A DNA stretch of 64,000 bases, from positions 3,808,001 through 3,872,000 of the forward strand of contig OZ245817.1 of assembly GCA_965228475.1 (NCBI GenBank), read 5' to 3'. Made by a program: the position numbers and the translations under genes. How positions within the stretch are numbered: the first letter of the stretch is position 1; every line of letters begins with the position of its first letter. Below, one piece after another: positions 1-64,000 of the stretch. Under the pieces are notes generated by a model. It saw nothing but the letters and a program-made list of their open reading frames with translations, ran no database searches and had not been told where the DNA came from. The DNA comes from Myxococcota bacterium. Its GTDB lineage: Bacteria > Myxococcota_A > UBA9160 > JAFDDA01.

Positions 1-1
1 C

Positions 2-580
2 GGACTGGGCTTCTTCGTGTATTTCATGGGCGGGAACATCGACGCCCTCTTCTACCCGGAACGCCTGCCGTCACCGACCTTCGGCACCGGGGGCATCCTC
101 TGGGCGAGTCTGACCCTCGCCCTGCTGACGCTCCCGGTGGTGATCGTCGCGACCGAAGAAGGCCTCGCCTCGGTCCCCCGGGCCCTGCGCGAAGGCTCGC
201 GGGCCCTGGGCGCCACGCGCTTCGAGACCCTCACGCGCGTGACCCTGCCTGCTGCGGCGCCCGGGCTCCTCACGGGCGTGATCCTGGCCATGGCCCGCGC
301 GGCCGGCGAGGTCGCCCCGCTCATGATCGTCGGCATGGTGAAGCTCGCCCCCACCCTTCCGGTGGACGGCAACTTCCCCTTCATCCACTTCGAGCGAAAG
401 TTCATGCATCTGGGCTTCCACATCTTCGACGTGGGATTCCAGAGCCCGAACGTGGAGGCGGCCAAGCCGCTGGCCTTCGCCACCACCCTGCTGATCGTCC
501 TGCTGGTCTTCGCCATGACCCTGGTGGCCATCATCGTCCGAGAGCGGCTGCGGTCCCGATTCCGCGGCCAGACGGTCTAG
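2..580 (+). CDS. pstA: phosphate ABC transporter permease PstA (5'-truncated by window edge)
   Basis: EAA-like loop (LREGSRALGATRFE), ARAAGEVAPL motif, hydrophobic helices, directly upstream of pstB. Confidence 0.93.
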   Translation, partial: GLGFFVYFMGGNIDALFYPERLPSPTFGTGGILWASLTLALLTLPVVIVATEEGLASVPRALREGSRALGATRFETLTRVTLPAAAPGLLTGVILAMARAAGEVAPLMIVGMVKLAPTLPVDGNFPFIHFERKFMHLGFHIFDVGFQSPNVEAAKPLAFATTLLIVLLVFAMTLVAIIVRERLRSRFRGQTV

Positions 581-616
581 GACGAACGAGAGCACCGGAG
601 ACGAGGAGTCAGTAGG

Positions 617-1456
617 ATGTCGGCAGAGCAACCCGAATCGAGCGTGGAGATTCTCGTGGGCGACGACCCTTCGACCGACCCGGCCCTGAACCCCCGGATC
701 GACAAGTCCGTGCTCGACGTGCGCGACCTCGACCTCTACTACGGCAACACCCAGGCGCTCATGAAGATCAACATGGGCATCGCCGAGCGCTGCGTGACGG
801 CGCTCATCGGGCCCTCGGGCTGCGGGAAGTCCACGCTGCTGCGCTGCTTCAACCGCCTGAACGACCTCGTCGACGGCGTCCGCATCGAGGGCTCGGTCGA
901 GTACCACGGCCAGGACATCTTCGCGCCGGAAGTCGACGTGAACGCGCTCCGGGCGCAGATCGGCATGGTCTTCCAGAAGTCGAACCCGTTCCCGAAGTCG
1001 GTCTACGACAACGTCGCCTACGGCCCGCGCATCCATGGCATGCGGAACCGGGCGGACCTCGATGCCACCGTCGAAGAGAGCCTGCGGGGCGCCGCCCTCT
1101 GGGACGAGGTCAAGGACCGGCTCAAGGACAGCGCCCTCGGGCTCTCGGGTGGCCAGCAGCAGCGCCTCTGCATCGCCCGCGCCATCGCCGTCCAGCCCGA
1201 GGTCATCCTGCTCGACGAACCCTGTTCTGCCCTCGACCCCATCGCCACGGCGAAGATCGAGGAGCTGATCGCAGAGCTCAAGGAGCGCTACACGCTGATC
1301 ATCGTGACGCACAGCCTTCAGCAGGCAGGGCGCGTCTCGGACTTCACCGCCTTCCTCTACCTCGGCGAGCTGATCGAGTACGGCGAGACCGAGGAGCTGT
1401 TCGTGCGGCCCAAGAAGAAGCAGACCGAGGACTACATCACCGGCCGCTTCGGCTGA
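617..1456 (+). CDS. pstB: phosphate ABC transporter ATP-binding protein PstB
   Basis: Walker [45 protein letters not shown]-terminal [19 protein letters not shown]. Confidence 0.97.
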
Positions 1457-1483
1457 TCTCCCGCCGGGCCGTTCCCGGCGCAG

Positions 1484-1539
1484 CCTTCACCATTCCGTCA
1501 CACAAACGGACCCGGTTTCTCAACCGATCCGCCTAGATT
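1484..1539 (+). promoter_or_regulatory. putative Pho-box array and -10 element upstream of porin gene
   Basis: Units CTTCAC(1485), CGTCAC(1496), CGGACC(1507), TCTCAA(1518) at 11-bp phase, then TAGATT at 1534; phoBR adjacent. Confidence 0.5.
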
Positions 1540-1604
1540 TCCACACGATTTCGTCATCGTATGCGGAGGTCGCCGACCTCCAGGAAATCTAGGAGGTGAT
1601 TCCA

Positions 1605-2957
1605 GTGCAACGAGGAAACCGGCGGCTCGGCGCCGCGCTGGCGGCCTGGGCGGGCTTCGGCTTCGCCCTCGGGTTCGCGCCCGACGCCGCACACGCGACA
1701 GAGGACACTTCGCTCCACGACCTGATCGTCGTCCTGAAGGAGCGCGGTGCCATCGGAGAGGACGACTACGAGGCCATCGCGGCCAAGAACGCCGCCTACG
1801 AGGCCAAGCAGCGGCAGGACCGCAAGCCGAAGCTCACCTTCTGGGGCGACTTCCGGGCCCGCTATGAAGGCATCTTCTTCAACAAGGACGAAACGGGCGT
1901 CGAGCGGACCAACCGCCACCGCGGCCGCTACCGGTTCCGGTTGAACGGCAAGGCCGAGATCAACTCGCGCGCCCAGGTCATCTTCCGCCTCGTCTCGGGT
2001 GCTCCGGACAACCGCAGCGCGAACCAGAGCTTCGGCACGGCCCTCGACTTCGACACCGACCCGTTCTCGATCGACCGGGCCTACGCCCGCCTCTCGCCGT
2101 TTCCCGGCGGGCGTCTGGGCGAGAACGGCCACCTCGCCGTCGAGATCGGCAAGGTCCCGAACCCCTACGTCTGGAAGAAGGGGCGCGACGTGATGCACTG
2201 GGACCACGACATCTCGCTCGAGGGCGCGACCATCCGGGCCGGCACGCACGTCTCGGAGAACACCGAACTCTTCTTCAACGGTGGCTACTACGTCATCGAC
2301 GAGAACTCCCGCGACAAGGACCCGCACCTGTGGGCGGGGCAGATCGGCGTCCTCTCCGAGCCGGGCGAGTCGGTGGAGTTCGGTGCCCGGGCGACGTACT
2401 ACCACTTCGACTCCCTCGACCCGGAGTTCCACCTGCGCGGCGTAGATGGCACGGGCGGCATCACCAGCGCGGGGGGCAACATCATCGACGGGCTCTCGGG
2501 CGGCGTCGGCGGACAGAACGTCCAGGTCGTCTCGGCCACGGCCTACGTGGCCATGCTCACGGACACGAGCTGGCCGGTGCTCCTCTTCGGAACGTGGTCG
2601 AACAATCTGACGGCCGAGAAGTCGTCGCTCACGATCGCCGAGCAGGAAGACATCGCCTGGGGCGGCGGCGTCGAGATCGGCAACAAGAAGAAGTACGTGA
2701 AGCTCGGCGTCGGCTACTGGCACATCGAGGCCAACGCCTTCCCGTCCCAGTTCATCGACAGCAACATCACCGACGGACGGACCAACCGGGAAGGATGGGT
2801 CGTCTACGCGTCGCGTGCGATCCTGAAGAACACGGACCTGAACCTCACCGCGTTCTTCTCCGACGAGATCAACGACAACGTCCCGCCCTTCGGCGACTCG
2901 GTGCCGAACGCAGACCGCGTCCGCGTCCAGGCGGACCTGGTCTTCAAGTTCAAGTAG
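1605..2957 (+). CDS. putative outer-membrane porin (beta-barrel), probably phosphate-regulated
   Basis: Signal peptide, short coiled segment, then GDFRARYE and amphipathic beta strands ending QADLVFKFK; AGGAGG RBS at 1591 favours GTG 1605. Confidence 0.8.
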   Translation: MQRGNRRLGAALAAWAGFGFALGFAPDAAHATEDTSLHDLIVVLKERGAIGEDDYEAIAAKNAAYEAKQRQDRKPKLTFWGDFRARYEGIFFNKDETGVERTNRHRGRYRFRLNGKAEINSRAQVIFRLVSGAPDNRSANQSFGTALDFDTDPFSIDRAYARLSPFPGGRLGENGHLAVEIGKVPNPYVWKKGRDVMHWDHDISLEGATIRAGTHVSENTELFFNGGYYVIDENSRDKDPHLWAGQIGVLSEPGESVEFGARATYYHFDSLDPEFHLRGVDGTGGITSAGGNIIDGLSGGVGGQNVQVVSATAYVAMLTDTSWPVLLFGTWSNNLTAEKSSLTIAEQEDIAWGGGVEIGNKKKYVKLGVGYWHIEANAFPSQFIDSNITDGRTNREGWVVYASRAILKNTDLNLTAFFSDEINDNVPPFGDSVPNADRVRVQADLVFKFK

Positions 2958-4752
2958 GGGACGTTCCGTCCGAGGTGCGTTCGGGGCTCGGCCCTTCCGC
3001 TCGCGGCAGCGTGAAGCGGAAGGTCGAGCCCCGTCCGACCTCGCTCTCCATCTGGATCGTGCCCCCCTGGCCCTGCACCAGGTGCTTCACGATGGCGAGC
3101 CCGAGCCCCGTCCCGCCCAGATCCCGCGACCGCGCCTTGTCGACGCGATAGAAGCGCTCGAAGATGCGCTCCCGGTCGTCCGCCGGAACGCCGATGCCGT
3201 CGTCGGTGACCTCGACGGACACGTAGCCCCCGGCCTCCTCGACGCGAACCTGGATCTCTCCGCCGGGCTCCGTGTACTTGATCGCGTTGTCGACCAGGTT
3301 CACCAGGATCTGCTGAACGGCGCCCTGGTCGGCCCGCGCAACGGGGTGCCCCCGGCGCTCGACCGAGGCGACGAGATCCTTCTCGGCGATCGCGCCCTGG
3401 AGATCCTCGATCAGGGTGCCCGCGAGTTCGGCGACGTCGATCTCGGCGAGCTCCGGCTCGACCGCCCGGCTCTCGACCTTCGAAAGTTCGAGCAGATCCG
3501 CAACGAGGTGGGTGAGCCGCTCGGCGTGCCGATCGATCACCTCGAGGTATCGGCGCTGATCGTCCTCTCCGAGGTTCCGGTTCGAAAGGAGCGTCTCGGC
3601 GAATCCGCCGATCGCCGCCAGGGGCGTCCGGAGCTCGTGCGAAGCGTTGGCGACGAAGTCGCGCCGGACCTGCTCGAGCCGGACGATGTCCGTCACGTCG
3701 TGGAAGGCCGCCACGGTGCCGAGGGGCCGGCTCGCGCCGCGCGGGTAGCGAACGGCCTGGACCCGCAGCACCCGCTCGACGGGCATCGCGATCTGGACTT
3801 CGCCGGTGGCCGGCTCGTCGCGGCGGGCGGCCTCGGCGAGGAGGTCGTCGAGCGTGGCGTTGCGAAGCACTTCGAGGAAGGGCCGTCCGACGACGCGTTC
3901 GGAGATCGAGAAGAACTCCTGCGCGCGGTCGTTCACCAGAACGATCTTGCCGTGGAGATCGACCACGATGACGGCCTCGACCATGCCGTTCAGCACGGCG
4001 CCGAGGCGCTCCTTCTCCTGGGTCGCCTCTTCGAGCTGAAGGCGAAGCTGCTCGGCCATGCGGTCGATCGCGCCGGCGATCGGGTCGAGATCGTCTCCGG
4101 CGTGCCGCCGCACGCGCTGGGAGAAGTCCCCCTCGGCGACGCGGATCGCCACCTGCCCCATGTGTGCGACCGCCCGGGCGTTCGAACGCGCCAGCACCCA
4201 GCCGAGGCCCAGGGCGGCGAGGAGGCCAACGGCGAGCGCCTGGAGGAGCCAGCGGTCGAGGGCCAGGGCGGAACGGTCCTCCCCGAGCGGGACCGCCAGG
4301 CGAATCACGCCGTCGCCGCTCCGCGTCGGGACCGCCACGTAGAGAAGCTCGCGGCCGACCGAGGCGCTCCGGCGGACGGCGGATCCCCGGCCGTCCGAGA
4401 GAGCCGCAGCGATCTCGGGCCGGTCGGCGTGGTTGGCGAACCGATCGACCTGTCCGGGCGGGAGCGCCGAATCCGAGACGACCGTGCCGTCCCGTCGGAT
4501 CAGGGTCACCCGCGCGCCGGAGGCATCGGCGAACGGGCGGATGGCGGCGTCGAGCTCGGCCATCGAAGCCGTCTCGAGGGCGAATCGCGCCAGGGCGGCG
4601 CGCAGGTCGGGAAGGGCCGTCTCGAGCTCGAGGCGACGGACCTCGAGCGCACGGGCGGAGAACTCGCGCCGCGCCTGGAGCCCGACCACCGCCACGACGA
4701 GCACCACCAGGGCGGCCAGGCAGGCGACGAGCTTCCACGGACTACGGGCCAT
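2950..4752 (-). CDS. phoR: phosphate regulon sensor histidine kinase PhoR (HAMP-PAS-HisKA-HATPase)
   Basis: RRDFVANASHELRTPL H-box, NLVDNAIKY N-box, FYRVDKARSR..GGTGLGLAIVKH; next to phoB and pst genes. Confidence 0.88.
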   Translation of the reverse strand: MARSPWKLVACLAALVVLVVAVVGLQARREFSARALEVRRLELETALPDLRAALARFALETASMAELDAAIRPFADASGARVTLIRRDGTVVSDSALPPGQVDRFANHADRPEIAAALSDGRGSAVRRSASVGRELLYVAVPTRSGDGVIRLAVPLGEDRSALALDRWLLQALAVGLLAALGLGWVLARSNARAVAHMGQVAIRVAEGDFSQRVRRHAGDDLDPIAGAIDRMAEQLRLQLEEATQEKERLGAVLNGMVEAVIVVDLHGKIVLVNDRAQEFFSISERVVGRPFLEVLRNATLDDLLAEAARRDEPATGEVQIAMPVERVLRVQAVRYPRGASRPLGTVAAFHDVTDIVRLEQVRRDFVANASHELRTPLAAIGGFAETLLSNRNLGEDDQRRYLEVIDRHAERLTHLVADLLELSKVESRAVEPELAEIDVAELAGTLIEDLQGAIAEKDLVASVERRGHPVARADQGAVQQILVNLVDNAIKYTEPGGEIQVRVEEAGGYVSVEVTDDGIGVPADDRERIFERFYRVDKARSRDLGGTGLGLAIVKHLVQGQGGTIQMESEVGRGSTFRFTLPRAEGPSPERTSDGTSPT

Positions 4753-4808
4753 GGCGAGAGGGTATCAGACGGGCCTCTGGCGCCGGGAGGAGGCCACCCG
4801 CGCCCGCC

Positions 4809-5489
<681 letters not shown>

Positions 5490-5635
5490 GACGCCCGGAT
5501 GATATCAACCGGACCCTGCGCTGGAACGCCCGCTCCCCAACGCCCGCGAGAAGACCCCGTTCCGTAACGGCTTTGTCACTCTGCGAGGGGCCCGGCTCCT
5601 GTGGTACACCCTCTCGCGTCGGGAGGATGCCCACC

Positions 5636-6121
5636 ATGGATCTCGAAGCGATCGAGGCGATCAAGCGGGTCAAATTCAAGTACATGCGCTGCCTCGACCA
5701 GAAGCGCTGGGACGAGATCGGCGAGTGCTTCACCGAGGATGCAACCGCCGCGTACAGCGGCGGCAAATACTCCTTCGACGGGCGCGAGGCGATCGTCGAG
5801 TTCCTGCGCAAGGCGATGGGGGCCGAGAGCTTCCTCTCCTGCCACCGGGTCTCGCACCCGGAGATCGACGTCGCCGGCGACGCCGCGACCGGGACCTGGG
5901 CCCTCGAGGACACCGTGATCGAGACCCAGTGGGGCATCACGATCCGCGGCGCCGCCTTCTACGAGGACCGCTACGTCCGAACGCCCGCGGGTTGGCGCAT
6001 CCAGCACACCGGATACCTCCGGACCTACGAAGAGATCCAGCCGCGCGCCAGCGTCGAGGGCCTGAAGCTCACCGCCCACTGGTGGAAGACGAACGGCCAG
6101 AGCGAGCTCGACATCGGGTAG
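5636..6121 (+). CDS. NTF2/SnoaL-like protein (BaiE/scytalone dehydratase-like)
   Basis: AIKRVKFKYMRCLDQKRW, HRVSHPEI, ATGTW, YEDRY pattern; GGAGG RBS at 5622. Confidence 0.8.
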   Translation: MDLEAIEAIKRVKFKYMRCLDQKRWDEIGECFTEDATAAYSGGKYSFDGREAIVEFLRKAMGAESFLSCHRVSHPEIDVAGDAATGTWALEDTVIETQWGITIRGAAFYEDRYVRTPAGWRIQHTGYLRTYEEIQPRASVEGLKLTAHWWKTNGQSELDIG

Positions 6122-6193
6122 CACCCGTCGGCGCGCACGACGGCCCGAGCGGCAGCCCTGCTAGACTGCGGCGCGGTTCCGAGGAGGCAACGC

Positions 6194-7219
6194 GTGGCAT
6201 CTCTCAAGTTGGGGATTCAGTTCGGGTACTGGGGCGCGCAGCCCCACACGAATTTCGTCGAGCTGGCCCAGGAGGCCGAGCGGCTCGGGTACGACTCGGT
6301 CTACACGGCCGAGGCCTGGGGCTCGGACTGCTTCTCGCCGCTGGCCTGGATCGGCGCCCACACCGAACGCATCCGGCTCGGCACGGCCGTCTGCCAGCTC
6401 TCGGCCCGCACGCCGACCGCGACCGCCATGGCCACGCTGACCCTCGACCACCTCACGAAGGGCCGCATGATCCTCGGCCTCGGCGTCTCGGGCCCCCAGG
6501 TCGTCGAAGGCTGGTACGGACAGCCCTTCTCGAAGCCCCTCGCCCGCACGCGCGAGTACATCGACATCGTGCGGCAGGTGCTGCGCCGCGAGGGGCCGGT
6601 CGCGAACGACGGCCCGCACTACCCGCTCCCCCTGCCGAGGGACGCGGAAGGCGCCTGGGGTCTGGGCAAGCCGCTGCGCTCGATCACCCACCCGCTGCGG
6701 GCGGACGTGCCCATCTTCATGGGCGCGGAGGGCCCGAAGAACGTCGCCCTCGCGGCGGAGATCGCCGACGGCTGGCTGCCGCTCTACTACTCGCCCTTCC
6801 GCGAGGAGGTCTACGCGGATTCGCTCGCCCACGCGAAGCCGGGCTTCGAGATCACCCAGTTCGTGCTCGCCAACATCCACGACGACGTCGAGACCGCCCT
6901 TGCACCCGTGAAGGCGATGCTCGGCTTCTACATCGGTGGCATGGGCGCGAAGAAGCAGAACTTCCACAAGAACCTGATGGGGCGGATGGGCTTCGAAGCC
7001 GAGGCCGACAAGATCCAGGAGCTCTTCTTCGAGGGGAAGCGGGACGAGGCCATCGCCATCGTGCCGAGCGAGTTCGCCGACGAGATCTCCCTGTGTGGGC
7101 CCGTCGACCGCATCCGTGACCGCGTCCAGGCCTGGAAGGAGAGCGCGGTCACGAGCCTGCTGCTCACGCCGACCGATCCGGGGACGATGCGCACCATGGC
7201 CGAGCTGGTTCTTTCCTAG
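6194..7219 (+). CDS. LLM-class (probably F420-dependent) oxidoreductase
   Basis: AEAWGSD, GLGVSGPQVVEGWYG, GAEGPKNV..EIADGW; GAGGAGG RBS. Confidence 0.88.
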   Translation: MASLKLGIQFGYWGAQPHTNFVELAQEAERLGYDSVYTAEAWGSDCFSPLAWIGAHTERIRLGTAVCQLSARTPTATAMATLTLDHLTKGRMILGLGVSGPQVVEGWYGQPFSKPLARTREYIDIVRQVLRREGPVANDGPHYPLPLPRDAEGAWGLGKPLRSITHPLRADVPIFMGAEGPKNVALAAEIADGWLPLYYSPFREEVYADSLAHAKPGFEITQFVLANIHDDVETALAPVKAMLGFYIGGMGAKKQNFHKNLMGRMGFEAEADKIQELFFEGKRDEAIAIVPSEFADEISLCGPVDRIRDRVQAWKESAVTSLLLTPTDPGTMRTMAELVLS

Positions 7220-7223
7220 GGAG

Positions 7224-8345
7224 ATGCGGACGCTCGGAGTCCTACTGGCGGTGCTCCTGGCCGGGCCCGTGCACGTCGCCCTCGCAGCGACGCCCGAAGA
7301 GACCCGCGAGCACTGCACCGATTGGGTCGAGCAGCGGATCGAGCTCCGGCACATCCCCCGGGACGAGATCGACGGGGCGGACATCTGCGCCCGCTTCGCC
7401 GCCGCCGTCGCCGACGGCCTCCCGCGCGTGCGCTGGGGCCCGTGGATGCACCGCGAGATGATCGACGCGGAGTTCCGCTTCGCGCCGAAGGGCGCCCGCC
7501 ACGCGGCAGGAGCCCGCTACCGCTTCCCCTACCAGCCCTGGATCCCGCGGCTCGCGGGCCAGGGGCCGGGCGGCGAGACCCACGACACCCCCGAGGATCA
7601 CTTCGCCTACGACTTCCTGATGCCGCGCGGCGCGCTGGTGCAGGCGGCGCGCGAGGGAACCGTCGCCGCGGTGCGGGATGGATCGACGGCCCGGAACGTC
7701 ACCGAGCGCTCCGGCGACAGCGGGAACGCCGTGATGGTGCTCCACGAGGACGGCACCTTCGCCCTCTACGCACACCTGGAGCCGGGGATCCCCGTCAAGC
7801 GCGGGCAGAAGGTGAAACGCGGCACCGTGCTCGGACTGGCCGGGAACACGGGCTTCGCGAAAGGCTCCCATCTTCATTTCGTCGTTCGCGCGCGCAACGC
7901 CGAAGGGGACCTCATCTCGGTCCCGGTGCGGTTCGGACGCCCGGGCACGCCCGGCCAGGAGATCCAGGTCGGCCAACACTACGGAAGAATCCCGACCGGC
8001 AAGAGGCGGCTCGCCGTCCGGGTCGACGGGGTGGAAGCCAACAACGGCAGCCCGATGACGGTCCGAGAAGGCGACACGCTCGCCGTCGAGGTCCGGATGG
8101 GCGGAACCGACGTCACCGGGAGCGATCGCCTGCGCTTCGAAACGATGACGCTCTGGAGCCTCGACGGCACGGAGGCCCCGCGGCTGCGCGTCCGGCCGGA
8201 CCCGAGCGTCCCGACCGAGTTCGTCCTCGAGAGCATCCCGGACAAGAACCGCAGCGAGGGACTCCTCTTCGTGTACCACGGCGAGCCGTGGGACACCGAC
8301 TTCGGCCTCTTCCAACTCCGCTTCACGATCGAGAAAGGCTCATGA
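7224..8345 (+). CDS. secreted M23-family metallopeptidase
   Basis: Signal peptide; H..AYDF, AAREG.V, YAHL, GNTG...HLHF motifs. Confidence 0.8.
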   Translation: MRTLGVLLAVLLAGPVHVALAATPEETREHCTDWVEQRIELRHIPRDEIDGADICARFAAAVADGLPRVRWGPWMHREMIDAEFRFAPKGARHAAGARYRFPYQPWIPRLAGQGPGGETHDTPEDHFAYDFLMPRGALVQAAREGTVAAVRDGSTARNVTERSGDSGNAVMVLHEDGTFALYAHLEPGIPVKRGQKVKRGTVLGLAGNTGFAKGSHLHFVVRARNAEGDLISVPVRFGRPGTPGQEIQVGQHYGRIPTGKRRLAVRVDGVEANNGSPMTVREGDTLAVEVRMGGTDVTGSDRLRFETMTLWSLDGTEAPRLRVRPDPSVPTEFVLESIPDKNRSEGLLFVYHGEPWDTDFGLFQLRFTIEKGS

Positions 8346-8773
8346 GCTCTCGCATCCTCGCCACCCTCTTCTTTCTTCCCCTTTCGCTCGCTCCCCTCCC
8401 CGTCCACGGCGACGACGTCTCCGCGCCGCGCCGCTTCACGCGCGTCCCGGCACCGGAGGGCGTGCAGATCCGCCGGTTCAACAAGACGGAAGGCGAGAGC
8501 CCGGAGAAAGGAGGCCGCGTCACGGTGCACTACCACGGCACGCTCCCCGACGGCCGGGTCTTCGACAGCACCCGCCGCCGCGGGCGACCGGCGTCCTTCC
8601 GCCTCGACGGGGTGATCGAATGCTGGAAGATCGCCCTGCCCCGGCTGCGCGTCGGCGAGAAGGCCGAGATCATCTGCCCGCCCGACGTCGCCTACGGCGG
8701 GAAGGGCTCGCCCCCGACCATTCCCGGTAACGCCCGACTCAAATTCGAGGTCGAGCTGCTCGGCGTCGACTGA
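8342..8773 (+). CDS. FKBP-type peptidyl-prolyl cis-trans isomerase (exported)
   Basis: VTVHYHGTL.DGRVFDS, VIECW, AYG, IPGNARLKFEVELL; ATGA overlap with upstream gene. Confidence 0.92.
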   Translation: MSSRILATLFFLPLSLAPLPVHGDDVSAPRRFTRVPAPEGVQIRRFNKTEGESPEKGGRVTVHYHGTLPDGRVFDSTRRRGRPASFRLDGVIECWKIALPRLRVGEKAEIICPPDVAYGGKGSPPTIPGNARLKFEVELLGVD

Positions 8774-8851
8774 TCCGCAGCGCGGTTCCGCCCGTCTGGT
8801 TTGATCGTTCCAGAGCAAATGGGTTCTTCTTGGCTTCGCCGGGGAGGAACC

Positions 8852-10624
8852 ATGCGCACACTTCGACTCGCTTTCATCACGACGATCACGTTCGGTCTGG
8901 CTCCGAGCCCGGCCGCCGCCGCCACCTACGTCGTCAACAGCACACAGGACCGGGTCGACGCCGCGCCCGGCAACGGCGTGTGCGCCGACGTCTTCGGGCT
9001 CTGCACGCTGCGGGCCGCCGTCCAGGAAGCGAACGCCACGCCGACGACCTTCTTCCACGTCGCGCAGCTCGCGCCGGGTGCGCTCTACGATCTCTCGAAT
9101 ACCGGCGCGGGGGAAGACGGCTCCGTGACGGGCGACCTCGACGTCCGGACGAACCTCGCCGTCTGGGTGCCGGGCGGCCCGACGGGCGCCCGCGCCGAGG
9201 TCCGCGGCCTTTCGGCGGATCGCGTCTTCGACGTCCACCCGGGCCACTATCTCTACCTCTATCAGGTGGACGTCACCGGCGGTGCGGTCGCTTCGCCGGC
9301 CCGCGGCGGCGCGATCCGCGCCCGCGACGCCCAGATCTTCACCCGCTACAGCCGCGTAGCCTCGAGCCGGGCTGGCAACGGCGGCTGCATTTCGCTCGAC
9401 GGCGGGAGCAAGGGCCTCCTCGACGCGACCCTCGTCACCAAGTGCCAGGCACCGGCCGGCGCCGGCGGTGCCATCTGGGCCTCCGCCTCCCAGCTCACGC
9501 TGCAGAACGGGTCCGTCGTGTACGGCAACAGCTCGCGGTCCGGCGGCGGCATCTCCGCCGAGGTCAGCCGCATCGGAGTCTACGACGCGGTCTTCGAGCA
9601 GAACTTCTCGAGCCTCAAGTCCGGCGGGGCGATCCAGAGCGTGACGGCCAGCTCGGCCCTCGAGGTGCACCGGACCTCCTTCCTCCACAACCAGGCTTCG
9701 CACGGAGGCGCGATCCACAACTGGGGCGGAGCCGCCAACGTTTCGGACTCGTACTTTCTCGGGAACCGGACCTACGCGAGCACGCTCTACGACGGATCCG
9801 GCGGAGCGATCCTGAGCAACGCCTACTTCGCCACCACCGGGCCGGCGAGCAAGCTGACCGTCCACAACTCGCACTTCAAGTTCAACGTCGCCCAGGGGCC
9901 GGGCGGAGCGATCGCGCTCGGCAAGGACGACACGACGGCGATCACACGAACGACCTTCGAGGTGAACGTCGCGGCGGCCGGCTCGAGCCAGGACCACCAC
10001 GGCGGCGGCATCGCACAGCTCGACACCGGGGCGGCGCTGACCGTGGAGAACTCGACGTTCTCCGGCAACGCCTCCGCGGACCCGGGCGCGTACGGCGGCG
10101 GCCTCTTCAGCCAGGGCTTCGCCAACCTGCGGTACAACACGTTCTACCTGAACACGAGCATGCCGGCGCCGCCCTGGGGCTTCCCGGGCGGCGGAGACGC
10201 CATCGTCTCCCTGCTCGGCGGCTGGGGCATGGCCCACGGCAACATCTTCTTTTCGGGCGGGAGCGACGACGCCTGCGTGGGCGCCAACACGCTCACGGAC
10301 CTCGGGTTCAACCTGGCCGACGACTTCTCCTGCCTCAACCACGTGACGTCGAGCCCGTTCTTCGTCCTCCAGCCGACGCCTGCCAACCACGGCGGAGATC
10401 CGACGGCGAGCGGCAGCCCGCCGCCGACCCTCGAGATGATCTCGACCTTCTACGACGACTGGATCCCGACGGGCAGCTGCTCCGTGGCGACGGATCAGCG
10501 CGGCTTCGGACGGCCCGCGGGCGGCGGCTGCGCCGTCGGCGCCTACGAGCCCGGCGCCGTCGCGCGCAAGGCCGAGGACGGGGAAGACCCCAAGGGTGAC
10601 CCGGGCGAAGCGGGCGGACGCTAG
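8852..10624 (+). CDS. secreted CSLREA-domain / GGAI-repeat beta-helix protein with choice-of-anchor-Q-like C terminus
   Basis: VNSTQD..GNGVC..CTLRAAVQEAN, repeated GGAI and F..N motifs, terminal DQRGFGRP...CAVGAYE; GGAGG RBS. Confidence 0.82.
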   Translation: MRTLRLAFITTITFGLAPSPAAAATYVVNSTQDRVDAAPGNGVCADVFGLCTLRAAVQEANATPTTFFHVAQLAPGALYDLSNTGAGEDGSVTGDLDVRTNLAVWVPGGPTGARAEVRGLSADRVFDVHPGHYLYLYQVDVTGGAVASPARGGAIRARDAQIFTRYSRVASSRAGNGGCISLDGGSKGLLDATLVTKCQAPAGAGGAIWASASQLTLQNGSVVYGNSSRSGGGISAEVSRIGVYDAVFEQNFSSLKSGGAIQSVTASSALEVHRTSFLHNQASHGGAIHNWGGAANVSDSYFLGNRTYASTLYDGSGGAILSNAYFATTGPASKLTVHNSHFKFNVAQGPGGAIALGKDDTTAITRTTFEVNVAAAGSSQDHHGGGIAQLDTGAALTVENSTFSGNASADPGAYGGGLFSQGFANLRYNTFYLNTSMPAPPWGFPGGGDAIVSLLGGWGMAHGNIFFSGGSDDACVGANTLTDLGFNLADDFSCLNHVTSSPFFVLQPTPANHGGDPTASGSPPPTLEMISTFYDDWIPTGSCSVATDQRGFGRPAGGGCAVGAYEPGAVARKAEDGEDPKGDPGEAGGR

Positions 10625-11064
10625 GCCGGCGCCTCCTCGAAACCGAGCTCGCGCGTGCGCACGAATCGCAGCACCAGGTAGAGGGCCAGACCGATCGGTC
10701 CGAGCATCAGGGTGAAGAAGAGACACGGCACGACGAGCCAGTGCGGAATGCCGCGCCGGTGGGCGTCGCGGACCTCCCAGGCCCCGATGAAGAGATCGAA
10801 GGCCAGGTAGTGGATCCAGCCCGCGAGCACCGAGTAGGGACTCGTGAAGAGCGCCATCACGCCGGCCAACGAGCCGAAGCCGCCCCCCTCGGGCGAGAGC
10901 GGGTTCGCGAAGAGCGCGTAGGCGTAGACCAGGCCCAGGCTCACCGGGATCCACAGGCGGTGGACGAGCTTGTCGGTCCATTCCCAGCGCGGCGCGACCA
11001 TCAGCAAGAGCCAGAAGGGCATGACGGCGGTGCTGCAGATCTGGAAGATCAGGTCGGGGCTCAT
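10621..11064 (-). CDS. ABA4-like (DUF4281) membrane protein
   Basis: W.LL...P.W..T, AGWIHYLAFDLFIG, TLMLGPIGL motifs. Confidence 0.88.
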   Translation of the reverse strand: MSPDLIFQICSTAVMPFWLLLMVAPRWEWTDKLVHRLWIPVSLGLVYAYALFANPLSPEGGGFGSLAGVMALFTSPYSVLAGWIHYLAFDLFIGAWEVRDAHRRGIPHWLVVPCLFFTLMLGPIGLALYLVLRFVRTRELGFEEAPA

Positions 11065-11147
11065 GGGTCTCTCCTCCTCGGTTCGGGCGGACAGTCTATG
11101 ATGGGCGCGGTCCGGCCGTCAGGATTTGCGTCGGCCGCGGAGGAATC

Positions 11148-12122
11148 ATGCCGGAACGCCCCCAGCGCTACGGGGTCACCATCCCCTTCGACGGAGTCCC
11201 CCTGCTCGAGCAGGAAGACTGGATCCGGGAGCTCGCGGATCTCGGCTACACGGACTTCTGGTCGGCCGAGTCCGGGGGCGCGGACGCGTTCACGCCGCTC
11301 GTGCTCGCGGCCCAGTGGGCGCCGGAAGCGCGCGTCGGCACGGCCATCGTACCGGCCTACACGCGGGGCCCCGCGACCCTCGCGAGCTGCGCCGCGGGCC
11401 TGGCCGAGGCCGCGCCGGGCCGCGCGGTGCTCGGCATCGGCTCCTCCTCCCAGGTGATCGTCGAGAACTGGAACGCCTGCGAGTTCGAGAAGCCGTATGC
11501 GCGGGTGCGCGACACGGTCCGCTTCCTGAACGCGGCGCTCGGCGGCGAGAAGGTGACGGAGGAGTACGAGACCTTCCGCGTGAAGGGCTTCCGCATGAAC
11601 CGCCTGCCGGCGACGCCCCCGACGCTGATGATCGCGGCGCTCCGCAAGGGCATGCTCGGCCTGGCCGGCCGCGAGAGCAGCGGCGCCATCCTGAACTGGC
11701 TCGCGGCGGAGGACGTGAAGACGGTCGCCCCCTACGTGCACGCCGGTGGCGAGGATCGCGAGCTCGTCGCGCGCATCTTCGTCCTGCCGACGGAGAACGC
11801 GGACCTCGCCCAGGCCGTCGGCAAGCGCGCCGTCGCCGCCTATCTGAACGTTCCCGTCTACGCCGCCTTCCAGGAGTGGCTCGGCCGCGGGGAAGACCTC
11901 TCGGGCATGTGGGACCACTGGAAGAGCGGCGACCGCAAGGCGGCGCTCGAGGCGATCCCGCCGGAGCTCGTCGGGAAGTTCGTCCTGCACGGCTCGCCCG
12001 AGTCCTGTCGCGAACAGGTCATGCGCTACGTCGAGAACGGCCTGCACACGCCGGTGCTGGCCCTGCTCCCGGGCGACTACGACCCGCGCGAAGCGCTGCG
12101 GCGCATGGCCCCCGGCGCCTGA
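11148..12122 (+). CDS. LLM-class (probably F420-dependent) oxidoreductase
   Basis: GYTDFWSAES.GADAFTPL, GTAIVPAYTRGP, LGIGSSS. Confidence 0.85.
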   Translation: MPERPQRYGVTIPFDGVPLLEQEDWIRELADLGYTDFWSAESGGADAFTPLVLAAQWAPEARVGTAIVPAYTRGPATLASCAAGLAEAAPGRAVLGIGSSSQVIVENWNACEFEKPYARVRDTVRFLNAALGGEKVTEEYETFRVKGFRMNRLPATPPTLMIAALRKGMLGLAGRESSGAILNWLAAEDVKTVAPYVHAGGEDRELVARIFVLPTENADLAQAVGKRAVAAYLNVPVYAAFQEWLGRGEDLSGMWDHWKSGDRKAALEAIPPELVGKFVLHGSPESCREQVMRYVENGLHTPVLALLPGDYDPREALRRMAPGA

Positions 12123-12140
12123 AGCGCAGCGGCGCCCGGC

Positions 12141-13175
12141 TCAGATCTTCGGAAACGCCTCGACCAGTCGGCGCAGGCCGTGGACGATCGGCACGCGCTG
12201 GAGCGGGTCCGAGACCCCGAGCCGCACCACGATGAGGTCGCGCTCGGGCACCAAGACGATGTATTGCCCGTTGAAGCCGTTCGCGGTGAAGATTCCCGGG
12301 TCGTGGAGGGCGAGCCACCAGTGAGCGCCGTACTCGCCAGCCGAAGCGGGCGTCATCGTGCGCGCGTGATCCGCCCAGCCCTCGGGCAGCACGCGCTGCC
12401 CGCCGAAGATGCCGTCGCGCAGGTAGAGGAGGCCGAAGCGGGCGAAGTCCCGGGCCGTCGCGAAGACGTAGGAGGAGCCGATGAAGGTCCCGGCTTCGTC
12501 GAAGCGGGCGGTGGCGCTACGCATGCCGATCGGATCGAACAGGGCCTTGCGCATGAAGGCCTCCATGCCCGGCCGACCCCCGCCGACCGTTCGCCCCACG
12601 ATGGCCGACACGACGTTGCTCGTACCGCTCGAGTAGTTCCAGACGGTGCCCGGCGGATGCGCCAGGCCGCGCGACTCGGCGAAGGCCGCGACGTCCTCCT
12701 TGCCCTCCTTGAAGAGCATGTCGATCACGTCGGAGCGCTGGCCGTCCTCGTAGACCTCGACGAAGTCGAGCCCGTCGACCTGACGCAGGAGATCCTCGAG
12801 CGAGATCGCCGCACGCGGGTCGTTCGCCTGCTCGGACCAGCGCGGCACCGGGGCCGGCGCCTTGGGCTCGAGCCGCCCCTCCCCGACCAGCACGCCCACC
12901 AGCGCGTGGGTGATGCTCTTCGCCATGGACCAGGAGATGAAGGTGTCCGTCGCGTCCTTGCCCGGCGCGTAGCGTTCGGCGACGACCCGTCCTCCCTGAA
13001 CGGCGAGCAGCGCCAGCGTCTCTCCGTGGCTCTCGCGATTCGCCTCGTCGAAGGCTTCGTCGAACACGGCATCGATCGCCGGGGCGTCCGCACCCTCGGG
13101 AGCACCCGAAGGCCAGTCGGCTTCGGGCCAGGGAACACCCGCAGGCTGGGCGGGAAGCGGCGGGATCCGGTTCAT
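12141..13175 (-). CDS. serine hydrolase, beta-lactamase/esterase family
   Basis: SxxK (SMAKS), WNYSSG, ARDFARFG, GFNGQ; GGAG RBS before ATG 13175. Confidence 0.85.
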   Translation of the reverse strand: MNRIPPLPAQPAGVPWPEADWPSGAPEGADAPAIDAVFDEAFDEANRESHGETLALLAVQGGRVVAERYAPGKDATDTFISWSMAKSITHALVGVLVGEGRLEPKAPAPVPRWSEQANDPRAAISLEDLLRQVDGLDFVEVYEDGQRSDVIDMLFKEGKEDVAAFAESRGLAHPPGTVWNYSSGTSNVVSAIVGRTVGGGRPGMEAFMRKALFDPIGMRSATARFDEAGTFIGSSYVFATARDFARFGLLYLRDGIFGGQRVLPEGWADHARTMTPASAGEYGAHWWLALHDPGIFTANGFNGQYIVLVPERDLIVVRLGVSDPLQRVPIVHGLRRLVEAFPKI

Positions 13176-13206
13176 CGAAGTCTCCACGGCGGGAAGCCCG
13201 GCGGCG

Positions 13207-14247
13207 TCAGCCGCCGAGCTGGTACATCTCGATCTTGGGGCGCGCGGCGCCGCCCGCCTGGGCGCGCTCCTCGGAGTAGCGATCGCGCCGGGCGCGCCAC
13301 GTGCCGGCGATGATCTCACGGATCTCCTCGTCGCCGGCGCCGTCTCGGAGGGAGCCGCGCAGGTCGACCCCGCCCGCGGCGAACAGGCAGGTCACGAGGC
13401 GGCCCTCGATGGTGAGGCGGGCCCGCGTGCAGCCCCCGCAGAACGGGGCCGTCACCGAGGCGATCACGCCGATCTCACCGCTGCCGTCGCGGTAGGCCCA
13501 GCGTCGGGCCACCTCGCCGGGGTAGTTCTCCTCGAGCGGCTTGAGGGGCGCCACGGCATCGATGGCCTTCACGATCTCCTCGGCGGAGACGACCTCGTCG
13601 AGCGCCCAGCCGTTCAGGGTGCCGACGTCCATGTACTCGATGAACCGGACGACGTGGCCCGTACCGCGGAAGTGCTCGGCCAGGGCGACGAAGTCGCCGT
13701 CGTTCACGCCGCGCTGGACGACGGTGTTGATCTTCACCGGGGAGAGCCCCGCCGCCGCGGCGGCCTCGATGCCTTCGAGGGTGCGCTCGGGGCCGAAGTC
13801 GCGCCCGCTCATCTTCCGGAAGGTCTCCGGTTCGAGGCTGTCGAGGCTCACGGTCACGCGCTGCAGCCCCGCCCGCGCGAGGGTTTCGGCCTGCTTCGCG
13901 AGCAGGAACCCGTTGGTCGTGAGGGAGAGGTCTTCGATGCCGGGAATCGCCGCGAGCCGCTCGATCAGCTCCGGCAGACCGTGGCGGATCAGCGGCTCGC
14001 CGCCCGTGATGCGGATCTTCTTCGTGCCGAGGCTCGCGAAGACCCGCGCCAGCCGCTCGAGCTCCTCGAAGGTGAGCAGCTCGGGCCGCGGCAGGAAGCG
14101 GTAGTTCTCGCCGTAGACCTCGGCCGGCATGCAATAGGGGCAGCGGAAGTTGCAGCGGTCCGTCACCGAAATGCGTAGGTCGCGCAGCCGGCGGCCGAGG
14201 GCATCGGCGAAGGGCGGAGGTCCGTCGGATTCTTCGAGGGAGGTCAT
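13207..14247 (-). CDS. moaA: GTP 3',8-cyclase MoaA
   Basis: LRISVTDRCNFRCPYCMP radical-SAM motif, FCGGCTRARL..CLF second cluster, C-terminal MYQLGG. Confidence 0.97.
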   Translation of the reverse strand: MTSLEESDGPPPFADALGRRLRDLRISVTDRCNFRCPYCMPAEVYGENYRFLPRPELLTFEELERLARVFASLGTKKIRITGGEPLIRHGLPELIERLAAIPGIEDLSLTTNGFLLAKQAETLARAGLQRVTVSLDSLEPETFRKMSGRDFGPERTLEGIEAAAAAGLSPVKINTVVQRGVNDGDFVALAEHFRGTGHVVRFIEYMDVGTLNGWALDEVVSAEEIVKAIDAVAPLKPLEENYPGEVARRWAYRDGSGEIGVIASVTAPFCGGCTRARLTIEGRLVTCLFAAGGVDLRGSLRDGAGDEEIREIIAGTWRARRDRYSEERAQAGGAARPKIEMYQLGG

Positions 14248-14251
14248 GGGG

Positions 14252-14284
14252 GATAGTTGACTCGTGAGTACACTATCGTATTCT
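14252..14284. promoter_or_regulatory. Rrf2/IscR-like operator overlapping a sigma-70-type promoter
   Basis: Imperfect palindrome GATAGTTGACT-CGTG-AGTACACTATC; TTGACT (14257) and TATTCT (14279) precede GTG 14292. Confidence 0.65.
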
Positions 14285-14291
14285 CCGGCGC

Positions 14292-14810
14292 GTGCACCTT
14301 CAGGCGAACGAAGAATACGGCCTTCGCTGCCTCCTCCAAGTGGTGGAAGCGGCGGGCGGTTCGGCCGAAGCCGAGGCGCCGCCGCTGCCGATCGCCGAGA
14401 TCGCCCGCGCAGAGGGGCTCTCGAGCGAGTACACGGCCAAGCTCATGCGTCAGCTCCGGCTGGCCGGCCTGGTCGAGAGCGTGCGCGGCGCCGCCGGCGG
14501 CTACCGCCTGGCCCAGCCGGCCCGGGCCGTCACCGTCTGGGCCGCGCTCCAGGCCCTCGGCGGCGAGCCCTTCCCTTCCGAGTTCTGCGCCTGCCACGCG
14601 GGCCAGCAGCGCGAGTGCGTGCGCAGCAGCAACTGCGCGCTGCGCGCCCTCTGGCAGCGCGTGCGCGGCACGCTCGAAGAAACGCTTTCCGGAATCACCC
14701 TCGAAGACCTGCGCCGCGACGAGCACGCCATGACCGTGTGGCTCGACGACGGACGCCCGGCCGGCGACGCCTTCCGCGCCGCCTTCCCCAAGGAGACGCC
14801 ATGCAGCTGA
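14292..14810 (+). CDS. Rrf2-family transcriptional regulator with Cys cluster
   Basis: [23 protein letters not shown] winged helix, FCACH....[10 protein letters not shown]. Confidence 0.9.
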
Positions 14811-15130
14811 ACGAAGAAACCCGCACCCGCATCCAGGGCCTCGTCGGTTCCGACGACGTCGTGCTCTTCATGAAGGGCAACCGCCAGTTCCCCCAGTGCG
14901 GATTCTCCGCGACGGTGGTGCAGATCCTCGACCACCTGATCCCCCAGTACTCGACCGTCGACGTGCTCCAGGATCCCGAGGTCCGCGAGGGCATCAAGCT
15001 CTTCACCCAGTGGCCGACCATCCCCCAGCTCTACGTGAAGGGCGAGTTCGTGGGTGGCTGCGACATCATCCGCGAGATGTTCCAGTCGGGCGAGCTGCAC
15101 ACGACCCTCGGCGTCGAACAGCCGAGCTAG
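14801..15130 (+). CDS. grxD: monothiol glutaredoxin (Grx4/GrxD)
   Basis: [41 protein letters not shown]. Confidence 0.95.
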
Positions 15131-15134
15131 CCGC

Positions 15135-16104
15135 GTGGCGCGAGCCGTCTTCGTTCGCGAGACCGGCGGCCCCGAGGTCCTGCGCTTCGAAGAGGCTGCG
15201 CTAGCCGCGCCCGGCCCGGGCTTCGCGCGCGTGCGCACGGCGGCCTGCGGGGGTCAACTACATCGACGTCTACTTCCGCACCGGGCTCTATCCCCGGCCG
15301 CTCCCGTTCGTGCTCGGCCTCGAGGGCGCCGGCACCGTCGAGGCGGTGGGCGACGGAGTCGACCTCGAGGTGGGAGACCGGGTTGCCTGGTCGTCGGTGC
15401 CGGGGTCCTACGCCGAAGAAGTGCTGGCTCCGGCCGCCATGCTCGTGCGGATCCCGGACGGCGTCGCAACGGACGTGGCTGCGGCCAGCATGCTCCAGGG
15501 GATGACGGCCCACTACCTCGTGCACGGCACCCGCGAGACGCGGCCCGGGGACGTCGCGCTCGTCCACGCCGCAGCCGGCGGCGTCGGACTGCTGCTGACG
15601 CAGTTGCTGAAGGCGGCGGGCGCGACCGTCCTCGCCACCTGCTCGACCGCGGCGAAGGCGGAGCTGGCGCGCGGCGCCGGTGCGGACCACGTGATCCGCT
15701 ACGACGAAGAGGACTTCGCTGCGCGCGCGCGCGAACTCACGGAAGGCCGCGGCGCCGACGTCGTCTACGACGCGGTGGGCCAGTCGACCTTCGAAGGGAG
15801 TCTCGCTTCGCTCCGCCCGCGCGGACTGCTCGTGCTCTACGGACAGGCGAGCGGCAAGGTTCCGCCCCTGGATCTCCAGCAGCTGAACGACCGGGGCTCC
15901 CTGTTCGTGACGCGTCCCTCGCTCCTCCACTACACGTCGAGCCGCGAGGAGCTCGAGCTGCGGGCCGGTGCGGTCCTGGACGCCGTCGCGGCCGGCGCGC
16001 TCGACGTCCGGATCGGCGCCCGCTTCGGCCTCGGCGAGGCCGCCGAGGCGCACCGCGCCCTCGAGGGCCGGCGGACGACCGGCAAGGTCCTGCTCATCCC
16101 CTGA
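15135..16104 (+). pseudogene. qor: NADPH:quinone oxidoreductase (Qor, MDR family), frameshifted
   Basis: N-term GGPEVL in one frame; GVNYIDVYFRTGLYP, HAAAGGVG, TTGKVLL in the next; one extra G in GGGGG 15249-15253. May be a sequencing error. Confidence 0.8.
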
Positions 16105-16151
16105 CCCCAGCTGGCGCCCCAGGCGACCTCCAAGGCCCTGTTTTTGCTGGA

Positions 16152-16185
16152 ATATAAACATTTAGTATTGACTAAATGTTTATAT
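16152..16185. promoter_or_regulatory. perfect 15-bp inverted repeat, probable TetR operator
   Basis: ATATAAACATTTAGT-ATTG-ACTAAATGTTTATAT, AT-rich, 18 bp upstream of the tetR start. Confidence 0.75.
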
Positions 16186-16203
16186 CGTCCGAGTCTGTCC
16201 GCC

Positions 16204-16842
16204 ATGAGCCCCGCCCGCCCGAAGACGCCGCGGCGCCGCACCCAGGCCGAGCGCACCGCTGCAACGAAGGATCGGCTGATCACGGCCACCCTCGCCTGCC
16301 TCGTCGAGCACGGCTTCGCCGGGACGAGCACCGTCGCCGTGTGTCGCCGGGCCGAGGTCTCCCACGGATCCCTGCTCCACCACTTCCGGACGCGCGAACG
16401 GCTGCTCGCCGCGGCCTTCGACGCCGCGAACGAACGCCTGCGCGAACGCGTGACCGGCGCCCTCGAGCGCATCCCGGAAGGGGACGCGCGCGTCGCCGCG
16501 GTGGTGGACGCCATGTGGGACGCCTTCGAGGCCCCGGAGTTCAAGGCGGTGCTCGAGCTGTGGCTCGCCGCCAAGAACGACCCGCACATGTCCTTCGAGA
16601 TCTGGCCCGCCGCCGCCGGCTTCGACGCCGGCCACATGCCGATCGCGGACCAGCTCTTCCCCGAGGCCGCCGCGCGCCTGCCGGACTTCCACGTCTACAT
16701 CAGCCTGCTCTTCCAGGCGCTCCAGGGCATGGGGCTCGCCCGAGCGACCTTCCCGCAAAGCGACGACGCCGATGCCATGCGCGCGCGGGTTCGACTCCTC
16801 CTCACACGGATCGTGCGCGACGCCTTCCAGGCACCCTCCTGA
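16204..16842 (+). CDS. TetR/AcrR-family transcriptional regulator
   Basis: RTQAERTAAT..LI.AT...L.EHGFAGTS...V.RRAEVSHGSLLHHF HTH. Confidence 0.9.
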   Translation: MSPARPKTPRRRTQAERTAATKDRLITATLACLVEHGFAGTSTVAVCRRAEVSHGSLLHHFRTRERLLAAAFDAANERLRERVTGALERIPEGDARVAAVVDAMWDAFEAPEFKAVLELWLAAKNDPHMSFEIWPAAAGFDAGHMPIADQLFPEAAARLPDFHVYISLLFQALQGMGLARATFPQSDDADAMRARVRLLLTRIVRDAFQAPS

Positions 16843-16863
16843 CCCCACCCCCCCCGGAGCCCC

Positions 16864-18324
16864 ATGAAGAAGATCCTCTTCCTCCTCGCCGGCGTGGGCT
16901 GCGCCGCCGTGGTCGTGGCACTCGCAATGGCGAAGGCCCTCGAACCCCCCGCCCTGCCCGTCCCCGGATCCCGGGACCTCGTCGTCCGCAACGTCACGCT
17001 GGTCGAGCCGGGCGGACGCTCGCTCCCGGGGCGTTCCCTTCGCGTCGAGGCGGGCCGGATCGAATCGCTCGACGCCGGGGACGTTCCCTCCTCGGCGCCG
17101 GACCTCGAGGGGCTCCACGTCGCGCCGGGCTGGATCGACCTCCATGTCCACTACCCACCGGGCATCGCGGTCGGGAACGCGGAGCTCTGGTCGCTCCTCT
17201 TCCTTGCCCACGGCGTCACGAGCGTGCGCGAGACGGGAAGCGCCGACGGCAGCATCTTCGCCGTGCGGCAGGCCATCGAGCGCGGCGAAACCCCCGGACC
17301 GCGCATCTTCGCCTGCGGCCCCATGCTCGACGGCGACCCGCCCTCGTTCCCGTCGAACCGGGTCCTCGTTTCGGCGGAAGAGGCGCGCCGGGCGGTCGCG
17401 GAGGTCGCCCGCGCGGGGGCCGACTGCATCAAGGTCTACAACATGCTCGGCGCAGAGGTGCTCGCCGCGATCGTCGACGCGGCTGCGGAACGCGGCCTCC
17501 CGGTGATCGGACACGTCCCCCACGACTCGACCCTCGAGGAAGCCGGCGTGGTCGACGCCCAGCACGGAACGGGGGCCGTCCTCATCGACCGCGAGAAGAT
17601 CGGCCGGTTCGATTTCCATTGGGAGGATTGGCGCACCGTCGACGACGCCCGGATCGCGCGCGTTGCCGAGATCTCGATCGAACGCGGCATCGCCCACACC
17701 CCGACCCTCGTGAACGGCCGCATGCGACGCCTGCTCACGGACACCGCCGCACGCGACGAGGCCGTTCGCACCGACACCGGCCTGCGTCACCTTCCCCGCT
17801 TCTGGCTCGACGCCTGGGCCGCCCTCTGGAGCCCGCCCTGGGACGCCGGCGACGCCGCGGGGAAAGCGGCCGTCGAGCACTTCCGTGCGAGGCAGTCGGC
17901 CCTCGCCGGCGGTCTGCACGCCGCGGGCGCGCGCGTGCACGCCGGAACCGACACGATGATGCCCTTCGTGGCGCCCGGCTCGAGCCTCCACGGCGAGGTC
18001 GAAGACCTGATCCTCGCCGGATTCACCCCCGAAGACGCCTGGCGCACCGCCACGCAAGGGGCCGGAGAGGCGCTCGCGGAGGGGCTCGGCAGGCTCGAGG
18101 TCGGGGCGCCGGCGGATCTCGTCTTCTTTCGCCCGGCCCCGCCCGGCTCCCTTCCCACCCCCGACCGGATCGAAGCCGTCGTCGCCGATGGACGCCTCTA
18201 CCGGAAGCGGGACCTCGACGAAGCGCTGGCCCGCTACGACGCCCACTTCCACGGTGGGTTCTACGAGGGCGTGATGGGAGGCGTGGTCCGCATCGCGCGT
18301 AGCCGCTTCGCGCCCGAAGGCTGA
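16864..18324 (+). CDS. amidohydrolase-family protein, N-terminally anchored/exported
   Basis: PGWIDLHVH, GVTSVRE, IKVY, GH, AGTD, G.LEVGAPADLV. Confidence 0.85.
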   Translation: MKKILFLLAGVGCAAVVVALAMAKALEPPALPVPGSRDLVVRNVTLVEPGGRSLPGRSLRVEAGRIESLDAGDVPSSAPDLEGLHVAPGWIDLHVHYPPGIAVGNAELWSLLFLAHGVTSVRETGSADGSIFAVRQAIERGETPGPRIFACGPMLDGDPPSFPSNRVLVSAEEARRAVAEVARAGADCIKVYNMLGAEVLAAIVDAAAERGLPVIGHVPHDSTLEEAGVVDAQHGTGAVLIDREKIGRFDFHWEDWRTVDDARIARVAEISIERGIAHTPTLVNGRMRRLLTDTAARDEAVRTDTGLRHLPRFWLDAWAALWSPPWDAGDAAGKAAVEHFRARQSALAGGLHAAGARVHAGTDTMMPFVAPGSSLHGEVEDLILAGFTPEDAWRTATQGAGEALAEGLGRLEVGAPADLVFFRPAPPGSLPTPDRIEAVVADGRLYRKRDLDEALARYDAHFHGGFYEGVMGGVVRIARSRFAPEG

Positions 18325-18328
18325 GCGG

Positions 18329-18817
18329 TCAGCCGGCGGCGGGCTCTCGGAGCATGAGCGCATCGCGCACGGCGCGGCAGACGACGTCTCCGTGCTGGTT
18401 GTAGGCGCGGTGCTCGAAGGTCACGATGCCCTGGGTCGGGCGGGACTTCGAAGCCCGCGCCGCAACGACCTCGCTCTCGACGCGGATCGTGTCGCCGTGG
18501 AAGACGGGCTTGGGGAACGTCGTCTCCTTGAAGCCGAGGTTCGCGACGGTGGTACCGAGGGTCGTCTCGTGCACGCTGATCCCGACCACCACGGAAAGCG
18601 TCAGGAGCGAGTTCACGAGCGGCTTGCCGAACTCGGTCTCCTTCTCCGCGTAGTCGAAGTCGAGGTGCAGCCAGGCCGGGTTCATCGTCATCGACGTGAA
18701 CAGGACGTTGTCGGACTCGGTCAGCGTGCGCCGGATCGCGTGGTGGATGACGGTGCCCGGCTCGAGTTCCTCGAACCAGCGGCCGGTGTGCGGGCGGGGA
18801 GCATCGGGGGTCGTCAT
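18329..18817 (-). CDS. MaoC-family (R)-specific acyl-CoA hydratase, Rv2499c-like
   Basis: [18 protein letters not shown]...LHLD, ANLGF...[10 protein letters not shown]. Confidence 0.88.
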
Positions 18818-19677
18818 GGACTCTCCTCGGAGGCGGCGGCCAGGGTCTGGCGGGCGCGGGCGGCGAGCGGCTCGTCCACCATCTGCCCTTCGAAGTCGAT
18901 GGCGGCGAGGCCGTCGGCCGTGGCTTTCTCGTAGGCGTCGAGCAGGCGGCGCGCGTGGTCGACCTCTTCGGCCGAAGGAACGAACCCCGCGTTCGCGATG
19001 GCGACCTGCCCCGGGTGGATGCAGAGCTTGCCCCGGTAGCCGAGGGCCCGGGCCTCTCGCACCTCGGTTTCGAAGGCCTCGGCGTTCCGGAAGTCCGTCA
19101 CCACCTGGTCGAGGACCGGGACGCCCGCGAGGCGGCCGGCCAGGGCGACCTGCGAGCGCGCATAGTGCACTTCCTCGTTGCCGGCCGTTCGAACGCCTCC
19201 CATGTCCGCGATGAAGTCCTCGGCGCCAAAGTAGGCCGCAGCCACGCGCGGATGGGCGAGCAGCGGGCGGGCATCGGCCACGCCGAGCGCGGTCTCGATC
19301 CCGGCGAGGACCGCCAGGCCTTCGTGCCCTGCTTCGCCGAGCGCACGGGCGACCGTCTCGACCTGCCCGAGCGTGTCGAGCTTCGGGACGACGATCCCGG
19401 CGAGATCCGCCGAGAGACCCTGACCGACGTCGTCGGCGAACCACGGCGAGGCGACGGCGTTCACGCGAACGAAGACGAGGGCTCCCTGCCCGGCGATCCG
19501 TGGGGCGATCTCGCGGGCGTTGGCGCGACCCTCGGCCTTGGCGTTCGGAGGCGTCGCGTCTTCGCAGTCGATCACGACGCCGTCGGCGCCGCTCTTGGGC
19601 AGCTTCGCCAGGAAGTCCGGCCGCACCGCGGGGGCGAACAGGAGAGAGCGCAGACGTTCGATCGGGGCGCCGGTCAT
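18814..19677 (-). CDS. CitE/HpcH-family CoA-ester lyase
   Basis: [45 protein letters not shown]. Confidence 0.9.
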
Positions 19678-19730
19678 GGGCGCGCGATCCTACAGCATCC
19701 GCTCCGGGAAGGCGTCGGCCCGAGGGACGG

Positions 19731-20192
19731 CTAGGGCAGACGGAGGCGGACGGCGTGACCGCCCCGAGAGGCGCTCGTGATCAGGAACTGGAGCCGCGCG
19801 AGCGTGCGCTGGTACGCACGGTTGTCGATCACGATGCGGTACTCGCGGCCGGCCCGCTCGCCGACCACGAACTCGAAGGTCCGTCCGTAGGTGCGACGGT
19901 CCGCCTCGTAGAGCAGGTGGGCCGCACGATCGAGGCCCCCGGGTTCGAGGATGGCATCGCGTCCGCCGCCGAGCGGCCCGTGGAGCAGCGGCAGCTCGGC
20001 GAGCCCGCCGACCACGCCATGGCCGAGGAGCGCGTGGTAGGCGTTCGCACCGATCACGACCTGGGTGTCGCTCTCGAAGAAGCCTTCCTTCGTGAGCCGG
20101 ACGACCCCGGCCTCGCCCGTGCCGAAGCCTTCCTGAGGTTCCATCGCCCGCATATGGTCGAAGTAGACGACCCTCAGCGCGTCGGCTCCCAC
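19731..20192 (-). CDS. hypothetical protein
   Basis: 153-aa ORF with normal composition, co-oriented between enoyl-CoA hydratase and CitE genes; no motif recognised. Confidence 0.65.
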
Positions 20193-20229
20193 GCGACCCC
20201 CGAGCGCAGGAGCCCCTTCCCAGGGCGCC

Positions 20230-20982
20230 CTAGCGCCCCGTCCAATTGGGCTCGCGCTTCTCCGCGAAGGCCTTCGGTCCTTCCTTCGCGTCCTCGCTCC
20301 CGAAGACCTTGCCGGCGAGCGGGCCCTGGAGCGCCCAGGCCTCTTCGTCGGTCATGCCGCGCGAATCGCGGATGACCTGCTTGCTCACGGCGACGCCGAG
20401 CGGCGCGTTCTTCGCGATCTGCGCCGCGAGTTCGAGCGCCGCGTCGACGGCCTTGCCCGGCTCCGCGAGCCGGGAGACCAGGCCGAGCTCGTGGGCCTTC
20501 TCGGCCAGGATCGGTTCGCCGGTCAGCGCCATTTCCATGGCCACGCCGTAGGGCACGCGGTTCGGCAGCCGGAACACGGCGCCCCCCGCCGCGAACAGGC
20601 CCCGCTTCACCTCGGGAATGCCGATCTTCACGCCCTTCGCCGCCACGAGCAGGTCGCACGAAAGCGCGATCTCGAGCCCGCCGGCGAGGGCGAAGCCCTC
20701 GACCGCCGCGATCAGCGGCTTGCGGGCGCCGTTCTGCAGGAACTCCGAGAACCCCTTCGGCGGCCCCTCGGTGAGGAACGCCTTCAGGTCCATCCCCGCG
20801 GAGAAGGAGCCGCCGGCGCCCGTGAGGACGCCGGCGGTGAGGCCGTCGTCGGCGTCGAGTTCCTGGACCGCGGCGACCAACCCCTGCCCGAGGGCGCTGT
20901 TGATCGCGTTGCGGGCCTCGGGCCGGTTGAGTGTGATCAGCCGAACGCGGCCGTGGTCTTCGATCAGGATCTCATCTGCCAT
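20230..20982 (-). CDS. enoyl-CoA hydratase/crotonase-family protein
   Basis: LNRPEARNA, FSAGMDLK, AVEGFALAGGLE, PEVKRGL, EGPKAFAEKR. Confidence 0.93.
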   Translation of the reverse strand: MADEILIEDHGRVRLITLNRPEARNAINSALGQGLVAAVQELDADDGLTAGVLTGAGGSFSAGMDLKAFLTEGPPKGFSEFLQNGARKPLIAAVEGFALAGGLEIALSCDLLVAAKGVKIGIPEVKRGLFAAGGAVFRLPNRVPYGVAMEMALTGEPILAEKAHELGLVSRLAEPGKAVDAALELAAQIAKNAPLGVAVSKQVIRDSRGMTDEEAWALQGPLAGKVFGSEDAKEGPKAFAEKREPNWTGR

Positions 20983-21059
20983 GACGGGGGTCTCCCTCCC
21001 TGGATGCGAGTTCAAACGATGAAATTCGAACGCCCTTCAAGCGGGTCAGAGGCCGGATC

Positions 21060-21830
21060 TCACTTCGGGGGCATGCGGATGCCGCCATCCACCCGGAGCG
21101 TCTCGCCGTTCATGTAGTCGTTGGTGATGCACTCGGCGACCATCGAGGCGAGCTCGCTGGCGTAGCCGAGGCGCTTGGGGAACAGCACGTTGCGGCCGAG
21201 GTTCTCCTTGAACTTGTCGGACGCCTCGCCCTGGCCGTAGATCGGCGTGTCGATCAGGCCCGGGGCGATGCAGTTCACGCGGATGCCGATGGCCGAGAGG
21301 TCCCGGGCGATCGGCAGCGTCATGCCGACGACGCCGCCCTTCGAGGCCGAGTAGGCCGCCTGACCGATCTGGCCGTCGAAGGCCGCGACCGACGCGATGT
21401 TCACGACCGCGCCGCGCTGCCCGTCGGCGTCCGTGGGCTCCTGCTGCGACATGGCCGCCGCGGCGAGGCGCAGGCAGTTGAAGCTGCCGACGAGGTTGAC
21501 GCGCAGCACCAGCTCGAAGCTCTCGAGCGGGAACGGCTTGCCTTCCCGGTTGACGGTGCGGCTCGCGTGGCCGATGCCCGCGCCGTTGACGAGCGCGCGC
21601 AGCGGCCCGAGGCCGAGTGCCGCGTCGACGGCGGCCTGGACCTGGTCCGTGTCCGAGACGTCCGTCTTCACGAACTCACCCTTGAGCTCCGTTGCGACGG
21701 CCTTGCCCTTTTCTTCGTTGAGGTCGGCGATCACGGGCTTGGCCCCGAGCAGGGAAAGCCGGCGTGCGCTGGCCTCCCCGATGCCCGAAGCGCCGCCCGT
21801 CACGATGACCGATGCGCCTTCGAGTTCCAT
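21060..21830 (-). CDS. SDR-family 3-hydroxyacyl-CoA dehydrogenase (HSD10-like)
   Basis: TGGASGIG, ASVAAFDGQIGQAAYSASKGG, NGETLRVDG.IRM. Confidence 0.92.
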   Translation of the reverse strand: MELEGASVIVTGGASGIGEASARRLSLLGAKPVIADLNEEKGKAVATELKGEFVKTDVSDTDQVQAAVDAALGLGPLRALVNGAGIGHASRTVNREGKPFPLESFELVLRVNLVGSFNCLRLAAAAMSQQEPTDADGQRGAVVNIASVAAFDGQIGQAAYSASKGGVVGMTLPIARDLSAIGIRVNCIAPGLIDTPIYGQGEASDKFKENLGRNVLFPKRLGYASELASMVAECITNDYMNGETLRVDGGIRMPPK

Positions 21831-21832
21831 GT

Positions 21833-22999
21833 CTAGAGCCTTTCGATGAGGGTCGCGTTGGCCATGCCACCGCCCTCGCACATGACCTGGAGGCCGTACT
21901 TGCCGCCGGTCCGTTCGAGTTCGTTCAGGAGCGTCGCCATGAGCTTCGTGCCCGAGCCGCCGAGCGGGTGGCCGAGGGCGATAGCACCGCCGTTGACGTT
22001 CACCTTGTCCATGTCCGCGCCGGTCTCCTTCTGCCAGGCGAGCACGACAGAGGCGAAGGCCTCGTTGACCTCGAAGAGGTCGATCTCGTCGATCGAGACG
22101 CCGCTGCGCTCGACGATCTTCGCCGTCGCCGGGATCGGGCCCGTCAGCATGGTGACCGGATCGGCGCCGGCGAGCGCGAAGGAGTGGAAGCGGGCGCGGG
22201 CCTTCAGGCCGAGCTCCTTCGCCTTCTCGGCGCTCATGATGAGCACCGCCGAGGCACCGTCGCAGATCTGCGAGCTGTTGCCCGCCGTGATCTTGCCGTC
22301 CTCCTTGAAGGCCGGGCGCAGGCCCGCGAGCTTCTCCGCCGTCGTCCCGTGGCGGATGCCCTCGTCCTGGGTGAGCACCTGCTCGTTGCCGTCCTCGTCC
22401 GTGTACTTCACCGGGACGATCTCGTTCTTGAAGCGGCCGTCCGCCGTGGCCTTCTCCGCGAGCTGCTGGGAGCGTGCGCCGAAGGCGTCGAGGTCCTCGC
22501 GCGAGAAGCCCCACTGGTCCGCGATCATGTCGGCGCCGATGCCCTGGGGCGGCAGGCCCGTGTCCGCGTAGCGTTCCTGCATCTCCTTCGGGAAGGGGAA
22601 GTCCATGCCCTTCACGACCGAAGCGCCCATGGGCACCTTGCTCATCACCTCGACGCCCGCCGCGATGGCGACGTCGTAGGCCCCGGACATCACGCCCTGG
22701 GCGGCGAAGTGCATGGCCTGCTGGGAACTTCCGCACTGGCGGTCGACCGTCGTCGACGGCACGGACTCCGGCCAGCCCGCGGCGAGCACCGCGTTGCGGC
22801 CGATGTTCAGCGACTGCGGGCCGACCTGCATGACGCAGCCCATGACGACGTCGTCGACGAGAGCCGGGTCGAGCTGGTTGCGCTCGGCCAGGGCCTTCAG
22901 GGTCTCCGCGGCCAGGGAGGCCGGGTGCCAATTCGAGAGCTTTCCGTTGCGCTTGCCGCCCGGCGTGCGGACGGCATCGACGATCACTGCTTCTTGCAT
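21833..22999 (-). CDS. thiolase (acetyl-CoA C-acyltransferase)
   Basis: DRQCGSS, NEAFA, GGAIALGHPLG, MCEGGG. Confidence 0.95.
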   Translation of the reverse strand: MQEAVIVDAVRTPGGKRNGKLSNWHPASLAAETLKALAERNQLDPALVDDVVMGCVMQVGPQSLNIGRNAVLAAGWPESVPSTTVDRQCGSSQQAMHFAAQGVMSGAYDVAIAAGVEVMSKVPMGASVVKGMDFPFPKEMQERYADTGLPPQGIGADMIADQWGFSREDLDAFGARSQQLAEKATADGRFKNEIVPVKYTDEDGNEQVLTQDEGIRHGTTAEKLAGLRPAFKEDGKITAGNSSQICDGASAVLIMSAEKAKELGLKARARFHSFALAGADPVTMLTGPIPATAKIVERSGVSIDEIDLFEVNEAFASVVLAWQKETGADMDKVNVNGGAIALGHPLGGSGTKLMATLLNELERTGGKYGLQVMCEGGGMANATLIERL

Positions 23000-23015
23000 G
23001 GAGTTCCTCTGGGTT

Positions 23016-23657
23016 TCAGGGGTTGTCGTTTTCCAAGGGGCTCGAGAGCGCCCCGATCACGAAAGCGGTGGCCAGATTCACGAGCGCCTCGCGCTCGATG
23101 CGGGTGCGGTGCATGCACAGGGCGAGCACCGAGAAGATCGACATCTGCACCATGGTCTGGGCTTCGTCCCGCGAGAGCTCCGGACGCACGGCGAGCAGAC
23201 GGTCGCGCAGGACGGTGCGGAGGCCTCGCTCGCTGCGCAGCATGGGCTGGCGGACGTCCGCGTCGAGGCTGCGGGCTTCGAGCACGTAGCAGGCGTTCAT
23301 ATCGGCGTTGTCGAGCACGACCTCCACCCAGCCGCGCACGACGTTTTCGAGGGCCTCGGCCGGGCTCCCCGCCTCGGCGGCCATCGCGGCCTTCATGCCC
23401 GCGCCGATGCGGCCGGCGCCTTCGCGGATGGCCTCGGCCAGGACTTCCTGCTTGGTGTCGAAGTGCGAGTAGACGGCCGTTCCGGCCACGCCCGCCTCCG
23501 CGCCGATGTCGTTGATCGAGGTGGCGTGGAACCCCCGCTCCCGGAACAGGCGCAGCGCCGCAGAGAAGATCTCCGGGCGCCGCGAGGGCCGGCCTCGCCG
23601 AGGGGGCGAGCTCGCGCCGGGCGCGGCGGCACCGGCTTTGGGGGTCGGGGGGCTCAT
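23016..23657 (-). CDS. TetR/AcrR-family transcriptional regulator
   Basis: AALRLFRERGFHATSINDIG..AGV....VYSHF..K HTH; heads the beta-oxidation gene run. Confidence 0.9.
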   Translation of the reverse strand: MSPPTPKAGAAAPGASSPPRRGRPSRRPEIFSAALRLFRERGFHATSINDIGAEAGVAGTAVYSHFDTKQEVLAEAIREGAGRIGAGMKAAMAAEAGSPAEALENVVRGWVEVVLDNADMNACYVLEARSLDADVRQPMLRSERGLRTVLRDRLLAVRPELSRDEAQTMVQMSIFSVLALCMHRTRIEREALVNLATAFVIGALSSPLENDNP

Positions 23658-23745
23658 GCTCGGAATATCTTAGTCGACACTCAGTATTGAAGCAAGCGCG
23701 AGCCGGCCGTCCCATCGCAGCCGACGAACCCTGCCGCGAAGAACC

Positions 23746-23761
23746 CTGCCGGGTTCGGCAG
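23746..23761. promoter_or_regulatory. candidate sigma-54 enhancer palindrome
   Basis: CTGCCG-GGTT-CGGCAG about 60 bp upstream of a -24/-12 promoter. Confidence 0.5.
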
Positions 23762-23820
23762 GGACGTCTCGGGAACGGCAGGCCGAGGCGGCGAAAGCGG
23801 GCCCCTCCGCGTCCTCCGCG

Positions 23821-23836
23821 AGGCACGGCCGTTGCA
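23821..23836 (+). promoter_or_regulatory. sigma-54 (-24/-12) promoter
   Basis: AGGCACGGCCGTTGCA matches TGGCAC-N5-TTGCW. Confidence 0.7.
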
Positions 23837-23899
23837 ATCCGGAGCCAGTGCGTCGCCTGTTCCTGGCGGTCGCCTTGGAAACGACAAAGGAGTCGAACG

Positions 23900-24949
23900 A
23901 TGATGTCTCTGAACGATCGTACTCATGGGGGTCTGTGCGCTGCAGTCGCGCTGGCAGGACTCCTTTTCATGGCGTCGCCGGCCCTCGCCAAGGGCGGCCA
24001 CGGCGGCAGCTCCCGGGCCTGCTCGGCGACGGCCAAGCAGCAGCTGAAGGCCTGCCACTCCGAGACCTTCGCGGACTACCACACGAAACTCGCGTTCTGT
24101 GCGAACGAGACCGAGGACCGCTGGGAGTGCCGCAAGGAGGCGCGAGCCGAACGCTGGGAGGCGGGGGGCGAGTGCGCGGACCAGTTCGATGCGCGCAAGG
24201 CCCTCTGCCACGAGATCGGAGAGGCCCCCTATGCACCGGAGATCGACCCGGAAGACTTCCAGGACCCGCGGAACCCGACTCAGACCAACCCCTACTTCCC
24301 GCTGACCGTCGGCAACCGCTGGGTCTACGAGGAGGACGGTGAGATCATCGACATCACCATCCTCGATGCCACGAAACGCATCGCCGGGATCGACTGCATC
24401 GTCTATCGCGACATCGTGACCAGCGACGGCCTGCTCGTCGAGGACACGGACGATTGGTTCGGACTGCGAAACGACGGCGAAGTCATCTACTGCGGCGAGG
24501 AGGTCAAGGACTACGAGTACTTCGAAGGCGATGATCCGGCAGAGCCCGAGCTCACCGCGATCGATGGCCGCTTCAAGATCGGGGTCGATCTGGCCAAGTC
24601 GGGAACGGTCTTCATGGCCCAACCCGTGGTCGGTACCAGCTACCGCCAGGAGTGGGATCCGGGCAACGCCGAGGACATCGGTACGGTGCTCTCGACGACA
24701 TACGCATACGGCACCGACGAGGAGCTCGACGAGTTCGTCCCGCAGGCCATCGCCGAGCTGATGTGTTCGGACGCCGACTGCGTCGTGATCGCAGACCGCT
24801 CGACGCTCGACCCGGGCGCCTTCGAGCGCAAGTACTACGCCAGGGGCATTGGGAAGTTCCTCGAGGTAAAGCCCGAGGAAGGCGAGTTCGTGCCGCTTGT
24901 CGAATGCAACTTCGACTCGCGCTGCGATTCGCTTCCGGTCGAAGACTGA
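23900..24949 (+). CDS. secreted Cys-rich hypothetical protein
   Basis: Signal peptide (SPALA), six regularly spaced Cys, then acidic domain NPYFPL..G.RWVY / EDTDDW / YCGE; AAGGAG RBS. Confidence 0.8.
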   Translation: MMSLNDRTHGGLCAAVALAGLLFMASPALAKGGHGGSSRACSATAKQQLKACHSETFADYHTKLAFCANETEDRWECRKEARAERWEAGGECADQFDARKALCHEIGEAPYAPEIDPEDFQDPRNPTQTNPYFPLTVGNRWVYEEDGEIIDITILDATKRIAGIDCIVYRDIVTSDGLLVEDTDDWFGLRNDGEVIYCGEEVKDYEYFEGDDPAEPELTAIDGRFKIGVDLAKSGTVFMAQPVVGTSYRQEWDPGNAEDIGTVLSTTYAYGTDEELDEFVPQAIAELMCSDADCVVIADRSTLDPGAFERKYYARGIGKFLEVKPEEGEFVPLVECNFDSRCDSLPVED

Positions 24950-25026
24950 GCGCCGCGGCCCGCCGCTCCCGCGAGGGCGGGCCGCCTCCGCTTGGGGCAG
25001 CGGCTCGAACGAGATAGTCTCGGTTC

Positions 25027-25998
25027 ATGGCGAAGATCCTCGGCAATCTCGGGCCCGAAGACGACGGCCTCCATGCCCTCGGCCCCGAGCCCAACTTCAA
25101 CGAGAGCATGTACTTCAACTTCTTCGACCCGGAGCAGTCGCTCGGGGGCTTCGTGCGGCTCGGCAACCGGGCGAACGAGGGCCAGGCCGAGATGACGGTC
25201 TGCCTCTTCCTCCCGGGCGAGCGCGTCCTGTTCGCCTTCAAGCGCGCGAAGATCGAGCACAACGACGCCTTCGATGCCGGCGGGCTGCGCTTCGACGTCC
25301 TCGATCCGACCGAACGCCTCCGGACCCGCTACGAAGGCGGCGTGATCGAGCTCGCCAACCCGAAGGCCCTGGCGGACCCGGGCCGCGCCTTCCGCGAGAG
25401 CCCGCGGCGGCGCATCGCTCTCGACCTCACCCACGAGGCGGTCGGCCCGATGTACGGCCAGAGCCACGACCACGCCGAGTCCGGCCGCGACCCCGAGAAG
25501 CAGTTCGCGAAGGCCCACTACGAGCAACACATGCGGGTTCACGGCGCGATCGACCTCGGAGACGAGACCCTCGAGATCGACGGCTTCGGCCTGCGCGACC
25601 ACTCCTGGGGCCCGCGCTACTGGCAAGCGATCGAGCGCTACGAATGGCTGACGATGAACTTCGGGCCGGACCTCGGCGCCATGGTGAGCCGCATCCAGGT
25701 GGAAGGCGCCAAGCCCCGGGAGGGCGGCGTGATCATCCGGGGCGAGACCCTCGAGCCGATCGCGAAGGTCACGATCGATGCCGACTACGAAGACAACGGC
25801 CTCTACCACCGCAGCCTCGTCGCGCGGATCGAGACCAAGGCCGGCGAGGCCCACGAGATCCACGGAACGGTGAAAGGCTTCATCCCCCTGCGCAACCGCC
25901 GCGGAGGCCAGACGACCCACATCGGGGAAGGCATGACCGAGTGGCGCTTTGGTGACCGGACGGGGTACGGCCTCTCGGAGTTCCTGCGCCAGGTCTAG
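25027..25998 (+). CDS. conserved hypothetical protein (possibly AttH/CrtC-like double beta-barrel)
   Basis: NFNESMYFNFFD, HYEQ, GLRDHSWGPR motifs; strong codon bias. Confidence 0.7.
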   Translation: MAKILGNLGPEDDGLHALGPEPNFNESMYFNFFDPEQSLGGFVRLGNRANEGQAEMTVCLFLPGERVLFAFKRAKIEHNDAFDAGGLRFDVLDPTERLRTRYEGGVIELANPKALADPGRAFRESPRRRIALDLTHEAVGPMYGQSHDHAESGRDPEKQFAKAHYEQHMRVHGAIDLGDETLEIDGFGLRDHSWGPRYWQAIERYEWLTMNFGPDLGAMVSRIQVEGAKPREGGVIIRGETLEPIAKVTIDADYEDNGLYHRSLVARIETKAGEAHEIHGTVKGFIPLRNRRGGQTTHIGEGMTEWRFGDRTGYGLSEFLRQV

Positions 25999-26080
25999 AG
26001 CCGGTCTCAAGAACTGTGAAGCGGGCTCGGCCCTCCTCGGTGGGCCGCACACGCAGGACAATTTCTGAGACGGGCTCTAG
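25995..26080. mobile_element. putative MITE (86 bp) with CTAG ends
   Basis: Imperfect 23-bp terminal inverted repeats CTAGAGCCGGTCTCAAGAACTGT / ACAATTTCTGAGACGGGCTCTAG (19/23), no coding capacity. Confidence 0.6.
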
Positions 26081-26146
26081 CTCGCCGAGAGCCCGCCTCG
26101 GGCGGTTTTGCTCAATCGTTGCCGCCTTCCTGCCGACGCGAGCCCC

Positions 26147-27385
26147 ATGGCCTCCGTCGACTTCGACCCCTTCTCGGACCGCTTCCGGCAGGACCCCTAC
26201 CCGGCCTACCAGATGCTCCGCGACGAAGCGCCCGTCCACTTCGCGGCCGCCTCGGACCACTTCGTGATTTCTCGCTTCGCCGACGTCGAGCACGTGCTGC
26301 GCGAGCCCGCACGTTTCTCCTCGAAGCTCGACCGGCGCCGCCAGATGCCGACGCTCCGGCTCGGACCGATCGAAGGCCTGAAACTCGGCGTGCGCATGAT
26401 GCGCCGCCTGAAGGCCCCGCCCTGGGCCCTCGCACGTGCGCGGTTCCTCTCGGCCGAGGACGGTGCCGTGCACGCGGCCATGCGCGCCATCGTGAATCGC
26501 GGCTTCACCCCGCGGCGCATCGCCGAGTGGGAGGGCCGCGCGAGGGCCCTCGCGGGAGAGGGCATCACCCGCCTGCGTTCGGGGGAGCCCTTCGATCTCG
26601 TGCGCGACCTCGCGACCCCGCTGCCGGTGACGATCATCGCCGAGATGCTCGGCGTCGAGACCTCCCGCATGCACGACTTCAAGCGCTGGAGCGATGCCTT
26701 CATCGCCGGCGGCACGGGCTCCGGGGGAGCGCCCGCCATCGCCGGGATGTTCGATGCCCTGGGCGAGCTGCGCGAGTACCTCGGCGAGGTCCTCCGGATG
26801 CGCCGCGCCGAGCCGAAGCAGGACCTGGTCAGCGCCCTGGTCGCCTCCGACGGGCTCGACGATCTCGAGATCCTCCTCTTCGTGTTCCTTCTGCTGATGG
26901 CCGGAAACGAGACCACGACCAACCTGCTCGGGAACGCCGTCGACGCCCTGCTCACCCACCCCGAGCAGCTCGCCCGCGTCCAGGCGGACCCGGCGACGAT
27001 CCCGGACCTCGTCGAAGAGGTGCTGCGCTGGGATTCCCCGGTCCAGATGCTCCAGCGCCGGGCGGTCGCGGACGAGGCGCTCCACGGCGTCCGCATCCCG
27101 AAGGATTCCCAGATCGCCGTCCTGCTCGGCGCGGCGAACCGCGACGAGCGGCGTTTCCCGAACCCCGACCGCTTCGAACCGACGCGCCGCGGGCCGAGCC
27201 ACCTGGCCTTCGGGCTCGGGCCCCACTTCTGCCTGGGCGCTTCGCTCGCGCGGCTCGAGGCGCGCGTCGCCCTCGAGGCCCTCGTCCCCGAGCTCGGCCG
27301 CCTGGCCCGCGTCCACCCCGAGCGCGAACTGGTCGATTCCTTCATCGTTCGCGGCGTGAAGCGCCTCGAGCTGCGGGCGGCCTAA
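26147..27385 (+). CDS. cytochrome P450
   Basis: AGNETT I-helix, EEVLRW (ExxR), heme motif FGLGPHFCLG. Confidence 0.96.
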   Translation: MASVDFDPFSDRFRQDPYPAYQMLRDEAPVHFAAASDHFVISRFADVEHVLREPARFSSKLDRRRQMPTLRLGPIEGLKLGVRMMRRLKAPPWALARARFLSAEDGAVHAAMRAIVNRGFTPRRIAEWEGRARALAGEGITRLRSGEPFDLVRDLATPLPVTIIAEMLGVETSRMHDFKRWSDAFIAGGTGSGGAPAIAGMFDALGELREYLGEVLRMRRAEPKQDLVSALVASDGLDDLEILLFVFLLLMAGNETTTNLLGNAVDALLTHPEQLARVQADPATIPDLVEEVLRWDSPVQMLQRRAVADEALHGVRIPKDSQIAVLLGAANRDERRFPNPDRFEPTRRGPSHLAFGLGPHFCLGASLARLEARVALEALVPELGRLARVHPERELVDSFIVRGVKRLELRAA

Positions 27386-27431
27386 CGCGCCGGCCTGCGC
27401 GCCGCCTCCGGCCTTGCCCTAACCTCCCGCG

Positions 27432-29450
27432 ATGCTCCTCCGCCTCGATGCCGTGGCGCGGACCCTCGGCGTCCGCACGCTCTTCCGCGACGCGTCCCTG
27501 CTCGTGAACCGCGGCGATCGGGTCGGGCTCGTCGGCGCCAACGGCGCCGGCAAGACCACGCTCCTGAAGATCGCCGCGGGCGAAGATCCGCCGGACCAGG
27601 GCCGCGTGCTCCGCGCGCGGGAATCCCGCGTCGGCATGCTGCGCCAGGAGATCGACCCCTCGGGAGACCGCAGCGTTCACGAGGAGGCCGCGACCGCCCT
27701 CGCGGAGCTCGACCGGCTCGAAGCCGAGATGCGCCGGCTCGAGGGCAAGATGGAAGAGGCCGGCCGCGAGGGCCGCGACGTCCCCCCGGAGGTGGCCGAA
27801 CGCTGGGACCGCGCCCGCGCCGCCTTCGAGTTCGGCGGCGGCTTCGAGCGCGAAGCCCGCGTCGATCGCGTGCTCGACGGGCTCGGCTTCGACGCCGCGC
27901 GCCGCGCACGGCCCCTCTCCTCCTTCAGCGGCGGCTGGCTCATGCGGGTCGAGCTCGCCAAGCTGCTGCTGGCCTCGCCGGACGTCCTCCTGCTCGACGA
28001 GCCGACGAACCACCTCGACATCCCCTCCATCCAGTGGTTCGAGGAGACCCTCGACGCCTTTCGCGGCGCCGTCGTCCTGATCTCCCACGACCGCGCCTTC
28101 CTGCGCCGCCAGACCACGCGCATCGCCGAGCTCGAGAATGCGCGGCTCACGGTCTACGAATCGGGCTACGACCGCTACCTGACCCTGAAGGCGGAACGCC
28201 GCGAGCAGCTCCTCGCGGCGCAGAAGAACCAGGAGCGCGAGATCGCGCACACCGAACGCTTCATCGAGCGCTTCCGCTACAAGGCGAAGAAGGCGACCCA
28301 GGTCCAGAGCCGGGTCAAGAAGCTCGAGAAGATGGAGCGCATCGTGGTGGAGGACGAGGTCCGCCGTGCGATGCGTCTGCGCATTCCCCAGCCCGAGCGC
28401 GCGGGCGAATCGATCCTGCGCATGACGGGGATCCACAAGCGCTACGGCGAGACGCGCGTCTACGACGGGATCGACTTCCTCGTCCGCCGCGGCGAGCGGG
28501 TGGCGCTGGTCGGACCGAACGGCGCGGGCAAGTCGACGCTCCTGCGCATCGCGGCCGGCGTGCTCGACTTCGAGGAAGGCTCGCGCGAGCTCGGACACAA
28601 GGTGCAGGTCGCCTTCTACGGCCAGCACCAGCTCGAGGAGCTCGATACGAGCCAGACCGTGATCGGCGAGCTCGAGACCATGGCGCGCTTCGACGACCAC
28701 GCGCGCCTGCGCGGCCACCTCGGCGCGTTCCTCTTCTCGGGCGAAGACGTCGACAAGAAGGTCTCGGTGCTCTCGGGCGGCGAGAAGGCCCGGCTCGCCC
28801 TCGCCAAGATGCTCCTGCGCCCGACGAACTTCCTCATCCTCGACGAGCCGACCAACCACCTCGACGTGGTCGCCTGCGAGGTGCTCGAAGAGGCGCTCGG
28901 GAGCTACGAGGGGACGCTCCTGTTCATCTCCCACGACCGGACCCTGATCGACGCCATCGCGACGAAGGTGGTCGAGGTGAAGGACGGACGCCTCGACGAG
29001 TTCATGGGCACCTACACCGAATGGGCCAACCGCATGGCCGGCGAGGGGCTCGTCGACCGCGCGGCGGATGCGCCCACGGCCAAGGGGAAGACGAAGGCAG
29101 AAGGGACGGAGGACGACGCCGGCGCCGTTCCGCCCGAGCCGAAGGCTCCGCCCCGGAGCAAGGCCGAACGGATCGCCGAGCGCGAACGCGAGAAGGAGGT
29201 GAAGCGGCGCCTCTCCCGCGCACGCAAGAAGCTCGCGGCCCTCGAAGAGGACATCGCCGCCGGCGAAGCGCACGTCGAAGCCCTCGGCCATCGCCTCGGC
29301 GACCCGGCGGTCTACAAGGACGGCGAAGCCGTCCGCACCCTCGAAGCGGAACGCAGCGAGAAGCAGACGGAGATCGACGCGAACTATCGCGATTGGGAGC
29401 GCGTCGCCGCGGAGATCGAGGTGCTGGAGCGAAGCCAGCAAGAGGCATGA
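27432..29450 (+). CDS. ABC-F family ATP-binding protein
   Basis: Two ABC domains (GANGAGKT, FSGGW, LDEPTNHLD; GPNGAGKST, LSGGE), no TM segments, coiled C terminus. Confidence 0.95.
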   Translation: MLLRLDAVARTLGVRTLFRDASLLVNRGDRVGLVGANGAGKTTLLKIAAGEDPPDQGRVLRARESRVGMLRQEIDPSGDRSVHEEAATALAELDRLEAEMRRLEGKMEEAGREGRDVPPEVAERWDRARAAFEFGGGFEREARVDRVLDGLGFDAARRARPLSSFSGGWLMRVELAKLLLASPDVLLLDEPTNHLDIPSIQWFEETLDAFRGAVVLISHDRAFLRRQTTRIAELENARLTVYESGYDRYLTLKAERREQLLAAQKNQEREIAHTERFIERFRYKAKKATQVQSRVKKLEKMERIVVEDEVRRAMRLRIPQPERAGESILRMTGIHKRYGETRVYDGIDFLVRRGERVALVGPNGAGKSTLLRIAAGVLDFEEGSRELGHKVQVAFYGQHQLEELDTSQTVIGELETMARFDDHARLRGHLGAFLFSGEDVDKKVSVLSGGEKARLALAKMLLRPTNFLILDEPTNHLDVVACEVLEEALGSYEGTLLFISHDRTLIDAIATKVVEVKDGRLDEFMGTYTEWANRMAGEGLVDRAADAPTAKGKTKAEGTEDDAGAVPPEPKAPPRSKAERIAEREREKEVKRRLSRARKKLAALEEDIAAGEAHVEALGHRLGDPAVYKDGEAVRTLEAERSEKQTEIDANYRDWERVAAEIEVLERSQQEA

Positions 29451-30337
29451 GACGCCCGGCTTCGGACTGGCTGATGCTGCTCGCGCTCGTCGCGATCTGG
29501 GGAACGGCGTTCCTGGTCATCGACGTTGCGGTCGAGACCGTTCCGGCGCTGTCCGTGGCGGCCGGCCGGATCGTCTCGGCGGCCGCCCTGCTCGCCGTCG
29601 TGCTGCCGCTCTCGGGCCGCCGCCTGCCCCGCGGCCGCATCTGGTGGCACTTCCTCGCCCTCGCGCTCGTCGGAAACTGCCTGCCCTTCTTCCTGATCAG
29701 CTGGGGCCAGGAACGGATCGAGAGCGGGCTCGCCGGCGTCCTGATGGGAATCATGCCGCTCTCGACGCTCGTGCTCGCGCACCTCTTCGTCCCCGGCGAG
29801 GGGCTCACGCGGCGGAGCGCCGTCGGCTTCCTGCTCGGCTTCTCGGGCGTCGTCGTCCTGACCGGGCCGGAGGCGCTGCTCGAACTCGGCGGGAGCGCCA
29901 ACGACCTGGTCCGCCAGCTCGCGGTCCTCGCGGGCGCCGTCTGCTACGCCGTGAACGCGATCCTCACCCGGCACCTTCCGGAGACCGACGCCATCACGGC
30001 CTCGACCGCGACGCTGCTCCTCGCCTCCCTCGTGATCGGCCCGGCTTCCTGGTTCATCGACGCGCCCCACCGGCTGCCCCTCGACGCCGTCGACGTCGCC
30101 GCCCTGCTCTGGCTCGGCGTCGTCACGACCGCCGGCGCGACGATCATCTACTTCCGCCTCGTCGCCTCGGCGGGGCCGACGTTCTTCTCGTACATCAACT
30201 TCCTGATTCCGATCGTGGCCCTCGCCTGCGGCGTGATCTTCCGCGGGGAGAGCGCGGGGCCGGGCGTCCTGCTCGCCCTCAGCCTCGTCCTCGCCGGCCT
30301 GGCGATCAGCCAATCACGCCCGGCAGCCGCCGGCTAG
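29447..30337 (+). CDS. DMT/EamA-family transporter
   Basis: IWGTAF, PFFLISWGQ..I.SGLA, about 10 TM helices; ATGA overlap. Confidence 0.9.
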   Translation: MRRPASDWLMLLALVAIWGTAFLVIDVAVETVPALSVAAGRIVSAAALLAVVLPLSGRRLPRGRIWWHFLALALVGNCLPFFLISWGQERIESGLAGVLMGIMPLSTLVLAHLFVPGEGLTRRSAVGFLLGFSGVVVLTGPEALLELGGSANDLVRQLAVLAGAVCYAVNAILTRHLPETDAITASTATLLLASLVIGPASWFIDAPHRLPLDAVDVAALLWLGVVTTAGATIIYFRLVASAGPTFFSYINFLIPIVALACGVIFRGESAGPGVLLALSLVLAGLAISQSRPAAAG

Positions 30338-30357
30338 CCGCCGGCTACACTATGAAG

Positions 30358-30507
30358 ATGGCAACGCCGAGCATCCAGTCGACCCGGCCCGCCGCCTGCG
30401 TGGTGCCGCGCCCGGCGCGCGAGATGTCGCGCCGGGGGCTCCTCTGGCTCGCGGGCACCTACGCGCTGCTCTTCGGGGCCGCGGCCCTCCACCACGTCCT
30501 CGGATAG
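30358..30507 (+). CDS. candidate small membrane protein (49 aa)
   Basis: Fills the intergenic gap; TACACT -10 six nt upstream; C-terminal hydrophobic helix. Confidence 0.45.
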   Translation: MATPSIQSTRPAACVVPRPAREMSRRGLLWLAGTYALLFGAAALHHVLG

Positions 30508-30515
30508 CGCCGCGC

Positions 30516-32327
30516 CTACGGCTGCGCGTCCACCCAGCCCTCGACGACGCGCGCGAGGACCTCGAGGGGCAACCCCCCGTTGCCGAGGACGACGTCGTGG
30601 AAGGCGCGCAGGTCGAAGCGGCTCCCGAGCTCTTCGCGGGTCTGATCCCGAAGTCCGAGGATCTGGAGCTGCCCGATCTTGTAGGCGCAGGCCTGGCCGG
30701 GCATGACGATGTAGCGGTCGATCTCGGCCTGGACCTCGACCGGCGGCTGGCCGGTGTTGTCGACCATGTACTCGAAGGCCTGCTTTCGCGTCCAACGCTT
30801 GGCGTGAAGACCGGTGTCCACCACGAGCCGCACGGCGCGGAAGAGTTCGGCCTGGTAGGCCCCGAGGCGATCTTCGGGCGTCGGGTGGAAGCCCTCCTCG
30901 AGTGCGAGCCGCTCCGCGTAGAGGGCCCAGCCTTCGATGAAGGCCGTGAAGGGGATGATGCGCCGGAAGAACGGCAGTTCCTCCTGCTCGAAGGCCAGGG
31001 CGAGCTGCAGGTGATGGCCCGGCACCGCCTCGTGATAGGTCAGCGTGCGCATGCCGAGCTTCTGGACTTCGGCCGGGTCGCGCAGGTTCGCGTAGAACGT
31101 GCCCGGCCGGGAGCCGTCGAAGGACGGCGGGTTGTAGTAGGCGGCCGCCGAGCCGGTCTCCTTGAAGGGCGGCACGCGCTCGATGGAGACCGGCGCCTCG
31201 GGCAGCCGGCCGAAGAACTCGGGCATGCGCGCCTCCGCCTCGCGCGCGATGGCCCGGAAGTCCTCGAGGATCCGTTCGCGCGCGCCCTCGGTGTCCTCGT
31301 ACACGGCCCCCGGCTGCGCGGCGAGCTCCGCCAGGGCCGCGACGGGGTCTTCGACCTCCTGGCCGAGCTCGCGGAAGGCATCGGTCATCGCGCCGCGGAT
31401 GCGCGCGACCTCCGCGAGGCCGAGTTCGTGCACTTCGTCGGGCGAGAGATCCGTCGAGGTGTGCCAGCGCAGCGCCCAGCGGTAGTAGGCGTCGCCATCG
31501 GGGAGCTTCCAGACGCCGTCGTCGTCCGTGGCCCGGGTCCGCTGGTCGTCGAGCACCTCCGCGAGGCGGCGGTAGGCGGGCACGACGACCTCCGCGATGG
31601 CGGCCTTCGATCGGCCGAGCAGCGCTTCGCGCTCCGCCTCGGAGACCCCGTCGGCCTCGGCCAGGTCGTCGGAGAAGTCCACGTAGACCGGGTTCTCCTC
31701 CGCCGAACCCGAGACGAACCCTTCGATCTCCTCGAGCACGGCCTCGAACACGAAGCGCGGCGGCAGGACGCCGAGCGACTCGCGATGCCGCAGGTCCTCG
31801 ATGAGCTGGTCGAAGGCCACGCCGACCTTCTCGAGGCGCGCGACGTGGTTCTCGGCGTCGTCCACGTCTTCGACCGTGTGGATGTTCATCATGAAATCGG
31901 GCAGCGAGCTCTGGACGCCGTCGAACTGGTTCACCGGGTAGCCGTGGAACCGGAAGGGCCGCCCGGCCTGGCGCGTCTCGAGGAACCAGGCCATGACGTC
32001 GGTCGAGAGCAGCTGTTCCGGGGTCTGATCTTCGCGGTCGTAGGCGCGCAGCCCTTCGAGGAATTCGTCGACCTGGTCGGCCATGCGGTCGGTGGCGGCG
32101 GGCGAGAGGTCCTCGAGATCGTCAGAGTAGAAGTCGAGACCGTAGGGGTCGAGGATCCGGCCGTAGGAAAGCAGCATCGGGTGCTCGAGGACGAACTGGG
32201 CCAGCACGCGCAGGTAGTAGTGCTCGATCTTCCAGGGCTTGCCGAAGAGCGTCGGCACGAGAAAGACCGCCGCCGCGAGCAGCAGCATGGCCACGACGGC
32301 GGCGAGGGTCCGGCCGAGGTTCGCCAT
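30516..32327 (-). CDS. DUF885-family protein (putative metallopeptidase)
   Basis: YHEAVPGHHLQ, EGWALYAE, RAVRLVVDTGLH, PGQACAYKIG. Confidence 0.9.
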   Translation of the reverse strand: MANLGRTLAAVVAMLLLAAAVFLVPTLFGKPWKIEHYYLRVLAQFVLEHPMLLSYGRILDPYGLDFYSDDLEDLSPAATDRMADQVDEFLEGLRAYDREDQTPEQLLSTDVMAWFLETRQAGRPFRFHGYPVNQFDGVQSSLPDFMMNIHTVEDVDDAENHVARLEKVGVAFDQLIEDLRHRESLGVLPPRFVFEAVLEEIEGFVSGSAEENPVYVDFSDDLAEADGVSEAEREALLGRSKAAIAEVVVPAYRRLAEVLDDQRTRATDDDGVWKLPDGDAYYRWALRWHTSTDLSPDEVHELGLAEVARIRGAMTDAFRELGQEVEDPVAALAELAAQPGAVYEDTEGARERILEDFRAIAREAEARMPEFFGRLPEAPVSIERVPPFKETGSAAAYYNPPSFDGSRPGTFYANLRDPAEVQKLGMRTLTYHEAVPGHHLQLALAFEQEELPFFRRIIPFTAFIEGWALYAERLALEEGFHPTPEDRLGAYQAELFRAVRLVVDTGLHAKRWTRKQAFEYMVDNTGQPPVEVQAEIDRYIVMPGQACAYKIGQLQILGLRDQTREELGSRFDLRAFHDVVLGNGGLPLEVLARVVEGWVDAQP

Positions 32328-33322
32328 CAGGTTCCGCGCGGACCGAGGCCCGCCTTCTCGTAGACCGCGTCGATCACGCGCATGTTCGCGACGGCGTCGT
32401 CGACGTCGGTCGGGAATGGGGCACCGTCCCGCACGGCCGCCTCGAAGGCGCGGAGCTGGAAGAGGTAGGTCGGCTCACGCGAGAACGTCTCGGGCCGCTT
32501 GCCGTCACGCTCCGTGTCGAGGACGAGCCGGTGATGGACCTGGGGCCCGAGCGGGTTGAAGACCCGCAGCTCGCCCTCGTCGCCGACCACGCGCGCCCGG
32601 ATCTCGAGCAGCCGGGCCGAGAAGAGCGAACATGTGATGCGGCCGGTCGCACCGCTCGCGAAGTCGAAGGTCGCCCGCATGAAGCGGTCGACCCGGGGCC
32701 GCGCGAGCCTGGCTTCGGCCGTCACCACCTCGATCGGCTCCTCTCCCGCGAGGTGGCGGAGCATGTGGATCGTGTAGCAGCCCGTGTCCATGAGGGCGCC
32801 GCCTGCGAGATCGAGGCGGTAGCGGATATCCCCGGGAAGCGGCAGCGGAATGCAGAGCGACGTCTCGACGTGACGGATCGTCCCGAGCAGCCCGAGCCGG
32901 CAGATCTCCACCATGCGGCGCCCGAGCGGGTGGTAGCGCCAGTGGAAGGCTTCCATGACGACGCGGTCGCTCTTGCGCGCGGCCTCGGCCACGCGCTGGG
33001 CCTCGGGCGCGTTCGAAGCGAAGGGCTTCTCGCAAAGGACGTGCTTCCCTGCGGCGATCGCACGCTCGGTCCACTCGGCGTGGAGGCCGTTGGGCAAGGG
33101 GATGTAGACCGCGTCGAGGTTCGGGTCCTCGACGATCGCCTCGTAGCTCTCGAGCGCGCGCGGGATGCCGTGCTTGCGCGCGAAGGCGGCGGCGCGGGTG
33201 GCATCGCGCGCCGCGACCGCGCTCACTTCGACGCCGGGCACGTTGCGGGCCGGGCGCAGGAGCGCCATCGGGGTGATCCGCGCTGCACCGAGGACACCGA
33301 TGCGAAGGGGCTCGCGGCTCAA
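32327..33322 (-). CDS. Gfo/Idh/MocA-family oxidoreductase
   Basis: IGVLGAARI, YIPLPNGLH, HVLCEKP, EAFHWRYHP, GGALMDTGCY; TTG start after GAGGAG. Confidence 0.9.
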   Translation of the reverse strand: MSREPLRIGVLGAARITPMALLRPARNVPGVEVSAVAARDATRAAAFARKHGIPRALESYEAIVEDPNLDAVYIPLPNGLHAEWTERAIAAGKHVLCEKPFASNAPEAQRVAEAARKSDRVVMEAFHWRYHPLGRRMVEICRLGLLGTIRHVETSLCIPLPLPGDIRYRLDLAGGALMDTGCYTIHMLRHLAGEEPIEVVTAEARLARPRVDRFMRATFDFASGATGRITCSLFSARLLEIRARVVGDEGELRVFNPLGPQVHHRLVLDTERDGKRPETFSREPTYLFQLRAFEAAVRDGAPFPTDVDDAVANMRVIDAVYEKAGLGPRGT

Positions 33323-33390
33323 GAGGGATGGCTCCTCATGGACCCGGGAGTCTGACACATTCACGACGGGGATTGGAACGGGCACCGCGG

Positions 33391-33450
33391 CCCCATCGGC
33401 GCACCCGTCGCCCTATCGGCGCACCCGTCGCCCTATCGGCGCACCCGCCG
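33391..33450. repeat. 20-bp tandem repeat x3 spanning the kinase stop codon
   Basis: CCC(C/T)ATCGGCGCACCCG(T/C)CG x3. Confidence 0.9.
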
Positions 33451-34419
33451 GGCACGCCAGGCACGCAGCTCGGTCACGAACTTGTGGACCGTCGCAAAGC
33501 GGTCGTCGGGGTCCTTCGCCACCGCCTTCATGCAGAGCTCTTCGAGGTCTTCGGGGATCGTCCGGTCCGGCGCGCGCTCCGAGGGCGGCACCGGGGTGAC
33601 GTTCCGGGCGTTGTCGCAGATCTCCTGCATGCTGTTCCCCTCGACCATGGTCTCGAGGGTCAGGCTCTCGTAGAGCACCGCACCGAGGCTGTAGAGATCC
33701 GAGCGGCCGTCGATGTCCGGGCAGCGTTCGATCTGCTCGGGCGACATGTAGGGCGCGGTCCCCTGGAGCTGGCCCTGCCCCGTCATGTGGATCGTGCCGC
33801 CCTCGATGCCCGCGCTCGACTCTTCGTCCTCTTCCTTGGCGTTCCACACCTTGGCCAGGCCCCAATCGAGCAGCATCACTTCGCCGAAGGGTCCCATGAG
33901 GATGTTCGCCGGCTTGACGTCGCGGTGGATGACGCGGTGGCTGTGGGCGTAGTCGAGAGCATGTCCGATCTGGATCAGAATGCTCACCATGCGGTCGAGG
34001 CCGTAGCCCTCGATGAAGTAGAACTCGGACTCGCGCGACTGGTCGATCACCTCGCGCAGGGTCATCCCGTGCACGAGCTTCATGGTGAAGTAGTACTGGC
34101 CGTGGTTGTTCCGGTTGAGCTCGTAGATCGGGATCGTGTTCGGGTGCTGCAGCATCGCGGAGACGCGCGCCTCCCGCAGGAAGCGCTTGGTCTCGAGCGG
34201 ATCGTTCACGAATTCCTTGCGCAGACTCTTCATCGCGACCGTGCGGCCGAGGTAGAAGTCCTTGCAGGACTGGATGACGCACTTGCCGCCCTTCGCAACG
34301 GTCTTGAAGCCCGTGTAGCGCAGGGACTTGTTCTGGACGTGGTCCGGAAGGGGTACGTCCGTGTCTTCGAGGTGGACGTCCGGGTAGTCGTCCTGGCTCT
34401 CCGGGAACTCGCGGGGCAT
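33433..34419 (-). CDS. cytoplasmic Hanks-type Ser/Thr protein kinase
   Basis: VAMK, RFLREA, HRDVKPAN, DWG, GTAPYMSPEQ, DLYSLG; no TM segment. Confidence 0.92.
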   Translation of the reverse strand: MPREFPESQDDYPDVHLEDTDVPLPDHVQNKSLRYTGFKTVAKGGKCVIQSCKDFYLGRTVAMKSLRKEFVNDPLETKRFLREARVSAMLQHPNTIPIYELNRNNHGQYYFTMKLVHGMTLREVIDQSRESEFYFIEGYGLDRMVSILIQIGHALDYAHSHRVIHRDVKPANILMGPFGEVMLLDWGLAKVWNAKEEDEESSAGIEGGTIHMTGQGQLQGTAPYMSPEQIERCPDIDGRSDLYSLGAVLYESLTLETMVEGNSMQEICDNARNVTPVPPSERAPDRTIPEDLEELCMKAVAKDPDDRFATVHKFVTELRAWRARRVRR

Positions 34420-34551
34420 GGGCTGAACGTATCGGGCGCACGGCCACGGCGCCTCAGTTCCGGACCCTGCCCGGGCCGATCCGTGCCGTCTCGAGGGCCC
34501 CCTGGCCCGTCCTCGAACCTGGGCCACCCTCGGCCCGTTCGCGCTTTTCAT

Positions 34552-34590
34552 TGCACAATTCTTAGGCAGCCCCTGCCGCGGAATCGGGCA
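34552..34590. promoter_or_regulatory. two NtrC-like binding sites
   Basis: TGC-N11-GCA at 34552-34568 and 34574-34590, upstream of the glnII sigma-54 promoter. Confidence 0.5.
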
Positions 34591-34649
34591 GAGATTCCTC
34601 CCGAACCGCCCGGAACGGCTGTAGAATCGCCCTGCGGCGCATCCCCGCC

Positions 34650-34664
34650 TGGCACGCGACTTGC
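34650..34664 (+). promoter_or_regulatory. sigma-54 (-24/-12) promoter of glutamine synthetase
   Basis: TGGCACGCGACTTGC. Confidence 0.85.
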
Positions 34665-34675
34665 CATAGTGGATC

Positions 34676-34807
34676 GTCATTCAGTGGGGGCTTCGGACGG
34701 GACGCCGTCCGGAACTGTGCAGCTCGGGGCCCATCGGTGCTCGAATCGCCCTCCCAGCTGATCAGCAACGGAATGAAAACGACCATCCTCGAGGAGGACG
34801 ATTCGAA
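34676..34807 (+). ncRNA. candidate cis-regulatory leader RNA of glnII
   Basis: 34741-34754 is complementary (13/14) to SD region 34793-34806; competing helix 34681-34691/34748-34761; internal hairpin 34694-34711. Confidence 0.45.
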
Positions 34808-35833
34808 ATGGGTGACAAAGCGAAGCTCGAATACATCTGGCTGGACGGCTACAAGCCGACCCAGAGTCTTCGCAGCAAGACCAAGGTGGTCGAGGACTTC
34901 TCCGGCAAGCTCAAGGACGTGCCGGAATGGTGCTTCGACGGTTCTTCCACCGAGCAGGCCGAGGGCAACGACTCCGACTGCCTGCTGAAGCCGGTCGCGA
35001 TCTACCCGGACCCGGGCCGGAAGAACGCCTTCCTCGTGATGACCGAGGTCCTGAACGCCGACGGCACGCCGCACGAGTCCAACGGACGCGCGACGATCGA
35101 CGACGACGACGACGACTTCTGGTTCGGCTTCGAGCAGGAGTACACGATCTGGGACGACGAGCATCAGCGCCCCATCGGCTTCCCGCAGCACGGGTACCCC
35201 GGCCCCCAGGGCCCGTACTACTGCTCGGTGGGCGGCCAGAACGCCATCGGCCGCGAGATCGTAGAGGAACACCTCGATCTGTGCCTCGACGCCGGCATCA
35301 ACGTCGAAGGCATCAACGCCGAGGTGATGATGGGCCAGTGGGAGTTCCAGGTCTTCGCCAAGGGCGCCAAGAAGGCCGGCGACGAGACCTGGGTGGCTCG
35401 CTACCTGCTCGAGCGCGTGACCGAGAAGTACGGCTACAGCATCAACTGGGAGCCGAAGCCCATCAAGGGCGACTGGAACGGCTCGGGCATGCACGCCAAC
35501 TTCTCGAACGAGCTGCTCCGCACCTGCGGCAGCCAGGCCGTCTTCGAGCAGATCTGCAAGGCCTTCGAGCCGGTCGTGGCCGAGCACATCGCCGTCTACG
35601 GCGCGGACAACGACCAGCGGCTCACGGGCCAGCACGAGACCCAGTCGATCGACAAGTTCAGCTTCGGGGTTTCGGACCGGGGTGCGTCGATCCGCATCGG
35701 CGCTCTGACCGTCGAGAACGGCTGGAAGGGCTGGCTCGAGGATCGGCGCCCGGCCTCGAACGCCGACCCGTACAAGGTCGCCGGCCGCATCGTGAAGACG
35801 GTGAAGGCGGCGAGCGAGCAGGTGAAGAAGTAG
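34808..35833 (+). CDS. glnII: glutamine synthetase, type II
   Basis: LEYIWLDG, LRSKTK, FDGSST.QA, FGFEQEY, PQGPYYC, INAEV..GQWE, GDWNGSGMH, DRGASIR, EDRRPASNADPY; 341 aa (GSII size). Confidence 0.95.
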   Translation: MGDKAKLEYIWLDGYKPTQSLRSKTKVVEDFSGKLKDVPEWCFDGSSTEQAEGNDSDCLLKPVAIYPDPGRKNAFLVMTEVLNADGTPHESNGRATIDDDDDDFWFGFEQEYTIWDDEHQRPIGFPQHGYPGPQGPYYCSVGGQNAIGREIVEEHLDLCLDAGINVEGINAEVMMGQWEFQVFAKGAKKAGDETWVARYLLERVTEKYGYSINWEPKPIKGDWNGSGMHANFSNELLRTCGSQAVFEQICKAFEPVVAEHIAVYGADNDQRLTGQHETQSIDKFSFGVSDRGASIRIGALTVENGWKGWLEDRRPASNADPYKVAGRIVKTVKAASEQVKK

Positions 35834-35859
35834 TTCACCGGCTTCGGTCGAGAACGACG

Positions 35860-35897
35860 CGGGCGTCCGGCGCGAGCCGGGCGCCCGTTTCCTTTTT
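35860..35897 (+). terminator. rho-independent terminator of glnII
   Basis: CGGGCGTCCGGC-GCGA-GCCGGGCGCCCG stem followed by TTTCCTTTTT. Confidence 0.85.
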
Positions 35898-35908
35898 GGG
35901 GCCGGACG

Positions 35909-36517
35909 CTAGGCCTTCCGCGTCCACCACACCTTGTTGGCTTCGAGTCGGACGGGGTGCGGGTGGTTCGCGAAGACGCGGTCGACGGCGCGCTTCACGC
36001 CAGGGTGGTGGGGAGCGCCGTAGTCGTGGCCGGCGATGACGCCGCCGGCGCGCACCTTGGGCAGCCACGCGGCGAGATCGCGCAGGACCCACTCCTCGGA
36101 GTGATCCGCGTCGATGAAGACGAGGTCGAAGGATTCGTCGGCGAAGTCCTTGGCGGCCTCGTCGGACCAGCCCTGCCGGAAGGTGATGCGCGGTTCGTCG
36201 GCGAAGATGTCGGGGAGCAGCGGCGGCTCGAGGTCGATGGCGACGAGCCGCGCGACCTGGGGGCAGTAGCGCGCGACGTGGCGGGCGGTGCGCCCGGTGC
36301 GGGTTCCGATCTCCGCGATCTCGAGGGCGCCCCCTTCGAGCTCCTCGTGGACGAGATCGACGAGCACGTGCTGGCGGCGACGCTTGTCGCTCCGGTCCTC
36401 GGGGCGGAGCGGCACGCTGCGCTGGATCCGCTCCTGACCCTTGCGGCGCCGGAAGCCCACCAGCAGCGGCTTCCACGCATGGCGCAGGCGGCGGTAGATC
36501 CGTTTGCGGAGTTTCAT
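35909..36517 (-). CDS. class I SAM-dependent methyltransferase (Methyltransf_24-like)
   Basis: AEIGTRTG, FDLVFIDADH, GGVIAGHDY, PGVKRAV. Confidence 0.85.
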   Translation of the reverse strand: MKLRKRIYRRLRHAWKPLLVGFRRRKGQERIQRSVPLRPEDRSDKRRRQHVLVDLVHEELEGGALEIAEIGTRTGRTARHVARYCPQVARLVAIDLEPPLLPDIFADEPRITFRQGWSDEAAKDFADESFDLVFIDADHSEEWVLRDLAAWLPKVRAGGVIAGHDYGAPHHPGVKRAVDRVFANHPHPVRLEANKVWWTRKA

Positions 36518-36539
36518 CGGGCCCTCACCGCGGGCACGA

Positions 36540-36727
36540 TACAAGACGATGCGGCGCCTTCGCTGCGCGGCGGAGCGCCCCGGGGCGCAGAAACGACAAG
36601 GCCCGTGCGCTGTCCGAGACCCGAGCCACCCCTGGAGAGTCTCAGCCCGCGCACGGGCCGCCATCGTTGTCGTTGTCTGCAAACCTTCCCAGGTTTTCGT
36701 TCCCAGGCGGCGTCTCCGCCTGATGAC
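36540..36727 (-). ncRNA. candidate sigma-54-dependent structured RNA or leader
   Basis: Hairpins 36704-36722 and 36681-36696 and long stem 36592-36674 directly downstream of a -24/-12 promoter. Confidence 0.35.
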
Positions 36728-36737
36728 CCGGTACTAG

Positions 36738-36753
36738 AGCAACCCCCGTGCCA
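36738..36753 (-). promoter_or_regulatory. sigma-54 (-24/-12) promoter
   Basis: Minus strand TGGCACGGGGGTTGCT; AT-rich IHF-like site ATTCAAGGGTTTA at 36782-36794. Confidence 0.8.
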
Positions 36754-36947
36754 GCCGGCGCCGTAAGCCGAAATCCTTTGAATTCAAGGGTTTACGCGAC
36801 CGCTCCTGGGGCCGAACCCGGACGTTTTTCGGCACCCGGACCGGCAGGCTGAAGGCAATCGCGCCCTCAACTGATGCCGTTGCGGGCCTTCCGGTCGCTG
36901 GAAGCGCGTTGACCGGTGCAGGTGGAAAGTGCGGTTCCGGCCCGTGC

Positions 36948-38021
36948 TCACACGCCGGCGAGCTGGCGATAAAGGCCTCGCATCCGCCTGGCCGAGTCGG
37001 TCCAGCGAAGGGCCTGGACCCGGTCGAGTCCGCGCTTGCGCAGGTCCTGGGCCGCCGCCTCGTCGTAGACCAGCCGCTCGATGGCGTCGGCGATCGCGGA
37101 GACGGAGGTGGGATCCGGCCGAGCTGCCCCTTCGCCGACGACCTCCGGCAATGAAGCGGCCGAGGAGGCGACGGTGGGGGTCCCGACCGCCATGGCTTCG
37201 AGCACGGTGAGGCCAAAGCCTTCATAGAGGCTCGGCGCCGCGTAGACGCGCGCTCCAGCCATCAGGGCGACGAGCGTCTCGTCGTCGACCGGGGGCAGCC
37301 GCAGCGTGCGCTCCTCCATCCGGTGGCGAACGATCGCCTCCCGCAGGCCGCTCTCGCCATCGCTCGGATGCCCGACCAGCACCAGGCGCAAGCCCGGGAC
37401 ACGCGCAACGGCCGCGACCAGCCGCGGGAGGTTCTTGCGAGGCGTAACGACGGCCACGGCCAGCGCATAGTCACCCAGACGCTGCCTCATGCTGCGTGCG
37501 ACGGACTCGTCCGGTGGACGAAAGCGTTCGAGATCGACGCCGAGCGGCACGGGGTGGACTCGGGACGCCGGCAAACCGTACTGGTCGCAGACCTCTTCGG
37601 CCGTGAAGCGGCTGTACGTCACGACGTGGTCGGCGCGATCCACCGTTTCCCGGATTCGTTCGCTTCGCCGCGCGTGCCAGCCGGGCCTCACCCATTGCGG
37701 GTTGCGGACGGCATTGAGGTCGTGGACGGTGACCAGCTTGAGCAGGCGGCGCGGGGTGCGCGGCAGGTAGATCCCCATCGAGTGCAGCATCCGGTCGCCC
37801 CGGAGGAGTACCCGATTGACGGGGTCCTGGATCCACCGGAGATGCACGTTCTCCGCGTCGGGTCGGAAGAGGCCTCCGCGCTTTCGCCGCGAGAACCGGT
37901 AGCAGAGGTCGTAGCGTGTCTCGGGGTCGGTTCGAACCAGTTCGGTCACGAGGCTTCGGATGGCGCGCGGGATCCCACCGTGACGGTGCCCCGCGGCGCT
38001 ACTGACTTCGAGTGCGATCAT
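36948..38021 (-). CDS. GT4-family glycosyltransferase
   Basis: VTVHDL, PRKNL, PSLYEGFGLTVLEAMA.G.P, SLPEVVG. Confidence 0.9.
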   Translation of the reverse strand: MIALEVSSAAGHRHGGIPRAIRSLVTELVRTDPETRYDLCYRFSRRKRGGLFRPDAENVHLRWIQDPVNRVLLRGDRMLHSMGIYLPRTPRRLLKLVTVHDLNAVRNPQWVRPGWHARRSERIRETVDRADHVVTYSRFTAEEVCDQYGLPASRVHPVPLGVDLERFRPPDESVARSMRQRLGDYALAVAVVTPRKNLPRLVAAVARVPGLRLVLVGHPSDGESGLREAIVRHRMEERTLRLPPVDDETLVALMAGARVYAAPSLYEGFGLTVLEAMAVGTPTVASSAASLPEVVGEGAARPDPTSVSAIADAIERLVYDEAAAQDLRKRGLDRVQALRWTDSARRMRGLYRQLAGV

Positions 38022-38034
38022 GCGCGGCGAGGAT

Positions 38035-38050
38035 TGCAACGCAGGTGCCA
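38035..38050 (-). promoter_or_regulatory. sigma-54 (-24/-12) promoter
   Basis: Minus strand TGGCACCTGCGTTGCA, 13 nt before ATG 38021. Confidence 0.75.
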
Positions 38051-38160
38051 TCCTCCGCGGGCCTCTCGTTCGACTCTGCGCTCGCCGGGACGCGCCGTAC
38101 TGCATGATCCGGCTGGGTCGCGCTGGCTCCGGCGGTGCCGTCGGAAAACCCACGCTCCGA

Positions 38161-38176
38161 CTGCCGACATCGGCGC
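38161..38176. promoter_or_regulatory. candidate sigma-54 enhancer palindrome
   Basis: CTGCCG-ACAT-CGGCGC about 110 bp upstream of promoter 38035-38050. Confidence 0.4.
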
Positions 38177-38193
38177 GGCTCACGGCGCGCAAT

Positions 38194-39195
38194 TCAGCCC
38201 GGCTCCGTGAAGCGCCCTCGCATCGACGCAAGGCCCGCGCGGCGCGCCGCGCGGTCGATCCCTGATGCGCGTTTCTCGTCGTCGATCCAGACATCGGTGT
38301 AGTGGCCGCGCGAACCGCACGCCCGCGCGCTCAGCTTGCGCGCCGCCCCTCCCCACCCGAACCGAAGCCTCCTCATGGGCCACGCGGGAATCGATCCATG
38401 ACCGCCCCCGACCCAATCGATGCGCCCGCCCTCCGCGAGCACTCCGCGAACGCGGGCTCGCGCGTCGAGATTCAGCGATGCCGAGCGCGGCGTCACGAGA
38501 AGGACCCGCCGTCGCGCATCCGGGTAGCGCTGGAAGTACCGCTTCCGGTTCGCGGCTCGGAGCGCGGTGGTCTCCGGAAGGGCCGAGAAGGAACCGTGGC
38601 CCGCGTGCTCGACCGCGGCGTGGGGATGCACGCCGATGCGCCAACCGCGTGCCGTCCACTTCCGCGACAGGTCCAGGTCCTCGAAGTATCCCCGGCCGAA
38701 GCTCCCGTCGAAGCCACCCACCTGGAAGAAGGCGCTGCGCCGCACGAGGAAGGCGTGGGCCCAGAGCCCGTAGCTGCGGACGTAGCCGGACTCGCGCTCA
38801 TAGTCCGAGAGATCTCTCCCACGGCCGTCTCTCGGTGAGACCGCGGCCAGGGAAGGGTCCCGGCGAAGCGCTTCGGCAAGGGGGGAGACGAAGTCGTCGG
38901 AGAGCACGACGTCCGAGTTCAGCACGAGCACGAACTCCGATCGCGTCCGCGTGAGACCCCGGTTCACGGAGCGGGCGAAGCCGGTGTTGCGCGGAACCGA
39001 GTGAACCCGCAGCCGAGGATGCTCGAGGGCCGCGAGACCCTCCCGAGTCGGCGTGCCCGAGGCATCGTCCTCGACGATGACCCGGGCGATGCGGTCCGGG
39101 ACCGAAGCGTACAGAGAGTCGATGCAGCGGCAGGCGTGCGCCACCGCGTTGTAGACGGGGATCACGACATCATGGCGCTCCGTGTCCCGGGTCAC
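38194..39195 (-). CDS. GT2-family glycosyltransferase
   Basis: VVIPVYN, VEDDAS, NTGFARSVNRG, LNSD, GGFD..FGRGYFEDLDL. Confidence 0.9.
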   Translation of the reverse strand: MTRDTERHDVVIPVYNAVAHACRCIDSLYASVPDRIARVIVEDDASGTPTREGLAALEHPRLRVHSVPRNTGFARSVNRGLTRTRSEFVLVLNSDVVLSDDFVSPLAEALRRDPSLAAVSPRDGRGRDLSDYERESGYVRSYGLWAHAFLVRRSAFFQVGGFDGSFGRGYFEDLDLSRKWTARGWRIGVHPHAAVEHAGHGSFSALPETTALRAANRKRYFQRYPDARRRVLLVTPRSASLNLDARARVRGVLAEGGRIDWVGGGHGSIPAWPMRRLRFGWGGAARKLSARACGSRGHYTDVWIDDEKRASGIDRAARRAGLASMRGRFTEPG

Positions 39196-39995
39196 GGAAG
39201 GGGCCGCCAGGCGTAGATCAGGAGGGTTGCACCGCGAAACGGGACCGCGGCGAACCCCGAAAGGGCCGGGTCGGCATCGATGTCCGGCGACGAAGCGCCC
39301 GCGAAGACCCGGGTCGTGAACCCCGCCTGGAACAACCCTTCGAGAGTCTCCGGCAGGGCCGACGCACCGGCGCCGCGCTCATGCCATTCACAGACGATCC
39401 GCCCGACCCGCTCGCTCGCCCCGCTCGCGACCAATCGACGGAGCACCTCGCCTTCCGCACCCTCGATGTCGAGTTTCAACAGATCGACGCGCTGGCTGCA
39501 CAAGTCCGCGATATCGAAGCACGGAACCTCGATTCCTCCCCGTGGGTGCAGGTGCCCCGTATCCCCGCCACGGGACTGGAATCGCATGCGGCCCCCCTCG
39601 GACCACACCGCGCCGGCGAGGCCCTCGGTCCGAGCGTCGCCCTGAGCGCGCAGGTTCGTCTCCAGAATCGCAGCGAACTCGGGATCCGCTTCGATGCAGC
39701 GAATCGTCGCTGCGGGGTAGCATCGTCGGAACCGGAGGGCGGCGAGCCCGAGGTTCCCTCCACAATCGAGGATGCTGGGGGAGCGATCCGCGACGTGGAA
39801 GTCGTAGACCCGGCGGTGGAAGATCTCCTTGAACTGGGCGTAGAGAGAGCGCCCGTCGACGTACTCGAATTCAGCGCCGAACAGCCGTGTCCGACCCGGC
39901 CGCCCTCTCGGCTCGTTGCGGAGGCGGCGCAGCCGGCGAAGTGCGGATCTCTCGTCTTCCCGCCGCGCCAGCGTGTGGCCGAGCCACCCGGTCAT
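39192..39995 (-). CDS. FkbM-family methyltransferase
   Basis: EIF...VYDF, ILDCGGNLG, VDLLKLDIEGAE, CEWH; 4-bp overlaps with both neighbours. Confidence 0.88.
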   Translation of the reverse strand: MTGWLGHTLARREDERSALRRLRRLRNEPRGRPGRTRLFGAEFEYVDGRSLYAQFKEIFHRRVYDFHVADRSPSILDCGGNLGLAALRFRRCYPAATIRCIEADPEFAAILETNLRAQGDARTEGLAGAVWSEGGRMRFQSRGGDTGHLHPRGGIEVPCFDIADLCSQRVDLLKLDIEGAEGEVLRRLVASGASERVGRIVCEWHERGAGASALPETLEGLFQAGFTTRVFAGASSPDIDADPALSGFAAVPFRGATLLIYAWRPLP

Positions 39996-41134
39996 CCGGA
40001 GGGAGCCTCGGGGGTGGACACGACGTTCTCCCCGTTCGCGAGGGGCCGATAGATCTCGTCCTCGAGGCGCGGGGCGACACGATCCCAATGAAAGCGGTCC
40101 CGAGCCCGGTTGCGCGCCGCCTCTCCGAAGCGGGCGCAGACCTCTGGACGCTCGAGCATCCCGGCCATCGCTCGAGCGAAGCCGTCGCGGTCGCCCACCG
40201 GGCACAGGAGCGCAGTCCGGCCCTCCTCCACGCACTCCGGATTCCCGTTCACCCGGCTCGTCACGGCGGCGATTCCGAGAGCCTGAGTCTCGAGCAGGAC
40301 CTGGTCCATGTTGCCACTCGCGTTGGGATGAAGGAGCAGCGAGGCCCCTTCCAGACGGGCCGGGAGGTCCTCGTTCGGCACGAAACCTCGGAATCGGACC
40401 CGCTCCGCAATGCCGAGCGCTCGCGCGCGCCCCTCGAAGTCGTGGCCGCGGGGCAGCGTTCCGAAGCACTCGAGCGTCGCGTTTCGCTGCTTCGGGATGC
40501 GTGCGAACGCATCGAGCGCGACCTCGACGCCTTTCATGTTGACCAGGACGACGCGTGGCGCCTCCTTCCCGCGCGGCATGGCCGAGGCGCCACCGGTGCG
40601 AAACCAATGGCTGCCGATCCCGTAGGGGATCACGTTGAAGCGGGACGGATCGACGCCGTAGCGGTCCCCGAGCGCACCTGCGAGCCAACGTGTCGGCGTC
40701 AGCCGGACCGGCGCACACTTCACCGCCATCGCGAGGTACTTCCAGCGCCAGTTGGAGGAACGAAGCGGTGCAGCAGAGACCTCGGGGACGTGGAACTGCG
40801 CGACCATCGGAAGGCGGCCGATGCCCGCCCGATGCGCTGCGCGGCTCCGAAGCCCGAGGAACGACCCGGCGACGTAGTGCGTATGGATCACATCGAAACT
40901 CGCGAGGCGCCGGAGCGCGTAGCGCAGTGGATAGAGGCGCTTGGCCCGGGCGCCCAGGTAGATCATCCGCACGCCGTCGATCGAGACCCGGTGATCCGGA
41001 CGGGCGACCTGCAGGAAGGTCACCCGGTGCCCACGGTCCCTGAGCGCTCGCACCAGCCCGTGGATGAACACGTGGGCCCCGAGAATGTTCGCCCGGTGGT
41101 GATAGCCGGCGACCAGCACGGACAGGCTCCTCAT
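39992..41134 (-). CDS. GT4-family glycosyltransferase
   Basis: GHRVT, DVIHTH, IPYGI, KGVE, FRGFVP, VLLETQALG, G.PE.V..G.T. Confidence 0.85.
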   Translation of the reverse strand: MRSLSVLVAGYHHRANILGAHVFIHGLVRALRDRGHRVTFLQVARPDHRVSIDGVRMIYLGARAKRLYPLRYALRRLASFDVIHTHYVAGSFLGLRSRAAHRAGIGRLPMVAQFHVPEVSAAPLRSSNWRWKYLAMAVKCAPVRLTPTRWLAGALGDRYGVDPSRFNVIPYGIGSHWFRTGGASAMPRGKEAPRVVLVNMKGVEVALDAFARIPKQRNATLECFGTLPRGHDFEGRARALGIAERVRFRGFVPNEDLPARLEGASLLLHPNASGNMDQVLLETQALGIAAVTSRVNGNPECVEEGRTALLCPVGDRDGFARAMAGMLERPEVCARFGEAARNRARDRFHWDRVAPRLEDEIYRPLANGENVVSTPEAPSG

Positions 41135-41273
41135 GGTCTGGCTTCCTTCGCGCATGCCGGGCGCCCGCGGAGGGTGGCGCCGCGTCCGGGGGGAGCCGGA
41201 ACGCGGCGCCGGACAGGACCGCTACTTCCCGTCCGAGAAGAGACTCGCTCGCCTCGGCGTTGGTGAAGGGCAC

Positions 41274-41289
41274 TGCAACGCGGGTGCCA
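41274..41289 (-). promoter_or_regulatory. sigma-54 (-24/-12) promoter of glycosyltransferase operon
   Basis: Minus strand TGGCACCCGCGTTGCA. Confidence 0.8.
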
Positions 41290-41357
41290 GCGTCCTGCCG
41301 CTCCCGTGAAGCCAGGAGCCCGCACGAGAGCCGTCGCCTCCAAAACCCGCCTGCGGT

Positions 41358-41394
41358 CTGCCGAGATCGGCAGACGGACCGCCGGAATCGGCGG
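41358..41394. promoter_or_regulatory. tandem candidate sigma-54 enhancer palindromes
   Basis: CTGCCG-AGAT-CGGCAG (41358-41373) and CCGCCG-GAAT-CGGCGG (41379-41394), 21 bp apart. Confidence 0.55.
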
Positions 41395-41508
41395 GCCACG
41401 GGCGCTCCGAGCCCCTTCTCCTTCCGGCTCCTGGACGACACCGGGCACGGATGTTGCGAGTTGGATCCGACCGGGGCGGGCACCCGATTGGGTGCGCCGC
41501 GCGAGGCG

Positions 41509-41949
41509 TCAGTGCGTAGCGGAGATCTCGAAAAGGACCCGTACGGAGTCGTCGGCAACCGCCGGGTCGACGTAGCCGATCGCGGCGCGCTCGGTCGCGA
41601 CGAAACGGCGGACGGCCTCGCCCGAAGCGAGCGTCGCAGGAGGCAGGACTCCTTGGAAGTACTGGCGGTTCCAGTAGACGGCGAGTCGGCTCGGCGAGGT
41701 CTGCAGAACTCGCGAAACGAACTCGGCGCGGATCGCGCTTCCCGCCTCCCGGTTCACGGCCACGATCCGGGTCCCGTCTTTCCAGAAGCGCCGTTGCTTC
41801 AGGTAGACCTGGACGATCTCCGCCGCGTCCAGGCGATCGGATCGTTCCGGGTGGACGATCACGGCGATGCCCTCGGCCGTCGCAGAGCCCGCCGCGAGGA
41901 GCGCCGTGAGCGCGACGAGGCCGACGACGAGGGAGCGCAGCAGACCCAT
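41509..41949 (-). CDS. small periplasmic protein with PBP2-like half-domain (often annotated phosphate-binding-like)
   Basis: Signal peptide; IAVIVHP, YL....FW.DG, YW....F.G..PP, V.RFVA....AIGYV. Confidence 0.8.
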   Translation of the reverse strand: MGLLRSLVVGLVALTALLAAGSATAEGIAVIVHPERSDRLDAAEIVQVYLKQRRFWKDGTRIVAVNREAGSAIRAEFVSRVLQTSPSRLAVYWNRQYFQGVLPPATLASGEAVRRFVATERAAIGYVDPAVADDSVRVLFEISATH

Positions 41950-43101
41950 TCAGAACAGCACCGAGAGCGAAGCGGTGACGCCTTCTACGACGTCGTCGGT
42001 CACACGGTCCGAAAACCGGTAGCCCGCCTTGAGATTCAACCACGGCACGGGCAGCCAGCTCACACCGACGTCCCAGAGGCTCACGTCGTTGCCCTGGCCG
42101 TCGGGGTCGAAGTGCTCGAAGCGGGCGACGAGATAGACGTTGTCGAGGAAGGGCACAGCGCGGAGGTCGTAGACCCCTTGAACGTAGACGGACCACAGAT
42201 CGCGGTCCGGAATGCTCCCCTCGGAGAACACCGCTTCGCTGGTCACCTCGAGCGGGCCGAGCTGGACCATCCAATCGAAGCCCGCGAGGTAGCTCCATTC
42301 GTTCTTCTGCTCCGCGGCGAGCAGGGAGGCACCGATCGACCAGCCGCCGAGGGCGTTGCCATACTCGAGCCGGGCGCCGGCCGTTCGCTCGGCGGTCTCG
42401 AAGTCCGGGTCCGGGTCGAGGGGATCGATGAGCTGGGCGTAGACCCACCAACGAAGCGTTTCGTTCCCGGGATAGAACGTTCCGAACAACGCCGCGCCCG
42501 TCTGATGCTCTTCGAAAGCCCGGTCGATCTGGACGGGCTCGACGGCCGTCCAGACGAAGGGCTCTGCGGGAACCAGGTTCCAGCGCCCGACCGGAGTCTG
42601 GAACTTTCCGATCCGCAGGTTCAGTGCATCGTTGTAGATCCAATCCGCGTAGAGGCGCTCGACGACGATGTCGGGGTCGTGATCGAAGTCGTCCCGTTCT
42701 CGATCCCAGGAAGCGAGGTCACCGAACTCGACCTCGGCGAAGAAGCGGAGCGGCTCGATCGGCTCGAACAGGATGAGCAGGTTCACGCTATCGAGCTCGA
42801 CGGTCGTGCCACCCGGTGCTTCGTCGTCGATCTCGACGATGCTGAAGCCGCCGACGGTCAGCCCGGTATCGCCGAGCCGGATTCCCCGTCCCGCTCGATA
42901 CTCGAAGGCACCGAGCGGCGTGGAAAAGGAGAGCCGCGGCGGTGTGCCCCCGGCGCCAGGGCCGATCGGCAGCGTCGACTGAGCCTGCACACCCCCCGAA
43001 GCGAGCAGGACGGCGGAGACGAGCGCTCCCACGAGCCCGCGCTTCGACCGCTTCGGCAGAGTGGTAGATTCGTGTTGGGATGTCGTCACGGCACGGAACA
43101 T
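41950..43101 (-). CDS. outer-membrane beta-barrel (porin-like) protein; start uncertain (43101 or 43089)
   Basis: Signal peptide (GVQA), FFAEVEF, VERLYADW, LRIGKFQTPVGRWN, terminal SLSVLF. Confidence 0.78.
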   Translation of the reverse strand: MFRAVTTSQHESTTLPKRSKRGLVGALVSAVLLASGGVQAQSTLPIGPGAGGTPPRLSFSTPLGAFEYRAGRGIRLGDTGLTVGGFSIVEIDDEAPGGTTVELDSVNLLILFEPIEPLRFFAEVEFGDLASWDRERDDFDHDPDIVVERLYADWIYNDALNLRIGKFQTPVGRWNLVPAEPFVWTAVEPVQIDRAFEEHQTGAALFGTFYPGNETLRWWVYAQLIDPLDPDPDFETAERTAGARLEYGNALGGWSIGASLLAAEQKNEWSYLAGFDWMVQLGPLEVTSEAVFSEGSIPDRDLWSVYVQGVYDLRAVPFLDNVYLVARFEHFDPDGQGNDVSLWDVGVSWLPVPWLNLKAGYRFSDRVTDDVVEGVTASLSVLF

Positions 43102-44911
43102 GACTCGGCAACCTGAGGACCAGAGGGAAGGAACATCCTCCCTCGCGCGGACACGGACCTTTCTACCCGCTCGAACGATCGGGAACAAGCTCCTGTTGTT
43201 CGTCGCCGTCCTTCTGACGTCGTTCGGTGTCCTTCTCATCACCATCGCGGAGCGGCACGGCAGCGACTCGCTCGAGCGTGCGATCGGACGGGAGCTCGAA
43301 CGCGAGGCGCGCCACGTCGCCGGTCGACTCTCGTCCATCCTCCGCACGGAGCAGCGAACGCTCGCGAGTTTTGCACGGCAGGATTGGATGCGGGAGATTC
43401 GCGTCGGCGACATCGATAAGCGAATCACCCAGGCCCTGGTCACCCTTCGCGATGGCAGTCCGCTCCGGGTCGACTACCAGGTCGTGGATGAGGCGGGCCG
43501 GGTCGTCGCATCGAGCGACGCCGGCGCCCTCGGCCAAAGGTCGACGATCGGCCTCGGGGCCGGCGAGGCAAGGCTCGAGGGGGACCGGTTGTGGATCAGC
43601 GCCCGCATTCCCGACCCCGATGCGACGCAACGCTCGCTCGGCGTCCTGTTCGGCGTCCTCGACTGGAAACAACTGACCTCGTACACCGAGGAGGTCCGAG
43701 AAGAACTCGCGGGTCTCGGGCTCGCATCCGAGATCTTCGTATGCGACGCCGGGGGCCGCGTGCTCGGCGGTGCCTGGGAAGCGGCGCCCTCGGAAGCCGT
43801 GGCACGGATGCTCGCCGCCGTCGTCGCTGGGGACCGCATGTCGCCGCTCGCGAGCCCGTGGATCGTCGGACATGCCCGCTTCGCACCGGACCTGCCCGGG
43901 ACTCTGGCCGGACAGCACCTCATCGTCGTCGAGCATCGAAAATCCGCGCTCGCTCCGGTTCGCGCCCTCTCGGGGCGACTGTTCGCCACGCTCGGCATCG
44001 TTCTCCTGCTCGGCTTGGCGGTCGCGAGTTTCGGGGCCCGCCAGGTCGCTCGCCCGCTCTCGGAACTCACCGGGGCGATCCGCGGTCTTGCTCAGGGGAA
44101 AGCGGAGACCCGGCGCGTTCCGGTCCGGAGCGACGACGAGGTCGGCACGCTGGCTGCGGCTTTCAACCAGATGGCCGGCGACCTCGACCGGGCTCAGCGC
44201 GACCTCATCGAGGCGGAGAAGTTCGCGTTCGTCGGCGAGCTGGCCGCCGGCGTCGCGCACGAGATCCGGACCTCGCTCGGGGTCCTCCGGAGCTCCGCGC
44301 AGCTCCTCGAGCAGTCGCTGCCCACCGACGCGGACGGGCAAACCAGCGAACTGGCTCACATGCTCGGTGCCGAGGTGGACCGTCTCGCCTCCGTCGTGAA
44401 CGACCTCTTGACCCTGGACCGCCCCCACCCGCCGCGCCTCGCATCCGTCCGGGTCTCGGATCCGCTCGCGCAGGCCGTCGCCCTGGTCGCTTCGAGAGCG
44501 GCCGAGCGCTCCATCACGATCGAGCAGGTGCCGGCCCCCGACGAACCGGCCGTTCGCTGCGAGTCCGAGCTCATCCACCGCGTGGCCGTCAATCTCCTCG
44601 TGAATGCGATGGAGGCCGTGGGAGAAGGCGGTTCCATCGTGATCGAGACCCTCGACGGTCGCGGCGGCTGCGGGGGGTTCGAGATCACCGATGACGGACC
44701 TGGCGTTCCGCCGGAGCTTCGAGAGAAGATCTTCCAGCCGTTCGTCACCGGGCGAGCCGGCGGAGTGGGGCTCGGCCTGACGTTCGTGAAACGCGTGATC
44801 CACGACCACCACGGCCAGATCATGGTCCGGTCCGACCCTACGGCGGGAGCGACCTTCCGGGTCGAGCTGCCGCTCGCCGACGACCCGAGCGAACCCGAAG
44901 GCTCCGCGTGA
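43100..44911 (+). CDS. membrane sensor histidine kinase (periplasmic sensor, HAMP, HisKA, HATPase)
   Basis: Two TMs, DEVGTLAAAFNQM, GELAAGVAHEIR, NLLVNA, DDGPG, FQPFVT, GVGLGL. Confidence 0.9.
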   Translation: MTRQPEDQREGTSSLARTRTFLPARTIGNKLLLFVAVLLTSFGVLLITIAERHGSDSLERAIGRELEREARHVAGRLSSILRTEQRTLASFARQDWMREIRVGDIDKRITQALVTLRDGSPLRVDYQVVDEAGRVVASSDAGALGQRSTIGLGAGEARLEGDRLWISARIPDPDATQRSLGVLFGVLDWKQLTSYTEEVREELAGLGLASEIFVCDAGGRVLGGAWEAAPSEAVARMLAAVVAGDRMSPLASPWIVGHARFAPDLPGTLAGQHLIVVEHRKSALAPVRALSGRLFATLGIVLLLGLAVASFGARQVARPLSELTGAIRGLAQGKAETRRVPVRSDDEVGTLAAAFNQMAGDLDRAQRDLIEAEKFAFVGELAAGVAHEIRTSLGVLRSSAQLLEQSLPTDADGQTSELAHMLGAEVDRLASVVNDLLTLDRPHPPRLASVRVSDPLAQAVALVASRAAERSITIEQVPAPDEPAVRCESELIHRVAVNLLVNAMEAVGEGGSIVIETLDGRGGCGGFEITDDGPGVPPELREKIFQPFVTGRAGGVGLGLTFVKRVIHDHHGQIMVRSDPTAGATFRVELPLADDPSEPEGSA

Positions 44912-44924
44912 GAGAGGCAACTCG

Positions 44925-46265
44925 ATGAAACGAATCCTGATCCTCGACGACGACCGGCCCACGCGGCGCATCTTGCAGATCCTCATCGAACGGATGGGCC
45001 TCGAGTCCTCCGCCTTCGAGGAGGCCGGGAGCGCGCTCGAGGCGCTCGAAGCCGAGACCTTCTCGCTGGTCCTGACGGATCTCAAGATGCCACGAATCGA
45101 CGGGCTCGAGTTCATGCGCAGACTGCGCGAACTCGACTCGGAGGTGCCCGTCCTCGTCCTGACGGCCTACGGAACCGTGACCTCGGCCGTGGAGGCCATG
45201 AAGCTCGGCGCCCTCGACTTCGTCGCCAAACCCTTCGACGTCGACGCCCTCGAGATGCTGATCCGGCGCGCGCTCGACGCCTCCCGAACGCGAACCGAGC
45301 ACCGCTATCTGCGCGAAGAAGCCGAGCGGGCCGCGGGGTTCGGCGAGCTGATCGGCGAATCGCCCGCGATGAAAGCGATCTACGGCCTGATCGAGAAGGC
45401 CGCGCCGGCCCGAAGCGCCGTCCTCGTCACCGGCGAGACGGGCACGGGAAAAGAGCTCGTCGCGCGCGCACTGCACGCCCGCAGCCCACGGGCCGAGAAG
45501 CTCTTCGTCCCGATGAACTGCGCCGCCATCCCCGGTGAGCTGCTCGAGAGCGAACTCTTCGGCCATGTGCGCGGAGCGTTCACGGGTGCCCAATCGGATC
45601 GTCAGGGTAAATTCGGCGCCGCCGACGGAGGGACGCTCTTCCTGGACGAGATCGGGGACATGGACCCTCGCCTCCAGGCCAAGCTGCTCCGCGCACTCCA
45701 GGAAGGCGTGATCGAGCCCGTCGGGAGCAACCGCCGTCTGACCGTCGACGTTCGCGTCGTCTCCTCGACCCACCGCGATCTCGAGCAGGCGATCCGCGAC
45801 GGCAGCTTCCGGGAAGACCTCTACTACCGCTTGAACGTCGTCCGGATCCAGATCCCCCCGCTGCGGGAGCGACGAAGCGACGTCCCGGCGCTGGCCGCGG
45901 CGGCCATCGCCGGCTTCGGGCGAGAACTCGGGCGGGGGCCCATCACGATCGCCGCCGACGCGCTCGAGACCCTCGCCGCCTACGACTGGCCAGGGAACGT
46001 CCGCGAGCTCCGCAATCTGATGGAACGGGCCGCCGTGCTCGTCGAGGGACAGCGGGTCGAGCGTGACCTGATTGCGTCCCTGCTCCCGAGTGAGTCGGAG
46101 CCCGGGAGCCGGGGGTTCGAGCTGGCACCCGTGGTGGCCGCAGCGGAACGCAAGGCGGTCCTGCGAGCCCTGGCGGAAGCCGACGACGACAAGGCCGCGG
46201 CCGCCCGCCTGCTCGGAATCGGTGAGCGCACGCTCTGGACCAAGCTCAAGAAGCACGGCCTCTAG
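44925..46265 (+). CDS. sigma-54-dependent response regulator (NtrC/AtoC family)
   Basis: REC (ILDDD, TDLKMP, KPF), GETGTGKE, ESELFGH.RGAFTGA, WPGNVREL, Fis HTH. Confidence 0.95.
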   Translation: MKRILILDDDRPTRRILQILIERMGLESSAFEEAGSALEALEAETFSLVLTDLKMPRIDGLEFMRRLRELDSEVPVLVLTAYGTVTSAVEAMKLGALDFVAKPFDVDALEMLIRRALDASRTRTEHRYLREEAERAAGFGELIGESPAMKAIYGLIEKAAPARSAVLVTGETGTGKELVARALHARSPRAEKLFVPMNCAAIPGELLESELFGHVRGAFTGAQSDRQGKFGAADGGTLFLDEIGDMDPRLQAKLLRALQEGVIEPVGSNRRLTVDVRVVSSTHRDLEQAIRDGSFREDLYYRLNVVRIQIPPLRERRSDVPALAAAAIAGFGRELGRGPITIAADALETLAAYDWPGNVRELRNLMERAAVLVEGQRVERDLIASLLPSESEPGSRGFELAPVVAAAERKAVLRALAEADDDKAAAARLLGIGERTLWTKLKKHGL

Positions 46266-46295
46266 GCAATCGAAGGAACGGGTGCCGACTCGGGC

Positions 46296-47651
46296 TCAGT
46301 GCAGATCGTCGAGCCCGTGGCGGCGGAGCTTGTTGCGCAGGCCGACGCGCGAGAGGCCGAGGGCCTCGGCCATGCGCGTGCGGTTGCCGTGGAAGCGATC
46401 GAGCGCGTCGCGCAGGACCTCGCGCTCCACCTGGTCGAGGCGCTCCTTGAGCGTTCCGGCGCGGACGGGCGCGTCTTCGACTTCGGGTGCGTCGCCGGCC
46501 CCGAGCCCCGCACCGACCTGCTCGCCGGGGGCCGTCAGGGCGATGGCGCGCTCGACGGCGTTGCGCAGCTCGCGGACGTTCCCCGGAAAGTCCTTCTGCG
46601 CGAGGTCTTCGAGGAACGATTCGTCGAGGGTGATCTTGCGCGCGTGGTCGTCGCCGAACTCCTCGGCGAAGTGCTGGGCGAGGAACGGGATGTCGACCCG
46701 TCGGCGGCGCAGGCTCGGCACGAACAGCGTCGCCGTATTCAGGCGGTAAAGGAGGTCCTGACGGAAGCTCCCTTCCTCGACCATCTCCTTCAGGTCGCGG
46801 TGGGTGGCCGAGACGACGCGGACGTCGACCTGCTTCACCTCCGTCCCGCCGACGGGACGGATCTCGCGGGCCTCGAGGGCGCGCAGGAGCTTCGTCTGGA
46901 AGGCCGGCGACGTATCGCCGACCTCGTCGAGGAGCAGCGTCCCGCCCTCGGCTTCTTCGAACAGGCCCCGCTTGTCCCGGTCGGCCCCGGTGAAGGCGCC
47001 GCGCACGTGGCCGAAGAGTTCGCTCTCGAGGAGCGTATCCGGCAAGGCGCCGCAGTTCACGGCGACGAAGGCCCGGCTCGCGCGCGGGCTTTCCTCGTGG
47101 ATCGCGCGCGCGACGAGTTCCTTGCCCGTGCCGGTCTCGCCGAGGATGAGGACGGGGATGTTCGACGTCGCGAGCCGGCGGACCTCTTCCATCAGATCCC
47201 GGATCGCCTTCGAGACGCCGAGCAGGGCCGGCGCACGTCGGTGGTTGTGTCGCGCTCCCTCGCCGACCTTCCCGGCGGTGGGAAGACCGTTGCGGAGGGC
47301 CAGCCGCAGCGCCGCCGGGGCCGGGTCCGCAGCGAGCACCGCGTGGGGCCGGAGCTCCTCGATCGCGAACTCCAGGGCGGCCTCGTCCGTCCCCTCGGAG
47401 AGCAGGATGATCGCGCGGCCCGCCGGGAGATCCCGCAGCGCGACGAGATCGCGGGCGTCCTGGCCGGGGTCGAGCTGCACGACGGCGGCGTGGGCATCCA
47501 CGAGGGGGCCCCGCGTCCCGAGCGCCTCGGGCGCCACGGGGCGCACGGCGAACTCGGGCACCAGGGCGGCCGCGATCGCCTGCTGGCGGCGCGGCTCGGT
47601 GGCCACCGCCAGGACGAGGGCTCGGGGTGGCTTCGTCTCGGGCTTTCCCAT
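46296..47651 (-). CDS. sigma-54 enhancer-binding protein with degenerate N-terminal receiver-like domain
   Basis: GETGTGKE, GAFTGA, FPGNVREL, Fis HTH; N terminus lacks canonical REC residues. Confidence 0.9.
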   Translation of the reverse strand: MGKPETKPPRALVLAVATEPRRQQAIAAALVPEFAVRPVAPEALGTRGPLVDAHAAVVQLDPGQDARDLVALRDLPAGRAIILLSEGTDEAALEFAIEELRPHAVLAADPAPAALRLALRNGLPTAGKVGEGARHNHRRAPALLGVSKAIRDLMEEVRRLATSNIPVLILGETGTGKELVARAIHEESPRASRAFVAVNCGALPDTLLESELFGHVRGAFTGADRDKRGLFEEAEGGTLLLDEVGDTSPAFQTKLLRALEAREIRPVGGTEVKQVDVRVVSATHRDLKEMVEEGSFRQDLLYRLNTATLFVPSLRRRRVDIPFLAQHFAEEFGDDHARKITLDESFLEDLAQKDFPGNVRELRNAVERAIALTAPGEQVGAGLGAGDAPEVEDAPVRAGTLKERLDQVEREVLRDALDRFHGNRTRMAEALGLSRVGLRNKLRRHGLDDLH

Positions 47652-47716
47652 GCCGGGCTCATCGGCCGACCGGCAACGCGGGTGAAGTTTCCCTTGGGGC
47701 GGGCGCCCGGGCGGGC

Positions 47717-48115
47717 TCAGTGGACGGCGCGCGGCTCCCGCAGCTCGAAGCGCGCGACCCGCGCATCGAAGTGGCTGCCGTCCTCACGGACCATCTGGTA
47801 GGTCCCTTCCATCGTGCCGAAGGGCGTCTCGAGCGGGCAGCCCGAGGTGTACTCGAAACCGTCGCCCGGCTCGAGCACGGGCTGCTTGCCGACCACACCG
47901 TCGCCCTGCACCTCGCGCACCTGCCCGGTGCCGTCGGTGATGAGCCAGTGGCGCGAGAGGAGCTGGACGGTCCCCTCGCCTTCGTTCTGGATCTGGATCG
48001 TGTACAGGAAGAACCACTCGTTGCCGAGCGGGTTCGAGTGCTCTTCGGAGTAGCGGGCCGCGACGTGCACGCGCACGCCTTCGGTGCAGGCCTCGGATGT
48101 GGTCTCCACGCTCAT
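47717..48115 (-). CDS. apaG: ApaG protein
   Basis: YTIQI.N, VQLLSRHWLITD, GDGVVGKQP, FEYTSGCPL.TP.GTMEG.Y. Confidence 0.96.
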   Translation of the reverse strand: MSVETTSEACTEGVRVHVAARYSEEHSNPLGNEWFFLYTIQIQNEGEGTVQLLSRHWLITDGTGQVREVQGDGVVGKQPVLEPGDGFEYTSGCPLETPFGTMEGTYQMVREDGSHFDARVARFELREPRAVH

Positions 48116-48143
48116 GGCCGGGAGACTAGCAGCGTCCGGAGAC

Positions 48144-49382
48144 CTAGCTTCCCGTCGGCACGTCCCGGAAGGCGATCTTCTTGTCGACGCGCATCTCCGG
48201 CGGGAGGCGCAGCACGCGCTCGGCGATGATGTTCTTCAGGATCTCGTCGGTGCCGCCCGCGATGCGGAGGCCCGGCACGCCGAGGTAGGTGTTCTGCCAC
48301 AGGGCTTCCTGGAGCGACGCTTCGTCGTCGAGCAGGCCCCCGGCCGCGCCCTGGAGCTCGATCGCGAAGTCCGCGATCTCCTGGGAGAGCGGCGCGCCGA
48401 CGGCCTTGCCGATCGAGCCCTCGGGGCCGGGCGTCTGGCCCTGGGAGAGCGCCGAGAGCGTGCGCAGGCCGGTGTACTGGAGACCCTTCGAGCGGATGTA
48501 GAAGCTCGCGAGCCGCTGGCGCACCGCGCTGTCCTCGATGGCGGGTTTGCCACCCCGGCGCACCTCGCGCGCGAGGCGCAGGAGTTCCTTGAAGCGGCCG
48601 CCGCCTCCACCGGCGCCGATCGCCACGCGCTCGTTCATGAGCGTCGTGAGCGCCACGCCCCAGCCGTCGCCCTCGCCGCCGAGCTGGTTCTCGGCGGGGA
48701 CGCGGACGTCCGTGAAGAAGACCTCGTTGAAGCCCGAGCCGCCGTTGATCTGCTTGATCGGGCGCACCTCGATGCCGGGCGAGCGCATGTCCACGATGAA
48801 GTACGTCAGGCCCGCGTGCTTCGGCACGTTCGGGTCCGTGCGCACGACGATCATGCCCCAGTCACAGAAGTGGGCGCCGGTGCTCCAGATCTTCTGGCCG
48901 TTCAGGACCCACTCGTTGCCGTCGCGCACCGCGGTGCTGCGCAGCCCGGCAAGGTCCGAGCCCGCGGCCGGCTCGCTGAAGAGCTGGCACCAGATCTCCT
49001 GGCCGCGCGCCATGTCCGGGATGTACTTCTTCTTCTGCTCGTCGGTGCCGTGGGTCATGATCGTCGGCCCGAGCATGCCGTGGCCGATCGTGTAGATCGG
49101 GACCGGCGTCTTGAACTTCGCCTCTTCCTGGTTGTAGACGACGTTCTCCATGCGGCCGAGGCCCTGCCCGCCGTACTCCTTGGGCCAGGTCAGGACGGCC
49201 CATCCGGCGTCGTACTTCTTCGCCTGCCAGGCCTTCGCGGCCGCGATGTCCTCGTCGGTCTCGCGCTCGCCGAGGGCACCCGCGTTGATCGCGTCGGGAT
49301 CGATCGGTTCGGCGTTGTCCGAGAGCCAGGCGTTGGCCTTCTTGCGGAATGCGGCTTCTTCGGGCGTATCGTTGAAGTCCAT
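48144..49382 (-). CDS. acyl-CoA dehydrogenase (large subunit of heteromeric pair)
   Basis: WCQLFSEP.AGSDLA, NGQKIWST, FNEVFF.DV, LMNER, IAGGTDEI. Confidence 0.93.
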   Translation of the reverse strand: MDFNDTPEEAAFRKKANAWLSDNAEPIDPDAINAGALGERETDEDIAAAKAWQAKKYDAGWAVLTWPKEYGGQGLGRMENVVYNQEEAKFKTPVPIYTIGHGMLGPTIMTHGTDEQKKKYIPDMARGQEIWCQLFSEPAAGSDLAGLRSTAVRDGNEWVLNGQKIWSTGAHFCDWGMIVVRTDPNVPKHAGLTYFIVDMRSPGIEVRPIKQINGGSGFNEVFFTDVRVPAENQLGGEGDGWGVALTTLMNERVAIGAGGGGGRFKELLRLAREVRRGGKPAIEDSAVRQRLASFYIRSKGLQYTGLRTLSALSQGQTPGPEGSIGKAVGAPLSQEIADFAIELQGAAGGLLDDEASLQEALWQNTYLGVPGLRIAGGTDEILKNIIAERVLRLPPEMRVDKKIAFRDVPTGS

Positions 49383-49442
49383 GGCGGGTGTCCTCGCTTG
49401 CTGGATGCGTTCTTGGGGGTGGGCGAGTGGTTCGGGTGGCGA

Positions 49443-49523
49443 GCGGTTCCGGTGAGCTAACGGCGGTTCCGGTGAGCTAACGGCGGTTCCGGTGAGCTAA
49501 CGGCGGTTCCGGTGAGCTAACGG
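49443..49523. repeat. 20-bp tandem repeat x4 spanning an ACAD stop codon
   Basis: CGGCGGTTCCGGTGAGCTAA x4, with a degenerate copy upstream at about 49422. Confidence 0.95.
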
Positions 49524-50632
49524 GATTCGGCGCGGTCGATGCGGTCGATCAACCGCTCGTTCCAGGCCGCCGGGCTTCCGAGCGTCACCGAGAGCGATTT
49601 CGCCCGGCGATAGAAGAGGTGGCAGTCGTACTCCCAGGTGAAGCCGACGCCCCCGTGGAACTGGATCATCTCCTGGGACGCGAGGTCGAAGGCCTCGCTC
49701 GCGGCGGAGCGGCTCGCGCAGGAGGCCAGGGCGAGTTCGTCGCCGAGGTTCTCCTGCAGCGTGTAGGCCGCGTAGTAGGCGTTGCTGCGGGCGACCTCGA
49801 TCGCGCAGTAGACGTCCGCCATGCGGTGCTTCACCGCCTGGAAGGAACCGATCGGCCGCCCGAAGGCGTAGCGGCTCATGATCTGGTCCTTCGTGATCTC
49901 GAGCGCGCGGTCCGCGCCGCCGATCTGTTCGAAGGCGGTGAGCACGGCGGCCACGTCGAGCAGCGTCTCCGCCTGGGCGAAGCCCTTCGCGGCGTCGCCG
50001 AGCACCTCGGCCGGAGCGCCGTCGAACTGGAGCTTCGCCTGGCCGCGGCTCGGATCGAAGGAGTCGAGCGACGTGCGCACGACGCCCTCGGCCTCGAGAT
50101 CCGCGAGCACCAGGACGAGGCCGTTCTCGCCGCGGGCGAGCACGACGGCGAGACCGGCGATGCCGCCGTCGGCGACGGGCCACTTCTCGCCGGTGAGCTT
50201 GCCGTTCTCGAAGCGGAGCGAGACGTCGTCCGGGTGGAGATCGCCGGGCCCCTCGAAGAAGGCCCCGGTTCCGATGACGTCCCCGGCGACGAGCCGCGGC
50301 AGGTGCGCCTTCTTCTGGGCGTCGCTGCCGAACCGCACGAGCGCTTCGGTGGCGAGGTAGACGGAGGAGGAGAAGGGGATCGGCGCGAGCGCGCGGCCGA
50401 CTTCCTGGGCGAGCAGCACGAGCTCGAGGTGCCCCATGCCGGCGCCACCGTACTCCTCGGGGACCGCGGTGCCGAGCCAGCCCATCTCGGCCGCTCCCTT
50501 CCACAGATCGGGCTGGTGGGTGGCGTCGGATTCGAGGACGGCACGGCAGACCTCGAGGCCCGAGTGCTCCTCGAGGTAGTCGCGGGCGGTCTTCTGGATG
50601 AGCTTTTGATCTTCGGAGAAGTCGAAGTTCAT
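49517..50632 (-). CDS. acyl-CoA dehydrogenase (partner subunit)
   Basis: MNFDFSEDQ, PEEYGGAG, R.AFGRPIGSFQAVKH, HGGVGFTWEYDCHL. Confidence 0.93.
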   Translation of the reverse strand: MNFDFSEDQKLIQKTARDYLEEHSGLEVCRAVLESDATHQPDLWKGAAEMGWLGTAVPEEYGGAGMGHLELVLLAQEVGRALAPIPFSSSVYLATEALVRFGSDAQKKAHLPRLVAGDVIGTGAFFEGPGDLHPDDVSLRFENGKLTGEKWPVADGGIAGLAVVLARGENGLVLVLADLEAEGVVRTSLDSFDPSRGQAKLQFDGAPAEVLGDAAKGFAQAETLLDVAAVLTAFEQIGGADRALEITKDQIMSRYAFGRPIGSFQAVKHRMADVYCAIEVARSNAYYAAYTLQENLGDELALASCASRSAASEAFDLASQEMIQFHGGVGFTWEYDCHLFYRRAKSLSVTLGSPAAWNERLIDRIDRAESR

Positions 50633-50646
50633 GATGGGGCTCTCTG

Positions 50647-50678
50647 TTGATTGATGAATCAGTCGAGTCGCCATTATA
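50647..50678 (-). promoter_or_regulatory. -10 element and imperfect palindromic operator upstream of ACAD pair
   Basis: TATAAT (minus, 50673-50678) and TTGATTGAT-GA-ATCAGTCGA (50647-50666). Confidence 0.45.
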
Positions 50679-50724
50679 GACCGCGGCCCGGCTGTGCCAA
50701 GCTCGCGCGCCGGAGGTCTGCAGC

Positions 50725-51528
50725 ATGAAACTGGGCGTAACCCTGCGAAACATGGGGCCTCAGTCGGTCCCCGGGATCCTGGTTCCGTGTGCCCTGGCGG
50801 CGGAGGCGGCGGGCCTCGAGTCCCTCTGGATCACGGACCACCTGGCCATCCCGCCCGACGATGCGGAAGGCTCGGGCGGCCGCTACACCGACCCGCTCAC
50901 CACCCTCGCCTACCTCGCCGGGCGGACCGAGCGCATCGGGCTCGGCACCGGCGTCCTGATCCTCCCCTACCGCCGGCCGCTCCCGGTCGCGAAGGCCGTC
51001 GCCACCGTTCAGGAGTTCTCGGGCGGCCGGCTCCTGCTCGGCGTGGGGATCGGTTGGATGGAGCCGGAGTTCCGGGCGGTGGGGGCGCGCCGCCAGAACC
51101 GGGGCGCCGACAGCGACGCCGCCCTCGACCTGCTCGTGCGCTGCTTCGCGGGCGACGAGGTCGAAGCGAACGGGCAACCCTTCCTGTTCAAGCCGCGCCC
51201 CGTCCGGCCGCCGATCTACGTGGGCGGTGCAGGCGAACACGCCCTGCGCCGGACCGTCCGCTTCGGGGACGGCTGGCTGCCCATGGGGTCGGACCCGAAG
51301 AAGATCGCACCCGCCGCGCAGCGCCTCGAAGAACTCGCTCGCGAAGCCGGACGCCCGACGCCGGAGATCGTCGTGATGGGCGGCCTGCCCCTCGGCGACG
51401 GCGCCCGGGCCGAAGAGCTGCTCGCCGAACTCGCCTCGCTCGGGGTGACCCGCTTCATCCAGGGCCTGCGCTACGAGACGGTGGAGGAGTACGAGCGATC
51501 GATCGAAGGCGTCGCCCGGCTGCTCTAG
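50725..51528 (+). CDS. LLM-class (probably F420-dependent) oxidoreductase
   Basis: SLWITDH, DPLTTLAYLAG.T.RI.LGTGVL, GRL.LGVGIGW...EF, GDGW. Confidence 0.88.
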   Translation: MKLGVTLRNMGPQSVPGILVPCALAAEAAGLESLWITDHLAIPPDDAEGSGGRYTDPLTTLAYLAGRTERIGLGTGVLILPYRRPLPVAKAVATVQEFSGGRLLLGVGIGWMEPEFRAVGARRQNRGADSDAALDLLVRCFAGDEVEANGQPFLFKPRPVRPPIYVGGAGEHALRRTVRFGDGWLPMGSDPKKIAPAAQRLEELAREAGRPTPEIVVMGGLPLGDGARAEELLAELASLGVTRFIQGLRYETVEEYERSIEGVARLL

Positions 51529-52364
51529 CCGGGTTCATCCTTCCGCGGCGGAATGCAGAGAAGCTGGGATCCCCCGCTCGCGAGCAGCTCCCCGCTCTCG
51601 CTCCAAACCCGCCCGACCGTGCCGATCAGGCCGCCGCTCGCCGTCGGCGAGACCTGGTCGGCCAGCAGCCACGCGCACCCGGGCGCGCTGCGATGGAACC
51701 AGACCGTGCAATCGAGGCTCGGCGCCGTGAAGTCGGTCGCGGGGTGGGCCTGGACCGCGGCGGGCCAGGAGTACGTATCCACGAGCAGGGCGAGACGCCC
51801 GGCATCGACCCACGGATCCTCGAAGGTCGAGCGCGGAACGAAGCGGAGCCACTCCTGCATCTCCGGGTGCCGCGCTTCCGTCCGGGGGCCGACGCGGTCC
51901 TCGTGGATCGGGCGCACCTCGAAGTTCTGCCAGAACGGGAAGCTCGTTCCCTCGAGGCCTTTCCGGCGCGCGATCTCCTCGCGGGTCGCGAGCTCTGCGG
52001 GCGGAGGCACCGCCGGCATCCCGGCCGCTTCGTGGGCCAGGCCCGGACCCTCTGCCGCGGTCCGCACCATGGCTTCGATGACGGGCCGGCCTTCCTGGGT
52101 CATCGCGACGCGCAGGGCCTCGGCCCGGCGACCCATGCGGATCGGGGTCACCGTGACGTCGACCTTCCCGAACCGGGCGACCGAGAGGAAGTGGACGTAG
52201 AGGGAAACGGGCCGCGCGATCTTCGCCTCCCGGCCGACGGCACGCAGGGCGATGGCCGCGAGGTAGCCGCCGTTCGGCCCCCAGATCTCCCAATCACGGG
52301 AGAGTGTCGCGGTGTATTCGCCTTCGGCGCCGCGGATCCCGGTGTCCCGTTCGAAATCGCCCAT
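51525..52364 (-). CDS. TesB-like thioesterase-family protein
   Basis: W.IWGPNGGY, GRR, LLVD..WPA, SLD.TVWFH, WSESG.LLA.G.SQL; GGAGG RBS. Confidence 0.82.
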   Translation of the reverse strand: MGDFERDTGIRGAEGEYTATLSRDWEIWGPNGGYLAAIALRAVGREAKIARPVSLYVHFLSVARFGKVDVTVTPIRMGRRAEALRVAMTQEGRPVIEAMVRTAAEGPGLAHEAAGMPAVPPPAELATREEIARRKGLEGTSFPFWQNFEVRPIHEDRVGPRTEARHPEMQEWLRFVPRSTFEDPWVDAGRLALLVDTYSWPAAVQAHPATDFTAPSLDCTVWFHRSAPGCAWLLADQVSPTASGGLIGTVGRVWSESGELLASGGSQLLCIPPRKDEPG

Positions 52365-52466
52365 GCCACCTCCGCGCGCCGTCCGCGCCCGCGACGGTAG
52401 CAGCGGGCCCTGGCGATCGCGGGCCGCTTCGATCGCAGGCCGCTTCGATCGAGATAGACTCCGAGC

Positions 52467-53942
52467 GTGCGCCCCACCCTGCTCGGCCTGCTCGCCTCGC
52501 TCCTCGCGGCCCCCGCCGCACCCGGCTCCGCCGACGAGCTCTTCGACGTGCGCGAGCTCCCGGTGCGCGGCCGCATCGTGGCGACCGAGCTCGTGGAGCT
52601 CGACGGCGACGGACGGACGGACCTCGTCACCATGAACTTCCGCGGCCTGCCGCCGGACGAGCGGCGCGAGATCCACGTCCGCTTCGGTCGCGACGCCGGC
52701 TTCAGCCTGGCCGCGGACGAAGTCCTGCCGCTGCCGCCCGACGCCGCGGCCTACGACGTCGCCACGCTCGAGGAGGGCGCTCCGGCCGAGCTCCTGCTGC
52801 TCCGGGGAACGCGCGTGACCCGCCTCTCGCTGCGCGGCCGCAAGCCAGGCTGGCGGGACCTGCCCCTCGGCGGGCCGAGCCTCGCCGTCGTCCCCGACGA
52901 ACGCGGCCTCGACCGCCTCCGCCTCGTGCGCGAAGGCCTCGGACCCGGACCGATGCTCACGGTGCCCGGGCTCGGCGAGATCATCCTGCTCTCTCCCTCG
53001 GGCACCGTCGTCGCGCGGCTCGACGCCGGCGGCCGGGCGAACTACTTCGTGCCGCCGCGGCCGGGGCCCCTGATCAGCGAGAGCGAGCTCGAGGTCTACT
53101 TCGACCAGCCGCGCACCTCCGTCGGCGACGTCGACGGCGACGGGCTCGCGGACCTCGTCGCGACGACGCGCCACGCGCTGCGCGTCTTCCGCCAGGCGGA
53201 GGGTGGGCGGTTCCCGAAACGCCCGGACCGCACGATCCCCCTGCGCCGCATCTCCGATGCGGACCACATCCGCGGCTCGGGTTCCGTACGCGTCGAGGTG
53301 GCGGACCTGAACGGCGATCGGCGCGCAGACCTCCTCCTGAGCCACGCCAGCGAAGGCCTGCTCGATGCGCGCTCGGAGACCACGCTCCACTACAACCGCG
53401 AGGGCGAATGGAACCTCGTCCGGCCGGACCGGCGCTTCGTCACCGAGGGCGGCTTCTCGACGGAGTCGCTGGCCGACCTCGACCGCGACGGCCTGCCGGA
53501 GCTGATCTCGATCCGCATCCCGCTCGGCGTGTTCGAACTCGCGGAGATCCTGCTCACCCGCTCCGTCGACGCGAACGTCGCGATCCGCACGGCCACCCTC
53601 GAGGGCGGCTTCGCGGAGAAGCCGATCTACCGGCGCAAGTACTCCGTCCCCTTCAGCTTCGAGACCTTCCGCCCGCGCGGCTTCCTCGGCTACTTCGATG
53701 CGGACTGGAACGGCGACGGGCGCAACGATCTGCTGCTCTCGGGCGGCGGCGAGGCCGTCGAGCTCCACCTCGGGCGCGCCGAGGGTGGGTTCGAGGCCTC
53801 GGGCCCGCGTCAGAAGATGAACACGGGAGGCCGCATCCGGACGGGCGACATCGACGGCGACGGGCGCCCGGACTTCGTCCTGTTCGACCCGCGCCGACCG
53901 AACGCACCGCTGCGCATCGCACGCAACGCCGGGCGGCTCTAG
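52467..53942 (+). CDS. secreted FG-GAP/VCBS-repeat protein
   Basis: Signal peptide; repeated DxDGDGxxDL motifs. Confidence 0.85.
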   Translation: MRPTLLGLLASLLAAPAAPGSADELFDVRELPVRGRIVATELVELDGDGRTDLVTMNFRGLPPDERREIHVRFGRDAGFSLAADEVLPLPPDAAAYDVATLEEGAPAELLLLRGTRVTRLSLRGRKPGWRDLPLGGPSLAVVPDERGLDRLRLVREGLGPGPMLTVPGLGEIILLSPSGTVVARLDAGGRANYFVPPRPGPLISESELEVYFDQPRTSVGDVDGDGLADLVATTRHALRVFRQAEGGRFPKRPDRTIPLRRISDADHIRGSGSVRVEVADLNGDRRADLLLSHASEGLLDARSETTLHYNREGEWNLVRPDRRFVTEGGFSTESLADLDRDGLPELISIRIPLGVFELAEILLTRSVDANVAIRTATLEGGFAEKPIYRRKYSVPFSFETFRPRGFLGYFDADWNGDGRNDLLLSGGGEAVELHLGRAEGGFEASGPRQKMNTGGRIRTGDIDGDGRPDFVLFDPRRPNAPLRIARNAGRL

Positions 53943-54000
53943 CCGGGGGTCACGGCGACGCTAGGGCGTCCACGGCGACGCTAGGGCGTCACCGCGACGC
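53939..54000. repeat. degenerate 20-22-bp tandem repeat x3 of the ADH 3' end
   Basis: CTAGCCGGGGGTCACGGCGACG / CTAGGGCGTCCACGGCGACG / CTAGGGCGTCACCGCGACGC. Confidence 0.8.
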
Positions 54001-55030
54001 GCCCGACGATGCGGCCCTCGCGCAGGTCCTCGAGGGTGGCCGTGGTCTCGTCCATCGAGCGCGTCTCCACCGGGATCGGCGGAATGCGCCCGTCGCGCGC
54101 GAGCGCCATCAGCTCGCCCATCTCGGCGAGGCTCCCGACGTAGCTCCCCTGCACGGTGACGGCCTTGATCGGAAAGAACGGAAGCGGCACGGCGAAGGAG
54201 CCGCCGAACAGGCCGACGATCACGAGCTTGCCGCCGCGGGCCAGCGTGTTCCAACCGAAGCCGGAGGAGGATTCCGCACCGACGAAGTCCACCGCGGCGG
54301 CGGCGCCGCCGCCCGTCCCGGCCATGACCTCCTTCACCGCACCCGGGTCGCTGCTCTTCACCACATGGTCGGCCCCGGCCTGCTTCGCCGCGTCGAGCTT
54401 CGCTTCGTCGATGTCGGCGACCCAGATCTCCGTGTCGAGGGTCTCGCGCGCGAGGGCGAGGCCGGCCATGCCGACGCCGCCCGCGCCGATGATCAGCAGC
54501 TGGCGCCCGGTGACGAGCGATCGGGTCTTCGCGAGCGCGGAGTACGCCGTGATGCCCGAGCAGGCGTAGGTGCCCGCGAGCGCCGCCGGGACGTCGCCGT
54601 ACTCGAAGAGGTAGCGGCCGTCCGGAACGAGGACGTGGTCGGCGTAGCCGCCGGGTCGGCCGACCCCGAGCGCTCGGGAGGCCGGGCAGAGGTGTTCGTC
54701 ACCGGAGGCGCAGATCGCGCAGGCGTTGCACCCGATCCACGGGTAGACGACGCGACGGTCGCCGACGGCCGCGCCGGAGGCCACGGGCCCGACCGCGACG
54801 ACCTCGCCGACGATCTCGTGGCCGAGCGTGAAGGGCAGCGGGCGCCCGCGCGAGACGTCGAGCTTGTTCCCGCCGCCGAGGGAGAAGAAGCCCTCCCAGA
54901 GATGGAGGTCGCTGTGGCAGACGCCGCAGGATTCGATGCGGACGAGGACCTCGCCGCCCGAGGGCTCCGGGGTGGCGTCTTCGTTCCAGGCGAGGGGTTT
55001 GCCGCACTCGACGACCTGGTGACTGCGCAT
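53981..55030 (-). CDS. zinc-dependent alcohol dehydrogenase
   Basis: CGVCHSDLH, GHEIVG, C..C..C......C, ACSG.TAY, GAGGVG; GGAGGAG RBS. Confidence 0.94.
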   Translation of the reverse strand: MRSHQVVECGKPLAWNEDATPEPSGGEVLVRIESCGVCHSDLHLWEGFFSLGGGNKLDVSRGRPLPFTLGHEIVGEVVAVGPVASGAAVGDRRVVYPWIGCNACAICASGDEHLCPASRALGVGRPGGYADHVLVPDGRYLFEYGDVPAALAGTYACSGITAYSALAKTRSLVTGRQLLIIGAGGVGMAGLALARETLDTEIWVADIDEAKLDAAKQAGADHVVKSSDPGAVKEVMAGTGGGAAAAVDFVGAESSSGFGWNTLARGGKLVIVGLFGGSFAVPLPFFPIKAVTVQGSYVGSLAEMGELMALARDGRIPPIPVETRSMDETTATLEDLREGRIVGRVAVTP

Positions 55031-55101
55031 GATGTCTCCTCCGGGTGGGCCGCCATCATAGGGCCGCACGCTCCCCGACGGAATCGCGATACCTTCCGGC
55101 C

Positions 55102-56946
55102 ATGCGAAAAACGGCTCTGCAGAAAGCGACCGCACTCCTTCTCCTCACCGGGCTGGCGCTCGGCTGCCGTCCGGCCGAACTCTCCGGGCGCACGGACGAA
55201 GCGACGAAGCGGACCCTCGCCCTGGGCGAGCTCACCGGCTTCGTCCACGAGAACGGAAGCCACGCCTGGCTCGGCATCCCCTTCGCGAAGCCCCCGGTCG
55301 GCGACCTGCGCTGGCGGGCGCCGCAGCCGCCCGAACCCTGGAAGGACACGCTCGAGGCGACCGAGTTCGGCCCGTCTTGCGTCCAGTTCGCCAGCCCGGC
55401 CGGCGGGCGCGACGGCGCGGACTCCGGAGAGCCGACGGGCAGCGAGGACTGCCTGTACCTGAACGTCTTCGCGCCGGCCTTCGCGCCGGAGGAGGTTCCG
55501 AAGGCCGGTGCGCGCCTGCCCGTCATGATGTGGATCCACGGCGGCGGGAACACGATCGGCGATGCCGTGCTCTACGACGGCAGCGAGCTGGCGCGTCGCC
55601 ACGGCGTCGTCTTGATCACCGTCCACTACCGGCTCGGCGTGCTCGGCTGGTTCTCCCACGAAGCCGTGCGCGGGGACGGGACGACGGCCGACGATCGCTC
55701 CGGGAACTACGGCACGCTCGACTTCATCCGCGCGCTCGAGTGGATCGAGCGCAACGTCGCCGCCTTCGGAGGCGACCCGCGGAACGTCACGGTGTTCGGC
55801 GAATCCGCCGGCGGCTCGAACACGGCGAGCCTGCTGGTCTCCCCGCGCGCGGCCGGACTGTTCCACCGGGCGATCATCCAGAGCGGGGGGTTCCGCACCG
55901 TCTCGCGCGCCGAAGCGGAACGCTGGCACGACGCGAAGGACCCCGGACACGAGTTCAGCGCCAACGAGGTGCTCGCGCGCTGGCTCGTCGGGGCCGGGCG
56001 CGCGGCAGACGTCGCGGCCGCCCGCCAGCTCATGGCCGGGCTTTCGGCCGGGGAGATCGCGGCCTTCGCGCGAAGCCTCGCCCCCGAGGACCTCCTGGCC
56101 CCCTTCGACGCGAGCGGTCTCGGCGGCATGTACCAGACGCCGCGCCTCATCCGGGACGGACGCGTTCTGCCCCTGGCCGACCCGCTCGACGTCCTGCGCG
56201 CCGGCCTGCACAACCCGATGCCCGTGATGCTCGGGACGAACCTCCACGAGAACCGTCTCTTCAACCTATTCGTCTCGGAGCACGTCTCGCGGATCGGCGG
56301 CCTGCCCGTCCGCATCAAGGACCTCCGCGCCTACGAACTCGAGAGCGACTACCCCTCCCTCATGTGGAAGGCACTCGGCGTGGACGAACCGGCGCAGCTC
56401 CTCGCGGCGAGCCAGGCGCCGGGCGTCTTCGGCTACCGCTTCGACTGGGACGATTCGGCGAGCCTTCCGTGGGTCGATTTCGGCGAACTCCTCGGCGCGG
56501 CCCACGGGCTCGAGATCCCCTTCGTGTTCGGCCGCCTCTCCTTCTTCGGCCTCGGCTGGCCGATCTTCGACGGCGACAACGAAGCGGCCGACCGCGCGCT
56601 CTCCGACGCGATGATGTCCTACTGGACGCAGTTCGCCGCCACCGGCGACCCCGGGCGGGGACGAGCCGGAGACCTCCCGGCCTGGAGCCCGTGGGGCGCG
56701 GGCGGCGGCGCGCAATACGCCGTCCTCGACACCGACCGCGACGGTGGGATCCGGATGCTCGACGATGCCGTCGACCGGCAGGAAGTCGTCCGCCGCCTGG
56801 CCGCCGACGACCGCTTCACCTCCGACGACGAACGCTGCTCGATCTACCGGGGCATGGTGGTCTGGGGAAGCGGGATCACGCGCGAGGCCTACGCCGGCCT
56901 CCTCGGCGGCCACTGCCAAAGGAACTTCCCGATCGAAGCGAACTAG
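55102..56946 (+). CDS. type-B carboxylesterase, lipoprotein
   Basis: Lipobox LALGC, GIPFA.PPVGDLRW, SEDCLYLNV, WIHGGG, FGESAGG, AAHGLE. Confidence 0.93.
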   Translation: MRKTALQKATALLLLTGLALGCRPAELSGRTDEATKRTLALGELTGFVHENGSHAWLGIPFAKPPVGDLRWRAPQPPEPWKDTLEATEFGPSCVQFASPAGGRDGADSGEPTGSEDCLYLNVFAPAFAPEEVPKAGARLPVMMWIHGGGNTIGDAVLYDGSELARRHGVVLITVHYRLGVLGWFSHEAVRGDGTTADDRSGNYGTLDFIRALEWIERNVAAFGGDPRNVTVFGESAGGSNTASLLVSPRAAGLFHRAIIQSGGFRTVSRAEAERWHDAKDPGHEFSANEVLARWLVGAGRAADVAAARQLMAGLSAGEIAAFARSLAPEDLLAPFDASGLGGMYQTPRLIRDGRVLPLADPLDVLRAGLHNPMPVMLGTNLHENRLFNLFVSEHVSRIGGLPVRIKDLRAYELESDYPSLMWKALGVDEPAQLLAASQAPGVFGYRFDWDDSASLPWVDFGELLGAAHGLEIPFVFGRLSFFGLGWPIFDGDNEAADRALSDAMMSYWTQFAATGDPGRGRAGDLPAWSPWGAGGGAQYAVLDTDRDGGIRMLDDAVDRQEVVRRLAADDRFTSDDERCSIYRGMVVWGSGITREAYAGLLGGHCQRNFPIEAN

Positions 56947-58229
56947 GGCTGGCGCTCGTTCGGGTCCGTGAGGGGGACGCTCAAGCCCGAGCCCGTCTGC
57001 GCCACGCCATCCCGCTGGCCCTCGGGCATCTGCTGCACGACCTGGCGGCCGAGCGCCTGGAGCACGGGGATCTCCGGATCGGCGAGCTCCTTCATCCACT
57101 CCTTGCGCTGCATCGCCTTCTCGAGATGCGGCGCGAGCGCCTCGAGCTTCTTGCGCTCGCGCTCCGCCTCCTGCTCCTTGAACTCCGGGAGCACCCGGTC
57201 CGCGAACAGCTCGAGCGATTCGCAGATGTGGTCGTGCTCGTTCTTCCCACCCTGCTGGATGAAGATCACCTGATCGACGCCGACGTCCGCGAAGGAGTTC
57301 AGGTGGTCGCGCAGCTGGTCCGGCGTCCCGATGCCCCGGTCGCCCCCGGCCCGCGGAAGCGAATCCCGGGCGGCCTCGAACTTCTGCCAGATGTCCGTCC
57401 GGCCGGGCGTGTGCTCGCCGAAGATGTAGTGGTGCGCGAGCGCGTAGCCGAAGAAGCGGAAGCCGTCCTCGCCGCGGCGCCGCGCCTCCTCGGCGTCCTC
57501 GTGGCACGAGAAGCCCGTCACCATGGCGATGTTCGGGTTGATCGCGTGGCCGATCGGGACGCACTCGTTCTTCAGGGTCTCGTAGTAGTCGTCGACCCAC
57601 TTGCGGGCCTCCGACGGGTCGATGAAGGCGAAGGTCAGCGCACCGATGCCGCAGCGCGCGGCCATCAGGATGGTCTCCCGGTTCGAACACGCGACCCAGA
57701 GGGGCGGGTGGGGCTTCTGCACGGGCTTGGGCACGACGTTCCGGCACGGCATGTCGAAGAACTCCCCCTGGAAGCCCGGGTAGGGGTTCATCGCCATCAT
57801 GTTCGCGGTCTGCTCGACGCACTCGCGCCACATGGCGCGCTTGCGCTCGGGGCTCACCTGGAAGCCGCCGAGCTCGGCCAGGGAAGAGGACTCGCCGGTG
57901 CCGAACTCGACGCGGCCGTTCGAGACGAGGTCGAGCGTGGCGATGCGCTCGGCGACGCGCGCCGGGTGGTTGTACGCGGGCGGCATCAGCACGATGCCGT
58001 GACCGAGACGGATCTGCTTCGTCCGCTGGCTGCAGGCGGCCAGGAAGACCTCCGGCGCCGAGGAGTGCGAGTACTCCTCGAGGAAGTGGTGCTCGACCTC
58101 CCAGGCGGAGTCGATGCCCAGGCGATCGGCGAGTTCCACCTGGTCGAGCGCCTGCTGGAAGAGCTCCCGCTCCGAACGCTCGGTCCACGGCCGCGGCAGC
58201 TGATGCTCGTAGAAGATCCCGAACTTCAT
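56943..58229 (-). CDS. LLM-class flavin-dependent oxidoreductase
   Basis: MKFGIFYE, VEHHFLEEYSHSSAPE, ERIATLDL.SNGRVEFG. Confidence 0.9.
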   Translation of the reverse strand: MKFGIFYEHQLPRPWTERSERELFQQALDQVELADRLGIDSAWEVEHHFLEEYSHSSAPEVFLAACSQRTKQIRLGHGIVLMPPAYNHPARVAERIATLDLVSNGRVEFGTGESSSLAELGGFQVSPERKRAMWRECVEQTANMMAMNPYPGFQGEFFDMPCRNVVPKPVQKPHPPLWVACSNRETILMAARCGIGALTFAFIDPSEARKWVDDYYETLKNECVPIGHAINPNIAMVTGFSCHEDAEEARRRGEDGFRFFGYALAHHYIFGEHTPGRTDIWQKFEAARDSLPRAGGDRGIGTPDQLRDHLNSFADVGVDQVIFIQQGGKNEHDHICESLELFADRVLPEFKEQEAERERKKLEALAPHLEKAMQRKEWMKELADPEIPVLQALGRQVVQQMPEGQRDGVAQTGSGLSVPLTDPNERQP

Positions 58230-58384
58230 GTCGTCCCCTTCCAGCGCGCGCGATCTGCGAGCATCCTACAGGACGCTGCCGCACGCCTGCGGTAAACCTG
58301 CCGGTCGAAGGCCGAGGCGCTCCCGGAGCGGGCAGAGCCTCGGCGACGCCTCAAGGCGAGCGGACGGAGGGCCGTCAAGAGTTC

Positions 58385-58987
58385 ATGCGGAACCTGCTGG
58401 TCATCCTCGTTGCATGCTTCGCGCTGCACCAGTACTGGACGGGCCGCGCCATCGAGCCCGGCCCGGGCATGGTGGCGCCCTTCGAGCCCGTGCAACGCAC
58501 CCTCGACCCGAAGCCGAAGTTCGAGTTCAAGGGCTACCGCATGACGTCTCTCGCAAGCTTCGAAGTGGAGGCGCGCGTGCTCTCGGCCAAGCGCTACTCG
58601 CACGATGCCAGCGCGAAGCTCTCCCCCATCGACCTCGCCCTCGGCTGGGGTCCGATGTCGGACAGCACCGTGCTCGAAGACATCGACATCTCCCAAAGCG
58701 GCCGCTTCTACCGCTGGGAGACGCGCCGGCCCAAGATCGACGTCGAACTGATCGGGCGCCACAGCGCGAACATGCACCTGATCCCGGCGGACGACTCCGT
58801 CCTCGCCGCCCTCGACGGCGTGCGCCCCGGCCACATCGTTCGCTTCGAGGGCGATCTCATCCAGGCCGAAGGTGAGAACCGCTGGCGCTGGAAGAGCTCC
58901 CTGACCCGACGCGATGCCGGGGGCGGCGCATGCGAAGTGGTGTTCGTGCGGCGGCTCGAGCTGATCGACCCGACCGCACGCTCCTGA
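58385..58987 (+). CDS. conserved hypothetical membrane-anchored protein
   Basis: N-terminal TM; SPIDLALGWG.MSD, SQSGRFY, HSANMHLIPA, WKSSLTR.D.G.GACE. Confidence 0.75.
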   Translation: MRNLLVILVACFALHQYWTGRAIEPGPGMVAPFEPVQRTLDPKPKFEFKGYRMTSLASFEVEARVLSAKRYSHDASAKLSPIDLALGWGPMSDSTVLEDIDISQSGRFYRWETRRPKIDVELIGRHSANMHLIPADDSVLAALDGVRPGHIVRFEGDLIQAEGENRWRWKSSLTRRDAGGGACEVVFVRRLELIDPTARS

Positions 58988-59037
58988 CGCCCCCTCGTGA
59001 TTTCCTGACTCACGACATCCTGACGCCCCCCTCGTGA
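58982..59037. repeat. direct repeat at gene end
   Basis: TCCTGACGCCCC(C)CTCGTGA at 58982 and 59018, with a third TCCTGAC at 59003. Confidence 0.7.
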
Positions 59038-59081
59038 AGCGCTGGGGCGCGAACCCGGCCGGGGGCTATTCTCTGGGTCGC

Positions 59082-60479
59082 ATGCCGCCCGAACTCGATC
59101 GTCGTTCCTTTCTCCGCGGGAGCGCTGCGCTCGCCGCATGGTCCGCGACGACGTTGGCCCGCCCCTTCGAGGCCCTGGCCGCGCGCGGCGGGCCCGGGCG
59201 CGGATACGGCCCGCTCGCCCCGGTCCGCGACCAGACGACCGGACTCCCGCTGATCGAGCTGCCCGAAGGGTTTCGCTACGCGACCTTCGGCTGGACCGGC
59301 GACGCCATGACCGACGGCCGGCCGACGCCGCCCGGCCACGACGGCCAGGCCGCCTTCGCCGCGCCCGACGGCAAGATCCACCTGCTGCGCAACCACGAGC
59401 TGATGCTCGACCGGCGCATCCCGAACCGCACGTCCTTCGCCCCGGCGGAGCTCACCTACGACGCGGGCGAGGCGCCGGGCGGCGTCACCGCCGTCACCTT
59501 CGACCCGAAGCTCGAGCGCGGCGTCCGCACGGAGCCGCGCCTCTCGGGCACGATTCGCAACTGCGCCGGCGGGCCGACGCCGTGGGGGACCTGGCTCACC
59601 TGCGAGGAGAACGTCGACGGTCCGGGCGCCGGGGGAAACGCCGCGCTGCTCGAGAAGCCGCACGGCTACGTCTTCGAGGTCACGGCGAGCGGCGACTCCG
59701 CGCCCCGCCCGATCCGCGGCCTCGGCCGCTTCCTCCACGAAGCGATCGCGATCGATCCCGAGACGGGCATCGCCTACCTGACGGAAGACCGGGACTCCTC
59801 GGGCCTCTACCGGTTCCTCCCGAACCGGCCCGGCCAGCTCCACGCGGGCGGACGTCTCGAGATGCTCGCGGTGCGCGGCAAGCCCGGCTTCGACACGCAC
59901 CGCAAGGCGCGCGTCGGCCGCTGGCTCGACGTCGTCTGGGTGCCGATCCACGAACCGGAGCGCGTCCACGGCGACCCTTCCGCCCGCGACGGCCTCGGCG
60001 TCCACACCCAGGGCCTCGGCGAGGGCGGCGCGCGCTTCCGGCGCGGCGAGGGCATCTGGTACGGCGGCGGCCGCTTCTTCTTCACCGCCACGAGCGGCGG
60101 CTCCGCCGGCATGGGCCAGGTCTTCGAGTTCGACCCGGCGGGCCAGCGGCTCCGCCTCGTCTTCGTGAGCGAGGGGCCGGACCACCTGAACCGGCCCGAC
60201 AACATCACGGTGAGCCCCCGCGGCGGCATCGTGCTGTGCGAAGACGCCAAACGCCGGCGCGCCTACCTGCGCGCCTTCGGGCCCGACGGCGGCCTCTTCG
60301 ACCTGGCGCGCAACGCCGTCGTCCTCGCCGGCGAACGCAACGGGCTCCGCGGCGACTACAGCAAGAAGGAATGGGCCGGGGCGTGCTTCTCCCCCGACGG
60401 CCGATGGCTCTTCGCCAACGTGCAGTGGCCGGGGATCACCTTCGCCATCACCGGGCCCTGGGAACGAGGTCCCCTCTGA
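59082..60479 (+). CDS. phoX: PhoX-family (DUF839) alkaline phosphatase, Tat-exported
   Basis: DRRSFL twin-arginine signal, HDG, RNHE, NCAGG.TPWGTWLTCEE, GRF.HEA, YLTED, PDN, CED, E.AG..FSPDG. Confidence 0.85.
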   Translation: MPPELDRRSFLRGSAALAAWSATTLARPFEALAARGGPGRGYGPLAPVRDQTTGLPLIELPEGFRYATFGWTGDAMTDGRPTPPGHDGQAAFAAPDGKIHLLRNHELMLDRRIPNRTSFAPAELTYDAGEAPGGVTAVTFDPKLERGVRTEPRLSGTIRNCAGGPTPWGTWLTCEENVDGPGAGGNAALLEKPHGYVFEVTASGDSAPRPIRGLGRFLHEAIAIDPETGIAYLTEDRDSSGLYRFLPNRPGQLHAGGRLEMLAVRGKPGFDTHRKARVGRWLDVVWVPIHEPERVHGDPSARDGLGVHTQGLGEGGARFRRGEGIWYGGGRFFFTATSGGSAGMGQVFEFDPAGQRLRLVFVSEGPDHLNRPDNITVSPRGGIVLCEDAKRRRAYLRAFGPDGGLFDLARNAVVLAGERNGLRGDYSKKEWAGACFSPDGRWLFANVQWPGITFAITGPWERGPL

Positions 60480-61717
60480 AACCCCTGCTCCGGTTCGCTC
60501 GCATCCCGAGCGTCGTCCTCTCGCTGCTCGCGCTCGGCTGTACCGTGACGCCGCCCCTGCCGCCCGGAGACGAGCCCCTCGTTCCGGCGAGCGCTCCGGT
60601 CTTCGATCACACCCTCGAGGACGTCCGGCTCGACGAGCTCGACCTCTCGCGCTTCTGGACCGAACGCACCGGCCCGCGCGAGCCCATCGTGATCCACCAC
60701 CGCACCTTCGCCGAGGTGGCCGAGGGCGTGCGCCACGGCGTGGTGAACATCTACACGCGCCGGGTCGAGAAGCGGCAGTTCCGCATCGGCGTCCACCCGA
60801 ACGATCTCCTGCCGATCCGCATTCCGATCGCTTCGCGGCTCCTCGACGTGATCCCGTTCCAAGTGCCGGTCCCCTTCCAGAGCGAGGGCTTCGCGCTCGG
60901 CTCGGGCTTCGTGGTGAACGACGGCGGCTACGTCCTGACCAACGCGCACGTGCTCGCCAACGCCACGGACGTGCGCGTCGTGTTCGCCGATGGCCGGCGC
61001 GAGTACCCGGCGCGCATCCTCGGGCGCGACCGGCTCACGGACACGGCCCTGCTGCGCGTCGAAGGCGAGCTTCCGGCGCGCCCGCTTCCCCTCGGCCGCT
61101 CGAACGAGCTCGACGTGGGCGAGATGGTGATGGCCGTCGGCAACCCGCTCGGACTCTCGCACACGGTCACGCAGGGCCTCGTCTCTGCGACCGAGCGCAC
61201 CGTGCCCGGCGAGAACGCCCCCTTCGTCGACTTCATCCAGACGGACTCGGCGATCAACCCCGGAAGCTCCGGCGGACCGCTCTTGAACCTCTACGGCGAG
61301 GTCGTCGGCATCAACACGGCGATCGTCTCGGACGCGCAGCTGATCGGCTTCGCCGTACCGATCGACACCGTGAAGCGCGTGCTCCCGCTCCTGATCCTCG
61401 GCGAGGCGCGCCGGGGCTGGCTCGGGGTGACGGTCGGCGCCGAAGACCCGGAGGTGCGCATGGAGCGCCTGTCCCAGGGGCGGATCCCGGGCGCCCCGGT
61501 CGAGGCCGTCGAAGCGGGAAGCCCCGCGGCCCTCGCGGGGCTCGAGGCCGGCGATCGGATCATCGGCATCAACGGCGAGATCACGCCGGGCCTCCAGGCC
61601 CTCCAGCGCCAGACCCTGGGGCTTCTGGCCGGGGAGACCGTCCGCCTGCGCGTCTCGCGCGGCGACGCCGAGCTGCGGCTCGAAGCCACCCTCGTCGCGC
61701 CGCCGCCGGAATCCTGA
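60476..61717 (+). CDS. HtrA/DegP-like trypsin protease with PDZ domain, lipoprotein (probable CTG start)
   Basis: Lipobox LALGC, GSGF, TNAHV, D.AL, IQTDSAINPGSSGGPL, C-terminal PDZ. Confidence 0.88.
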   Translation: MKPLLRFARIPSVVLSLLALGCTVTPPLPPGDEPLVPASAPVFDHTLEDVRLDELDLSRFWTERTGPREPIVIHHRTFAEVAEGVRHGVVNIYTRRVEKRQFRIGVHPNDLLPIRIPIASRLLDVIPFQVPVPFQSEGFALGSGFVVNDGGYVLTNAHVLANATDVRVVFADGRREYPARILGRDRLTDTALLRVEGELPARPLPLGRSNELDVGEMVMAVGNPLGLSHTVTQGLVSATERTVPGENAPFVDFIQTDSAINPGSSGGPLLNLYGEVVGINTAIVSDAQLIGFAVPIDTVKRVLPLLILGEARRGWLGVTVGAEDPEVRMERLSQGRIPGAPVEAVEAGSPAALAGLEAGDRIIGINGEITPGLQALQRQTLGLLAGETVRLRVSRGDAELRLEATLVAPPPES

Positions 61718-61725
61718 ACCGCCCC

Positions 61726-63516
61726 TTGCCGCGCTCCGACCCGTTCGACGCCCCGCTCCGCCGCACCCTCCCCCTCGCCACGAAGCTCCTGTTCAGCGCG
61801 CCGAGCTTCGCCGGCGCCGCGATGGTGATCCCGATCGCGGTGCACATGACGAAGTTCTACTCGGACACGGTGCTCGTCCCGCTCGGCGTGCTCGGCATGG
61901 CGATCGCCTTCGCCCGCGCCTTCGACGCCATCACCGACCCGCTCGTCGGCTGGCTCTCGGACCGGACGCACACACGGTTCGGGCGGCGGCGGCCGTGGAT
62001 CTTCCTCGGCGGCCCGCTCTGCGGCATCGCCTTCTACTTCCTCTTCAGCCCGCCGGCCGGGCTCGATCCGGGCGGCGGCGGCGCGTGGTTCATCGCCTGC
62101 TACCTGCTCTACTTCCTCTTCCACACGGTCTACCTGGTTCCCTACCTCGCACTCGGCGCCGAGCTCAGCCTCGAGTACCACGACCGCACGTCGCTGTTCG
62201 CGATCCGGGAAGCCTTCGTCGTCGCCGGGACGCTCTTCGCCGCGGTCCTGCCCGGCCTGTTCACCGCCCGCATGGGCGAGCGCGAAGCGTTCTCGCTCTT
62301 TGCCGCGATCTTCGGCGCACTCGTCGGGATCCTCTACGCCGGGCTCGCCGTCCAGGTCCGCGAGCGCCGCGAGTTCTCCCTGCGCGCGGACAACCCCTTC
62401 GTCCCCGGCCTGCGACGCTCGCTGCGCAACCGGCCCTTCCGCCTGCTGCTCGGCATCGCCCTGTTCAACGGCATCCCCGGCACCCTCACCGGAACGCTCC
62501 TGCCCTTCTTCAACCAGTACGTCGTCCAGCCCGAAGACACGGCCTGGTGGCTGACCGCGACCCTCGGCGCCTACTTCGGCTCGGCGTTCCTCTTCATCCC
62601 GGTCTGGATGACGCTCACGCGCCGGCTCGGGAAGCGCAAAGCGATGATGGCGGCGCAGATCCTCGCCGCGAGCGTCTCGCTCCTGATCCTCGGCATCGGC
62701 CCGGGCGACAATGCCCCCCTGCTCGTCTTGCTCCTGCTCTCGGGGTCCACCTTCGGCGCCCTCTCCTTCATCATCCCCGCGATGAAGGCCGACGTGATCG
62801 ACCACGACGAACTCCACACCGGGCGGCGGCGCGAAGCGCAGTACACCGCCCTTTGGTCGATCCTCCCGAAGTTCGTGAACATCCCGGCGGCCGCGATCCC
62901 GATCGCCCTGCTCGCCACGCTCGGCTACGTCCCGAACCAGCCCCAGACCGAGACGGTCGTGACGGCCCTGCGCTGGATGTTCGGCCTGACCCCGGCGGTC
63001 TGCTTCCTCGTCGGCCTCTGGATGACGTGGCGCTTCCCGATCGAAGCGGAGACCCACGCCCGCATCCTCGACGGCATCGACGCCCACGCCCGCGGCGAGC
63101 CCGCCCTCGACCCGGTCACCGGGCGGACCCTCCCCCCGCCCGGAGCCGAACGCGTCGACGACGACACGGCCTGGTACCTCGACCACTTCTCGCCCCGCGA
63201 ACTCGCGGCGGCCCGCGAGGGCGGGCAGCCGGCCCTGCTCCGGCGCGTGGTTGCGGCCACGGGCCTCTCGGCCGGGGTGGCCGTGGTCTTCGGCGTCTCG
63301 GTCTTCGCGACGCTCCGCGACCTCTCCCAGGAGCCCGGTGTCGGCAGCGTCGGCGCCGTGGTGGTCGCGGGTCTCGGGCTCTGCGCGGTGATCGTGCATG
63401 CGATCCGGCTGGCCGCCGCGCGCGGCTTCGAGGCGCGCGGGATCCAGGCGGAGACCCTGGGGGTCCACCACGCCGAGGTGCTCGAAGCCCGGCAGGCCCA
63501 GAAAAATCCGAATTAG
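61726..63516 (+). CDS. MFS transporter, GPH/MelB-like, with C-terminal extension
   Basis: DAITDPLVGWLSDRT.TRFGRRRPW, PY.ALGAEL...Y.DRT, ADVID.DEL.TG.RRE. Confidence 0.9.
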   Translation: MPRSDPFDAPLRRTLPLATKLLFSAPSFAGAAMVIPIAVHMTKFYSDTVLVPLGVLGMAIAFARAFDAITDPLVGWLSDRTHTRFGRRRPWIFLGGPLCGIAFYFLFSPPAGLDPGGGGAWFIACYLLYFLFHTVYLVPYLALGAELSLEYHDRTSLFAIREAFVVAGTLFAAVLPGLFTARMGEREAFSLFAAIFGALVGILYAGLAVQVRERREFSLRADNPFVPGLRRSLRNRPFRLLLGIALFNGIPGTLTGTLLPFFNQYVVQPEDTAWWLTATLGAYFGSAFLFIPVWMTLTRRLGKRKAMMAAQILAASVSLLILGIGPGDNAPLLVLLLLSGSTFGALSFIIPAMKADVIDHDELHTGRRREAQYTALWSILPKFVNIPAAAIPIALLATLGYVPNQPQTETVVTALRWMFGLTPAVCFLVGLWMTWRFPIEAETHARILDGIDAHARGEPALDPVTGRTLPPPGAERVDDDTAWYLDHFSPRELAAAREGGQPALLRRVVAATGLSAGVAVVFGVSVFATLRDLSQEPGVGSVGAVVVAGLGLCAVIVHAIRLAAARGFEARGIQAETLGVHHAEVLEARQAQKNPN

Positions 63517-63528
63517 ACGTCGGATTTT
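63503..63528. promoter_or_regulatory. inverted repeat (operator or terminator)
   Basis: AAAATCCGA-ATTAGACG-TCGGATTTT overlapping the MFS stop. Confidence 0.45.
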
Positions 63529-63615
63529 CTTGAACCCGGCCCGGGGCCCATTTACCCTTCCCCCTCGAATTCGCCGGCTCCGAGCCCGCGAGACGCGCCC
63601 ACGAAGGAGACCCGC

Positions 63616-64000
63616 ATGGCCGAGGCACCCGTCGTCAACCAGATGGAGCAGCTCGACAAAGAGCTCGAAGTCATCCTCACGTCCTTCGACACCAACTACG
63701 TCTGGAACTACGGCGACCTCAAGCAGGGTCTCCGCGACCTCTACGAGAAGGCCAAGCGCGAGCAGTGGAACTCGACGACCCAGCTCCAGTGGGACACCCA
63801 GGTCGACCCCGAGAGCGAGATCGTCCCGACGCCGGTGAACCCGCTCGAGGACTTCGGCCCCTACATGAAGCTCAACGAGAAGGAGAAGAACCGGCTGCGC
63901 CATGCGCAGATCGCGCTCCAGCTCTCGCAGTTCCTCCACGGCGAGCAGGGCGCGCTGATCGTCGCCTCCCAGCTCGTCGGCGGCGTGCCGTGGATCGACG
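63616..64000 (+). CDS. ferritin-like diiron protein (AurF-like), 3'-truncated by window edge
   Basis: Own translation: MAEAPVV..LYEKAKREQW..LSQFLHGEQGAL; AAGGAG RBS; absent from ORF track because it runs off the end. Confidence 0.8.
   Translation, partial: MAEAPVVNQMEQLDKELEVILTSFDTNYVWNYGDLKQGLRDLYEKAKREQWNSTTQLQWDTQVDPESEIVPTPVNPLEDFGPYMKLNEKEKNRLRHAQIALQLSQFLHGEQGALIVASQLVGGVPWID

Follow-up and report, generated by a model that had tools for sequence, protein, structure and literature searches.

The leader of glnII in the window (the whole 64,000-nt stretch of DNA analysed here) combines a stable 5′-proximal hairpin with an upstream strand that is complementary to its Shine-Dalgarno (SD) sequence; judged by sequence comparison, it does not belong to any conserved class of riboswitches. 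The explanation that we favour, with confidence somewhat short of even, is a lineage-specific leader structure, in which the 5′ hairpin and a long-range stem may damp or delay translation of a sigma-54-driven mRNA for type II glutamine synthetase (GSII). The inverted repeat that forms this stem is real and occupies a plausible regulatory position; repeats of this quality are no more frequent in the genome than in shuffled sequence, and chance is a serious rival. As the evidence stands, the value of the analysis is mostly negative, the candidate being no conserved riboswitch.

The gene itself (34808..35833, + strand) encodes a 341-aa GSII with the Pfam domains Gln-synt_N and Gln-synt_C, and the top NCBIfam match of its product is GlnII NF041605 (407.6 bits, under the model's cut-off of 500). 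The gene starts where an earlier note on this DNA had placed a GSII start, after the leader. An intrinsic-terminator-like hairpin identified by a terminator scan lies 3′ of glnII (35859..35888, + strand) and makes the gene monocistronic. Downstream, a methyltransferase gene is convergent with glnII; the upstream neighbour is a divergent Ser/Thr kinase gene, whose in-frame ATG at 34419 was taken as the start of the Pfam query. The genome also carries a second, longer GS gene.

The earlier note had described a clean sigma-54 promoter ahead of the leader and Ntr-type control of the gene. The motif TGGCAC-N5-TTGC is indeed found at 34650..34664 on the + strand, and we take it to be a canonical sigma-54 (-24/-12) promoter. 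The promoter's exact 15-mer is present as a single copy in the genome, which contains 24 occurrences of the strict sigma-54 pattern, and of 37 clade loci, all but one (36) have the strict motif ahead of glnII. Together, the motif, its conservation in orthologues and the presence of rpoN in the genome support the control of glnII by sigma-54, in keeping with the earlier proposal. A direct 10-nt repeat, GAATCGCCCT, flanks this promoter, with one copy at 34625-34634 and another at 34743-34752, where it recurs in the anti-SD strand.

From the promoter's geometry, we infer a 5′ untranslated leader of about 132 nt (34676..34807, + strand), whose presumed transcription start is placed about 12 nt past the GC of the -12 element. 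The leader has a GC content of 0.61, compared to 0.705 for the genome. Its 5′-proximal hairpin, first noticed at 34694-34711, extends to 9 bp with a GACG loop (34692..34713, + strand; -15.7 kcal/mol) and is present in every predicted fold. The leader contains neither a sigma-70-like promoter nor a terminator on the + strand, and a transcription attenuator was rejected for want of such a terminator. A leader peptide was also rejected, as the ATG at 34774 lacks an SD sequence that could serve it and opens an out-of-frame ORF (GTG 34737 to 34988). The SD sequence is also covered by a local palindromic hairpin at 34782-34802, which has the core CCUC-GAG-GAGG and an energy of -4.9 kcal/mol; the terminator scan reported it on the minus strand, where there is no gene for it to terminate. 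Two metagenomic contigs overlap the region. A 529-nt contig from a plastisphere metagenome (run X4) spans 34614-35140 with 15 differences and 0 gaps over 527 nt, and a contig from a marine metagenome (run X7) spans 34400-34784, its 385 nt showing 19 differences and 14 gaps. The contigs of all four runs compared carry the label 'DNA?' and are therefore silent on the start or strand of a transcript.

We now consider the long-range stem. The anti-SD segment (34741..34754, + strand), whose 3′ part overlaps a C-rich box, is complementary at 13 of 14 positions to 34793..34806 (+ strand), a 3′ helix strand comprising the SD sequence (GGAGG, 34793-34797) and the spacer. The sole mismatch is 34749/34798, and the complement across the SD sequence that had been reported for this leader is therefore confirmed. 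The helix has an energy of -20.0 kcal/mol. When 34676-34830 is folded, the helix is present in both the MFE and the centroid structures with a pair probability of 0.96 (0.96-0.99 across 34793-34797), so that the stem previously described as able to occlude the SD sequence is formed in silico. The SD sequence is thus predicted to be base-paired in the ensemble of this segment, an outcome that depends on the construct. Constrained ensembles of the same segment have free energies of -59.3 kcal/mol for the occluded state and -51.1 kcal/mol for the alternative pairing proposed in the earlier note, and the occluded state is favoured by 8.2 kcal/mol.

The predicted structure changes as the transcript is extended. 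For a transcript ending at 34762, the MFE fold is the alternative helix. For transcripts ending at 34775-34810, the C-rich strand is held in other pairings, and the helix between the anti-SD and SD strands is absent from the MFE folds of transcripts ending at 34800 or 34810. The SD-occluding helix becomes the MFE structure in transcripts ending at 34830 and 34860. We infer the following kinetic scheme. During transcription, upstream G-rich stretches are predicted to hold the C-rich strand first, and early ribosomes could load ahead of RNA refolding. The leader would most likely act as a simple structure in cis: its 5′ hairpin would protect the mRNA and, after RNA synthesis has passed the whole leader and the initial codons, the long-range stem would reduce or postpone translation initiation.

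The main rival of this reading of the leader stem is that the inverted repeat arose by chance in an ordinary long leader, with no role beyond that of any GC-rich 5′ UTR, which we regard as somewhat unlikely. The probability of finding such a repeat was estimated in two ways. As an exact match the complement is rare, which speaks for the leader stem: dinucleotide shuffling of the leader produced an ungapped complement of at least 13 of 14 positions in 4 trials of 3000. Against a genomic background (70.5% GC) of 2408 crudely called gene starts with an SD sequence, a 13/14 ungapped complement was found at three, glnII included. The genome rate equals the shuffle rate and consequently no excess over chance is shown; moreover, the feature was picked from the whole window, so a per-gene rate of 0.1% is not compelling. 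Judged by duplex energy, the pairing is less rare. The value for the glnII leader, -22.0 kcal/mol, was matched or beaten by 48 of 2000 shuffles, and a duplex between the RBS and upstream RNA with this energy or better was found at 56% of gene starts.

The accessibility of the ribosome binding site likewise favours chance. The predicted cost of opening positions -18..+5 is 11.3 kcal/mol for glnII, under the genome median of 13.7 kcal/mol. The fraction of genes that are as occluded as glnII, or more so, is 71% of 600 sampled genes and 68% of the 495 genes whose upstream DNA is crudely non-coding. By opening energy at these crudely called gene starts, the occlusion of the glnII SD sequence is not above genomic background, and in a 70% GC genome predicted SD occlusion lacks discriminating power. 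The stability of the whole leader is also ordinary (z = -0.66; 44 of 200 shuffles fold equally well), another point in favour of chance. Against chance stands the placement of the three genome-wide cases. One lies in coding-like DNA, but the other two fall in leaders that are truly intergenic, and both genes concerned, glnII and a porin-like gene after pstB, are connected with nutrient supply. The second of these is itself inside the window (1529-1596, + strand), where 1529-1542 pairs with 1583-1596 as another 13/14 inverted repeat over a ribosome site. It encloses an inner hairpin (1566-1582) and is located upstream of the porin-like gene, which has a signal peptide and a likely GTG start at 1605 and directly follows pstB.

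In a translational riboswitch, the expression platform consists of SD, anti-SD and anti-anti-SD strands, as in the Escherichia coli thiM TPP riboswitch. The glnII leader resembles such platforms in that its upstream C-rich strand can cover the SD sequence and might itself be competed for by a G-rich strand lying still further 5′. Unlike them, it has no aptamer, no family match and no conservation, and its competing strand is at chance level. The earlier note had proposed that the anti-SD strand can instead pair with an upstream strand (34681-34691 with 34748-34761), closing a junction and freeing the ribosome binding site. This pairing exists, with an energy of -14.4 kcal/mol, but it is imperfect, consisting of six contiguous pairs (one of them G-U) followed, after a mismatch, by a single pair and, beyond a 3-nt bulge, by three more. 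The best real upstream partner of the anti-SD segment has an energy of -19.0 kcal/mol, and 1081 of 2000 shuffles of the upstream leader contain a partner that equals or betters it. The alternative pairing is therefore at chance level, a further point in favour of a chance repeat.

Family searches covered the window and its relatives. A cmscan of 34000-35500, on both strands, against 4227 Rfam families (RNA thermometers included) returned 0 matches at E ≤ 10, and the loci of 10 relatives returned 0 Rfam matches at E ≤ 1. The cyanobacterial glutamine riboswitch (glnA RNA and Downstream-peptide motifs) is reported to control the gifB leader (PMC6212724). The two systems share a nitrogen-assimilation target and leader-based control. 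They differ in that the window has no covariance-model match at E ≤ 10 and in that the cyanobacterial target is a glutamine synthetase-inactivating factor and not a glutamine synthetase gene.

The glnII leaders of the clade evolve rapidly, and most of them are long, as the favoured reading would have it. Orthologues that are 81-87% identical in protein have leaders of 61-333 nt, which are alignable only at the SD sequence and the start codon. A DNA search with the leader against 41 relatives and 401 sampled genomes of the phylum found no homologue and returned short matches only. One of these, a 22-nt identity, lies inside a 702-aa ORF, where it reads as an acidic coding stretch, and was taken as chance; the remaining short matches lie around the promoter. 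Local alignment of the window's leader to those of 9 relatives found no similarity beyond shuffles after correction for 9 tests, the best comparison being equalled in 13 of 300. When the window's helix was placed on an alignment of 16 leaders, 56.1% of cells were paired, compared to 52.3% in shuffles and 37-54% in slid controls; these leaders are not alignable, and the result shows the absence of a shared helix rather than the loss of a homologous one. The comparison thus produced the outcome that the earlier note had named as refuting its switch, helices that orthologous leaders do not conserve. The helix was missing from every orthologous leader examined, which is also what a chance repeat would predict.

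A duplex between the ribosome binding site and the leader beats shuffles in only 2 of 38 sigma-54-type glnII leaders drawn from many phyla, which weighs against the favoured reading; the two are the window's (z = -2.31; 8 of 300 shuffles) and that of L050 (z = -1.91). Among 31 distinct clade leaders, the duplex stands out only in the window (z = -2.24) and in L197 (z = -2.63). The MFE fold of the leader of one relative, L028, does pair the SD sequence with a similar-looking segment, which favours the leader stem. If the stem does gate translation, the quick turnover of the clade's glnII leaders would be that of a fast-evolving regulatory RNA.

These results bear directly on the proposal that the leader is a riboswitch, or another two-state switch, which finds no support in the Rfam searches, in the search for leader homologues, in the pairing of the helix across orthologous leaders, in a model of the relatives' conserved leader core or in the alternative pairing. 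A metabolite-binding riboswitch would sense glutamine, glutamate or 2-oxoglutarate through an aptamer formed by the junction closed by 34681-34691/34748-34761. The three-strand geometry is possible and glnII is a plausible target, but the families searched gave no match, no leader homologue was found among the 41 relatives or 401 genomes of the phylum, the leaders of close orthologues cannot be aligned, the helix that would close the junction is imperfect and at chance level, and the ensemble prefers the occluded state by about 8 kcal/mol. As no conserved aptamer was found, a riboswitch is already disfavoured, and we consider it very improbable.

Relatives of the window carry a different kind of leader. 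Eight homologous glnII leaders of about 290 nt, ranging from 276 to 314 nt (L197, L201, L202, L204, L205, L207, L209 and L211; for example L205:2509-2796, minus strand), contain invariant blocks separated by variable stretches. Seven of them come from whole genomes, every one of which is assigned to genus g29, as are L201 to L211. This long-leader family of a related genus is undescribed and has no Rfam match. RNAalifold applied to the eight leaders predicted 46 pairs, 10 of them with compensatory changes; a GAAUCG:CGAUUC helix shows compensatory changes in L207 and L202. A G-rich block and a C-rich box form a 10-bp helix; because both strands are nearly invariant, covariation leaves this helix unproven. 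In 7 of the 8, the ribosome site likewise finds its best partner in this G-rich block. Columns 352-372 of alignment A1 contain a small hairpin without variation (GGU.CCC ... GGG.ACC), built from the 3′ half of the SD sequence together with the first codons and enclosing the start codon; the flank of the window's ribosome site has no such hairpin.

We compared the window's leader to this family using a covariance model of its 83-nt core (R1), which scores its own 8 members at 67-89 bits. Beyond its members, the model has a weak match to L198 (E = 0.032). On the window's glnII leader it found nothing at E ≤ 10 with default filters and, with filters off, a best score of 3.4 bits (E = 0.22). The window's leader and the long leaders are alike in having a sigma-54 promoter, a long leader, a C-rich box and the GAAUCG/CGAUUC helix words, and in having a strand, either C-rich or G-rich, that can base-pair with the ribosome site. 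They are unlike in this low core score, in the order of their elements and in the flank of the ribosome site.

The C-rich box extends beyond the long leaders. In the form CUCCC[A/U]G or CUCC(C)AAG, it is present in 21 of 32 distinct clade leaders, where shuffles yield 1.8 expected and at most 6 in 500 trials; because these sequences are related and the motif was chosen post hoc, the count is a lead and not a result. The window's copy (34748-34757) overlaps the anti-SD strand, and other copies are found in 20 clade loci. Read off the leaders, the box lies 40-110 nt from the start codon whatever the leader's length, and its distance to the promoter varies widely. In short leaders, the box forms a small hairpin near the promoter. 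It is absent from 11 of the 32, and some orthologues from the same genus have short leaders without it. That the window's anti-SD strand coincides with the one box recurring across clade leaders counts against a chance repeat.

A broader reading is that the window's anti-SD strand is a local form of a clade-wide leader module that gates GSII translation via competing pairings, set by a nitrogen-status factor, which we hold to be distinctly unlikely. In this Myxococcota-labelled order, the module would consist of a C-rich, CUCCCAG-type box and the GAAUCG/CGAUUC helix words, located 40-110 nt ahead of glnII. The G-rich block of the long leaders would pair with either the box or the ribosome site, whereas in the window it is the box that would pair with the ribosome site. 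If true, such a module would place type II glutamine synthetase under a new class of post-transcriptional control.

Alternatively, a trans-acting factor could decide whether the SD sequence is free. Here, a nitrogen-sensing protein or small RNA would bind the C-rich box or its G-rich partners, with a logic like that of GstI. The recurrence of the box in several subclades at a restricted distance from the start codon is consistent with such a factor, as is the G-rich block of the eight long leaders, which can pair with the box and is the best ribosome-site partner in most of them. The post hoc definition of the motif, the kinship of the sequences, the leaders that do not have the box (including short ones in the same genus) and the nearly invariant helix strands of the relatives, for which covariation offers no proof, all weigh against it, and no candidate factor emerged.

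GstI is described in PMC8829014 and PMC3596328 as a protein inhibitor of glnII translation in rhizobia, and it provides a precedent for the translational control of glnII. The gene family is the same, and rhizobial glnII combines Ntr-type transcription with a second layer at translation. If the stem gates translation, GSII in the window would similarly have a second layer over sigma-54 activation. This precedent favours the leader stem as well as a trans-acting factor, but the two systems belong to different phyla (the records of the window's relatives are labelled Myxococcota), and the window's divergent neighbour is the Ser/Thr kinase gene and not a small gstI-like gene. A search for a gstI-like gene on the minus strand of the intergenic region found only ORFs of 34 and 39 aa, neither of which matched the NCBIfam models searched at E ≤ 0.1. 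Overall, we judge a trans-acting switch to be rather unlikely. The original papers on GstI are reportedly Spinosa 2000 and Napolitani 2004.

The repeats around glnII could also act as DNA. A DNA operator would be composed of the inverted 8-mers at 34741-34748/34799-34806 and the direct 10-mers at 34625-34634/34743-34752, which flank the promoter and the gene start. The 10-mer GAATCGCCCT has 16 copies in the genome where 9.1 are expected, two of them 118 nt apart at glnII, and related words recur in the leaders of relatives. Dimeric operators seldom have half-sites as far apart as the inverted 8-mers, however, which are spaced by 50 nt, and there is neither genome-wide enrichment nor a known regulator. 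In the relatives, moreover, these words make up a helix of RNA in which changes are compensatory. An operator at this position is highly unlikely in our estimate, and a lineage-specific leader structure remains the preferred explanation.

GSII has a patchy distribution. Within the order, 53 of 193 genomes carry it at E ≤ 1e-100; it was not found with the query in either of the 2 other genomes of the window's own family (89% and 81% complete) and is present in 42 of 68 genomes of one sister family. The best protein identities to the window's GSII are those of L196 (87%) and of L106 and L197 (both 86%). In a quick tree, from which five duplicate rows were dropped, the window's GSII is located inside the order's clade on a long branch with an unresolved placement. 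This patchiness, together with nesting on a long branch, suggests possible transfer or repeated loss.
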